NCBI RefSeq assembly: GCF_036365525.1 | Contig: NC_090377.1 | Span: 77,547,198 to 77,611,197 of the forward strand | Source of the DNA: Heterodontus francisci | Taxonomy: Eukaryota | DNA: 64,000 nucleotides | Direction of reading: 5' to 3' | Part shown: piece by piece, positions 1 through 64,000 of the stretch | Position numbering within the stretch: position 1 is the first letter of the stretch | How the letters are laid out: each line of letters begins with the position of its first letter | Translations under genes and position numbers: made by a program | Notes under the pieces: model-generated | Seen by the model: only the letters and a program-made list of their open reading frames with translations | Told to the model about the DNA's origin: nothing | Database searches by the model: none

Positions 1-258
1 GAAACATTTTTCAAGCGTTCGAATGCAGTTCTCACACGCTTGCTGCGTTCATGTGCTGAAATAAATCGACTGCAAATATATATAAAAGAGAAAAAACGAA
101 TAAGGCCTAGAATTAAAATTTAAATTATAATCTACACAATGTCATTAAAGGTGCCTTTCCAATGAATAAACCGTTCTCATGAACTCGGCTTTTTTTAAAT
201 ACATGCTCCACTACTTTATATTAGGTACGTACCGGCAACGTTGTATAAATACTAGTAG

Positions 259-282
259 ATATATATATATATATATATATAT
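259..282. repeat. (AT)n microsatellite
   Basis: About 12 AT units, read directly. Confidence 0.9.
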
Positions 283-2337
283 TTGCTCGTCGCTGATCAT
301 TGCGGGGTTATTCAATAAACTCGACGAGGGTTAATTTATTCTTTTCGGATTTCTGGCGTTACTTCCTTCGATTAGAAACGGCTTTGTAATCGTTTCAGAT
401 AGCAAAGCAAAAAAAGTAAAACAAAGCTAAACAATACATTTAAATTAACAACGAGTTATACATATATGTTTTTCAGTCGTATAGGTCAGATTTAAAAAAT
501 AATAAATTGATTTGAATGTTTTTTTTACAAGAAAGGGCACCGGCGAGATCCTCTTAATTTATCCTTTCATATACATTTACTTAAATGAAGCAAACATTTC
601 GGCAAAATAGATTTTTGCCGAAAAGTAAATGCACATATGTAAATATGTGCATATCAACATTAATATGCAGCCTATTAATTGCATTACTAACTAATGCAAA
701 TGTTCATCATTATGAAAAGTGCGGTTTGCCGGAGATTTTAATTGAATGCGGTTAGTGTCTCTTGTTCTATATTGCAGTTAAAACTGGGCAAACGGCAGCT
801 TTTAGTTCATTTTCAATGTAGAAATTCATGAACATTGTATTATAATTATACAATGATAACGCGTTTTAAATTGCGCGTTTTCAGCTGACTGTTTTTGTTT
901 ATGCATATAAATGAAACGTTACTGAAAAGGAATATCGTTACAGCACATTTTAGACTCATTTGGAATGAACATATTCTGAATATATTGAAGTATAAGTAGA
1001 ATTCTTCTGGTTAGCAGCCAGTGAAGACATTTCTGATTTTATTTCCCTGAAGCATTCTGTCAAGTTGAGACGACCACCGGAGCGTGAGGAACAAAGTTCA
1101 CTGGTGAATACAAGTTTAACAGATCAAGGACTCTTTGCGTTTAAACTTTAAACGCAGTCGCTTGAAGGAAAAAATTGCGAGTCACTTTATTCATAAGCGA
1201 TTCAGCTATCATCAACTAAGGCTAACCAGCTCGGGAACTGTACGCCTCTCATCTCAGGCTTGCTGTTTCTCCCGATGCTGTAGTTCTTGATGAAATTTCA
1301 ACCTCAAGCGACAAACTTTGAGTTTGCCTGAGGATCCTAGCTGCTTTTCTCGGCAATGACGTCTGCCAGGGGTGAAATGATGGAAATTGTATTCACAGGC
1401 ATGATTTTCATTAGGTAGCAATTAACCTCGAAGTTTCAGTCAAGCGGGCCTATTTTTTATCTGAGGCAAGGGTAGCTATTTCTCCCCGTCTTTGTAGAAG
1501 GGATATTTCATATAGTATATTAATGTTGTTTGATACAATTATTTTTTAGCAAGGATCAATTTCTGTTCATCTACTGCCACTTAAACCCAATAACAGCAAT
1601 AACTATTGTTGATTGATAACAGTTTATATGTAAATTGCAGAAGCATCTATGCGCCAACTATACTTCTGTAGGTAAATATAAATAAATATATAGGAATATA
1701 AGCTAGGTAGACAGACCGACAGACACACGCAGGTCCTACAAGATTTATAGAAACAGCCAGTACAAAATAATCCCTGATCTTAATTCTAACTTTAGCCTTT
1801 TAGCCCTCTGGCTTCTCCCCCATTTTTGACTATGTCTTGACCTTGAGCCCAGTCTCACCTTGCTGTGTTCTAAAATCTAATTGCTGTGCTGTAACCGGGC
1901 CAGCTTCATTTCTCTTCAGTTGAGTGGCGCACGTATTTCATGTTTTCTGTGATGCGGCCCGCCTAATTGTAATGAGAGTGTGCTGAATATATTAATCCGC
2001 ATGTTTTTTTTCCGATCTGTATGCCCTCTACATTTTAAAAAAAATATCATTTCCCAGTACAGACGTGTTGCCCGCGAAAGCGGTAACTGTAAACGGCAGT
2101 CAAAGATCTTCTCAACTGGTTTAGAACTGATCTGCGGTTTCAAAGTGAAGCAGCCAAAGCAGTGAGGCAGTTGTGTACCTACAGTATTAGCGAGTATGTT
2201 CCACGGGGCATCAGTGCACACTGGACCTGCATTGCCATCATGAGCACTGTATAGACCGGGGAACCCAATAACATCACTCCAGTGTTGTTTAACATTTATT
2301 TTGTTGATATTCATTGGCCATTTTAGAGTCTGCACAG

Positions 2338-2764
2338 ATGAGTTCATATTTTGTAAATCCATTCTACTCCAAGTACAAGCCAGGAGAAGCCCTAAGTCCC
2401 ACTTACTACGACTGCCGGTTTCCACAAGACGTGACCAGCAGACACGCTGTCGTCTATGGTCCCAGCAGCGGCGCAAGCTTCCAGCACCCAGCTCAAGTTC
2501 AAGATTTTTACCATCATGGGACATCAGCACTTCCTAATACTGGCTTTCAACAGAATCCTTGTGGAATTACGTGTCATGGTGACCCCTCTAAATTTTACGG
2601 ATACGATAACTTACAAAGACAGCAAATTTTTACGACACAGCAAGAGGCCGATCTGGTACAATATCCTGACTGTAAATCGTCTAGCAGTAATATTGGCGAA
2701 GAACCAGAGCACTTAAATCAGAACTCGTCTCCTACTCAAATGTTTCCCTGGATGAGACCTCAAG
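2338..2764 (+). CDS. hoxd8: Homeobox protein HoxD8, coding exon 1
   Basis: Starts [14 protein letters not shown] and ends with the paralog group 8 (PG8) hexapeptide region MFPWMRPQ. Donor CAAG|GTTGGA, phase 1. Assigned to cluster D from gene content. Confidence 0.93.
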
Positions 2765-2987
2765 GTTGGATATATTAAAATTAGCTTCCATCTCACGTTT
2801 TACTGCTCAGTATTATCGCCAAGGTGTTTAACGCTGTCTGTAAAAGTCTGTTTTTATAGGGACACTTTCTTTGAATGGCATTACCGATCAAAGCAAGGAT
2901 TGTTGCTTTTATTCCTAGTCTGTAGTTATTTGATTGTATGAATTTTATCCGATTTTTATTGTCTCTTCTGATTCTCATGTTCTTTAG

Positions 2988-3283
2988 CAGCTCCCGGTAG
3001 ACGCAGAGGAAGACAAACTTACAGCCGATTCCAAACTCTGGAGCTGGAAAAGGAATTCCTTTTCAATCCGTATCTGACTCGAAAGCGAAGGATCGAGGTT
3101 TCACATGCTCTGGGACTCACTGAGAGACAGGTGAAGATTTGGTTTCAAAATAGGAGAATGAAATGGAAAAAAGAAAACAACAAGGACAAATTTCCAACCT
3201 CTCGGAACGACGACGAGGACGAAGAGGTCAAGAAAGAACAGGAAGAGCCTGAGCAGGAGACAACAGAAAAAGAGACCAAGTAA
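2988..3283 (+). CDS. hoxd8: HoxD8 coding exon 2 (homeobox); full protein about 240 aa
   Basis: Acceptor tctttag|cag. Reads [70 protein letters not shown], then an acidic tail and TAA at 3281-3283. Exons total 723 nt. Confidence 0.95.
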
Positions 3284-3660
3284 CTTTACCCCCTTTGGCC
3301 TCAAAGCAAAACGTCATCCAGTTTGTGCTAATTCCACTGTTAAACGTGTTGACCAGAATAAATCCTCCAGCACATTGATGGCTAGTTTTGTGTAAACAGT
3401 CCACCTGTTTTTGAAGTTCTTTAGAGCCTTAATTCGACATTATTTCTGATGAATTTTGTGTGCATCATTTTAACCTTTGCAATCACCCCCGAAAGATCAG
3501 CCGTCGTATAGAATTTTGCAGCTCCCTTTAAAAGTGGGAAAATCGCAGAAGAAATAGCCATTTTGAATAAAGATTTCATTGCTTTTCAATAGGACGATAA
3601 TATGAAATGATATCGTGATTGATTTAGTTTGTTGATTTTATTTAGCATTTTGTGATTATA

Positions 3661-3681
3661 CCCAACAACATGAACTGCCTA
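3661..3681 (+). promoter_or_regulatory. miR-196 target site in the HoxD8 3'UTR
   Basis: CCCAACAACATGAACTGCCTA against the miR-196a reverse complement CCCAACAACATGAAACTACCTA: one G:U wobble and one bulge. Lies upstream of AATAAA at 3919. Confidence 0.9.
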
Positions 3682-4289
3682 ATAGAATGGATAATTTGGA
3701 ATGTATTGCGAACACACTTAATTAATGATAGAAAAAAAACGTGCACTTGCGATGTGTCTTAATTACTGTGCGTGTAAACTAATTGGTGGTGTATTGCGGC
3801 TGGAAACTCTCAACCATTACCTATCTCCGATACGCATATTATAAACACAAGCAAAAAAAAATTACAAGGTATTCCGCAGCAATAGTCACTTTTTATGATG
3901 GTCGAATGTGATTAAATTAATAAATGTTGATTAAATTTAACTGTGTACTTGTTTCATTTTATGACCAGTATCCAAAAGAAAATAAAAGTAATAAAAGAAA
4001 TTCATTATGCTTTTATTGAGATAATCAGCTGAGATCGCTGGATCACTATATTGCCAGCGTTCTGGAGCTGTTGCGAGATTTTTCCTTTACGGTTAAATCG
4101 GATATACTTTATTTTTGTTTGTCATTTCTGTGGCCACAAGGCGTACGCCTGCCATACAGCACCACAGCTCTGTACCTTGGATGCAAAAGCCTGAAGATGG
4201 CGTGATTCTTTATATGTAGTTATAAAAGTTAATGATATAGCTGATGATTAGAATATTAGTTTATCTATGCCCCAAGTTAAAGTCTTTCA

Positions 4290-5610
4290 AGTTGACCATT
4301 GGCTAATGAAATCACATGCCTGACTCATGTGTGGCTGAAAGGACGCTGTAAAAGTTAGTGTTTGGTGTTAAACTGCGCTCTACTGTACACGTATATCAGC
4401 AAATCTCGTAAAACCGACAATAAAAGTTCTAATACTACAAATCACTCGACAAACTGTGGACTTCTGGATTCCAGTTTATTCTTTTCTGATTTAAAGGCTG
4501 GCGGCGAAAACAGAATCTTCAGTTGTCGAGTAACCTTCCATCTTTCCATTAAACTTTGCTAAAGCAGCGATCAAGCCATATCTAAACTTTAGCCGGATCA
4601 ATGGGCATGTTGCATATAAATGTTAACCATAGGAATTGGCAATTTTTATTTCCACCTTTTCTTTGCGCACATAGCATAATGACATGCTAAGCCTGAATCA
4701 AGAAAAATATTGATAAGAACAAACAGGAAACAATTAGAAGGAGAAAAAAAAGCAAACATTGTACTTCAAATGTTAAGCAAACAATCAAAAGCCCTCGTTT
4801 ATTTGCAGAACTAAAGATAACAGTATACATTTTAACAGCGGACTCCAGAATCCACTTTGATAACAGAGCGATGATATTAAGATTTCTGATTTACGGAACA
4901 GCTTCAGACTTGTAATCGAATGTAATTATATGTCACATAACTAAGTGCCATTTTCCCATAATATCCTCACTCCGTCAGGTAGAGCTTGCCAGATGAAACA
5001 CCAATTAACTAATTCAGACGGACAACAGCGCCGTTTGGAAATTCTAGTTTTGTTGATAGAGGTTTGCGTTGTCTATTTTATGTATCCTAATCTCAACGAC
5101 ACCAATTTTTATTTTAATGCAAATATCTTTAGTGAACGATATGAATACCATAATAGGTGCCCGATTATAACACATCAATAATTTTACAGGACATATCAAC
5201 TATAAATAAACTAATATCAGAGTATTATTTTTGAAATTGCATTCTCGCGCCGGAGAGGTGTCCTTTTACTCAAACTCTCTTGTTTTTTAACAAGTTCTTT
5301 TTATTCTCTCAATATATGTGAGCTGAGCTCCTTTTTGAAAAACATCATTATTTTAAAATTTCATCAAATCTGTTATTAAAACGGTATAAACCAAAGAATG
5401 AAATAAAAAATATTTTTGCATCTGCTGCCATTTTCAAATTGGACGATCAAATACGGGTCTTCACTGTAATAGCGGTAACCACGGGACTGTACAATTACGG
5501 TGGAAGTAGGCCTTATCAACGGTCGTATTAGATGATAGGAATCGCAAGTACCTGCATGCTTTCACTGAACGAATGGTGCGTACAATGGCTTTTGGGTAGA
5601 ATTAGTACTT
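4290..5610 (+). pseudogene. Decayed HoxD7 relic (promoter/5'UTR plus homeobox remnant)
   Basis: CATTGG...ATCACATG promoter motif, then CTCGTAAAACCGACA...ACAAATCAC...CAAACTGTG resembling the Hox7 leader with ATG>GTG at 4456. Degraded homeobox-like sequence at about 5440-5610. Syntenic position fits Hox7. Confidence 0.55.
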
Positions 5611-7007
5611 TGGCGTGGGAGTTAAGCTTAATAATTGCATGGATTTCAAAAGACGATGGAGATCAAAAATTGCCAAACGTATTAAAAATGGTCCTTGTGA
5701 ATCGTTGTGAAAGGTTCCTATTGGTTCTTCAAGCCCGTTCATTTGGGGTTTCTAATCAAACCTCTGCAGAAATTCCTCCATCACTCATTTTCTAAATCCA
5801 TCTCACCCCAGCAATATCTTTTTTGGAACCAGAGTAGGATAACTTGCAAGGTTGAACGTTTTATTCATATTGCAATTTATATTGATCTAACGCTTCTAGT
5901 AGTTTTGTCGTTATCATAAATTAAGAATGAGAAATCGGCGCGTAGGTACTTAACGCTGTTCTGAACTTTCCCCGTTAAGATCACTGCAAAGCATTAGACC
6001 AAAGACAACCAGGCGATAGTCCTTCTCTGGAGTTAAACCCGCGGGAAACATGCGGTTGGGTAGAAATATGGATATCAAACATCCACCAGCCATCATCTTT
6101 TATCCCTGCTAAATGAGGTTCCCGTGAATTTAACATATGTGGCATTAGTTGCCGAGCACGCTCACTGGCAGTGAAGGGAAAAATACCGAATGAACTGATT
6201 CAAACCATTTGCACTTTCATTCACGCTGAATATGTTTACGCAGCGCCGAAATAATGTTATCTGGTTAACCAAATTCTGACCGACCACTGGGATGTGGTTT
6301 TCACTTTATAGAGAGGAATTTTTTCCCTACACTGGAAACACGAGGAATAGAATGAAATGCTCCAAATGCTTAGAAATTGAAGTACAATGTATAATTAGAT
6401 AGCTACATTTGTTGATATTTCATTTCCAGTTTCTCACCTGTATAGAGTGCACCATAGAACATTTATAATAAGTTAATACATTACTTTTCTTATTGATTAT
6501 CATTTGAAGGAAGGAAGCCGCCCCAGCTTTGATATATATTTAGTACGCTAACATGCATTTGGTTTGTTTGTTTCTTACTCCTAACTCGGCCATATCGAAT
6601 GAGCTGAGAAAATCAGGGCAAAACGAAACGAAGAAGCTGTCGGATGCACAACTGGTACATTAGATATTGTGATCGTTAACGTTTAATTATTTGTAGAACT
6701 AGCTTTTTCGAAAATCCTTATGTCTATGCTTGACGTATTTAAAACATGAACTAAAAAGTATAGACTATCAAACAAATTGTAGGGCTTTGATTGCTGTTCT
6801 GTGGAGTGCCCACTGCATTGGGAAATATTTTCCTTTATGTTTATGTTGTCGCTGCACTTCCGCTTATATATTTAGTTAAGGCGTTCGTTACAATACACAT
6901 TATAACAAATAGCTGCAGCAAAGATCTCGTTAAAGGAAACATGGCGCTTGCGAGCTGTACTTTCGAAATCCGCAAGGAATTGCTGCGAATTCCTTTTTGT
7001 TTGAAGA

Positions 7008-7117
7008 AAATTTACAACTTTGTAATGGACCTTTTACGACGGAGACTGCGTTCCTATTGGCTGACTTTGGTCATGTGAATCTAGTAACTACGTTCATGGC
7101 CTTTTCATGATTTCCCC
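7008..7117 (+). promoter_or_regulatory. Orphan Hox-type promoter / conserved element between Hox8/7 and Hox6 (four-cluster-sequence-like)
   Basis: AAATTTACAAC...TTTTACGAC...ATTGG (CCAAT box)...GGTCATGTG (E-box-like)...TGATTTCCC. Same architecture as the Hox4, Hox2 and Hox1 promoters in this window, but no adjacent Hox gene. Confidence 0.7.
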
Positions 7118-7418
7118 TGTGAATATTTCACTGCATTCCGCTGCTAACTCGTCTCAAATCGTCTTTTCTGTCCGTATCTCCCCTTGCCTGCTTTTGTCGT
7201 CGGTCTTTGACTCCAGCTGCTTGCAAAAAAGGACACTTTCCGCTGTATTCGCAGTGTTCAGTCCTTTTCTGTACAACTATGAGGAAGTCATTCGGCTCAT
7301 GCTGGGATTTAGCAACCTGATCACTCTCACAGACCTCTGACGTCTGTTTACAATCTTTCATTTACCCTTCAATTCGCTTTACCATTTTAAAGTTCTTTCA
7401 TTGATTGAAAAAGTACAA

Positions 7419-7470
7419 ATGGAGTACAACATCAACCTGGTTACTATTCTGGGGCAGCGACCTGAAACTG
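7419..7470 (+). other. Candidate first exon with small ORF start (MEYNINLVTILGQRPET, phase-1 donor)
   Basis: ATG in strong context (caaATGg, though -3 is C) downstream of the orphan promoter. Consensus donor CTG|GTAAGT at 7470/7471. Confidence 0.45.
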
Positions 7471-10400
7471 GTAAGTGCTGTGCTTTTCTATGCTCTGCTG
7501 TTGCAGATAGCGCTGCTGTACACAGGAGGGGACGACGTTTGTTTCGTTGGTTGAGTTCTAGGCAACTGTTTGGGAGGTCGAGGAGTGTTCGACATAAATG
7601 AACAAACAACAAGACTGATTTTAAAACGGGACATTGTAACCAGGTCCAGGTGGTCGATTGAATTCAAATGGTGGCTGTGGTGCAGCTTAATTAAATATTT
7701 ATTTTCCGCAATAAGACGGAGAGTTGCGGTTCGTGCTGTCTTTGATATGAAAGCGTCGTCACAAGGCAACTGACATTTGTGCATATGATCCGGAGCGGAG
7801 ATTAATCAGATTGCGCAGGTTACTCATGAGATAATTATTTTTTGTTAATATTAATAGTACGATTATTGTTGTTGTTATTTTGAGGGAGCGATGTCGGATG
7901 AACTGCTGATGATTGCCGGATTTATTCTGTTTTTGCAGATATGTGGCTTTCCGCACTATTTGGTATCTTGCAGTCGAGGACATTAGTTGGACTCTTGCGC
8001 GAAGGATTGGTTGTAGTGATGAATAATATACTTTGTATTATTGATCCCAGTAATTCCGTGCAGTATTCATAAAAACACTATCAGAATTTTGGGGAAATGT
8101 TTCGCCAACATTTTAATGATGTCCAACCACGTGACAGTACTTTATACACATGAGTGGTACTCATAATAATTTTCCTGCAGTCGATATCAGACTGTGGTTT
8201 CAATGCGTTAGTATTGAGTAAAGGATTCCCTAAATGTTTCAAATTGCGCTTTTGGCAAAGTTTCAAATAATATCAGTTCGTCTATCTGATGATTGATTTA
8301 CTGCAACAAGTTGTACCCAATTTGGATTGTACATTTTATAAAAACGGTAAGATCTGCATCCTGGGAACTTTTTAATTTGGTGCAAACAGATCCAACCCCA
8401 TGTAAGTGCTTTCACAATGCATAACGTAACGGTCACTAGAAAAACATTGGGTTCTTTTATTTCCCCCTTTCTTATGTTCAACATTTACCATTTAATTGTA
8501 AAACCTTGCTGCGGAAATATGCACAGAACAAGGGCGTGAGAGTTACTGTTAGCAGGCGATGAATTTATTAATAAATTGTTATATTTTTACAAGGCATTTG
8601 TTTGTATTTCCAGTGATTGAATATTTGGTGAGGTTGTTTGCGATTATTTCTCACTTAATAAGGACGTTTCTAATTGCGTCCATTTGAAATTATTGTCATA
8701 TTTGTCTTTTGTAATTTGGTTCGGTTTTCGGTCTCTGGATTATTTACTGGAAACAGATAAAATGACAATACATTAGTTTGATCATCCGTGTGGCGTATAA
8801 TTATGGTGATGTTGATTCGCGTTTAGCATCTGACATCTATTTGCAAATGAAAAATAATTTAAAAACCATTCATCTACATGTGCCTGTATCTATCGCACAG
8901 ACTAGCAGATACATTGTCAGAATGAAACTCAGGCTGCCTCAATAAGGTCAAAAAGTATCCCTAGAAGCAAATAAATATTTAATGATATCTTAACATTTGC
9001 ACTTGTCATATTATTCTTTTATCACATCGTAAATATTTCCATACTAATTGTTTATTTTTAGACCAGGCCTACGAACAGAAATATATCCATACTCGAAATA
9101 TATTAGATTGGGAGAAGTGGTGTTATTTTTCCCTATTAAGAAAGCAGTTTCATTTTTACCTCAATTTTCATATAGCAATTTATATTAATTGTGTAACATA
9201 ATATGTTTTCATATAGTTCTCAATGCATCGTCTAGGTTCATTCCTATATGTTTATTGCATGTATACAGACATTATTAATTAAGCTTTTTTCGTCTCAGTT
9301 AAATAATTAAACGAGATAAATATGTGTTTCGGTATATTTTTCGATAAAATAAAGCTAGTTGACTGGAGTTACGCGATAGCTACACTCTGCGCTTTTTAGA
9401 ATACAAGGAAAGGCTGGTTTGTGATTTCCCAGATTCTTCTTGACGAGGCATAATTTAGTATAAATACATTAAAAAGGAAAACTGAACGGAAAAAAATCAT
9501 TACAAATATAATAATCAGAAAACGCACATTTGCTAATCTTAATGCTAGTTACAATTCTTAAGATCGAATTAATTTATGCTCTCCAAAGACACGTAGTCCA
9601 TAATTTTCTAAAGGTGCTAAAATACTTAACAGGGATGCCACTTTGTGTGTGTGTTTGTGCATGTATTGATTTACAGTCTGTATCCAGCGGTCTGTTTGGA
9701 AGCTTCACCCTGGAGGATTTGTTCACAGTACATCTTCTACACTGACAATACTTAAATATAATTTCCAAACAATTTCAATCCAACAATAACAAAATATTAG
9801 AATTAATTATTTATTGGAAAGGGTTAACATCTGTAACAACAGGCAACTGATCACCGGCAACGTTTAGCACTTTTAAACTTAATTACACTGCTTTTCTAAT
9901 CCTTTTGACATAAACTTGTAAATGCAAACAAATCTAAATATAAACACTCCCCTACAGATTTCATCTAGAGTTTAACGGGAATAATCCGTTCCGATTCCAG
10001 AGACAGTTCGCTCCTCACAGGGTTGGCAAACAAACGAATTTCCAGATCGCGATTTCCTCCTGAATTTATTACAAGGGCGAACGCACTGTAAAGTGAAAAT
10101 CAACAAAAAATTGGTATGTGATGCAGGCAATAAGTTGTTCATTCCACAGCTTGAACATGATACACAATCGCGCCCAGTGTAAGGACAAAATATTTAAATG
10201 CCGGCCATTCTATTTCAAAGGTTTCAGGGGTACAAAGGCGCAGTAGCCTGGAAAAATACATTTTTGTTAATTTTCGCTATAGTCAGCACTAGAAGCCATA
10301 CTATTCAATCGAATGTTCAGTAAGTGCGGTCATTTGTTAGTGCAGGACAAAGACAATATTTCTTCCACCGACTGTCAGACGGCTGCCGCAACGTTAGATT

Positions 10401-12631
10401 TACGAGCGTTAGACAGAGTCAGTTGGACTATGTAGCAACCTATGTTCTTAGATCAGAATTACAAGAGGGGTACACAAATCAAAGTTCACAAAGGATAAAT
10501 AAAACCAAACCCTATATTATGGCATTTTATCTAAAACGTACTTGTTAAAATATTACATTTTCTAGTACTTAAACTTAACGCATTGCAAGCTGTAAGTTGC
10601 AATATATGATGCATCGGGAATCAGAACACTTTGAACCGAGGCCTATGCGGTTGTACACTGTAAACTGTATCGCTGAAACCATCCCAATAACGCTGGATCA
10701 ATGCAGTTTTATTGCAGTTGGAACTAACGTGCTGATAATATTGGACAGTGGGGCCTGACTGAACAGCTCCTAACTACATACTATTTTCTTTGGAATATGC
10801 CCAGACTTGAATATTTTGTAATACTTTAGTCCTCCTGTTCTTAAAAACTTCGGTGATAAGTATTCGGCAAAGAAACACAAATAACTCTATTGTCCGCGCT
10901 CCAAGACGTTACGGCAAGCAGTGTACATGTATTTCTGCCAGAGCATAGAAATTTAATACTGTTGCATTAAAAAAACAAGTGAGTGTGGGTTGGGGCGGCC
11001 AAATAATATGGAGAATCCTATTTTATTGCTTATTAATACACTTACACAAGTGGTTATAGGAACACCCTTTTATTTCAGTATAAAAACAATCAGTGTAACA
11101 TATAAATATATCCACCTGTGTTAAATATTACTGCGTTTCTGGGCGGACCTTTGTAACGTTCTTCAGGCCCGCATTAACACGGTCGATATTTGTCATCATT
11201 ACCCCTTATTAACTAATTCCGGATCACAATCTAAGATTTATAAACTGCCTATTAATCAAACGGAAAAAAAACAAATCTTGATTTCAAGTATTACAGTTTT
11301 TGCTCTCGCAGTTTTCTTGCATTTCTGGCCAGCTCGAACTGGTTCCATTAGTTTAAAGTAGACACTATCACTGCCCAGAAAGACAACGGACCAAAAGTGC
11401 AGTCCCTGGAATCTGCACCATTCGTTTTCGAAATGAATGTACATTTGTCGAAGGCTATTTTTATATAATAATGTTTTTAATGAACTCAGCATATACAATG
11501 GAGTGTACATCACACCTCAGAGGCTTAAGCAAATACCACGACCCGCCATAGCGTAAAATGTAGATTCTTCAAGGGAAAACTGCAATAAAGTTCACGGTGA
11601 ATTGCACAGTGAAAATACAAATAAATGTATAACACACTTCCACTTACCTTCTCGGTATGTTGTTCTATAGAGACTGGTGTCAGCGTCGACTTAACCAGTC
11701 ACAAAGTAACATACAGCATTAATCCGTTTTTTTAAAAGTCCCTAATGACAACAGAGAACACATATTGATGTACATTCCTGAGTTTAGTGGACAAGGCGTA
11801 GAAAAAGATGGACCACGTATTTTCACATAAAAAACTAATGAGAAACTTTGTAAAGCCGATTTTAATACATTATCTGTAATGATACAGAACTAATGCATAA
11901 ATAATCTCAGCGCAGTGTTGTCGGAAAACAATACATTCCAACCATTATAAGATCCAGCGACCCGGGCGGTTTGTGCAAGTGTGGGGAGGCTGCCTGCGAA
12001 TCGTACATTTGATTAAGTTGTTTTCCTAGCAAAATAATTTCCACGGCGTCGTTTCCCACAAGAAAGAGAATCTAAATATCTCAAACCGTTTGAGTAATAA
12101 TGAGAATCCGATTTGTGCAGTAGGAATAATTGCTGCGAATATGTATGATTTATTTCCATCACGCAGTTCGCGAATTAAATTATTTATTTACAGTCAGCAT
12201 CAAACTAAGGGGTCAAGTACACAATTAATAGGAAAGAAAGGTGTTCGAAAAAAAGAGGGGGTTAATTGCGCTACAAAATATGTCGCACTATTGCGCTGGT
12301 ATTTTTCATATTAAAGGCATCGTATAAACTTTTGAGGTCCTTAAGTCAGCATACGCCAGTTTTGTTAGTTACTTTACACCTGTACTATACACAAGCGTAT
12401 ATTGTAATAAAATTACTAAACAGGGTTTTTGTATTTACAGAAACATTTTGCGTATACGCTCCAATACATGTCGACAGATACATAATTCATATTTTCTGTT
12501 AACAGAAAGCAGCTTTCTTAACTAACATTTATCTTATAACCATTTTTAAAAAACTGAACCAATTTCGAAAAAGAATGTACGTCAAAGCCTCTTTCGATTT
12601 TGCTTTGTTAAGAGTTTGGCGTTCTCCATGC

Positions 12632-12650
12632 TTGCCAGCAGGAGGCGCTA
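12632..12650 (+). promoter_or_regulatory. CTCF motif upstream of HoxD5
   Basis: TTGCCAGCAGGAGGCGCTA closely matches the CTCF core CCASYAGRKGGCRS, at the position of the Hox5|6 boundary site known from other Hox clusters. Confidence 0.7.
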
Positions 12651-12715
12651 TAGGACAAGGCTCGCTAAATCACAGCACGTATTCTCACTGCATGAATTAC
12701 CCCCAGGGTCAGGCA

Positions 12716-12790
12716 CAAGAATTTACGACTGGTCAACAAAAGCACGTGATCTAAAGTTGTGTCCCATATTTGGTTGCATACGTAGAAGGC
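12716..12790 (+). promoter_or_regulatory. Hox5 proximal promoter element
   Basis: TTTACGAC, E-box CACGTG (12743-12748) and CArG-like CCATATTTGG (12764-12773), about 100-180 bp upstream of the ATG. Confidence 0.7.
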
Positions 12791-12893
12791 AGAGAAATGA
12801 CATGTGCCTTTTATTTCCATATTTCATTATATATCGCGCGGTCTAGTGGCGAATAAACGTCTAAGAACCACAAATCAAACCCCTAAAAGGCAG

Positions 12894-13401
12894 ATGAGTT
12901 CCTACTTTTTAAACTCCTTCTCAGGTCGCTACCAAAATGGCCACGATTATCAGTTGCAGAGTTATGGAAATGCTGCTTCGGTGGGCGAGCATTTCAGGGA
13001 GTCGACGATGCTCTCTACCAGGTATGGCTATGATTACACCGGGATAGACCTCAGCATGACTCGCTCTAACTCAAATCTGTGTGGAGACAGTGAAAGGTCT
13101 ACCAACTACCTACAAACAGCCAGTAACACCTTTCATAACTCATCTGGTGTGAAAATTAAGTCTCCTAATCCTGCCTTTTGCTCGGGATCTTTAATAAGCC
13201 CATCAGACAGTGCTATTAAGATGGGGGCTAATATCACAGAGCCCAGTCACTCATACAGCGGTAACCAGGACACATCGCCGGTTAACGATAAGCATCCTAA
13301 GGGGACGAACAGCCCCAAACCAGAAAATGGGCAACTAGACAAGGATCCAGCACTGCAGATGCAAATATATCCATGGATGAAAAAGATGCACCTTAACCAA
13401 G
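12894..13401 (+). CDS. hoxd5: Homeobox protein HoxD5, coding exon 1
   Basis: PG5 N-terminus [21 protein letters not shown], then [11 protein letters not shown] and hexapeptide IYPWMKKMH. Donor CAAG|GTACGC. Confidence 0.92.
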
Positions 13402-13772
13402 GTACGCCATTCGGCCTTTTGACATACGTTTTAATCGTTCTTGAATTAATTTTCAGATTGAGAAACAAAATAAACTAAGCAAGTAAGTTCTAAGTATATA
13501 ACGACTATTTGTAAAAATATTAACAGCTTGAATGATATCGGAATATTAGACTGTTGCTTTGAACTATATAGCAGTTATGCCAGGAGTTATACCATGTTAT
13601 GCATCTAACCGCTTTCCGTTGAAAGTGAAAATATTTTAAAATATTTTAACATATATATCTAAACAAGAGAACATTTTGTACCAGACACAGACATTAACGT
13701 ATTTGTCTGAAATTGTATAACTTCATATTTTCCATTGTACGTGTAGTAATGCATATTTTAACTTTTTCCTAA

Positions 13773-14024
<252 letters not shown>

Positions 14025-15574
14025 CTTGCTTCATCTAACTGGCTATAATATTACTTATCCAGATGATATTTTAAGTTGCAATGGGAAAGGTTGTTTGGCC
14101 ACATTAAATGCTTCTGTATGAGATACGTTAATACGTTATTCTCATGTGGATTCAACGTCTTGTCATCAATTTATAAAGGAAAGAGTACAATTCATCAGTT
14201 GTCATCAACAGATGTTAAAATCATGTTTTTATATATTGATGGTAACATCCATGCCTAAATTTAGATCGTAAGAGAGAAAAAAAGAGGTCAACCAACGTAA
14301 TGTAGCCAAGCAAGCCATTTGTCTTTGAGAACATGAAGTTGTGCTGTATATCTGGTTGCTGAACAAATCCTGTACCGGATTATAGCTTCGCTAAGACTCT
14401 AATTTAATAATATTTTATAAACTTAGATGAATATTGTTTCTTTCATCTCTTTTACATCAAAAGTGATTTCTTTTGTTTGATTATTCCTTGGAATGTTTAT
14501 GGCACGAGTGTTGCTGTGGTCCCAGGTATAACTTGTCATGTATATTCTGTACATATATAATGTTTAAATGTCCGCCTTTGTCCTATGTACATGAAAGAAG
14601 TGGTGTTGTTGTCTACAACATTGAAATAAATTCAGTTTTGCCAATAAACGTTTCACCTGGTGTTTTAACAGCAATGGGCGTATAAAGCACTAACAATTGG
14701 TGACTTGTTAAAGAACCAAACGCCATCTCACTTTCGCACTTTGCCTCTATTCGTTTGACACCCGAGTTCTCCTAATAATAGCTCCAATGTTTCAGAACTC
14801 ATAAAAGTTCCTTGGGCTGAACCGTATTTGAACGTTTTCTGAATTAAAAAAATATTATTTTTGGCAAGAACTGTTGGCCGAGCTTATACTTATTCCAATA
14901 AGTTTATAAAAAAACATGAGTCATACTTCAGGAACTTCAGCACCTAGACTACAGACACGTTCATTTACGAAAGATAATTTGATAAACTGTTATCTAATGG
15001 AAGAATAATACGAGTTTATGCTTTTAATTAATGCATATTTACATTATAAATATTTGGAAAATGTGTAAATCCAGTGGTGGGACTTGATTTGAAGAACTGT
15101 GGAACTTACGAGCAACTTGGTATTAGTTTTTGTTGCATGGTATAATTTACCAGATTAACTGCACTGAGGATACTTTTGTACCCAACAGTTATGACTAAAG
15201 CAGCAGGAAATAATAGATTATTGAAGCGACAGAAATAGGAAAACAAAGTCATAGGAAGTTGTAACTGTTAAAAGTGCTTCTTGTTTTCATTCTCAATCGA
15301 CCCATTTCTATTTTACTGTAGCTCATAAGCTATCGGTCACATATGCATGTCGTGCATTTACACTTACCAAATCTAATAGATCCCGTGGTTGCATAAGAAC
15401 TGCCCAGACTGCGTTTTAACGTAATGACAACTTATTCTCCAAGGCACGCGTCCTCTGGGTACTCAGAAGTTTAGCTTTATATTACTGCGAGAACATTTCG
15501 ATGAACATGGCTGTCTTTAGTGAATAAAAGTTTTAAAGTTTAAGGGTTATTTATATGGACGCCACAGAGCCAGG

Positions 15575-15808
15575 TCCTGACTGGCTATAGAGGGGCACGT
15601 GATGTCATTAAACTTTGTTTTATGGTTAGGGGAGTTGACAAGCCAAAATATAATTCACATCATATATTAGGTTAAGAGCAGACAAGTGCAGATGGTTAGT
15701 GTTTTCGAGAAGGTCTGTGGAAAGTGACACCAAGAAGCAAGCTGTCCTGTTCAACGGCTATGAATTGGCAGTGTCCTCGTGTCCTAGTACCTTTGCGCTA
15801 GAAAAGCA
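15575..15808 (+). promoter_or_regulatory. Distal promoter and non-coding first exon (likely miR-10/HoxD4/HoxD3 host transcript)
   Basis: CACGTG at 15596-15601, TTTATGG, TTGACA and TATAAT, followed by donor GCA|GTAAGT at 15808/15809. Both ATGs I traced stop before the donor. Confidence 0.55.
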
Positions 15809-18800
15809 GTAAGTTATTTCTAATCGGTAACAGAGCTGGTGAACGCGTGACACCTGATGTCATCCGAGGCTCTTGGGCGCATGTACTGTTTCTTGGCCAG
15901 CCAAAAAAAAAGAAATTACAGTACAACGTGAGTTCAATTTCAACAACCAGCGGCTTGATGAATTATATACGTATTCAATTATGAAAATAATATTGCAATA
16001 TTCTAAACAAATTATATGTTATATATGTTACTACATTTGTAACTTCAATTACAAATGCTTAATCATCATGAAAGTTATGCGTCATAATTGTGTTTAATTT
16101 GTGTTTAAATGAAAAATGCAGAAATAAACTGTAAATTTTATCTGATATTTTAAGCAAGTGTAAGTGGGGTTCTTTACAAAAACAATGAGCTATTGTGCTG
16201 CTTAATCACGTATATTAAATATAATTTTAAGTCAGCTCTGAAAAATATTAACTACACAGTCCTTCCTAATACGTAACACTTCGTACGTTGAAAATCGATG
16301 TTTTAAAAATCGGAGCTCGGAGAACCAAAGCTATGCACAGAATGCAAATTGTTCTGGCTGAAAAAACACCTGGGAGATATGAACTAATTTAAGAAATAAT
16401 TCTGCAAGTTTAAAGAAGGCTAAAACATCTCCTGCCTGTCCTTTGCTGAACCTCCTTTATATAATTCGCTGAGGTTGTATAACACTTTTAGATAATCTGT
16501 TCCGTTCTTGATGTCACGTTTTTGTTCAGAGTCCCGAGGGTTTTCTAATCGATTGCATTCCTAACAGTTTGGACTAGAAATATAGAACAATGGCTAACAA
16601 GGTGCTGTTTAATATATTTTCAATTGCTCCAAATATCTGTTGAAAAAAATCTTCAATTTTCAAGGTGTAATAAGAACACCCACTACAGCTGGCGAGACCC
16701 AGTTCGGAATTCTCACTGAACTATTTTTGTGTCCCGGAAATAGTATGGCAACACGAAATGAACTAATCCTATTTATTGCTTTTGTTACATATTGACATTA
16801 CTTATGACCTACGTAAATGTTACTTGAAACGTAAAATATGAGAAGGTTTAAAGAGAGAGAGGGGGCAGTGTGAAATCACAGTGTAAGATGGGATCCAAAA
16901 TCCCCATGTTCACAGCAATAAAAAAATTAATAAATATGAAACAGGACACGGGACAGGCTCAGCCCAAACAGCTGACTTGAAGACTGAAAACTGAAAATAT
17001 GAACAATACAACTATAAATAATTCGGATTTGCTATAAAAAGTATAAAGCGCGTTATGCATTTTAAACCAATTTGTCTAATGGAGAATTTTAGAACTATAT
17101 TTTTGATGAAAAAAATAAAGATTTCGAAAATCTTCGAAGTTAACGAGATACAGCAGCACCACGCGTGAAAGCCTTTTCTACTCTAAATGTTCAAAAAAAT
17201 GTGCAACTGATAAGAATAACAAACATGACACCTAGAAAAAAAAATACCAAGTTATATGACAAAATGTTTGGGAGTGGATTGCGGCCCATAGAGGACTTTT
17301 ATTAATGTCGCTTATCATTACAAATCGACGTTTTATTCATGTAGATTTATTTTAAAAGTTCAATGAATGGTCACATTAACTCACGAAAGAAGGTCAAAAT
17401 GGACATTGTCAGACACTGTTAACGGTTAGGACAATCTACAATCAATGTTGAAATAACAGTTTACGTAGAATCTACATGGGGGTTCCTATGCTTAAACAGT
17501 GAAAACTGGTAACGTCAAGGCAATTAGTCGGCCAAAAATAAAATTCGCTGTGTATAAATGATCGAATTTTTACTTAAAATGCTGTACTATAGAAATACAG
17601 ACCCGCAGTTCTAATGGTAGCATAAGTTATACTGGGGATCACAGTGAGAGTCTTTGCTTTTGAAAGCAATATTGTGATGACCACGTACCTGAACTTTTGA
17701 AGTTAACAATATTTCAGTTACTCTATTATTAGTTTGGATCAGGAAGTATGTATTGTACTGAATTCCATCTTTATTATGTGATTCACTTGGTCTCAACTGT
17801 TAAATCTAACTTTGTTTTTATTTTATTGCAGATCTTGCAGAATGGAGGAGGCTCTTCAGTAAGTAGCTATGTGTTATTTCTTAAACGTGTGGCGATAGTT
17901 GGAAGCGGTTGATTGTTCCGAATGTGGTTTATATGGAAAATGAAATGGTCACATTGTGGATTAAATGGAGAAGTAGCTTGGACACTAAAATGATTCCAGT
18001 AACAATTGTTTGCAACTTGCGTTCTTTGTGATACTCTGCTTAATTTGTATAACCACGTGGGAGAAATGATGTTGTTACATTCAATTTCCCTGAAAGGAAT
18101 AGGACCCTTTAAAGGTACGGAGTAAAATCAGTTAAAATATTATTGTGTTTTACTCTAACTGTGATAGTGTAGATCCAGAGTCAGACTTAGAGGCTTGTTG
18201 TTTTGAACTGGCAATGTACAACACAGCGCCTCCCAGTGCAAGGCTGCTTCTCTCAAATGTCATTTAGAGGAAAATTATTGTTCCGGTTTCAAAAACAAAT
18301 GTAAAAACGCTTTGTCGAATGACGTAGCAATAATTATAGCAGATATTTAAAGTGTACTCTTATTGAGCCAACAGAGACGTGTGGGCGAACGCAAATGGCA
18401 AAGCTCTCCCGATATTGCAGCCACTGTAAACATGTAGGCCAAAAATCAAGCCTTGTGACTGCCAGAGCATCAAATGAACTATTCGTTTAACTAAAGCACA
18501 GTATTCCTTTTCTTGGATTATCTTTTGGCTAGGCTTACCTTTTATGATTTCATATTGCTTTTTGCCATGGTAAGCCAGGACAGGTAGAACTATGAATCAT
18601 TAAATGCTTATATTACTTATTGTAAAATTTCGTTATTTTGTAAATTGAAGCATGTTACAGTAGATTTTTTGTCATTTGTTAACTATGAAAAATACAGTAA
18701 ATAACATGCTTTATTACTAGGATCACGAAGGTAACTTGACGGTATTATTTTAAAACTGTACATTTAAGGGAAAGTTAACAATATCAAAGGAACCAAAACC

Positions 18801-19614
18801 GAGAATGCCGCACGTCAAATTAGAAACGTTCAACTCTTATAATGTGAAAGGGACTATAAAGCATCTTGAATTAGATTACTATTTGGATATCATAAGCCAG
18901 TAATAGAAATGTTCATATTCTGTCTTCTCCACACCAGGGACTGTAAATGTTTATTTTCACTTTAGGTCTACTATTGCTCCTTCGCTTCAGATAATCACTG
19001 CTAGAATATCAAATACAAACATTTACCGATACTAGTCTATCTTTACACATAATATCCGATTCTATTACCCTCTAAGTAACGACCTAATTATGCCACGAGA
19101 TAAATGTCAAGCAAGAACTCACTTTAAATAGATCCAGATAATGTTTAACCGGTATTCGCAAAGCAATAGGCCAGCACCATGGATCCTTCGTTTCAGCACG
19201 AAGTTTTGCAATGTGAATCTTTAGTCTTGATAAATAATCAAGGGCAATTGCTACCGAAAAACAAAACAGTTTTGCTTATGCTGAGCGGACTTCTGCAGGA
19301 AAATGGCTTTCTGGGTCACAAGAAAGGTGAACTTTTTAAAAATTCAGTTTTGTTTTTAAAATCGTTGTATTTATACGTAGGACGGCCCTGAGCAGATTGA
19401 TGACAATAATAGCTTTCATTGAACCACTGAATCTATGAATAAATATAGGGTTCACTTCCCAAACACTTACTTTGCATTGACATTCACTAGGTCAAAATCT
19501 GCTTGATCAAGAGTCGCAGCACTTGTGTGGGCAGTTAAAAAAGAGGTGAATTTTAATCGGGTTTGTTCATCAATAACTCTTTGGCATTGACCTGTCTGAA
19601 CGAGTCGAGCAGTA

Positions 19615-19631
19615 AGGTGAAATGCAGGTCA
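19615..19631 (+). promoter_or_regulatory. DR5 retinoic acid response element 5' of HoxD4
   Basis: AGGTGA aatgc AGGTCA, matching the mammalian Hoxd4 upstream RARE as recalled. An extra inverted half-site TGACCT lies about 27 bp upstream. Confidence 0.88.
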
Positions 19632-21252
19632 CAGCGTCTAACAAATATTAAAATGTGTAGCACCAATCAGCTTCACATTGTGCGATAATTTGAACTGTAA
19701 AAGAGATTTGGCTTTCGAATTATCGGATGATGTAACGATATCTGGGATTTTCTTTGCAAAAAAGGTTTTTAAAAGCAGAATTCACTGCTGGTGCATTCGT
19801 TGGCGCCATTGGTTGTCGAAAACTGTTTAGCTCTTTTCTTTCCTAATGCACTGGGGTAAACGAAAAAAATCACAGGTAAATTAAGATCAAACTTTTAAGG
19901 ACGTTATGGATTATTTACAATGGTAAAATAATCAAAGCATCAACTTACTGAGATATTAAGTATGAGTTTGAACATTTGTAGATTAGTTTGGCTGCTCTGC
20001 AATAAAACGTAGATAAACCGAAACCTTTGTCTGTTGTGCTCAACAGAAACAGCAGAGAAATAAAGAAGTGAACATGCCGCTTACTGCCAGCAAGTACAGC
20101 TTCAGTGTTAAATTGTTAATTAATGCATCTCAAGACATTAAAGTACTGTTGAGTACACTTACTCTTTTTCGTTGGCGTACATTTATAATTGTTCTCAGCC
20201 TGCCTCTCGTGTGCCTGTTTTTAAACTGGAGACATAAGAACAGAATTACTGTGAGCTTAGTTGAACAGTTAGTTCGACAAGATTCACACACTTAGGAAAG
20301 GTCAGACGTGTGGCGCTCACTAAAGTGAAAATAATAATGCAACTTTCCGATGTGTTTGTAAATGATTTGAGTCTGACCCCGTGCCCTTCAGCCTTTAACA
20401 TACAACGCGGTGGCACTGCAGGGACAGTGGGGACAGCAAAGTAAGGAACCTACAATGCACTAGAGTTTAGACACCACCTTAGACATGTTCCAGGCAAAGG
20501 AAATACTGATTAGTTGTCAGATTAAATTGTATATTTTTTCCTGCATATGGCGATCCAATTGACTTATGGTAGTTAGATTTTGAATGGGAGAGATTAGAAT
20601 AGAACAAACAATCGTTATTTGCCTGGGCTGCTATCATTTTATGAAAGTAGCAATGAGTGGAAAACGCTTTGGAATAAACCAATATTTGTGCTATCATGTC
20701 TACATTGTATTTGATTAGATTTAGGAATTGTTTAGGCCGGGCGATATTTGTTATAACATCCTGCGGTTTGTTAGTGGTGAGTTCAAATTATTAGCATCTG
20801 GAGCAATTATTGATTCACGCTGGGGCACTTAGTAATGTTAGCTGGAGCGGATCGGTACAAACTGTTTCCTATAAAATCTCTGTGAAATGCGAAGGGTTCA
20901 TAAACATAGTAACAAATAATAACTTCTGTCTTGTAGAATGTATGCACAAGCCGGCTCTGCATTCTGTATTGTAGACTGTATGCACAAACCAGCTCCGCAC
21001 GCTGATTCATGTTGCTGCCACTGCTGAACAACGCAAATAGAAATGTTTGCGACCACCTACCAGATATAAGGGAACGACTTCTATTATTTTTCAATGGCTA
21101 AACAATTACATTGTTTAACAACCGCTTTGCCTGCATTTTATTTTTTCATTTATTAATATTACACGTCTTTAGCTCCTTGGGGCTCATTTGCAACTGCAGC
21201 TTTTTAAACTACTTTACAATTTTGTAATTAGTCACCGAATTTGTTTGTAACC

Positions 21253-21335
21253 CGTCGTCTATATATACCCTGTAGAACCGAATTTGTGTGATGTTTCGGT
21301 CACAGATTCGTTTCTAGGGGAGTCTATGGTCGATG
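21253..21335 (+). ncRNA. mir-10b: mir-10 precursor (miR-10b type)
   Basis: 5p arm TACCCTGTAGAACCGAATTTGTG at 21266-21288 and 3p arm ACAGATTCGTTTCTAGGGGAGT at 21302-21323, with complementary flanks. Canonical position between Hox5 and Hox4. Confidence 0.97.
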
Positions 21336-22578
21336 CCAACACTACGAAAATCAGCAATTTTGTTCTTCGTGGCTTTTACTGCTTAGACTGATTTAGTTCT
21401 AAGTAATACTCAATGATTTGATTAGGAATGGCCTGTTTTTATTTTGAATCCAGTTTTCAATATTGAGTAGGCTTTTACATCTCGCCGCTCAGCATTGAAT
21501 TGCTTATTTCAGCTCCCCTTTGCAAAAGAAATGTAATGTTTAACGTGTTGATTTACCGATCATTAGTCAGAATATAGTCGTTTCTAAACTTCCGGATTTA
21601 CTTTCCGGAAATATAAGATTACTGAAAATTAAGTATTTCTTTCTGAATGCTGCCTGTTTCCATGGCGATGTCGATAAATTATCTACATAGATTGGCTTGC
21701 GGTTTCATATCACGTTTGATCAACTTAACGATGCTTCTGAATTAAATCGGACAGGATAACATCTTAGTGCAAAACTTGAAAAAACAAATTGTACATATTA
21801 CAAATGGAAGAGTTAGTCTTTGCGTTAGTTTAAACAGATAATAGATGTCAGCGGGTGAGAGGAGAGAAACGAATTGTGAAGAAATTGGAGCACGAACGCT
21901 TGCTAGTAAGGCAAGGCCATCAGATATAAAACTTATATCCTACTCTATCAAATTTTTGAACTTTCAGAGCAAAGTATCTTTGACCTTACAATGTCCTTAA
22001 GCAACATGTGTAAAGTGTTTTATGTGATACTGAATGCCTTGTTCTCTCTTTATTGGAGTAGACCATGTTTGCCTTTGAATAACTTTGACCAAAAGACCTT
22101 CTTGCATCTGTAATGGTTGTAATTATTTTCCTCAGCTCCGTTATTACTTTTTTCGGCTAACGGGATTCTTCCTTTGTCACCCTGCGTGCGTTGGATTGCT
22201 GGCCGTTTCTCCAAGTACCCTCGCTATTGCCATGCTGCTCCCGGGAGAAAACAACAACAAAAAAATACAAACACGCCGAATGCATTCTCTATCCTTGATT
22301 TATTTGAAAAGCGGCAAGGAATGGTGGAAAATTCTCTTTGGACAAAAGAGCAAATTACCTGAGCAATATTCGGGCGCTCAGTGAGTGATCATTATCCTCT
22401 CCAAATGGAAACCTCTGTTATATGCATTTTCCGGAATCTATTTCAAAAACTTAGTAACTACTGGAAAAAATTAAAGACGTTGCAGTTTTTAATTTATTTT
22501 AAATCAAGGTTTTCTGGACGAAGTTTGTAAAAAATTGTCATTAGCTGTTTCCTTATCCGGGAATCGGGCCCGACCCCG

Positions 22579-22701
22579 CCATTGGCTTGTACAGTCACAT
22601 GGGTGACTAACTTTATTCAGTTGACAGCAAGTAGGAGGGCTTTATGGAACGGGAAAAAAGACAACTCGAGAAAAATTAGTATTTTCCACCTTCAGAAATT
22701 A
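22579..22701 (+). promoter_or_regulatory. Hox4 proximal promoter / conserved leader
   Basis: CCATTGG...GTCACATGG...AACTTTATTCAGTTGACAGC...GAGAAAAATTAGTATTT directly upstream of the ATG. Confidence 0.7.
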
Positions 22702-23113
22702 ATGACCATGAGTTCGTATTTGATGAACACTAAATATGTGGATCCCAAATTTCCTCCTTGCGAGGAATACTCGCAAAATAACTACATACCTGACCACTGC
22801 TCAGAGTATTACAGCCAGTCGCAGGATTCTGATTTTCAGCACCAAGGAATCTATCCACGGTCAAACTACAGCGGCCAGTCGTACAACTGCAGCAACGCTC
22901 GGGGCTCTCCAGTGCAGCAGAGGGGTCATGTGCAGGCACAGCCCGCTCCTCAGAACCACCTCACAGGGCAGGGGGAGCCCGTTGCACCGCTCCAAGTATC
23001 CATAGGCCGGCCTTGCAGCCAGCAGCAACATAATCCAAAGAACCAAAACGGCACAGCAACCAAACAGCCAGCAGTGGTTTATCCTTGGATGAAGAAAATC
23101 CACGTTAACACGG
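22702..23113 (+). CDS. hoxd4: Homeobox protein HoxD4, coding exon 1
   Basis: [25 protein letters not shown]...[13 protein letters not shown]. Donor ACGG|GTAAGG. Confidence 0.94.
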
Positions 23114-23278
23114 GTAAGGTCCATTTTTTGGTCCCCCCCCCCCACCCCCCACCACCTCCAACCACCCCCCCTTCCCTGCTGCATCGCCACCCTGGCAAAT
23201 ATTTGTGACCCATTGATATAGGTCTACCGTAAATAACTCCTTCAAAGGAGGATTTATGAGCGGTTTTAAAAAGACCGG

Positions 23279-23307
23279 CAATTACACCCATCATAAATTT
23301 TTATTGC
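23279..23307 (+). promoter_or_regulatory. Conserved Hox4 intron element (HB1-type homeodomain/Cdx sites)
   Basis: CAATTACACCCATCATAAATTTTTATTG in the Hox4 intron, with GATTTATGA just upstream. Confidence 0.7.
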
Positions 23308-23563
23308 TGAGGAAATAGGCCGCTGGCCATGTGGCTAACTCCATGTGAAAACTCGAGCCTGGGAGTAACAGGGACATGTTATATCTCCAATTCGGAAATA
23401 GCTTTAAAGTGATCCTTAGTAATAGTATATATCTGAACTTCTTACCAGGGTTACTGTTACAGTGCAGTGTGCGTGCAGACGTTGGTTTAGGGCAGCATAG
23501 TGAAAGCGGTTGACAAACTTTAGGTCCAGATTTGAATAGTTTTTGAATTGTTTTGTTTTTCAG

Positions 23564-23874
23564 TGAATCCTAATTACACAGGAGGGGAACCAAAACGTTC
23601 ACGAACTGCCTACACAAGGCAGCAGGTTTTAGAACTCGAAAAGGAATTCCATTTTAACAGGTATCTGACAAGACGACGTCGTATTGAAATAGCCCACACT
23701 TTATGTCTTTCCGAACGCCAGATCAAAATTTGGTTTCAGAACAGAAGAATGAAGTGGAAAAAGGATCACAAACTGCCTAACACAAAGACCAGATCCTCTA
23801 GTTCTTCTTCCGCTTCCAATCAACAGTTACAAACTGTTTCCAAGGACCAACAAACAGACCTCACAAGTTTATAG
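23564..23874 (+). CDS. hoxd4: HoxD4 coding exon 2 (homeobox); full protein about 240 aa
   Basis: Acceptor tttttcag|tg. Reads [75 protein letters not shown]...TDLTSL*. The C-terminus resembles HOXD4. Confidence 0.95.
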
Positions 23875-26356
23875 AAGAACATCTTATAAGTGGCTCTTTA
23901 AGTGTATATAATGAGACATTTCCAGGCAGAAATTGCATGTACCGAAAAGATGGCTTGTAGGTGCTTTCCTGCTGATTTTTATGGCATTGAAAGGACCTTG
24001 TCTTTTGCCTCACTTTTGTTCTTAAATGTAGGAATTGAAACAAAAAAGAAGAAAGTCGCCTTAGCTGTAGCTGAAACGATTGCGACTCTAGTCGGTGGCT
24101 ATTCTTACCATACAGTACACCTTAGTAACCTTAACAAGTGCGAGGCACTAAGTCGTGAGGACATGGTGAGGTGTACAGTCCAGGAAGGTACATGTGTAGT
24201 CTTCTAGCATGAAATGAAAGGCTGCGACGCTTGTTCATGGTCTTTTTTTATTTTATAATGAAGGCCCAGTGATTTGTTGTGACAATGTCTTATTTCCACA
24301 ACTATTTTTGCTTGTAATGTGTATTTTTGCGACTCCATCTCTTTGTGTATATTGTGTTGATATTCGAGATTTACAGTGATCAGGAATTAGATAGTGTTTT
24401 GTGGTTTCTTTATTTAAAAATGGGAAAAATGGTATTTGTAATTGTGCTGCTGAATGGATTATTGTTACAAGCCAACAATGCAAGATTGCATACATTTTTA
24501 TGTTCAAGAACGATACCAAAATTCGTACGCACTACTAAAGTTGAAAAATAAATTTAGTAGTAACAAGCTGAATAGCGTGAGTAGTTTTCCTTTTTGGTAT
24601 CTGGACATGTATTCTTACACATGAGCACAGCTTATGTTGCGACGCTGTCCTGAACAAATGTCATGAAAAGAGACCTTACAGATATATCATAGTTTTCTGT
24701 AAGAATGCAGAGTGCCAAAAATCTAGTGATCTGCAATTCAATATCAAATATCCAAAGACAGCAACCGATGCTGTCTAAAGCAAGATTTCTGAAAGAGAAA
24801 TGTGATTAGTGGAATACTGCAACATTACTTTGTGTTCAGGGTGCTTGTTAAACTCTGTTTCTCGGTTTGTTGGTTGATAAATGAGTAAGCTGGTTACACC
24901 AATCTGTGAACGTTTAGCATTACAAGTGGGAATGTGTTTCCTTTCGATTTTTTCCAGAACGGATGAGCGAACAACAAGGTTCACAGTTTAGAAATAGAAA
25001 ACGGTCTACACCGTGTATATTTTGCTTTGTGAAGAGCCCTATTCGTTTTTCCAACCTATTAATCTGTAAAGACACACTGGTGGTTGATTTAGAGCGGCAA
25101 GGACAATAGCCGAGAGTCTCTTCAATTAGGTAATTTACACCTAAATACAAATTGCTGAAGATTTTTGTTTCTGGCAGTTTTAAGGAAGCTCATGTTATGT
25201 TACAACCAGACGAAACGAGTCAAAACTTCCTGAAATACAAGATTGTATGTACTGTGCCAACATTCTCACGATATCAATCAGTGGCACATTGGTATGTCAT
25301 GGAGATTTCGCACTCAGTTCCTTTATGTAATGCTTTAAACGGTCATTCATTGCAGGATATCCAGATGTTTTAAATGGAATAAAGTCCCCGTTGTGTCACG
25401 AAGCTCAATAGGTATTACGACATACCTCACTGTTTCCATGACTATTACCCCCATAAGCAAAATATAAAAATATATTTTTAATTCTCGCAAAGCCCTTCTG
25501 GGTGCAATTAATGTAAGTTTTTTTTAGGAAGTGTCCAATTTTTAGATGTACAGCCTCCTCACAATGACGCGCTTTTTCTCTAATATATGATAGTCATAAG
25601 AGCAAAGATGGGGAGCGACGTTGTATTTAGTTGTGTGATTACAACTGAAGATGATCTCCTCACACATTTTAAAAATCACGAACCAATGAGATGTGTTAAA
25701 TTTAGGCCGTTTTATGTCTTCCATTTACAAAATTAGAGCTTTATAAAAAAATGACGACTGTCCACAATATTACCTTAAAATAATTAAAGCTATTGGTAGA
25801 AAATATATGCAAAGGACAAAAGTCCGGAGGGGTTCGTGTTAATGTGCTATCTAATCCACTGAAAGGAAACTTAGCCAAACCAGCACTCAGGAAATCATTA
25901 CTCGCAATCACACAGCAATTTAGACGGCAATGCCAGAACTCCGTCAAAATACAAGAACTTAAGAAAATCTATTCCGTAGGAATTTCGATGTTCGACTCGT
26001 TTTTGTCGCATTCGGTAACAAAAGAAAGTTGGCGGTGCAGCTCCTTTTCCTATTCCTTCCCTGCCCTGCAAGCTTGCAGCTGGTTTAGCTGGACATGGTC
26101 TGTTTGAAAAGGCAAATTCCAAGATTCTTTGTTCTTTATAGGATAAGCCTTGTAGTTCTCAGACTTGCACATGACATTACTATAATATATCCACGTCTTG
26201 ATATTATAAATGAGTGATATTCTCTATACCATTTAAATCATTGTCTCCAGTACAAAACGCTAAGATTCACGCGTAGCAAAGATGTCCTTTTCTGACGCCT
26301 TCATGTTGAGAAGCTGAAAAGGTATTTTACTGAAGTTCGGCTAAACTGTAGAAACA

Positions 26357-26373
26357 GGTTCACCAAGAGGACA
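26357..26373 (+). promoter_or_regulatory. DR5 RARE in the HoxD4 3' neural enhancer
   Basis: GGTTCA ccaag AGGACA about 2.5 kb 3' of the HoxD4 stop, matching the known Hox4 3' RARE half-sites. Confidence 0.85.
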
Positions 26374-27884
26374 AATTTTCTATTCGATTAGCTGTATTTC
26401 AGCCTGGAGGACTGACCTCTAAACCCTTGACCTTTTGGACTCAATCCTACCCTTCGCCTTTTCTATGTGTTTTAACACAGACACCATCTAGTTAAAGCCG
26501 TTTGAAATAGGTTCTCACGTATGAAATACTCCAATTTCTGCAAGGGGTAACTTCTGCATCCATTCTCAGGAGATGTAGATTTTAGTATAATGCACGGTGC
26601 CACTAAACTCCACTCTCCGATTCCCATACCTTTACAAGCCGTTGCCTACACTTTATCTCTGATGATAGAACATAGAAGTTGTTGATTTACTTGGCTGCAA
26701 ACTTTGTTCATTTTCAACTCAATGTGATCCCGCTTCCCTTTCTATGCTGCTTGAATAGAGAAAACGTTCAGAAACACTCCCAGACATTCATCTTCCAACT
26801 TTTGCATTAAGATTCATACTAAATTCTTTCTCCACAAAATGGCCATAACGTACAGTTTTCCCACATTTATTGATATGCTTAAAATACTCGAAATCATGTT
26901 GCAACGGTTGACATTTGTGTCGAAAAATGGTGCATGTTGTTTGTCAAGCTCTATGGTAACATGCATAACAGTAACATTGAAAATGAATATTACAAAACAA
27001 AAGGTTTCGAGATATGCATTTGTAAATAATTCTATTCTCAAACTCCATTGTATCGATATTATGGATACAATCTGCATAATTTCGTCATTATTCATTTTTT
27101 AATTAAAGAAAACACATTTTCGACACAGAGAGGACACAGCAATCTATTGTGTAGGTGTTTTGGTCTGGCCCGTGTTAATGCTAAGTCATAACTCATAACC
27201 ACCTCCAAAAAAATCTACACCGTCCTTTATGAAAGTTGAGTACACAGGAGCTCCCTCTCTTGTTTTACAACTACCCAGGAAAAGTGAAACTAAACGAACT
27301 TTATCAATATTTTCGTAAAACAGTAATCACGCGAAACTGAGATACAATGTATGCGACAAAATAAGTAATAATTAATAAGGGCATGTGTTGTCTTTTCTAA
27401 CATACAATCTAAATTACATGAGCATATATATGGTAAATGAGGCTGTAAGCAGTATATGACTTTGACTTTTGTGCAACACCTATCTCCTTGAAAAGCAGCC
27501 TACTTTTAACCACAGTTACCACCAAGGTCAATTGATATCGTCTCATATTCATTTAGCCATGCAATTTATCAATATTTAACCTATCCAGCCACAGATATTA
27601 TTGTAGGCACTGGTTACAATTTATAATTCAAATGTTCTAAATTCAGAAGCTTAATTATTTTCAAGTTCTTTCACCATATAATTTGTCATAAAATATCGAG
27701 TGCGCAAAGATGGGAAGCACAGAACATAAAAGTCAACAACATCATGATTTCTGAACTGTTATATCATTCAAAATTCATAACGTCACATATGATATCAATC
27801 ACAATCAATCAACCTGCATATTTATATCTATTCACGTACAGCACTGCTCCCACGACCACATAAACCCAATCTAGCTGTGTGCTG

Positions 27885-28112
27885 CTTGTATGCATATATG
27901 TTTTTTTTCTATGCATGCATATGTTTTTGCATGTTTGCATATATGTGCATATGCATGCGTGCATGTGTACAAGTATGGATGTGCTTGTATATTTGTTTAG
28001 ATGTATGTATGAATGTATATTTACATAGATGTGTATGCAATAATGCACATGTGTATTTACTGTACACACATGTATTTATGTCTATGTGCGTATAAGGGGC
28101 AAATACATGCAT
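27885..28112. repeat. Degenerate alternating purine/pyrimidine (TG/TA/CA) low-complexity tract
   Basis: Runs of tgcatatatg, tgtgcatatg and tgtatgtatg. Confidence 0.8.
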
Positions 28113-30339
28113 AAAATGACCCACCCTTTATTATTTGACTTTCTTAAATATGAAGCAATCCTAATTTTTAGTTTCATTGAACATATCTCAATAAACTTAA
28201 ACTTAAACGAGTAATGCTCACTGCTTTTTTATTGTTGTATATGCACCGCCCCGTTATTTCGCTTCCAGTCTGGGAAGAGGAACAGCTGAAAGGAAGGCAA
28301 AGAGTCAATACGACCATGCCATAGGCTGGTCATTCAAAGTGGGACAAAGCTGATGCAACCCAACGCTACTAAACAGCCATATTTGTTAGTCTTTCCCTTT
28401 AGAATTTTAAAACATATTTACCAACCTAATAATTCTTAAATAATAAAGACTTTTACATTTTATCATTATGTCCAGAAGAGGTGGTAAGATTTTATGTATC
28501 CTTTTATATTTGATTCGGCCACGTGATTTACTAAATAATTAATGCAGTACGTCCCGAAAGAAACACGGCGTCGTCATTAATCGGCCAAGCAAAGGACTCT
28601 ATCACACTTGAAAAGTGAACAGATCCCAAGAATATTATATACAAATGGTCCGCTATCACACTTTGCTGTTGTAGTTCGTTGCCAGAAACTGAAAAATGGA
28701 AGCTTGGTAGGTAAACAATTTTAGTTTTGTTTCTGGTAAGATAGCAAATGAATGTAACTGTCATATATATTTGATGAATAGCGCCCTTTGCTTCTTACTC
28801 TGTGCTACCAGGCGACAATCATAAGTTGTAGTAGGCAGATATACTGACCTTCTATTCGGATTAGCTTTAACATTTTGGAGCAACTATGATAAACTTCAGG
28901 TGCAGAAATTTGTATCGGCTGCATTTTGGAGGTGGGGGTAAACGTTAGTAAGACTGCGATGGGATTATTATTAAGGCGTAGTTGTGTGTCATGAAATGGC
29001 GTAGATTTTACGGTTTAGTTGTGCTTTATTGCAAACAATGCCGGCTGTCATGGCATCTGCTGCCTATTTGTACACAGCGAAATAGAGGCCTGAGCTTATG
29101 TTGAATACCACGAGTCATATATTTTGTTTTCTTTGAGACGTATTGGAAAGTCTGTAAATGAGATTCAACTAGAACAATTGCAGGTACTTACGTCTACAGA
29201 AACTATATTCATGAGCGTTTGGTGCTTTATTTTTTAGTCAATGTTTTGCTTTATTGGATGAAACAAATGTTTCCTTTGAACCTACGGACATTTTCTTTTA
29301 CAGTAAATGAGTTTCTTTCCGAAAGTATCGGTAAAATGATTATCCACAAAACTAGAAGAGTGTGCTTGACTCATTTTTAAAAATGGTAGTGATTGCTACC
29401 CAGAACAAGAACAGACTGTATTTTCACTATTGGTACATTTTATAATGTAATAATCTGACACGATTCTGATTTGCTGAATCTAGGTTAGTACGACAGTAGT
29501 AGGAAACCGTACTATAGTATGACTCACATGTATAGTATAGATAATACAATGCAATAAAGTACAAGCAAGATCTGACTTTTTATTGTTGGCCTTTTTACAG
29601 TGATTTGCAAAAGTTTTATTATTAGGGTAAAGATGAAAAACAAATTGTAAGTATATAATTTAATTTGCAACATTGAACAGTAATGTAAGACCTACTGCAA
29701 AAGAAAGAGGATCCTGCATTTCAAAAGCATCCTAATTGAAGTAACAAAACGTGTAATAGCATTACAAACAAATACATGAACTTAAATAACTGTAAATTAT
29801 TGTGTGGTGTTTTAGTGGTATCCTGGCGGCTCTGTTCCTAAACCCCTTTCCAAAGGTGTAATTAAAGTGTATAAATTACTGTGGTAAATGCAAATGTTTT
29901 TTAAAAGGGATTTTATTAAGTTGATTGGAGATATTTTACAATATGAACCTCGGCATTTATTGCTTCCGTTGCTTTTGTCACAGAACACTTCTGGAAATTG
30001 AATTTGTGCTGTCGTCACGTGTGTAAAGTCGACGTTCGTTTCCTTTTTTAATAAATTATGCATTAAAACAATAACCTATTAATTCAGTTATTCGCCGATG
30101 ACAAATGCAGCGCTGTTTTATTGATGACAAAACTGCGGTTGTGGCGCCAAGTTGCTATTTTTCCGACTCTCACTTCAACTCAGTATCATCTACCGTTAAG
30201 TTCTAATCCAGCAAAGAACTCGGCAGATAAGAATCAATGAAAACGCTTTAATTACAAACTTTTTCATTAAATCGAAATAAAGTATTATGTTGTGGGGGTG
30301 GGGATGGGTGGGGGGTGGGAGGGTCAACAATTTCCCACT

Positions 30340-30445
30340 CTGTTGTAAATCACTACTAGTAATTCCTGAAAGGGTGCAAGGCTGCCGAGGCCAAGCGAAG
30401 ATTGTAAATCTCTCCCTTTTATTGCTCTATGAACATATGCTGCGG
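30340..30445. promoter_or_regulatory. Probable conserved non-coding element between Hox4 and Hox3
   Basis: Repeated TTGTAAATC and Cdx/Hox-type TTTTATTG, preceded by a G-run tract. Confidence 0.45.
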
Positions 30446-31939
30446 TCAAAGACGTCTTCGGATCCCCATTTGATTATATTCCCCGTAAAGCCGAGTTCCC
30501 ACAGTGGCAAGCATTAGCACTTAGTTGATTCATCTTAGTCTCCTCATAAAATTATCAACGAAGACATATCTTGCCGTAATAAAATGGTCTATTTACACTT
30601 TTGGGATCGAATACCACAACAGGAATTACTTCGAAGTCGCAAACATGGATGATTTAAACGATATAAAAGATGTATCTTCTTTACAAAATACCATAACAAT
30701 CTTTATGTCCTGAATAATCGTCAGAAGACACACATTACAACTTGCTCAACATAGTTTTTGGGCGAAAGTAATGCTTTAGCTAAACAGTGAGATGCAACTC
30801 TTATTTTCTTTTAAATAATTTATAATGTAGTAATTGCAAAGCAATATTTTTATAACGACCATACAGAGCTACAGAGGGTAAAGTAATTTAGATAAATGTT
30901 GCGTTAAGCCAGCGCTAAGTGCAATAAGGTCATGCATTACTGTCAATAGAAATGTTTTTTATTGCTATTAAATTACAGGCAAATGTTTCAGATATTAAGA
31001 ACAGTTGGAAGTAGCATTTAAAAAAAAAATTAAGCAATTCGACAGAATGTAACCGAAAATTAATTTTCCATAACTAAAAACATTATATTTCAAAACAATT
31101 ACGGAAAAAATACAAAATAAGAACGGAGACAGCATGAACCCATCTCCAACGCCCGGTTTTGTGAGAGATTTGTAGAACTAGAAGTTGCCCCTGGTTCTTG
31201 TGATTTAAATTGCTTCCCCTGAAAGAGAAAGGGGAAATGCCACATCAATTCCTCGTACACACACATCAATTTCACTGCATAAAACTACAGTTAAGAAAGA
31301 TGATTAATTTGCCCTCCTAGAAAAGAGGGGAGATTGAGTTTCACAGAAATCTTATCTGTTGCAGAATTCCATAATTTTAACGGCTCCTCTCAAATTCTAA
31401 GGAAAATAAATAGAAAGTCCTACTCAGTGTCCGGATTTTAATAGGATCGCTCTACAGCATTTAACCCAAACATATGCTTGCTGTAGTTTCAATACAGAAT
31501 TCGTCATTTTATTTTAAGCTTTTGTGTTGGTATTGAGACTAAATGATATATATTGCTTGGAAAATACTTAAATATTTTAAACCGAATTAAGTATGTTATA
31601 TAAGTACGTCGCCTTAATTATACATATTTACAAAATCCGATTCAATGAAAGTAATACTTCTTTTGATTAAATAAATGAGTGCAATAATTAACTCAATACA
31701 CCGGGAGGAATGATGATATCCAATATACAGCCTAGAGGCTATGAAATGGCAATAAAGTACAAATCTATTGTTCAATTTAGTAAACGTAGTACTGTTCTGA
31801 GAGACGCTTCCTCACATTGCCTTTTCAAGTACAGCACAGAATATTTAATTTGCACTCAGCTCTCTATTAGTGTTAATGTAAGAAGTGACTCAAAGCATCA
31901 AACAATCCATATTAAATAGATGTTAGTGAGGTAGCGCTG

Positions 31940-32380
31940 GCTCAACTTACTGGCTCAATCAGAACAATCTGGCAACACAGATCACGTGAACAAATATGCC
32001 TGTATCTTACGGCAGCGCCTATATTTTCTGATTATAAAAGGTATCCGTTGCAGTATAAAATTCATAAATTGCAACTTTTTAAAGGAATACCTACCGGTTT
32101 ATAATTGCCATTTCCTCTTTGGATACTCGATTCTAAAGTCTTGGTTTAGATTCAAAAGCTAAAGCATCTCTGTACGCCGTTTTTATTGGTAGTTGTCCCT
32201 GAGACTGAAGCCATTTCTATCGGGAATACCGTCTGCATTTCGTATCGAAATGTCTGTAAAACCACAAGATCTGGTTTAAGACAGCATTGTCTGCAGAAAA
32301 ACGGCAGAGGATAATATTCGCAGCTGCAGGCTAAGAGACTGAGTTTGAGAAGCATAGATTTATGATAAATTGACACACAG
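31940..32380 (+). promoter_or_regulatory. HoxD3 upstream promoter and non-coding first exon
   Basis: ATCACGTGAACAAATATGC (E-box 31983-31988), GGCAGCGCCT and TATAAAA at 32033-32039, followed by a strong donor CAG|GTAAGC at 32380/32381. Confidence 0.65.
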
Positions 32381-35300
32381 GTAAGCAATCGTATGATAAA
32401 ATGCAACCTTTAGTAGTCGGTTTGCATAATGCCTTCAGCAAGAGGGCATATTATTCATGCCAAATTGCATGAAATTCTGATACAAACTAGTGTATTGTTT
32501 CCATTTCAGTAGCAGATCAGAAAAATGATTTTGTAGCAAAGAATGGCGATTTATAAAAAAAAAATTGCTGTTTCACGAAAGTGCGCAATTTGAGAAAGGT
32601 TACATTGGACAAACCAGAGCAGTCCCAGATTTGTCTTGTGGCTGCATTTTAGCTGATTCTGCAGTTTTATGTAAAAGGAAAACGAAATAAAAAGGCATAG
32701 AAACCCAGGGAACTTTTCAAACTGTCACTAGCAAACTTAGATCGTAAATCACATTAATTTGTTGTCTCTAGCTTATCGTCAGGCTGCAGTCTTCTTTGAT
32801 TTATGCGCTTCAGAAATATATTGCAGGCTAAAGTTATTGCAGCAGGCTGTATAAATTATTTCTCAATTAATGTATTGTCGTTCAAGGAAAACAATTTGTG
32901 AATTTCTAGGAACTCAGTATATCTGTATTTTTAAATGTGATAAATATAAAATATCGAATAATATTTTAACTCAAAACAATCATGTCAGAAGATAATCCCT
33001 GTAATAGATTGAGTTCATTTTTTTTGTAGTTATGCACTTCATTGTTAACTAGTTTGGGTAGATCCTAAAAAAACTAAGTTATCCTGTTTCAATCCTATTT
33101 CCTGGTGTCCAGGTGACCGTTTCAGTGGAATTTTAATTTTAAATGATAACTTGTTTTTTTCTCTTCCTGTTCTAGAAAGGCGTTCAATTACTTTTATTAA
33201 CTGCTAGCAAGCATGCAGCTGTATTACTTTTCAATTTTAAAACACAACTAATTATAATTCCCACTTTTAGATATAATATCTTAATGTTATTTTAATTAAC
33301 GTTATCTAAGATGTTGGTCTGACGATGGTCTAAGGTAGGATCGGGAGCGTGATTGAAGTTGCTTCTTTTGGAATTTCCATATTTAAAGTTAATATAACAA
33401 CAGTATTATACGCTGCATTTTTAATATTAATAATGGAGAAAGTTTCATTTTTTTTCTTAATGAAAACGTATATATATAAATTGTCCAAATCCATGTGCCT
33501 TTGTATGTAGATTTGGACATTTTCTCAATGTCCGCAGGTATAAAAGTTGTTTCCCAGTGTGCGTACGTGCTTTGCTCGGTAAAAAAAACTTTTGAGTCGA
33601 ACATTTTTCATTGCTGCATGCCTTGAAGCTGCTGGGCTGCCATGTTAGTCAGCTGAATCCAATTACTGTGAGTAGCATTTCATTTTGCTCGATGGGGCCA
33701 CTCACTTAAAACTTCACCTAAAATTTCAATAAACCTCTTTACAGCTCACGTCATGGTAACTATCAACATTTGCTTGATAGTGTGGCTTTAAAACTTTTCA
33801 TTTCTGAATAAAGTCAAAACTTTTCAGGCACCACGTACAGTAACCGCCTTGGATTTATAGACAGACTGTGCTCCGTTATGTGTTGGTAGACACGCAAACA
33901 CGCAAATAGACACGTAATAAACACGCAATCTTTCTCAAGTTTTTCTACCAAATCAGTTTAGCAATTTAGGAAGGTGAAAAAAAAGTTTTCAAAACTTTTC
34001 GACTATTCATTTCGCTAACGCTAGTTACATGGATAGTCTGCTTATACGTTCTAGGGTCATGCTATGAGGGCTCCCTTACACTGCTGCGAAATTAATAAGC
34101 AAGATGTTTAAAAACTTACCGTCCAGATCATAGCTGAGCACACTTAAGTTATTAATAACTGCTTGAAAGCAATCAAGTGTTTAAAGCTTGTCGACTGTAC
34201 TCGCTTTCCTTGGTAAGTAGCGTCTTTACCCTGCAAATACTTAACTTACTTCCAATGATTACTGAGAAATAAAAGCTTTTAAATTGACGTATGGCCACGT
34301 GAATACATTGCACACATTATGGTGGGAGGCATTGGACCGAGGACGCGATGCCTTGCCGACTGTGATTTGGATCCTCTTCTAACTTCAAATTATATCGACA
34401 CAAGTTGGTGATACTAGTTTGTAAAGTGCTGCGTCTTAGTGGGATTAAAGAGGGATAGAAAAGCTATGGTGAAGTTGTGTGATGGGCTGTATTGTGAGGC
34501 AGTGGAGGCGCTTCCGTTGGTTGTTCATTAAGTGGTGAGTTATTGCTGTACAAGCCAAAGGTCATTTCAAAGGCTTATGACTCTTACATATTGTCAGTTA
34601 ATGACGGCGACTTCTTTGTACATCTGATCTGCCACAGTTGCTGCTTTTCTTAAATGTATTTTCAAATTTAAGCATGTGCTTTGAATTGATATAAAATTCA
34701 CTAAGATACAATTCCTGCACGACTTTAGCTTCTTTGCACCTTCCATCCGCCTCTTGCACATTGATCTGGAGTTTGGAGCCTGTTTGGAGACTCCAACGGT
34801 GCTGTATTATTGCATTTTAGTAACCAAGTAGTTTATTGCGCGCATTATGATCATGCCTAATCGATATAACATAATACGCGATGTTTGGTATCCCAATGAC
34901 AAAGCATAACCGCCTGTCAATATAATACATTATTCATGAGTTTTATATATGGCGCCAGGCTCTTTCTTGCAAACCTCCATATTTGTATTGTTATGTTAGC
35001 TTGCCATAAAATATTCGACAACGGTGGTAATTTTTCCTTATATACTTAAACATCAACGAGAAAAGAATATTTTTGAAGTGAATAATGTTAATACTGCTAG
35101 TTTACAAATAGTGGTTTAGAAGCAGGTTTGAGGAAACCAAAATATAAAATTGTGAATCTTATTTAATGCTCCATCCAGGCCTAGCTTCCATTAAAAGGCC
35201 ACCACAGAACGATCTGTTTTCCTACCAAATGCAGTAGGCCCCAAAATATTAAGCTCATTGGGTAATAAGCCCACCCTGGAGGCACATTTCTGGTACTATT

Positions 35301-38300
35301 AATACGAGTTCCGATATGAAATGTTCGATGCTATTAATAGATTTATGTTTCCGCAATAACAATTTGAATTATGAAAATCGCTTGAAATAAATGATTTGTT
35401 ATTATGTATTCAAGTTACCGGGAGTCATTCTTTGTTAAATATTTCAAAAAATCCAAATTACCTATCCTTATCTTTACCGACTTTAGATCTATTTAACCCG
35501 TTGTTTTTTAAAAATTCACTGACAAAGCAGCTCGTCTCATTAATCATAAAAATGCTATTTCGTAACATTGAATTTCTAGTTTCTGGATGAAAGAAAGTGA
35601 TGCCTATTTTTCTTTCTTTTTAAAAAGAAATAGTCAAATAACATAGTTATTGAATTAAAGCTCACAAGGAAACATTGTTTTTGTCACACATTTTTATGTA
35701 AATAATACAAGTACATTGTGCAAGAACAAAAATAGATCTGCAGGGCCTGTTGCAAGTTCTTTTCCTCTCTTTGTTTGATAGCAGGCAGCAAGATGACCTA
35801 AAACAAATAGGATATGGAGAAACAGTATTAGTGTATTTGAAAGTATTTAATTACATTTTCTGCTTTCAGAAGAACAAAGCCAGCGGCCTCTGGTCAATCC
35901 GGACAGATTCCAAATCCAATACAACAAAACGCAGATAGGAAAATTGCGTGTGGTGAGTTGTTTTACTTTTCACTCCTTTTCGCTTTCAGCAGTGTTGGAT
36001 TTGGTATTCCGTTGGAATCTGTGAGGTGAATAAGTAACTGAGATTTATCCATGGGGAATTATTAGTTCAAGGTCTTATATCTTAACCACCGGAACAGCAG
36101 GAATTTGAACAGGCGGGGACGTGATCCTTGGTTTCTTCATTTGGAGCTATTCTCGTGCTATCAGGCTGCGGATTTGCTTCTATGCGAGAACCATTACCGA
36201 TAATCGGTAATTCTGATAACTTGGTTTGCATCACGTTAACGCGCGTCTGGTTTGCAGATCACAGAGGCCTTCACAAGAACCAAGACAATTGAAAATGGGA
36301 GAAAATGCAATTTTAGTTAAACTATTCACTACATGGCAACTCTTAATGCACAGAATAAGATATGTTTATAGTCAAAATGTTACTCTGTGTGCGTTTCGTT
36401 AAATCTAGAAGGGGGTAACATTTATGAAGCATTAAAAATGATTCCTTCGAATTGTAATATTTCCTTCAGCTACTTTTACTTCAGTTTTACAAACGTTATC
36501 CTTAAATCTTTCTCGCTCAGTTTCAACTTGATATATTTTTTCCAGCTCTTTTTTCTTTTGCAACTCACATCACGCTTACACAAGAGACCAACACATTTGC
36601 TCGTATCAAATACCTAGTTTGTAATTTAACTGGGTTATACACTGGCGTCACATTTCTGGACAAACCAGAAGGTTTGTGAATTGGAGACAGGAACTGCACA
36701 ATTCATGCAACTTTTATAGTCTACAGTGAGCTTGTCTATACCACTTACTCTATATAGAATAAAGTAATTGCATTAACAGTAATTTAAAAGCTGCATCCTG
36801 GTAAATATTGGTTTTATGTCAGGATCCTGCCGCCTTTTTCTGCAAACATGGATTATTTTTCCAGAGACATCGGGAAAATGAGGGAGAAGGCAAATCATTC
36901 CAATTTAAAACAGCATTCTTGGATGTCTATAATTTAAGAACCAGTCGCAGATCTGGAAGAGATTGGTCCAAGCTGAAATATGAACAGATGTGCATATCCA
37001 ACCAGCCCTTGTCAGAACTGATCCGTAAAGTATAAACATAATTAACTTGCTATGTCCTAACAATAATCTGCTTCCTCTGGACAGCGAAAGCTGAAGGCAG
37101 CAAATATTGTGTAGGATTTTAAAAAACAAAATATATGATTACGCAAGGTCTGAAAATTTGTAGAATTAGTTACAGTTTAAAATAACTAAGCATGCATTAC
37201 TAATAACATTACATTGAACACGCCTGCCAGACACCAAGTGGAATAAAAAGCCCTTTTTTCATTTGTTCCCCTTTTTCTCCCGACTTCATACCTGAAATCA
37301 AAACTTTGATTTCAAATTTGGCTCCCAACTGACGTTTATCAAAGACATTTTCAGTTCCTCCCGCTCGAGCCATGCGCTTCTGCTAGATGTGAAAAGCTTG
37401 TTGTCTGAAACGTATTTCAAATTGTCTGGCAACTTTCAATGACTTATATAAAATTCTGCAAGAGCTAGCGAAACGCCTCGTAGATAAGAAACTTGCGGAG
37501 TATGGGCATTCTTTTTCTGGTCTTTCCTCCTACGCTATAGCTGCTTTACACTTCTGAAGATAGCAAGTCTTTGGAAAGTGTTTTTCTTTTCATTCTGTAG
37601 TGAAGCGTTTACGACCACAGCACTAGCAGTCATAAATTTTGCGTAACACACAATGACAGGTGCATTGATATGCACTGTGAGGGTTCTAGCTTCTTAACAA
37701 CAACGAACTGCCCACCTTTATGGCTTTTAAATTCATAGGCTACTCTGCTAATATTAAGCTGAAAAATAAAAGAAAACGGAAAGCAATTATTTGCTTAATA
37801 ATTAGATGATAGAAACTGCCTTTCAGCGGTCTGGCCTTGGATAAATAAAAATGCAAGTGAGATAAAATAGTGGGCCATAACACAATAAATCGGAAAAATA
37901 TGACGAATGATGTAGCTTTACTATTTTCTTGTGTCTGTGTTAAAGTAGTTTAACTTTTGTAACACCGCTCTATACACGATGCTTGAAATCTGCGACAATG
38001 GAAAATGGAAATTTAACTCGTTGACTTCAATCCTTTCATGGTGAATGTCGGTCTTCCAGTTTTCGCTAGTGTTGCAGTAAGACTTGCCATTTATGTTGAC
38101 CAAAAGTACTTAATAATCCGTTACTTTATTTTTCGCCATGCACTCCGCGATTACAGATAATGTATTCGGAAACGCACCAAAAAAAATGGTGATGGCCCAT
38201 AAGAAGGTGTTACTTATCAAATCTTTGTATTAGGTGATGCACCCTTGCATTTAGAAAACATGTAAGGTAAGAAAGATCTGAAAGATGAACGCTGAAACAG

Positions 38301-38343
38301 TTGACCATTGTCCAAATGATTTATGGCCCATGGCTGCGATTTA

Positions 38344-38360
38344 GGTTCAAGCAGAGTTCA
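38344..38360 (+). promoter_or_regulatory. DR5 RARE upstream of the HoxD3 coding exon
   Basis: GGTTCA agcag AGTTCA, a perfect DR5, with a Pbx-Hox site TGATTTATGG at 38317-38326. Confidence 0.87.
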
Positions 38361-40475
38361 CAAGCAGTTGCTGTTTCTGAACCAGATCTGCTATTTCACC
38401 ACAGCCTTTTCACAATACCTTAATATTAATGTTAGTTTTGATATTCTGAAGATAACGCCTTGAAATCCACTACAAACGAGGAGGCTGGCTGCAGTGGCGT
38501 AGGTTCAGATCCCATGGCTGTAAATAATACTGCGTTACTTTCTTATCTCTTACACATAAGGCAGATTAGATGGGGAGAGAGGGTGGGGGTGAACAGAAAT
38601 GTAATTAAATTTCAGATAAATAGCCAAGCAAAGGGCAGCAATATAATGCCAAATTTATTAAACTAAAATGGCATGGAAAGGGGAGGTGAAAGCTGAATAA
38701 CAGAAGAAAACAGAATATACCGAAACACATAGAAACAAGCAACATAGAGCAGGAAAGCAAAACACTGAATGGCATTTTTTTTCCTTAAAGGAACGGCTGA
38801 GATGTGCACGTGTGCCTGACTGCAACTTTGGAGGCCGCAGATCATAAACCTCATATTTCATTATAATGTCAGGTCTTGTATGGCTGAAGGCTTTTTCTAA
38901 ATGAATAGAAAATCTATTTGTGACGTGATATAGTAGCCAGATAAGTCATACGTCCAATGGTTGTGAAGGTTTATACAGCGATATGTTTTATTTAAATGGT
39001 TTTGAAGACTAGGCATTATACTTAAAACTTAAAACCTGGCCAATCATTTTTGTGTAACGTTTCAAATATATTTCACAGTGATTTGTTTTAATGCGCGTTT
39101 TGATCATTTAGTTCCAGACACAGCTATAACCTCCTAGCTTAACAAATAGCTTCTGCCAACCTACCTCCGAAAACAAGATACCATGCTTCAATCAAAAAGC
39201 TTTGGCTTTATTACTGGGGCCCCCAATTCATGCAGACATCGACTTGTTGTGAAGTCTCCTCACTATGTTAGATACATACTTATAAAAAGTCTGGCCGGTC
39301 GAGAGATTGCGAGAAATAAAATAACTTTACTAATTTACGAATACATTCGCAAATAACTAAGGGATTTTTAGAAGGTGTTAGGGTCGAAAAAGCTGTAGAT
39401 AGTATATAAATATATCTATATAGAAATATACTGTAAAATATGATTTTTTAAATCGTTTAATGTAATATAGTGCATTTAAACAGCTATCGTTACAGTTACA
39501 TTAGTCTGATCTCAATTGTCTCAAATCGATTCAAATATTATGAACGCTTATTGACTTATAGAAAGGTTGACGGTTAGTAAAGGCTAAACAAGCGTTCATT
39601 TGTTTTTTTTTGTTGCAGTTTAGGTTAGTGCGATGATTTTATTTCATTATCCATCGTCTAAAATGATAATCCTATCCAGTATTATGTATTATTTTGCAGA
39701 CAGCTACATAAACTAAAGCCGATGTAAGCAGCAGAATGCAGATGTAAAATGCTGACTTGCTTATTTCTCTGTTTTAATTAGAACAAAGAGATTGAATCGG
39801 TGCTAGTTATACTTTAACTGCTCTGCCTGCCCTCTGTCATAAAGCAGAAAGATGTAACAGAAAGCAGCACATTCGCTTCACACAAACCTCTCTTACGTTG
39901 AAGAAAAAGAAACCAACAATGGCAAGGGAACACTTCGCTGGTTTTTCAGCTTTTGGAACTGGTCCGATCCATCATGTCCTGTGTAACACTGTCTAGGTCA
40001 CAGAATAAAACAGTCTGTACCCACAGCAAATGCTGCAGGCAAATAAGTCGCCTGTGACTATGGTATTTTCGCTCTTTTTAAGAGAGGCCTTTTTGTTTCT
40101 CACCATTATAAAAATGGCCTCAATCAGTGAAGCCATCTGGAATAGCACTGTGTGTCCCACCAAAGTCCACTTATATCAAGCATGACTGGGACATATTTAG
40201 CGTTCTTTGACTTGCATTGCTTTGAGTCTATAGAATAATAAAGCCATAGTACAAAATTGGTTGTTTTCCATATGATGTGAAATATTTCGGATGATGGAAT
40301 TCATTGCATAACGGCCTGTTATATAATTATTTCTTGTTACAAATAAAATAGTACATTTATAAAAGAATCATAGTTTGTAGTAGGTATTAAAAGGTAAGTA
40401 TTGCATTGTGTAATGAAATACTAATGAATCGCCATCGAAGTGGAACGCAATAGCAATAATTTATACATCAGTGTA

Positions 40476-40581
40476 TAGTGTAGGGTTAGTATAAATGGGT
40501 GGTCGATGGTCGGCACAGACTCGGTGGGCCGAAGGGCCTGTTTCAGTGCTGTATCTCTAAATAAATAAATAAATAAATAAA
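40476..40581 (+). mobile_element. 5'-truncated shark SINE (HE1-like) 3' end with (TAAA)n tail
   Basis: GGTCGGCACAGACTCGGTGGGCCGAAGGGCCTGTTTCAGTGCTGTATCTCTAAATAAA is the reverse complement of the start of the copy at 62524-62800. Confidence 0.85.
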
Positions 40582-40979
40582 TCATTTGAACTATATATAT
40601 TTTCTCCAGATTTTGAAAATAGTCACTTCAAGAGCTGAGTTTACAAATTGAAGCTAATTCCTCGGAACTTAGGAAAGCGCCAACACTTAAATGTCTTTCA
40701 AAATCATAAAAGTCTTCCAGAATTTGTCAAATAATACATTTAACATTTCAGCAAATTATTAATTATCTCGTAAAATACGAATTCTTAGACTTGGAGAAGA
40801 AGAAACAGATTCTGCTAACGGATGTAATATGGCATTCTATTTATCGGATGCCGTTTTATGCTTCACACGCTTAATTATGAGTTCCTAATGTTTCACCATT
40901 ATTGTCTTTTGCCTCATAACCTCAAGGATTGCTGCAGACTTGTGATTGGCGTAACAGTGCCACGTGATCGAAGGTGTCA

Positions 40980-41463
40980 ATGCTATTCGATAAGGGTGTC
41001 AAGACCCTATCATTTCGAAATAGCGAGATGCAAAAAGCGACTTACTACGATAACTCCGGAATATTCGGCGGTTATTCCTACCAAAAGACCAACGCATACA
41101 GCTACAGCTCGAGCCACCAGGCCTACCCGCCTACGTCTGTTGAAAATGATTATCAAAGCTCGACGTGCCCCATTCAGACATCTAGTGTCAGAGCCCCAAA
41201 CCATAAGCCCACCGATATAAATGGCAACTGTATGAGAACAAGTGGCAGTCAGGGCAGTGCCCAGCCCCCAAGCATCAATGAGCCACAGCAGCCACCTCCT
41301 TTACCATCCTCACCCAATGCAAGCAACACCTCAACACAGAAAAGAACCAAGTCCATTCCAAATTCTTCCGCCAGCCCAGCTGCTACTCTCACCAAGCAAA
41401 TCTTTCCATGGATGAAAGAGTCTCGTCAAAATGCCAAGCAGAAAAACAACTGCACAGTTGCAG
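40980..41463 (+). CDS. hoxd3: Homeobox protein HoxD3, coding exon 1
   Basis: [24 protein letters not shown]; the 16-aa extension resembles that of HOXD3, and the second ATG is at 41028. Hexapeptide [11 protein letters not shown]. Donor GCAG|GTATCC. Confidence 0.92.
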
Positions 41464-42841
41464 GTATCCGTCAACAGTTCACTTTTCAACTTTAAATCAC
41501 ATCTAGTCTCTTAACAATTAGGAAGAAAGCTTGCCTGCCAAAATACTATCACACTTAGGTGGGGGTATTTTCCCTCCAATTCCGATGGTTGGGGTGAGTA
41601 AAGGCATCAATATATATTTTCAAGGCATTACGTGCAGCATTTTGGGAGTAAATTGTAAGTCAGTGAATCCTTCGTGACGACTTGAGTAATTGGCATATTG
41701 TGGGAGAAATGATCACGAGAGAGGGTGGACTGGTAGGAATTTCTGAAACGGAAGGTTGACCCTTCACTTTGATTCTCTAATGTCATACGGTGAAATCTTA
41801 ATATGTGCAATTCTTGCAGACGGCCCAAATAATCCCATTTTATCATTGTGGACTTGCTCATAGACAGACCAGACCTAACAAAATACATCATATCAAGAAT
41901 TTGCTTGTATTTCCTTTACATATAAATTAATTTGATTGCATTTGATCTCATCTTATCCTTTCGCTCATTCACATTGCCTGCAAATACAGAAGTTCGAGCA
42001 CATATGACCGAAGTATGGCACATGATAGAAATACTTCTAATGGGACCATACCTCATCTTCTAATTATGTTTTCGTGGGTTCTATCAATCGGCACAACTGT
42101 AATTTAAATGAGAATAACTAAACACGGTTCAACATTTGCACTAAAGCAAAGTACATATCGAGACGACTAATCATTGCACCGTATTATTGCATGATAACAA
42201 AATATTAAACAACATTTTATTTCCAAATTGCGTATAAAATAATGAAGGTTTTCTACTCCTACGTAATACTTCCTTTGCTAATCACCCCCAGTTTTAAGGT
42301 AGTCACCTCCACGATCAGACTAAATGTAAGCTGGGAAGCAATAATAAACAATTCTTACTTTACAAAATGATAGATAAATACTTCTAAGTAAGTGTTTTCA
42401 TTAAAATGAATTCATGTGAAATTCATGTTTTGTTATGTCATTGAAACTTCGGCTGGTAACTCCTAAGTAGGCGGATAAATAGACGCACAGGAATTAGCAA
42501 ACGTTAAAGCAAAGATATAGTTTGCATTTGTCTAGCGCCTTTAACGACATCAAGACGCCCCAAAGAACTTAACAGCCAAGAAAAAAATTTAGAAATGTCG
42601 CCAAATGCTTATTTTAATATTATTGCAAGTACTAACCCACGTTTGTATGTCATCGAATGTTACCCTTCATATAGTCAAATTTGGCGGCATATTGAGCCTG
42701 GGGAACGAAATGGTTAAAGAATCGATTTATAGTCGTTTTACTCGTTCAGTCTGAGGATAAGGACGCGGCGGAGTCTATACGTTGGGCGTGCTTGTTTACA
42801 CTTTTATGTATGGAAACCAACATGATGTTTTCATTTTGCAG

Positions 42842-43590
42842 GTGACAATTGTGAGGATAAAAGCCCGCCAGGACCATCCTCCAAGAGAGTCCGTACAGCC
42901 TACACAAGCGCACAACTGGTTGAACTGGAGAAGGAGTTTCATTTTAATCGTTATCTCTGCCGCCCTCGGAGAGTTGAAATGGCAAATTTATTAAACCTAA
43001 CAGAACGCCAAATTAAGATCTGGTTCCAGAACAGAAGAATGAAGTATAAAAAAGATCAAAAGTCCAAAGGGATCATGCACTCCCCTGTTGGACAGTCTCC
43101 AGACAGAAGTCCGCTTTTAAACGCGCCAAATAACATTGGATTCTCAAGCCAGCTTCCCACTGTCAACAGTCTGAGTTACGAAGCTCATTCGCCAACATCT
43201 TTCACCAAATCCCAGCAAAATATGTATGGCTTGGCTGCTTACACTGCACCCCATAATAGCTGTCTACCCCAGCAGAAAAGGTACCCAGGCACAGAGTACG
43301 ACCATCACTCTATGCAGGGCAATGGTAGTTTTGCCAATCATAACTTGCAGGGAAGCCCTGTGTATGTTGGAGGGAACTTTGTTGATTCAATGCCAGCTTC
43401 TGGTCCGATGTTCAACCTTAGTCATCTTCCTCATCCTTCATCAGCCACTGTGGACTATAGCTGTGCTGCTCAAATACCAGGCAATCACCACCATGGACCT
43501 TGTGATCCTCATCCCACATATACAGACCTGACTCCTCATCACACATCTCAGGGAAGAATTCAAGAAGCGCCCAAACTAACACATCTGTAA
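42842..43590 (+). CDS. hoxd3: HoxD3 coding exon 2 (homeobox plus PG3 C-terminus); full protein about 410 aa
   Basis: Acceptor ttttgcag|gt. Reads [73 protein letters not shown]...[13 protein letters not shown]. Confidence 0.95.
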
Positions 43591-46500
43591 CGGACTAGCA
43601 CGGTTTGCCAAGCGATGTCACTTCGCTTTTTTATTACCTCATTTGTATCAAATATTCTCCTGCTACGAGACCGCATTGTATTTGTCCACCATTCAGTTTC
43701 TACCTGTTGCATTGCTTTACTGTGTTTATTTAAGGGTCTACACGTCAGTCATACCTTTCGGTAAGATCCTAGCGTAATGCAGAATGCAAATAGAGGAACA
43801 ATTGCTTGAAATAGGTGCTTTTGAAGGTAAGACATAATGGAATCAGTCCTCAGCAAACCCTTCTTAATGTGGAATTTAAAGACTAGTAGTTCTACACACT
43901 CCACTTTGGCAGGATTTTGTCGGTAACTGGTCTTACTGCCCAGAACTTAAGCTCTGTACTTTTCAGTAATGAACGAACTGAATTGAATATCAATGATATG
44001 TATTTATTATTTTAAGTCGAAAAGAAAAACAGATTTTTCTATCACTTATTTATCCTCGTCTTAATGTATTTATGTGAGATTTATACAATCTGACTTTGAC
44101 CTGTTTGATCCATGTCTGTTACAATCATATTTCTCCTCTTTAGTAAACCTGGGTTTAAACTAGAGAGAGGGTAGTTTTTTGAGCAGTTGTATCAGTGGCT
44201 GGTGTTTGTAGATTATGTAAGGGTTATCTCTGAAATCAAATTGTAAGTTATGACTGTAGTAAATCAGAGAAAATGTGACACTACACAATAGACAACACAT
44301 TTCTATAAAAATACTTTATTTCAATTGTCTGGTACTATTCCAACAGATATTTAGAATAAAAATGTGTTCTTTGAACAAACCTGTAGCCTTTATTTATAAA
44401 TATATATGCACCACACAAGCTATATGCTTCGCCATCTTGTCTCCTCACTTCTCATTAATACAAGACAAGCTGACTGCAGCCATGGACTGGGACCTGAAGC
44501 TGTTCGGCGAGCTGCCGTCTGTTTAAATGTGCATTTGCAAAACGATTTACTCCATGTTCCAATGCAAAGTTATATTATGACAAATTATTGCTACGATTTT
44601 GTATTTTACCCAGAAATGTAATGTAACATATGAAATGTTAAGAGTCAGGCACACAAAATAACAGGAAGGAAACAAAGGGAAAGAGTGGGTGGAGGTTTAG
44701 GTCGAGACGAAATGTGACAAAATAGCAGGATATAAATAAAGCAGACAAAAATGAAATGCAAACGTGTACATTTTGGTTACTTTAACGAAATTTGTTGTCA
44801 ATTATTACTCGTTTTGCTTTTCCTAAATTATTTGCAGTCCCGTCGGTATGTAACATATCTATTAATATATATTTAAAAAAATAATAGCTTAATTTTTCAT
44901 AATATGCAAAGAGCAAATCAATCCAAATAAAAAGAATGAATCAACATTTCCACAGATGTTATCCAATAAATATAGGAACAAATTCAAAAGAGTCTCAATC
45001 TATTACCGTTATCTTACGAAGACGTCAACATTATTATGCAGCAAACTGTGTTCCGAAGTGGCCCAGTATCAGGTGGCTGTGAGAGCGGAGCCTGATCCCA
45101 GGCACTTGCTGCCGCCTATCTCCACAGCAGCAGCCCGTAGCAACGACACATGGGGCGCCATTTTGTTTGACAGATAAAGCAGGGGCGCTGAAAGCCCTCT
45201 GGCAACAAACAGAGATATCTCCCAACCAGTGAAACATTATTTTAAATGGGAAAGAAAAGATTTCCTGAACAACTGAAAACATCAACAGTTTGACGAAGAC
45301 AACAACCTAACTAACCTTTTGTTGACGATTTTAGAGCTTGAAGTCAGTCTAGCACTTAAAATTTTCTCCTCTAGAGTTTATTTTATCTTAAAATCTCTGA
45401 TGATAAATAAGTATGAATGTAGTGTAGGTTCTAATGCAATGCACTGCACACAGCGCCTCAGTGTTATTTTAAACGTGCCCATTGTTAACGCCAACGCAGA
45501 AATTGTTTTGTTAGCACACCACCCACACGTCAAAGAATGCAAAATGTTGCCTTTCCAGGCATACAGAAGGAGGAGAAGCACCCCCACACACAAGGATTTT
45601 ATGAAAGCCAAAGACCAGCTCAGCAGAATCACACAAAGAAATGCAACGATGCATTTTGACTAGTTTAATTTTTATTCTTCTCAAAACATTTTGTATGTGA
45701 GGGCAGAAAAAATATTAGCAAATATTATGATTACCAATTTGCCAATATTACAGAATGCGCAGCCTTTGGGGTTTAAATGTCAAATAACTCACAAACGTTA
45801 CTACATAATGTGTATAGTTCATAAGTCACAACAGCTGTTGACAAGGAGAATCCGCGAGATGTTACTTCACAAATAATTAAATAAATGGCTTGTGGGTGTT
45901 TATGAAATCAACAAACAATATATGAACAAGGAGTCATTTGTAAACAGGGCGCGCTGCTCTAGATGGAGTAAGTTAGGTTGTACTTGCTCAGAGTGTAAAT
46001 ATACCGAATAAATGGCACCGTTCAAACTATTTTTATTAGCCTAAAGGGGAAAAAAGGGTAGAGCTGAAAATGTTTAGAAGGTTTGTTTATATTCATGGTA
46101 AAATCCAGAGAGTGTCTAAAAGTGATCCTGTCCGACTTGGCATTGGGCCTCACTGCCAGCTCCTACTGTCTAGGGTGCTGCTTTGGCCACAGCTTGTGTT
46201 CATTCTTCTATACGGAGGACCCTTGCGATGATTGTCAAAGCTCCGAAGATTAATTGATTTGTCGTTTATTACTCCACGCTGCACATTTGAAGGCAGAAAT
46301 CTAGTCTTGAGTGTTCTTTTCTTCTCAGTTATACAACCACCCACCAAGAGATGCAGGGTGTTCTGCAATCGTACACTTTCTACTTTATAGAAATGACTCT
46401 GCACTACCTGACATTAAAACTTGGCCTGGAAAAGGCAGGAATACGCTACCTACACCTTTATATATTTTATTTCAGAATCATTCAGAAAGCCAGTCTTATT

Positions 46501-46697
46501 TTCCACTCTTGTCATTGGTTTAGGCGATCATGTGACGATAAAATCAGCCTCATCTCAACGTCGTGTCTGTGTATTCAATAGACATAGTTTAATAATAGCA
46601 CGGTCCCTTAGCCTTTGTAATCAGTACATTTTATAAATATACATTTTCAAAGGAACAGTCAAATAAGCAATTTTCTACCGATTCTGCCCGGGCAGAA

Positions 46698-47043
46698 ATG
46701 AACAACGAGTTTGAGCGAGAGGTTGGTTTTATCAATAGTGAACCATCGCTTGCCGAGTGCCTGACATCCTTTCCTCCTGTTGGCGAGACATTTCAAAGTT
46801 CATCAATCAAGAACTCGACGCTTTCACATTCGACACTGATTCCTCCTCCTTTTGAGCAGAGCTTCTGCAGCTTGGACCATGGTAACACAAACCAAAATGG
46901 GAAAACCCACACTTCAAAAGGCATTGGTCGGGCCACATTAGGGGACAAACCTCTGGAATATCCGTGGATGAGAGAAAAGAAAAGCCACAAGAAAAAAACA
47001 GTCCCAGCGACGGGATCATTCTCATCTTGTTCTTCTAATGAAG
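46698..47043 (+). CDS. hoxd2: Homeobox protein HoxD2, coding exon 1
   Basis: PG2 N-terminus MNNEFEREVGFINSEPSLAECLTSFPPVGETFQSSSIK and hexapeptide EYPWMREKK. Donor GAAG|GTCAGG. Confidence 0.92.
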
Positions 47044-47421
47044 GTCAGGTCAATAATATTTTTCTCTACTATTTGTTTTTGTCATATGTGGTGTACAGAG
47101 AGCATTTGAAAAAGGATTCAAATTTGAAACAGTAACAAATGTTTCATTGACTGAAAGATGTCATAACTGCAAAAATGCTCACACCCCAACAATATCCAAA
47201 ATGTTAATAGTAGCTACTCAAGCCCATAGCACTCCTGGTATTATGTAGGTAGCATTAACCAGCACACACCAAATTCCAGACATTTGTATCATCTTTCTGT
47301 TGCCCTGCCGGGCCATTTTCCGCTGAAAGTCTTTTGTGTCTCGAAGGCGGCCATTTTATGTTGCTGGATTATTTGGAAAGATTTGTGATAACTTATCGAA
47401 ACTTTTCCCTCCTTGCTACAG

Positions 47422-48170
47422 AAAATGAAGATCTGAATGAGCCGGACAATGGGAGTCCTTTTGACAGCTCCAGGAGACTACGGACCACTTACACAAACAC
47501 TCAGCTGTTAGAGCTGGAAAAGGAGTTTCATTACAATCGATACCTTTGTAGACCACGGAGGGTAGAAATCGCAGCTCTACTCGATTTAACAGAAAGGCAA
47601 GTCAAAGTCTGGTTTCAGAATAGACGCATGAAACACAAGAGACAAACTCGATTCAAACAAAGCCAAAACGCTGATTCAAAGCGCCATTTTGCCAACAGTG
47701 TTAATCAGAGTGGATTTTCCACAAGAAGTTTTGCTGAGACACCTGTAAATAAATCCTTGAATTCGTTAGAGAGCGAAAACATTGCTGAGCAAGATATTAG
47801 CGATTCTGCTCATCAAGATACATTGAGTGATATCGGCAGTGACCTGCTCAGTGTTATTGGCACTTCTCTGATCTGCACTGAGGGAACCCACAGCCATTAT
47901 TTTCCCCAGAGCTCAGATGAAACAGACTGCCTGCTACCTATGCTGAAGAACTGTTCGGCTGGAACAAGTCCTAGCAGTCCGGAGAGTTTCAGCATCCCAT
48001 CTCTGGAGGATTTAGACAAAATTACAATCGAACCCCATCTAGATCTGATAGAAGAATTACCTCAATTGTCTTTGTTGGAAAACGAGGACACACTAATTAT
48101 TCCATCCAACGTGTTTGACTTTTTAAGTGACAATTTTAACTCCACCGATTTTCAGCAGTTGCAGTTTTAG
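47422..48170 (+). CDS. hoxd2: HoxD2 coding exon 2 (homeobox); full protein about 364 aa
   Basis: Acceptor ttgctacag|aa. Reads [60 protein letters not shown], with PG2-type C-terminus STDFQQLQF*. Confidence 0.94.
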
Positions 48171-51100
48171 ACCGAATTCCAGCTCACGTACACATTCTCC
48201 GCTGATATTCCTTAATTTGCGATATTTCTAATAACTGTATTAACAGGTTGGAAAGTCGTGTCATTTAATACATGCCTCTTGATCCCAGACTTTATGGACC
48301 TCCTGTTCATATCTGAATTTTGCCATGAATGAAAGGAAACGAGCTCTGAACAAATTTAATGTAGTGCAAGAAATAAAAGTATTTTCGGTATTTTATTTTA
48401 AATAAGGTGAATATTTCAAATTACTGCAGATTTTCAAAAACTAAATACATGTCTTTTAAGTACAATTTATATAATAGCTTTGTGTAAAAAGTATTAACAT
48501 GAAAATATGCAAGAACAAGTAAATAAAATGTATTGGAGTTGAACATTTATATCCCGACATTGCTTATCGCCTTCAGATTAATAGATGAACTGCCTTAGTC
48601 CAAAGTCCCAATCAGCGATATTCCTAGAAAATAAGAAGAAAATGTAATCAGCAACTAAACAACATAAGTAATAATAGTGCTATGACGTAAACATTCATTG
48701 TTTATGTTAAAAATGCAGTCATTTATAAGAGAGATATTGGTTGTTGTGGAAAATATTAATAATAATTTATAGACTTTTTCTATGGTTTCCAGTAATGTCC
48801 TTAAACTGTTTAATGCTTTAAGAAATATAGTTTTTCAAATAATTATGAGATTAGATTCCTCAAGCCACATCATGGATCTTTATTCAAATTTAAATACCAA
48901 GATCATTTCAAATATTTAATGAGCTGCTATGAAAATCGATAGGGAAGCCAACTGGGCTGATCAGCCACATCGCGATATATGCAATTTATAATTATTCAGA
49001 AACTCAGTTACTACAGAGTTACAGTTAAAGGCAACCGGTACTGATAACAAGCCAACGATGACCGTCATGGTCTGGCTGGGGTTTAAAGCCATGAAAGACG
49101 CCATCTTGTCGACCGAACGAAATGTAGGAGCTGAATAGATCAATGCATGGATATACTATTTAGAAGAGGTGGAAGAAACAAGATCTCGATAAATCATTGC
49201 ACTTCGAGCATTCGAATTAGGCTACATTGACGAAACATGTAATATCATCACTGAGTCAGAAAATATTGAACATAAAGAAATGACGGCCACTTGAAATGCG
49301 TATATTTATGTTTTTTTTTCCTTTTGACTTTGTCAGAGGTGCACAGTAGGTTATCACCATTTGTGGCTTTAAAAACGAATGTGATTAAGACTCAAAATGA
49401 TTGTACTATCTTTATGTAGAGTATCTGTGTAAAATTGTCAGTCGAATAACGCATATCAAAGATGCGGAAATGTGTTTAAAGACAAGTATTGATGCTGGTG
49501 GAAGATTTATTGATATTTAGTTTATAATTACAAATGACATGCATTTCATCACCGAAAAAATCCGAATTAGTAAAGAACTAACAGTAACAAGCGAATATAG
49601 TTCCATGTAATAAGTAACTACTGAGTAAGATCGATCCTGGTGAACAATTGCCAGCACTTTGATGTAAACATTCTTGGTTTTTTTTTTAAAACACTTACTC
49701 GGGGTATTTATCAACTGAATTCACCATGTGATGAAACTTATTGAGCATGATATTGACTATAAATGGCATACAGAGGAGAAATAAAATCATATTCTAAGCC
49801 AGAAATTCACGAGTAACTTCGAAGGCAAGGTGCAATTCATCTTTCTGTTTCAGAAAGGAGAACACATGTGCTTTTCAAACCTCTACTTAAGCCTGCTTGC
49901 AGCATCAGAAGACAAAGAAAAGCGCTCTACTTAGAAAAAATAAGTAGCTTTTGAATCCTTAACACACCCATGCATTTTTGTTAGCAAACTATGCTGACTG
50001 TGTCAGAAAAGGCTTCGAAAAGCCCACGTTTCATATTTTCAATGTTCAATAAATATTTAATTTTTTGAAATTCGTACTTTTATGTCTTTTATTTCCAGAG
50101 AAAATAGCGTTGTCTGAACATTCCAAACATAGATGCCTATTTTGTTAACTTTAGACAAGACCTTGCTTTTAATGTTCAAAGGCTTGAGGAGTCGCTGGTA
50201 GGCCGTTCACATTTCAGGATCAGCTGTCATTATATTACAGTACCAAAGAGAATGTTGTGTTAAGTTCTGCTATTAAATGAAGGACTAAATCCACGTTAGT
50301 TCAAGAATTCGCTCATTTAGTTTCATTATAACTATAAAGTCAGAACAAATCGCTAAACCTCTGCAAATAATTCCTAATTTCGCTTTTGAATTTTATACCG
50401 AAAATAATGAACACTTGCCTGTACACATAGCTATAATAGTCGGACTTCATATAGTTTTCCGTCTGCATTCTAATATCGACCAGATTAGTAATAAACTCAT
50501 TGGTTTTTTTTCTAGCTCCATTTTGTGTTGTGTTTGGGTTCCACTATAGTGAGGTCATACCAATACAGCGCATTCACAGTAACAAGCGACGTTTTGATCC
50601 TGCATAAATTATGAAGCTTTTACGGCTTCTATTAGTATAAGAAATTGCACGCTTTCCAAAAATATGAAGCATTCCGCCCTAAACAAAGGGCGAGTTTTGT
50701 GTTTGCTGTTCCTGCTAATAAACGGCAGCTCTCCAGGAACCCTTGCGCAGAGGATCACGTGACAGCAAAATCAGTCATCATATTTCATGTTTATGTGGGC
50801 AACTGGCTGGTATATTTACAGCCACTATTTCCGTTTATTTTGCAAAAATGATGGTTGTAAAAATGCAATTGTAAACGAAAAGGAAGACAAATTTGGAATT
50901 TAAAACAAGGCACTAACAAATAAGGAGTTCTGCTGAAAGACTTGCAGCTCTGTCTGGATGCATAGCTGTCAGTAGGGTATTGTTAAGAGTTCATCAATCA
51001 TGAAATCTGCACTTTTCCCTCGACAGCAGTTCCTCCTTCCTTAAAGCAAGCCAAGGCCAGCTGGGATCCCTCCAGCAACCGCTGCCAAAGCGGACAAATG

Positions 51101-54100
51101 TGAAAGCGAATCACACACTAGTCTAATCACACCACAGACGAAACCCCCTGTATGACCAACCTTCGAGAAATCTGGAGTCTAACTGCGATCCCTCGTTACT
51201 GCTCGTTAAAGAGGGTAAAACGTTTCAAGGGCATCAGAAATCTTGGCTCAGCCGAGAATGTTATGTGTGCTTAAATTATTGTCATGTATGACTGCTTTTG
51301 TGGTATTGGGTCATTTGCGTTAACCTTTTAAAACATGTCACTAATAGATGTGTTTTCATAGGAATCCCTAATGTATAAAACCCCATACGTTATATTTTAT
51401 TTACAACCTCACATTTCCTCTTGTCAATTCACAGAATAGCTAATAGACAGCTAATATAGTTGCTAGTACTTCAGATCTAGTGCAATAGTTGTACTTTTTG
51501 GAATGTCACCTAAACTTACGCGTTGGTGCCCTACAAAGATGACAGCCTTATTTGCGAATTTCGAATGGCTAACCGCACTTCCCGCAAAAATAATTTGAAA
51601 GAGAAGTTAGTTCAAAGACAATCCTCGAATTCCTGACAAGTTGCAAAATGCAAAGCAACCCTGGCCACTTGTCTGGCTATTTGATTTCGAGTCTGCCCCT
51701 TTCATCTCCAGAGATCGAAGGCCACCACTACCACCACCCCACACCGCCCTCCTCCTCCCCCTTGCTTGCTTTCAGCGTTAAAATGGAAGCTAACCTCGTG
51801 CATACCGAAGTTTTAAACAGGAAAACGTGGAATATTGCATATATGAGTATTTCACAAATAGAAGTCCCTAACGCTTTCCAAGGATAACCCTGATGTTTAC
51901 TTGGAGGACTATTACCCCCAAATCGTTGGTCATATACTGCCTGAACAGTCCCATTCGAGTTTGCGCCAGATTCTTCGAGGTCTGACATCAAGTACATCGA
52001 TAAGATTTTACTGTTGTGAATATGAGAAAGTGAGGCACCCTTTAAATCCAGGTGCACACTCTGATTTGGGAATAGTCCCACATATTACTGCAGTGAATCC
52101 ACGCCTTCTATCAAATAAGCCCGTAGTCTGCTTCTGATCTGCCACACAATGCAATCTTCAGTCACCTTCCCCACTCCCCAACCCCCCAAGCCGTCCAAAT
52201 CAAATGAACTATTTTCAGAACTAGTTGCAGGAGGGAGTCTAGAAAGAGGTTGATCGTGTTACTTTTACAAACAGGAATAGTTGAATGCTTATAGAAGTAA
52301 CTAAATATGTGGATCTGTTACTGTTCATTCTTTCCAAAAATATGCGAAAATGCAATGAAATTAAATAATTATTCAAATGACTGTCTGTTTATGCCTGCTT
52401 ATTTAAATGATCAGTCAAGATTGCAAGGAAGTACTGCATGCAGCGGTCAAAGATTACTTAATTACTTTGACGTGGAACACGTGAACTTTAGCAGAAGCTT
52501 TGGAAATCGGAATTAGTTTATTTTATATTTATAAATCCCACCTAAGCAAACACAATGGTAATTGGTAAAATACTCTAATTATCCGATTTGCAACTGGAAC
52601 ATGTTAAATTATGCAAGTTCATGTTTAGAAATGATCACCTCAACTTTTACCATATTCATTAAGTCATTCCATATGTTCAACGCACAGACACATATTTTGA
52701 CTTTGATATAAGCACACATGAAGAGGTATTTGCTGTAGATTACAGTTCCAGGCAGTAGCTCTGTTAAACTCCCACTCATGGTCAGCATCACATTTCAGAG
52801 GAAATTATATGCCAAACACTTATAAAAAAAAAGGCTTTGTCCTTTCCACCAGTATCCAAGTCTGAGAAACTTAACAAACAGGGCTAAATATTAGGGGACT
52901 GTGATTTTTTTCAATCTATAATTTGAACAATATTAATCTAATACATTGCTCTTAACACTTAGAAAAAGATTTAGGACTTATAATGCTGCATATATCCTTT
53001 ACAGTCAAAACTGCAAAGATATGTTAGTCAAACAAGCAAAAGGCAAATGTGAAATGAATGAGAATGTTGAATTGGCTATGCAGGAATTTGGCCTTTTGCA
53101 AATCCCGTGGCAACTGTATGCTTTCAAAGCCCTCAAAGTCACTTCCCTCTGAATTATACATAACGTAGCTTTCAAGATCAGTTAAACCTGCTGACCGCAA
53201 AATGGATGGAAAAGGTTTTGATACCTTTTTCTCAAATAAGAGAATAGCAACAAAGACATTATTACTCAACCCCTCACTAAGATTTAATTGCGAGGGAACA
53301 CGAGAACAGAAAGGAGACAAGCTCGAATTGATGGCCACTTAAAAAAGTAAAACGAGCAGAATTCACTTGTAGGTTAGATAGACCGACAGACAGACATAAA
53401 GAAATAATCAAACAAAGATAGAAAGGCAGAACAGACACGCTGTGTTGTAGATAGATGGATTTTAGATTCCGAATGCCAATTATATATAGTATCAGACCTT
53501 TTATCTGATTGAAGAAATTTCTTTCAACCTACTCTAATTCTATGTTTTAACATATGCATGGGGTAATGGCATGGCACCTAACAAGCTGCTGCTATGAATT
53601 AGACTGCACACTGCCCCTGGCGATTAAAAAGAGCAAGCCTTCCTGTGCTGTACACGCACACATCAACAGACTTTCAGTTAGAGCTTTGCGAGTGAGTGTT
53701 TTGACAGGTAGATAACTTTCACTCAACTGCTTTCACGGAAGTATACCATGATGAAAAAATATTTAGTAACACATTAGCCAAATGAATAAAAATATTTAAA
53801 TTGTTTTGTCGATTCCCCCAAACAATTGTAATTGTTGATTGTGCACTTCGGGAACTCAGTTTTCTTACATTTCATTTTGACCTACATGAAAACGATTTGT
53901 TTAACATCATATTTTAATGTGATTTCGATATATCCTACAGCCTGTCACAGAACGATGAATAAAACAATGCATAAGACGAATTCAGAATTAGCAACGGCCA
54001 ATACTGGGCAGTGAAATAAACAATCCAAGAGCACTAAAATGGAATATCATGCTTTTTATTTCAGCCTTTTGTTGGATATAGGTATTTTAATAACTCTAAA

Positions 54101-54969
54101 TATTGTACAAATATTTATGGAATTTTACAACGTTAAGTGCTATTAATGATAATTGACAGGATAGCGATTGAAAAGGGAGGGAACTATCTATTCTTTCTAT
54201 CTCTGGCAAGACAATTATCCGGTTTCTCTAATTGTTTAAACAACGTTCAATAGGCCTTGATGCTAGAATTTGTAAAGTCACAAGTACGCAGGACAGGCAA
54301 TAGTACTTTGGCTGTTTATTAAACAGTTTGACATTTTAACTATGTCATAAACATAACGTAACTATTTTCTTTATGGACCTGATTATTATGTCGGTTAGGA
54401 TTATGTTGAGAAGAAAATAGCATCTACTTGAGGGTAAGCGTAAATTAAAAGAAACAGAAGAGTTTGCTGGCGGTTTTCTATAAATTGTAAACTGAGGGAC
54501 AGCAGCAGTACAGTGCCAGGAACTCAACTTCAGAATCCATTTAAATAACCATTTGTTTTATTCTTTCACGCTCTCTTCGTTTGGGATTTGGTGGTGCTGT
54601 GACTATAGTAACTGACTTCGTGGAGTCAAGGCCACGAAACAGTCACGATTGTACCCCCATTTGATAGTCACTGTGTCATAAAACAGCCAAAGCTGCTAAC
54701 AGCAGACGGCGTGCCTTTACTGTAAGCGCCACCATCACACAAGTCAAACCTCTCATTACTCTGCAGCAATAACACTCCGCCCACAGTAAAAGGAATATCT
54801 TACCGGCTTTCGAAGAATCGTCCGCAGTGTGGGTAAGGTTAGCGGAAGCCTCTACTAACAGTGATAATGATGTGATCTTAATGGAAGGTGAGTAGATTGA
54901 ACAGTCCACTCCTTTCCGTGGATGAGCGAAGACCTCCGGACGCCATGGAATAGCGCTGGCTAAGACCGC

Positions 54970-55015
54970 TATGATTGGACAGACACAGCCACGTGACTTC
55001 CTTGCTCTATATTAG
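54970..55015 (+). promoter_or_regulatory. HoxD1 core promoter
   Basis: ATTGG, E-box CACGTG (54990-54995) and TATA-like CTATATT. Confidence 0.6.
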
Positions 55016-55127
55016 GAATATTTACTTCCTTTGCGAAGGAAGTGCAGGATCTGTTATGGTGATCAGGGATAGACAGCAATCAGCTAGATCTAAACATCTC
55101 ATTCTGTTCCAGCCCATCATTGGAAGA

Positions 55128-55692
55128 ATGAACTCTTACTTAGAATACATACCCAGTGCTGACATTCTGACGTTTTCGCCAAAGTTTTGTCATAGTAATT
55201 CTCCACCAGTCTCCCTGCAGCAGTGCTCCGGAGAAGGTCGGTATGCTGCAAGTGAACCGGGAGGTAATCCATCTCCTAGTCATCATCACCTTCATCAGTC
55301 GGTGCCTGCTGCTCTCGAACTTTCCTATGACTCCTCTCCATCCGTAGATATTAACCTTTTACCTCAGAGCAATCTCGGCTATGACTTTCCTTACGCTGCT
55401 AACCAGGAGCTGGATGACACTGGGGGACTTATTCCATACAACACCTCTGTTTACTCAGGAAGCGCGTCCTTTCCGCTCACTGCGCGCCAGCACGAATACA
55501 ACAATGTCTTTAGTGAGCAAGAACAATACCAAACCTATGGCAAGGAGTTCCCAAACTTCTACCCCGGGCATTATCAGAGTCCATCGACGTCTCAGGGTGG
55601 TTACCAAAGGCCGGAGTCTCCCGCAGCACAGAAAATCACCACAGCAAATACCTTCGAGTGGATGAAAGTGAAGCGAAATCCTCCTAAAACAG
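55128..55692 (+). CDS. hoxd1: Homeobox protein HoxD1, coding exon 1
   Basis: Starts MNSYLEY; PG1 hexapeptide NTFEWMKVKRNPPKT (FEWM is HoxD1-like). Donor ACAG|GTCAGT. Confidence 0.92.
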
Positions 55693-56064
55693 GTCAGTAA
55701 ATTATCTCGGAAACCTGTAGCTGATGATTAATTATCAAGTCTACAGTAGCACGTGGGCCTTCTGTAAGATTCATTCAAAGCAGTAATTTTGTGTTAACCC
55801 TTTCATAGACAGAGTCAATGTATTGAGACGAAGTGACCCGTATGCGTAAAGTGCAATGCTGTTCGAATCGTCTCGCCTACCGTTATTTAATTCTGGTTCA
55901 TTTCAATGCCATTAATTGTGCTTGAGCACTAACATTGAGAACTGAATCATTCTCAATACCTCTTTCGGGGAAAAGAGTGGCACAGTTAAGGGAATAAGTT
56001 AACCAACTAATATGTGCATTCCACTAAAATATTGTGCCCAACTATATTGTGTGTCTTTTTGCAG

Positions 56065-56429
56065 CGAGAACAACTGACTATGGAGTCCCCAGCCCTACCA
56101 GCACAGCGCGTACAAATTTCACCACCAAACAGCTGACGGAACTGGAGAAAGAATTCCATTTTAATAAATACTTAACACGCGCCAGGCGTGTAGAAATAGC
56201 TAACGCACTACAACTCAGTGAAACCCAGGTGAAAATCTGGTTCCAGAACAGGAGGATGAAACAAAAGAAAAGGGAGAGAGATGGCTTCCTTGCCAATTTG
56301 GCTTCTGTGAACTGTAGTCAGGACTCACCGTCCGCAGAAAGTTCGGATAAATCGGACACTACCTCACCTTTGCCTTCTCCATCAACAAAGAGTTCGTCAG
56401 AGAATCCAAACTTTGTTGAACCGAAGTAA
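56065..56429 (+). CDS. hoxd1: HoxD1 coding exon 2 (homeobox); full protein about 309 aa
   Basis: Acceptor tttttgcag|cg. Reads [60 protein letters not shown], with TAA at 56427-56429. Confidence 0.95.
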
Positions 56430-58414
56430 CTGTTTGAGGAATCGGTCTTAACTTTCAACATATTTCTGATGGAAAATATTGGAATCATTTAGCACATGAC
56501 AAAGTTTTCACCTTTATTCTATCAAGTTACCGGCAGGTGATGCAGACTCGATTATTTGTTTATATTGGTTTGAGATGATTTTAACTTCTGTAAAATATTG
56601 AAATGGACTCGAGGGGTTTGGTCAGTTTATACTTTGACCTGGAATGTGCATCAACAAAAACGCCATTAACAGTTAAGTACAAAGGTGAAACAAAATGTAT
56701 CACTCAACTAGTGTGAAAAAAGTTTCCTTTCTTAACACGTTTGCACAGGCCGTGAGTCAGCCATTGTAAATAAAATCTCAACAATAACAGGCTGCCACAA
56801 CTTGCCAGGTTTTTCTTTATACTGCCTTGCTGAGACTGTTACTTGCGTAAAGTAAATTGTTTACATGTACTGTATTTTTTATTGATTTATGTGTGATGAC
56901 ATTGACGAATGTAACGTAGCATGTTCAACATAGCTCCTCAATGAGTGGAGTTTGCACAATTATGCCTCAGGTTGAAAGGTTGCGGTTGCTGCTATGTAAC
57001 ACTGTGCCTATTCTTTCACTAGTAAATATGTTACTTGGCTACTCTACCTCTGTGATACTTACCAATGTATATTGAAGACTGGTCATGTTATATTCTGCTC
57101 TATTATGAACTGACTTAAAAGCTTGTAATTTAATCTATTCGTCATCAGAAACGGTTTGTTAGCTTTAATAACTGTGATAATACAAAATATTGTCCAATGG
57201 TAAGAACGTGCAAAGGCAGTGGAATAAAATATATCAGAATACATTTAACGCTTTCAAACTTCTCGACTTTTCTGTAAGTACAGCACCGAATTGGACTCAA
57301 GGGTTTGGCCAAGACATTCACTTTGATATGGAATGTACATCATGGAAAAACTTAACAGTTCAGTGCAAAGGTGAACCAAGATGTAGGACTCTGCACTGAT
57401 ACAGAAAAGAAGCAAGAAGGCTGTAGTCTCCCACTTTCAGTTGAATCTTGGTCATTTTACAATATTGTAGCTCAATCAGCCAGTGATTTTATGATTCTGT
57501 TATTAAAATGTGGTTGGTTGCCTGAAGTTGAAATGAGAGACTTGAACGTTTATCATTTCTTGCCATTTCTGTTACTAACTTCAGTTTAATCAAAAATATT
57601 TTTGAAGACTATATTTAGTGACAGCTCTCTGTTCTCTAAAGCCAGGAAAGAGAAACAGGCCTTTGCATTATTAACAAGTTATAATGAGTCCACTTGGATT
57701 AAACATCTTTGCTCAGCAACTTTCTACCCAATGATCAATACGAGAGGGAAAACATTTATTCAACTTCCTAAATCAATTTAACAAAAGATGTTCATATTTG
57801 AGATGCATGTGCTCTGCTGAATTTCTCTGCATCTTCCCATATCACACAGCTTTAGCCACAAGCTACGTCTCATTGGTATTGGACAGGAGAATAAGTCAAA
57901 CAGTGGTAGATGTTTAATTGACTTCAGAAAAAAATCTTCATCATTCCATGAAGAGAACTAAAATATAAAAAATTGCAAAATATAAATGTATTTTGCTGCT
58001 TAATCATAAACATCAGCTGCATAATTTGTCAACATCATACTCGCAGTTTGAAATGACTGTTTCCATGTTTAACTTACTATAGCCGTATTTGAATTATAAT
58101 TCCTTCTGATGACTTGCGCCAATGTTGTCCCTAGTTTACAGGTCTAACTACGTTTACAGCTGACCGTTGGTGACTTCTGTACTGATTTAAGGCTCGTTCA
58201 GCCTTCACGTTAGCACAGCGATTTAATCAGCCAATTGAACTTTTGTTACAAATCATCCTGGTTGGTTTTTCTAGATAATAATAGTAATAATAGTAATTTC
58301 GAGCAATCAGTTACTGGTTCATCGATATGTTTGACTTAACCTGAATTTGAACCCATACTCTAACGGTGGGAAATAGATGCTGTAGTTCAGACTTAGTAAA
58401 AGAAAAGGCTGGGA

Positions 58415-58515
58415 GAACCTGTTTGTGTTTAACGCGCGTTTGATGATCTCAGGACGCCCTAAAGCGCTTTGCAGCCAATGAAGTACTTTTGAAGTGTAAT
58501 CACGTAATGTAGGAA
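58415..58515 (-). mobile_element. Ancient Deu-type SINE fragment (SacSINE1/AmnSINE1-like)
   Basis: CTCAGGACGCCCTAAAGCGCTTTGCAGCCAATGAAGTACTTTTGAAGTGTA resembles the reverse complement of the Deu-SINE 3' region, as recalled. Confidence 0.6.
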
Positions 58516-59599
58516 TGACAGAATAAGTTTGTACAAAAGTCAACATATTTTTCAACCAGTAAATTAAGTTAAACCCGGCTTTACATAACCTAGTTAGGAT
58601 CAATGCATATACAATATATACAAAATCCTATTTTTAGGCTTCACTTTAAAATTTGTTGAAAAATTGGGCTGTAGTTTTTTTTAGGAGGCAATGAAAGCTG
58701 ACCACTAACGATTCAACACGAATCACTTCAATTTTGATCATCTGTTAGGTTTTGACATTTGCTTTTCTGTATTTGTGTATGACTACAAAGGGGTAACTCA
58801 TAACTCATAATGTGCATATTCCAGATAAACCACATTTTGGACAACAAAAGGGAGCGACACAAATGAACAAGCCTATATTTTTCTTTCGGCCATTTGGTCT
58901 TAACAACTTAGTGTTAATTACAGTTCCACTAAAATAACACATAGCAGTCCCCGAGAAGCGGTATTTCAAAGAACTGCTGCAGTCATAAAGTTTACAATGA
59001 CCTCCCTGGGAATCAGCCTGGAGATCTTTGATATGGAATCCGCGATTCTTTGATGGTGGTTCGCAATGAACAATCGTTATACTCTTCTGTACCCAGAAAA
59101 GATGTGTTTTATCTAAAACCTGACTGCACATAATGTTTATTTAGCTTTTAGGCAGTGGCACATGTTGCACGCAGGCCAGGCGATTGGTTTGAAAACTTGA
59201 TATTTTTGAGAGTATAAATAAATAATGCTAGGTTACGCCTCGGGAAATGGCATATCCTGGTGCGATTGCATGTTATAAACTTGCATGTCTTTTGTCTTGT
59301 CCCTTGCTGTTAGGCGCCTATTGTTCGCTTTTATGTCATCATACCTCTGATCCCAGTCGTGATTATTCCCCAAAGCCCCTGAAGACGTGGGGGATGCCAG
59401 GGATTTTATTAGCACAATACGAAAACTGTTCGTAACTGTGACTGTATTGTAAGGGTCACAATAGTCGTTTGCACTTGTTTGATATCCAGTTTTACTTCTG
59501 CCCAGAGCGGAAGGACTATTCAATATTTACTCTGCCTGAAAGGGGTTGTGTAAGGGTGAACCATAGCAGGCATCCCACCGATCCCACCCCCAAGAACCA

Positions 59600-59616
59600 G
59601 GTTCACTGAAAGTTCA
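59600..59616 (+). promoter_or_regulatory. DR5 RARE 3' of HoxD1
   Basis: GGTTCA ctgaa AGTTCA, a perfect DR5 about 3.2 kb downstream of the HoxD1 stop. Confidence 0.8.
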
Positions 59617-61390
59617 TGAGAAAAAAACGATCCAGATCGATCCTTAGTCTTCTACGATTTCTGTTGCGATCAATGTATTAGTACAATTTTTTAAAATAAC
59701 AGGCATGAAATATATGCTTGTTCTCCCTCCCCTCCAAAAAAACTCGCTTTTAACGTTTGAATCAATAAATTAAGGTAATGCACACATCTCATCATTAGAT
59801 AGCCTTAAAGGTCAAAGTTCACTGTAGTACTGCATAAATGAATAATTAATGTAACTTTATGGCTGACGCACAATTAATATGCCACTAATCCATTGCGTTC
59901 GTGGCAAATAATAAGGACGTACCATTTATGGGCTGTTCCCTGAAATCTGTTATTCTGCTGCTTGTACCCTATAATTTTTTCTCTAAATTATAATGTATTG
60001 AAAGAGTAACTATTTTATTCCAGATTTCGTTTGTTGCAATAAAAAAACATATATAAATATATGAACTGCATTTTGGAGCAGCAGGCTTTTTTTATTTGGC
60101 TGCAGTGACATTTTCACACAGTGTTGCATAGAAAGCATGCTGCTGCCAAAGATAATACAAAATAGAAGCTCAATGACACAGGCAACACTGCAACAGCACT
60201 CATAAAATCATTCCATACCAGGCATTTTCCGTTTTGCGTCAAGTTTTTCAGTTTGCCCTAGAAATATGTAACGAATATAAACACTATCTGGGCGTTCCCA
60301 ACAGTGAAAATAATTGATAGGTGTGGGAGCAGCTCTAAGTCAATTAGAACAATGGGCGGGGCGCTGATGCGCAGTAGCAGTATCTCATTGGTTTAACATG
60401 CAGATTATCCATAAAATGAATGCCGACGAATAACATTTGTCGCTTGTTTATTTTGGTATTTATCTAAATTTTAATTGTCACCGGATTGAGGCACTCTTTG
60501 AATAATTGGCTATTGTATTGTGCTCCTCAGTGATCATTTCACATACATTTGCTCCAAGTAAATTCAGGATGCAGGAAATTCAACTTGTTGACACAGAAAT
60601 CGAATCGCAAAAAAGAAACACGGTTCGCGATAAGTTTTATATTTAAATATGTTAAAATAGACTGACATTAATACTTTGTGTGCTTACAGAAAACTGGAAA
60701 AATTCAATCCCACCAATTACAGTCTATTACACTAGCTCGGTAGGTTACAGTTCCTAACAGGGCGGTGTGAAATTGTTTCATTGCGTGGTCTTCGTAAAAA
60801 TCTATCGAATTGAAGTGACTCTTCAGTACAGTTGTAACACTGTTAGACAATGTAATCCAATGTAAAGCGAAAAACTCCTGATCCTACGTATTATATAACT
60901 GTCTTATCTGATGTTTCTGAACTTTTCCTTCAACAGACTAGTCATTATGTGTTTTTAATAGAACTGGCAACGAGAAAATAAATATAAACGCCGGCTACAT
61001 ATATTAATCAGTACATTTTTGTATTACAGTGAACAGTCGAACAGCTGCTCAATTTCAATATTGTACGAGCATTCAAAATTACATTTAACAATTTGCTTTC
61101 TATTTGTAGCTGTACCTTTGAAATACACTTTTCCTGAAGGAAAAAGTCAACTCGAAACTAGATAGGAGTTAACCTTTGCGAATTAGCACATTATGAATTG
61201 TTTTCCTATAAAATATTGTCAGTAAGTTTAGCCCTGTGTGGATTATTAGACTAGAGGTCATATAAACAGAAACATGTAATTTTGATCAGGCTCTGTAACT
61301 AACAGTAAGGACATGACTGAAAACCGATGCTATACATTGTCTATATACGGCTGTTCCTTATGATACTAGTCTCGGGCATATGTTTCGTTA

Positions 61391-61528
61391 AGCTCTGAAG
61401 AAGAGTCACTGACCTGAAACGTTAACTCTGCTTCTCTCTCCACAGATGCTGCCAAACCTGCTGAGTATTTCCAGCATTTCTTGTTTTCATTTCAGATTTC
61501 CAGCATCCGCAGTATTTTGCTTTTATGT
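61391..61528 (+). mobile_element. Shark retroelement relic (Penelope-like terminal repeat) with hammerhead-like core
   Basis: CTGAAGAAGAGTCACTGACCTGAAACGTTAACTCTGCTTCTCTCTCCACAGATGCTGCC...CCTGCTGAG...TCCAGCA, recalled as a common chondrichthyan repeat. Confidence 0.6.
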
Positions 61529-62523
61529 TTCGTTAATTCGCTCCATTTTACCTTTTGGAACACATGTATTGTATATGAGGCTTACTAGTCGTAAGAAACA
61601 TTATGTATCTTTTAGGGCTGAGGTTCAGGATTACGTTTCTAAGAAAATGACTATAAATGTATTATACTTTCTTCCTGAGCCAAAATAGTTTTTAAAACAT
61701 CCATCGCCATTTGTTAGTAGATTGTTATATTCTGGATTCGTTCTGCAAAAATCAACAATTATGAAAATGACTAGTTAATGTGCCACGACCATCACAAGCT
61801 TCAGTTGTTATTGGTATGTTGCATTGTAGTAAACGAGTAGGAGAGAATTGCAACATCTGCTGCTGGGATTTGTTCAGATATTTTACAGTAACAGGTACAG
61901 AATTAGTAACAATAAAAGATTTCTACCTATGTATTAAAATTCAGTTTAGTCCAAGCTAGAGGCATGCCTTGACAAATAAACCTAAATTTACAAGAATATG
62001 TTAACTTTGGTTAAAGACTGATGTCAACTACAGACGAAATGAGTGAATATGTACAAACAGTATATTTAATAATTCGTTAAAATCGACAAATCCTAAGAAA
62101 ATACAGGTCACGCAAAACTGATACGTATTCTAAACATGCTGAAGTTTGTAAGAAACGTTTGGCAGTGGAGTTATATTTAGTATAACCATTTTCTTTACGT
62201 AAAAGTATTTGGATTCTATATAGCAGAGGGTTAAAATCTTATATTGAATCAAGTATATTCCGATCATGTATGGATTAATCTAAATTTTACTGTGTGTACT
62301 TACTGTAACCACGTTCCTCCCGACAATCAGCTTAATATCTGCTAAATGCAAAATAGTAAGTTTCACACTTCCATTCTTCCTTTTGCAAGGTTAATGCGTT
62401 GATTCTCAATATGCCAGGAGCTAACTGCAGTAAATCTTGCGATCGATACGCTTTAATGAGACACACATCAAAAAATCACTGCATACTTTGTATATGCCCC
62501 TCTCTAACAAACGTTTATTTAGT

Positions 62524-62800
62524 TTTATTTAGAGATACAGCACTGAAACAGGCCCTTCGGCCCACCGAGTCTGTGCCGACCATCAACCACCCATTTTATA
62601 CTAATCCTACGCTAATTCCATATTCCTACCACATCCCCACCTGTCCCTATATTTCCCTACCACCTACCTATACTAGGGGCAATTTATAAAGGCCAATTTA
62701 CCTATCAACCTGCAAGTCTTTGGCATGTGGGAGGAAACCGGAGCACCCGGAGGAAACCCACGCAGACACAGGGAGAACTTGCAAACTCCACACAGGCAGG
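62524..62800 (-). mobile_element. HE1-like V-SINE, 5'-truncated
   Basis: V-SINE core TGTGGGAGGAAACCGGAGCACCCGGAGGAAACCCACGCAGACACAGGGAGAAC.TGCAAACTCCACACAG plus a LINE-derived tail shared with the copy at 40476-40581. Confidence 0.88.
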
Positions 62801-63026
62801 ACCCTGTTAACAGAAGTTCACAAGAGGTTACAACGCTTCCGTATGTTCCCGCAGAGATTTAACAATTTTAAAAATCGGATATATTTTGTCTGATCCGACC
62901 TAATTGAATTACAGAGAAACAATGTAATTAAATTGCAAGAGACACCGATTCGATTAATCTCGAGCCTACTGTGTGTGCTACCAAAAATTCGAGTGTAAGA
63001 ATAGTTCACAATCAATGGCAAAAATA

Positions 63027-63066
63027 AATGGGCTGAATGGCCTACTCCTGCTCCAATGTTCCTATG
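63027..63066 (+). mobile_element. CR1-type LINE/SINE 3' tail fragment
   Basis: ATGGGCTGAATGGCCTACTCCTGCTCCAATGTTCCTATG, similar to the GGGCCGAAGGGCCT tail of the other copies. Confidence 0.6.
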
Positions 63067-63567
63067 GCTTCATAATTGTTTTGAGCGAAATGATCACTTG
63101 GGAATCGAAAACAATATTTTTTGGAGTAAAGGAGGTGAACAAGATCCGATCTACTCGCCATTTTTTACTACTTGCCGTTTTAAATAATCTATCCATGTCT
63201 CCTTTCTATGCAAGTATAAACATTGGCTAAAATTTGCATGTTTCAATAATTATTATACAATTCACTCCCAAATATAGCGTTCCGGTTCACAAACAGGCAC
63301 GAAACAAGAAATTGCATTTATTTTACTCGCCAATTTCAATTAGGGTCTACAAGTTATTTTGAATTATATACTTAATCTTAAATGAAGTGTTACCTCAATT
63401 ACTATCAAACTATGCCGGGCTAGCCCATATTTCGTGAGAACATCACCGACCTTTTGTTTGTGTGGCATGTTTAAGTGTTTTAACACACTTAAAGTAGTGA
63501 ATGCATCAACCTGTCAATTCATATACCAAACATCATATATTCCATGAAACACGTGAAGTTTTGTGTA

Positions 63568-63770
63568 GGGACTGGTTGGTCTAGTTGATTAGACACTGAC
63601 CTTTCACCTGTGGGACCTAGGCTCAAATTCAGCGCTGTCAGATGAGTATGTAAGGGCCCTAGCTGAAGCGAGTTTGGGCAGTTTCAATCTCGTATCCAGT
63701 TGCCACGGATCTACAGCACAGAACTGTCTCTAATTCGGTACTAATTGGCAGCCTCACTCAGAAAGGGCAC
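63568..63770 (+). mobile_element. LF-SINE-like tRNA-derived ancient SINE
   Basis: tRNA-like head GGGACTGGTTGGTCTAGT...CCTTTCACCT...GGCTCAAATTCAGC and body motif GGTACTAATTGGCAGCCTCA. Confidence 0.55.
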
Positions 63771-64000
63771 CTATCTCGTGTGCGAAATGGAGAAACAAGT
63801 CATGTCAGTGTAACAGAGCATGTTGTAGGGACAAAATCGCGCGAAGCTTTATATCCGACCAGTAAGTGCTTGATACTGATACTGGATGCCTAAAGTGAAA
63901 ACAATTCAATCCCCAGCACAAAGATATAATTTAAAACAAAAAGTCAGCTTTTATTTCCGGGTTCTGATTTATATATGTGCTTCTTAATGACTGTCATAAA

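Follow-up and report, generated by a model that had tools for sequence, protein, structure and literature searches.

The closest described system is a block of conserved noncoding sequence from the Hox clusters of the horn shark, which Kim et al. 2000 reportedly described as the H8/7-6 four-cluster sequence. The block is said to lie just upstream of Hox7 in the A and B clusters and behind Hox8 in the C and D clusters. We know of no proposal that it has a role in polyadenylation, and we know of no living jawed vertebrate that keeps HoxD7. The element that we consider here has the same position as the four-cluster sequence, and quite probably it is the D copy. We find copies of the element in A, B, and D, and none in 70 kb of this genome's reduced HoxC region, which also contains no homeobox of Hox8 or Hox9. 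What is new here is probably the AATAAA hexamer that only the D copy carries, along with its reading as a poly(A) signal, as the element itself had probably already been described as a conserved noncoding sequence. The element marks the exact place of the lost HoxD7.

Three noncoding sequences that are common to all four Hox clusters have been reported (Matsunami et al. 2010, cited in PMC3595034). Like our element, these are noncoding and have been kept between paralogous clusters since the two genome duplications. They were proposed to be cis-regulatory elements; the passage that cites them does not give their positions, and they may include our element. A second comparison is the promoter of mouse Hoxa7 (Akirtava et al. 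2022, PMC9456764), which, according to excerpts of that paper, shares with our element a pair of E-boxes ahead of a conserved leader; for Hoxa9, the same excerpts describe a CAAT box that adjoins an E-box. The mouse promoter drives a living gene, however, whereas the gene behind our element is gone, its E-boxes have moved away from CACGTG, and its leader contains AATAAA. Third, excerpts of PMC3707753 and PMC4470032 list HoxA14 and HoxB14 of sharks and HoxD12 of amphibians as pseudogenes, which are also Hox remnants in their slots of the cluster. We take these pseudogenes to keep coding remnants, while in our element the promoter and the leader alone are recognisable. In the literature that we searched, where subscription papers are under-represented, we found neither a HoxD7 remnant in sharks nor a poly(A) role for the element, and it is not mentioned in the portions of PMC2080641, PMC8293171, and PMC10927551 that were available. 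The motif pattern of the element had 0 matches in metagenome contigs, and a search with Hox8 exon 1, which scored 166 candidate stretches, gave 1 locus (L039); its sequence breaks off 66 bases past the stop codon, short of the element region.

In the window (the whole stretch of 64,000 nucleotides that was analyzed), a six-frame scan found homeobox genes of groups 8, 5, 4, 3, 2, and 1 on the + strand. Cartilaginous fishes keep HoxD2 and HoxD5 (according to excerpts of PMC5054437), and therefore the window is a chondrichthyan HoxD cluster. (HoxD2 was inferred for bichir as well, according to excerpts of PMC3707753.) A homeodomain search of the same genome (31 matches) also found the HoxA and HoxB clusters and the reduced HoxC region, and it found no third intact group-7 gene. 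Similarly, Hox7 exon 1 was found at A7 and B7 alone (2 matches of the 8 candidates scored). Our comparison set consisted of the four Hox clusters, with 434 kb in total including the window and the upstream part of HoxD, and the genes were annotated by translation. The element holds the group-7 slot, on the same strand as HoxD8 and directly 3' of it. HoxD8 has two coding exons (2338..3283, + strand, from its translation) and a stop codon at 3283. A GTG at the end of the element lies 1,173 bases 3' of this stop codon; in the B cluster, the ATG of B7 lies 1,630 bases 3' of the stop codon of B8. An Rfam scan of the window gave no match at the element and a single match elsewhere, the mir-10 precursor at 21259-21330. 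This is upstream of HoxD4 and is the expected mir-10b.

The first-pass annotation of this DNA had noticed a leader like that of HOXA7 and HOXB7 at 4290..4510, and it had proposed alignments to the upstream regions of shark HoxA7 and HoxB7, to be judged against shuffled sequences and other Hox leaders. These alignments are significant and bear the claim out: 4295-4455, which is 1.0-1.2 kb 3' of the HoxD8 stop codon, is homologous to the promoter and leader of HoxA7 and HoxB7 from the same genome. When 4100-4700 was compared to the four clusters with sensitive BLAST, there were two matches with E<0.2 besides the self match, and these directly precede the ATG of HoxA7 (E=3e-5) and the ATG of HoxB7 (E=1e-4). 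Alignment of 4276-4455 to the 300 bases before the HoxA7 ATG gave a score of 111.5 (z 16.6), and alignment to the HoxB7 upstream region gave 101.5 (z 18.1). In each case, 0 of 300 dinucleotide shuffles equalled the score, and the remaining 32 of 34 Hox upstream regions had z <=2.9. The start codons of B6, B10, C10, A11, D1, D3, D9, and D11 were mis-picked in this set of 34 regions, which is harmless because scans of the whole clusters cover the same question. In particular, a profile for which only the leaders of A7 and B7 were used found 4295-4453 at E=2.3e-14 within the 434 kb of the four clusters, and the next match had E=2.6. Two other searches were less informative. A search of the whole genome with the DNA of 4250-4560 returned the self match alone, but this search is too strict for sequences with 70% identity. 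A two-motif pattern had 3 matches in the genome, all in Hox7 slots, but the reversed control had 16 matches, so the count is at chance level and we use only the locations. Overall, the element is almost certainly a genuine and strongly constrained relic of the promoter and leader of a group-7 Hox gene.

The relic is not a recent copy. Among 84 ungapped positions, D is identical to A7 at 57 and to B7 at 56, while A7 and B7 are identical at 64; because D is equally distant from both and these are closer to each other, the copy is old. As excerpts of PMC5054437 give the topology of the Hox clusters as [(A,B),(C,D)], with HoxC and HoxD as sister clusters, the divergence of D would be that of a copy which dates back to the first genome duplication. 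The first-pass annotation named the element after HoxD7, and the homology to Hox7 and the slot in the D cluster agree with this. On the other hand, the name may be too narrow: HoxC7 is, to our knowledge, likewise missing in jawed vertebrates, and because HoxC and HoxD are sister clusters, the loss of the group-7 gene may predate their split.

The promoter part of the element contains the CCAAT box of the old Hox7 promoter in inverted orientation (CCATTGGCT, 4296..4304, - strand), and its place and spacing are identical in A7 and B7. It is followed by two E-boxes (4312..4331, + strand), TCACATG at 4312 and TCATGTG at 4325, which are spaced as in A7 and B7. A, B, and D each have a single match to this pattern of a CCAAT box and two E-boxes, in which the gaps are 9 and 6 bases, and the matches are those before A7, before B7, and in the element. 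The homolog of the Hox7 leader (4358..4455, + strand) is the most constrained core, as judged by homology and by differences across species. It contains four leader motifs on the + strand: TTTGGTGT at 4361, TATATCA at 4392, CTCGTAAAACCGACA at 4405, and ACAAATCA at 4437. The second-to-last of these, which is 9 bases long, resembles a binding site for posterior HOX or CDX proteins, which speaks for a role at the DNA level. D and B7 have the four motifs at -95/-64/-51/-19 relative to the start codon, and A7 has them at -96/-65/-52/-20. Because the offsets in D equal those in B7, the GTG at 4456..4458 (+ strand) is in register with the ATG of Hox7; its reading frame closes after 12 codons. The motifs that the first-pass annotation quoted, and this GTG, are all where it placed them.

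As a separate observation, the 8-base ACAAATCA occurs in the window at 4437 and at 12870, and it is also found before the start codons of A5, A6, A7, B5, B6, and B7. In seven genes of groups 5-7 and in the element, it lies 19-36 bases before the start codon. It is a leader motif that is common to the central Hox genes. Another, lone ACAAATCA is at 10474, between the element and HoxD5; we considered whether it could be a remnant of the HoxD6 leader, but it has no support from profiles.

The start codon is lost, as had been claimed from the sequence. We also compared the element to contigs from two other species (organisms B and C) that cover it. There is no listed difference at the GTG in organism B, which implies that the loss of the ATG is common to both species. 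The leader was also expected to be better preserved than the coding sequence, and it is: positions that are common to D, A7, and B7 make up 57/98 of the leader, as compared to 35/105 after the GTG (and 16/99 upstream of the promoter). Between HoxD8 and HoxD5, profiles for the exon 1, intron, homeobox, and 3' UTR of Hox7 had no match. At most there is a faint trace of the coding sequence of Hox7 exon 1 at 4456..4575 (+ strand), from an alignment that was anchored at the start codon. This alignment had z of 1.9-2.8 against A7 and 0.1-1.2 against B7, and the unrelated starts of HoxA1 and HoxA9 score equally high. Given these marginal z values, the equal scores of unrelated starts, and the lack of a profile match, we do not accept a coding remnant after the GTG. 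A classical Hox pseudogene is also ruled out, as no broken homeobox, hexapeptide, or exon 1 is recognisable. Because no coding remnant passes any test, the element is a conserved noncoding relic that works like an exapted noncoding element, rather than a classical pseudogene.

The AATAAA hexamer at 4419..4424 (+ strand) is found in the D copy alone and is absent from the A7 and B7 leaders. A textbook poly(A) site has such a hexamer, a cut at CA, and a GT- or T-rich stretch downstream. A contig from organism C (in run X5; 556 bases, with a depth of 53) covers 4179-4453 and ends on the + strand with 18 A's, while the window has just CAAA at this position. Further upstream, the contig goes on in sequence that is still related, as 20 of its 30 loose letters agree with 4149-4178. 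The contig end and the geometry suggest that 4450..4453 (+ strand) is the likely site of cleavage and poly(A) addition, with the putative cut at the CA of 4450-4451. This is 26 bases behind the hexamer and 5-6 bases before the dead start codon. Behind it is a GT-/T-rich stretch (4454..4495, + strand), which is placed like a downstream poly(A) element and presumably acts as one; 19 of the 40 bases from the GTG on are T, and the stretch descends from the first codons of Hox7. So the layout is canonical for a poly(A) site, in which AAUAAA precedes the cut by 10-35 bases, the cut falls at CA, and GU-/U-rich sequence follows. Within 4100-6950, 2.7% of places have AATAAA 10-35 bases upstream.

The nature of these data affects how the tail should be read. 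Run X5 comprises 49 million letters of contigs, guessed to be RNA, from a species other than that of the assembly, and a genomic run of A's in organism C could mimic the tail. All 10 runs are guessed to be RNA, the tail comes from one contig in one of the 4 listed runs of organism C, and contigs by their nature show neither the end, the start, nor the strand of an RNA. From the word share of organism C alone (0.07, where 0.11 would be expected if the sequence were intact and 0.02 if the last 40 bases differed), we infer that its AATAAA is intact. Also, two contigs cross the site without a tail (X1, from the same sample as the assembly, at 4308-4679, and X2 at 4334-4694). These may represent read-through, RNAs that begin within the element, or DNA. 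In X1, there are seven contigs (depth 4-11) that together lie over most of the intergenic stretch between D8 and D5, from 4100 to 6536; these may be tissue-specific read-through or DNA, and X10, from the same sample, has none, an absence that carries no weight. The start of the X2 contig at 4334 could be viewed as a transcription start of the Hox7 type, but as contigs cannot show starts, we did not use it.

HoxD8 is the nearest upstream gene on the + strand, and so the tail in X5 suggests a putative long 3' UTR of about 1,170 bases for HoxD8 (3284..4453, + strand). This 3' UTR would include a near-perfect target site of the miR-196 type at 3660..3682 (+ strand), with its seed match at 3674. 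The 3' UTR of HoxB8 has a similar site (L026, around 5900-5925), with a small change beside the seed, for which reason a search with the exact seed did not pick it up. There are five AATAAA hexamers nearer to the HoxD8 stop codon than 4419-4424. Among the candidates for proximal poly(A) signals are those at 3919, 3981, and 3990 (3919..3995, + strand). The hexamer at 3981 is 698 bases behind the HoxD8 stop codon, and the single AATAAA of HoxB8 is 703 bases behind its own stop codon. From this layout, the hexamers at 3919-3995 are likely to be the older, proximal poly(A) signal of HoxD8, in which case the element would be a distal alternative site.

On balance, we favor the view that the old Hox7 leader now provides HoxD8 with a distal poly(A) site and that this partly explains its persistence. 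After the genome duplications, the group-7 gene of the D cluster (or of the ancestral C/D cluster) would have lost its ATG and its coding sequence, and the D leader would have gained AATAAA. HoxD8 transcripts that continued past the proximal signals would then have met the new hexamer and been cleaved at the CA that precedes the dead start codon by 5-6 bases, with the T-rich first codons of Hox7 taking the part of the downstream element. In this way a long HoxD8 3' UTR would have come to enclose the promoter boxes and leader motifs, and these may still bind transcription factors as DNA. It was suggested from the sequence that the element retains a regulatory role. Purifying selection on the element is supported, and the transcript-type evidence points to a poly(A) site rather than a promoter-type role.

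That the CCAAT box, the E-boxes, and the remaining leader motifs are still present needs some reason other than a poly(A) signal. The serious rival is that the Hox7 promoter still works as a promoter or enhancer, that its role at the DNA level is the main reason for its retention, and that poly(A) use is secondary. It might act on long transcripts into HoxD5, HoxD4, and HoxD3, on antisense RNA, or as a control element that is shared among Hox genes. The CCAAT box and the two E-boxes are spaced exactly as in A7 and B7 and have no listed difference in organism C, while the spacer bases around them change. Furthermore, excerpts of PMC9456764 state that the mouse Hoxa7 promoter needs its two E-boxes for activity, and according to excerpts of PMC1831499, the Hox clusters of mammals often contain polycistronic and antisense units. 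The X1 and X2 contigs do extend past the element on its downstream side, but a contig cannot reveal where an RNA starts, and there was no splice joint in 4100-6950 in any of the four runs (4/4). Also, neither E-box in D has the CACGTG core (they have CACATG and CATGTG), while A7 has one such core and B7 has two; the second E-box in D lacks the CpG of the A7/B7 form, TCACGTG. This departure would fit a weakened promoter. Finally, we do not accept that changes across species avoid the ancestral positions: there were differences at 3/79 of the positions that D shares with A7/B7 and at 10/85 elsewhere (p=0.053), and in the promoter part alone p=0.25. We consider it rather unlikely that a working promoter is the main reason for retention, although it is compatible with a poly(A) role and the two may run in parallel.

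Another possibility is that the element is ancient, predates the duplications, and served Hox8 and Hox7 jointly from the beginning, so that AATAAA is ancestral and was lost in the A/B branch, and nothing was gained or re-used. Three copies are too few to fix the direction of change under the topology [(A,B),(C,D)] (excerpts of PMC5054437), and three elements are reported to be conserved in all four clusters (in the excerpted text of PMC3595034). But the equivalent position in A7 and B7 is 36-37 bases before the ATG, in the mRNA leader, where we would expect a poly(A) signal to be harmful, and HoxB8 carries an AATAAA of its own, at a distance of 927 bases 5' of the B7 ATG. We view an ancestral hexamer as quite improbable.

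We return to the distal poly(A) site and to the selection on the element. When compared to the leaders of living genes, the leader of the element, with scores of 110.5 (against A7) and 101.5 (against B7), outscores 11 and 10, respectively, of 16 paralogous pairs of D with A or B leaders (B10 and C10 were left out of this set, as their starts were not found). We also screened seven lost slots (D7, D6, A8, A12, B11, C7, and C8), and a leader was kept at D7 alone, with E=3.4e-16; the others had E of 0.52 or worse, and two of them had no match. In organism B, there were differences at 2/81 positions in 4378-4458 and at 26/192 positions in 4459-4650 (p=0.003). In organism C, there were differences at 1/66 positions in 4344-4409 and at 12/121 in 4223-4343 (p=0.024). 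Some differences had no listed place (4/34 in X2 and 5/18 in X5), and in the worst case, with all of these in the core, p would be 0.054 for organism B and 0.37 for organism C. Purifying selection on the element is supported. A neutral relic that is visible just because the genomes of cartilaginous fishes change slowly is already largely refuted and seems very improbable: excerpts of PMC2746220 do report very high overall conservation for the Hox clusters of sharks and skates, but the adjoining coding sequence is almost erased, six other lost slots have no leader, and the core changes several times less than the flanks between species.

If the distal poly(A) site is real, then the promoter and leader of a dead gene became the poly(A) site of its neighbor, which would be exaptation at base resolution. 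Re-use as the 3' end of an mRNA, instead of or besides use as a promoter or enhancer, is a candidate reason for why the noncoding block outlived its gene. A broader version of this idea is possible, and we offer it tentatively: the ancestral C/D Hox7 leader gained the poly(A) signal, so that the mRNAs of HoxD8 and HoxC8 were lengthened to end a few bases short of the dead start codon. This re-use would explain why jawed vertebrates have kept the block in both C and D, and it may extend to human HOXD8 and HOXC8. The death of the Hox7 gene may even have been furthered by the termination of Hox8 transcripts within its leader.

In the reduced HoxC region (G000:C51:90001-160000, L015-L021), there are homeoboxes of groups 10 and 6 alone, and 200 N lie inside the region. 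About 3 kb behind C6, there is a faint extra homeobox fragment (E 0.035-0.05). In the homeodomain of C10, the usual E of ELEKEF is replaced by K. Finally, upstream of HoxD13, at around 4700-4800 of L034, we found the 3' part of a homeobox of the group-14 type, which is probably the last exon of HoxD14.
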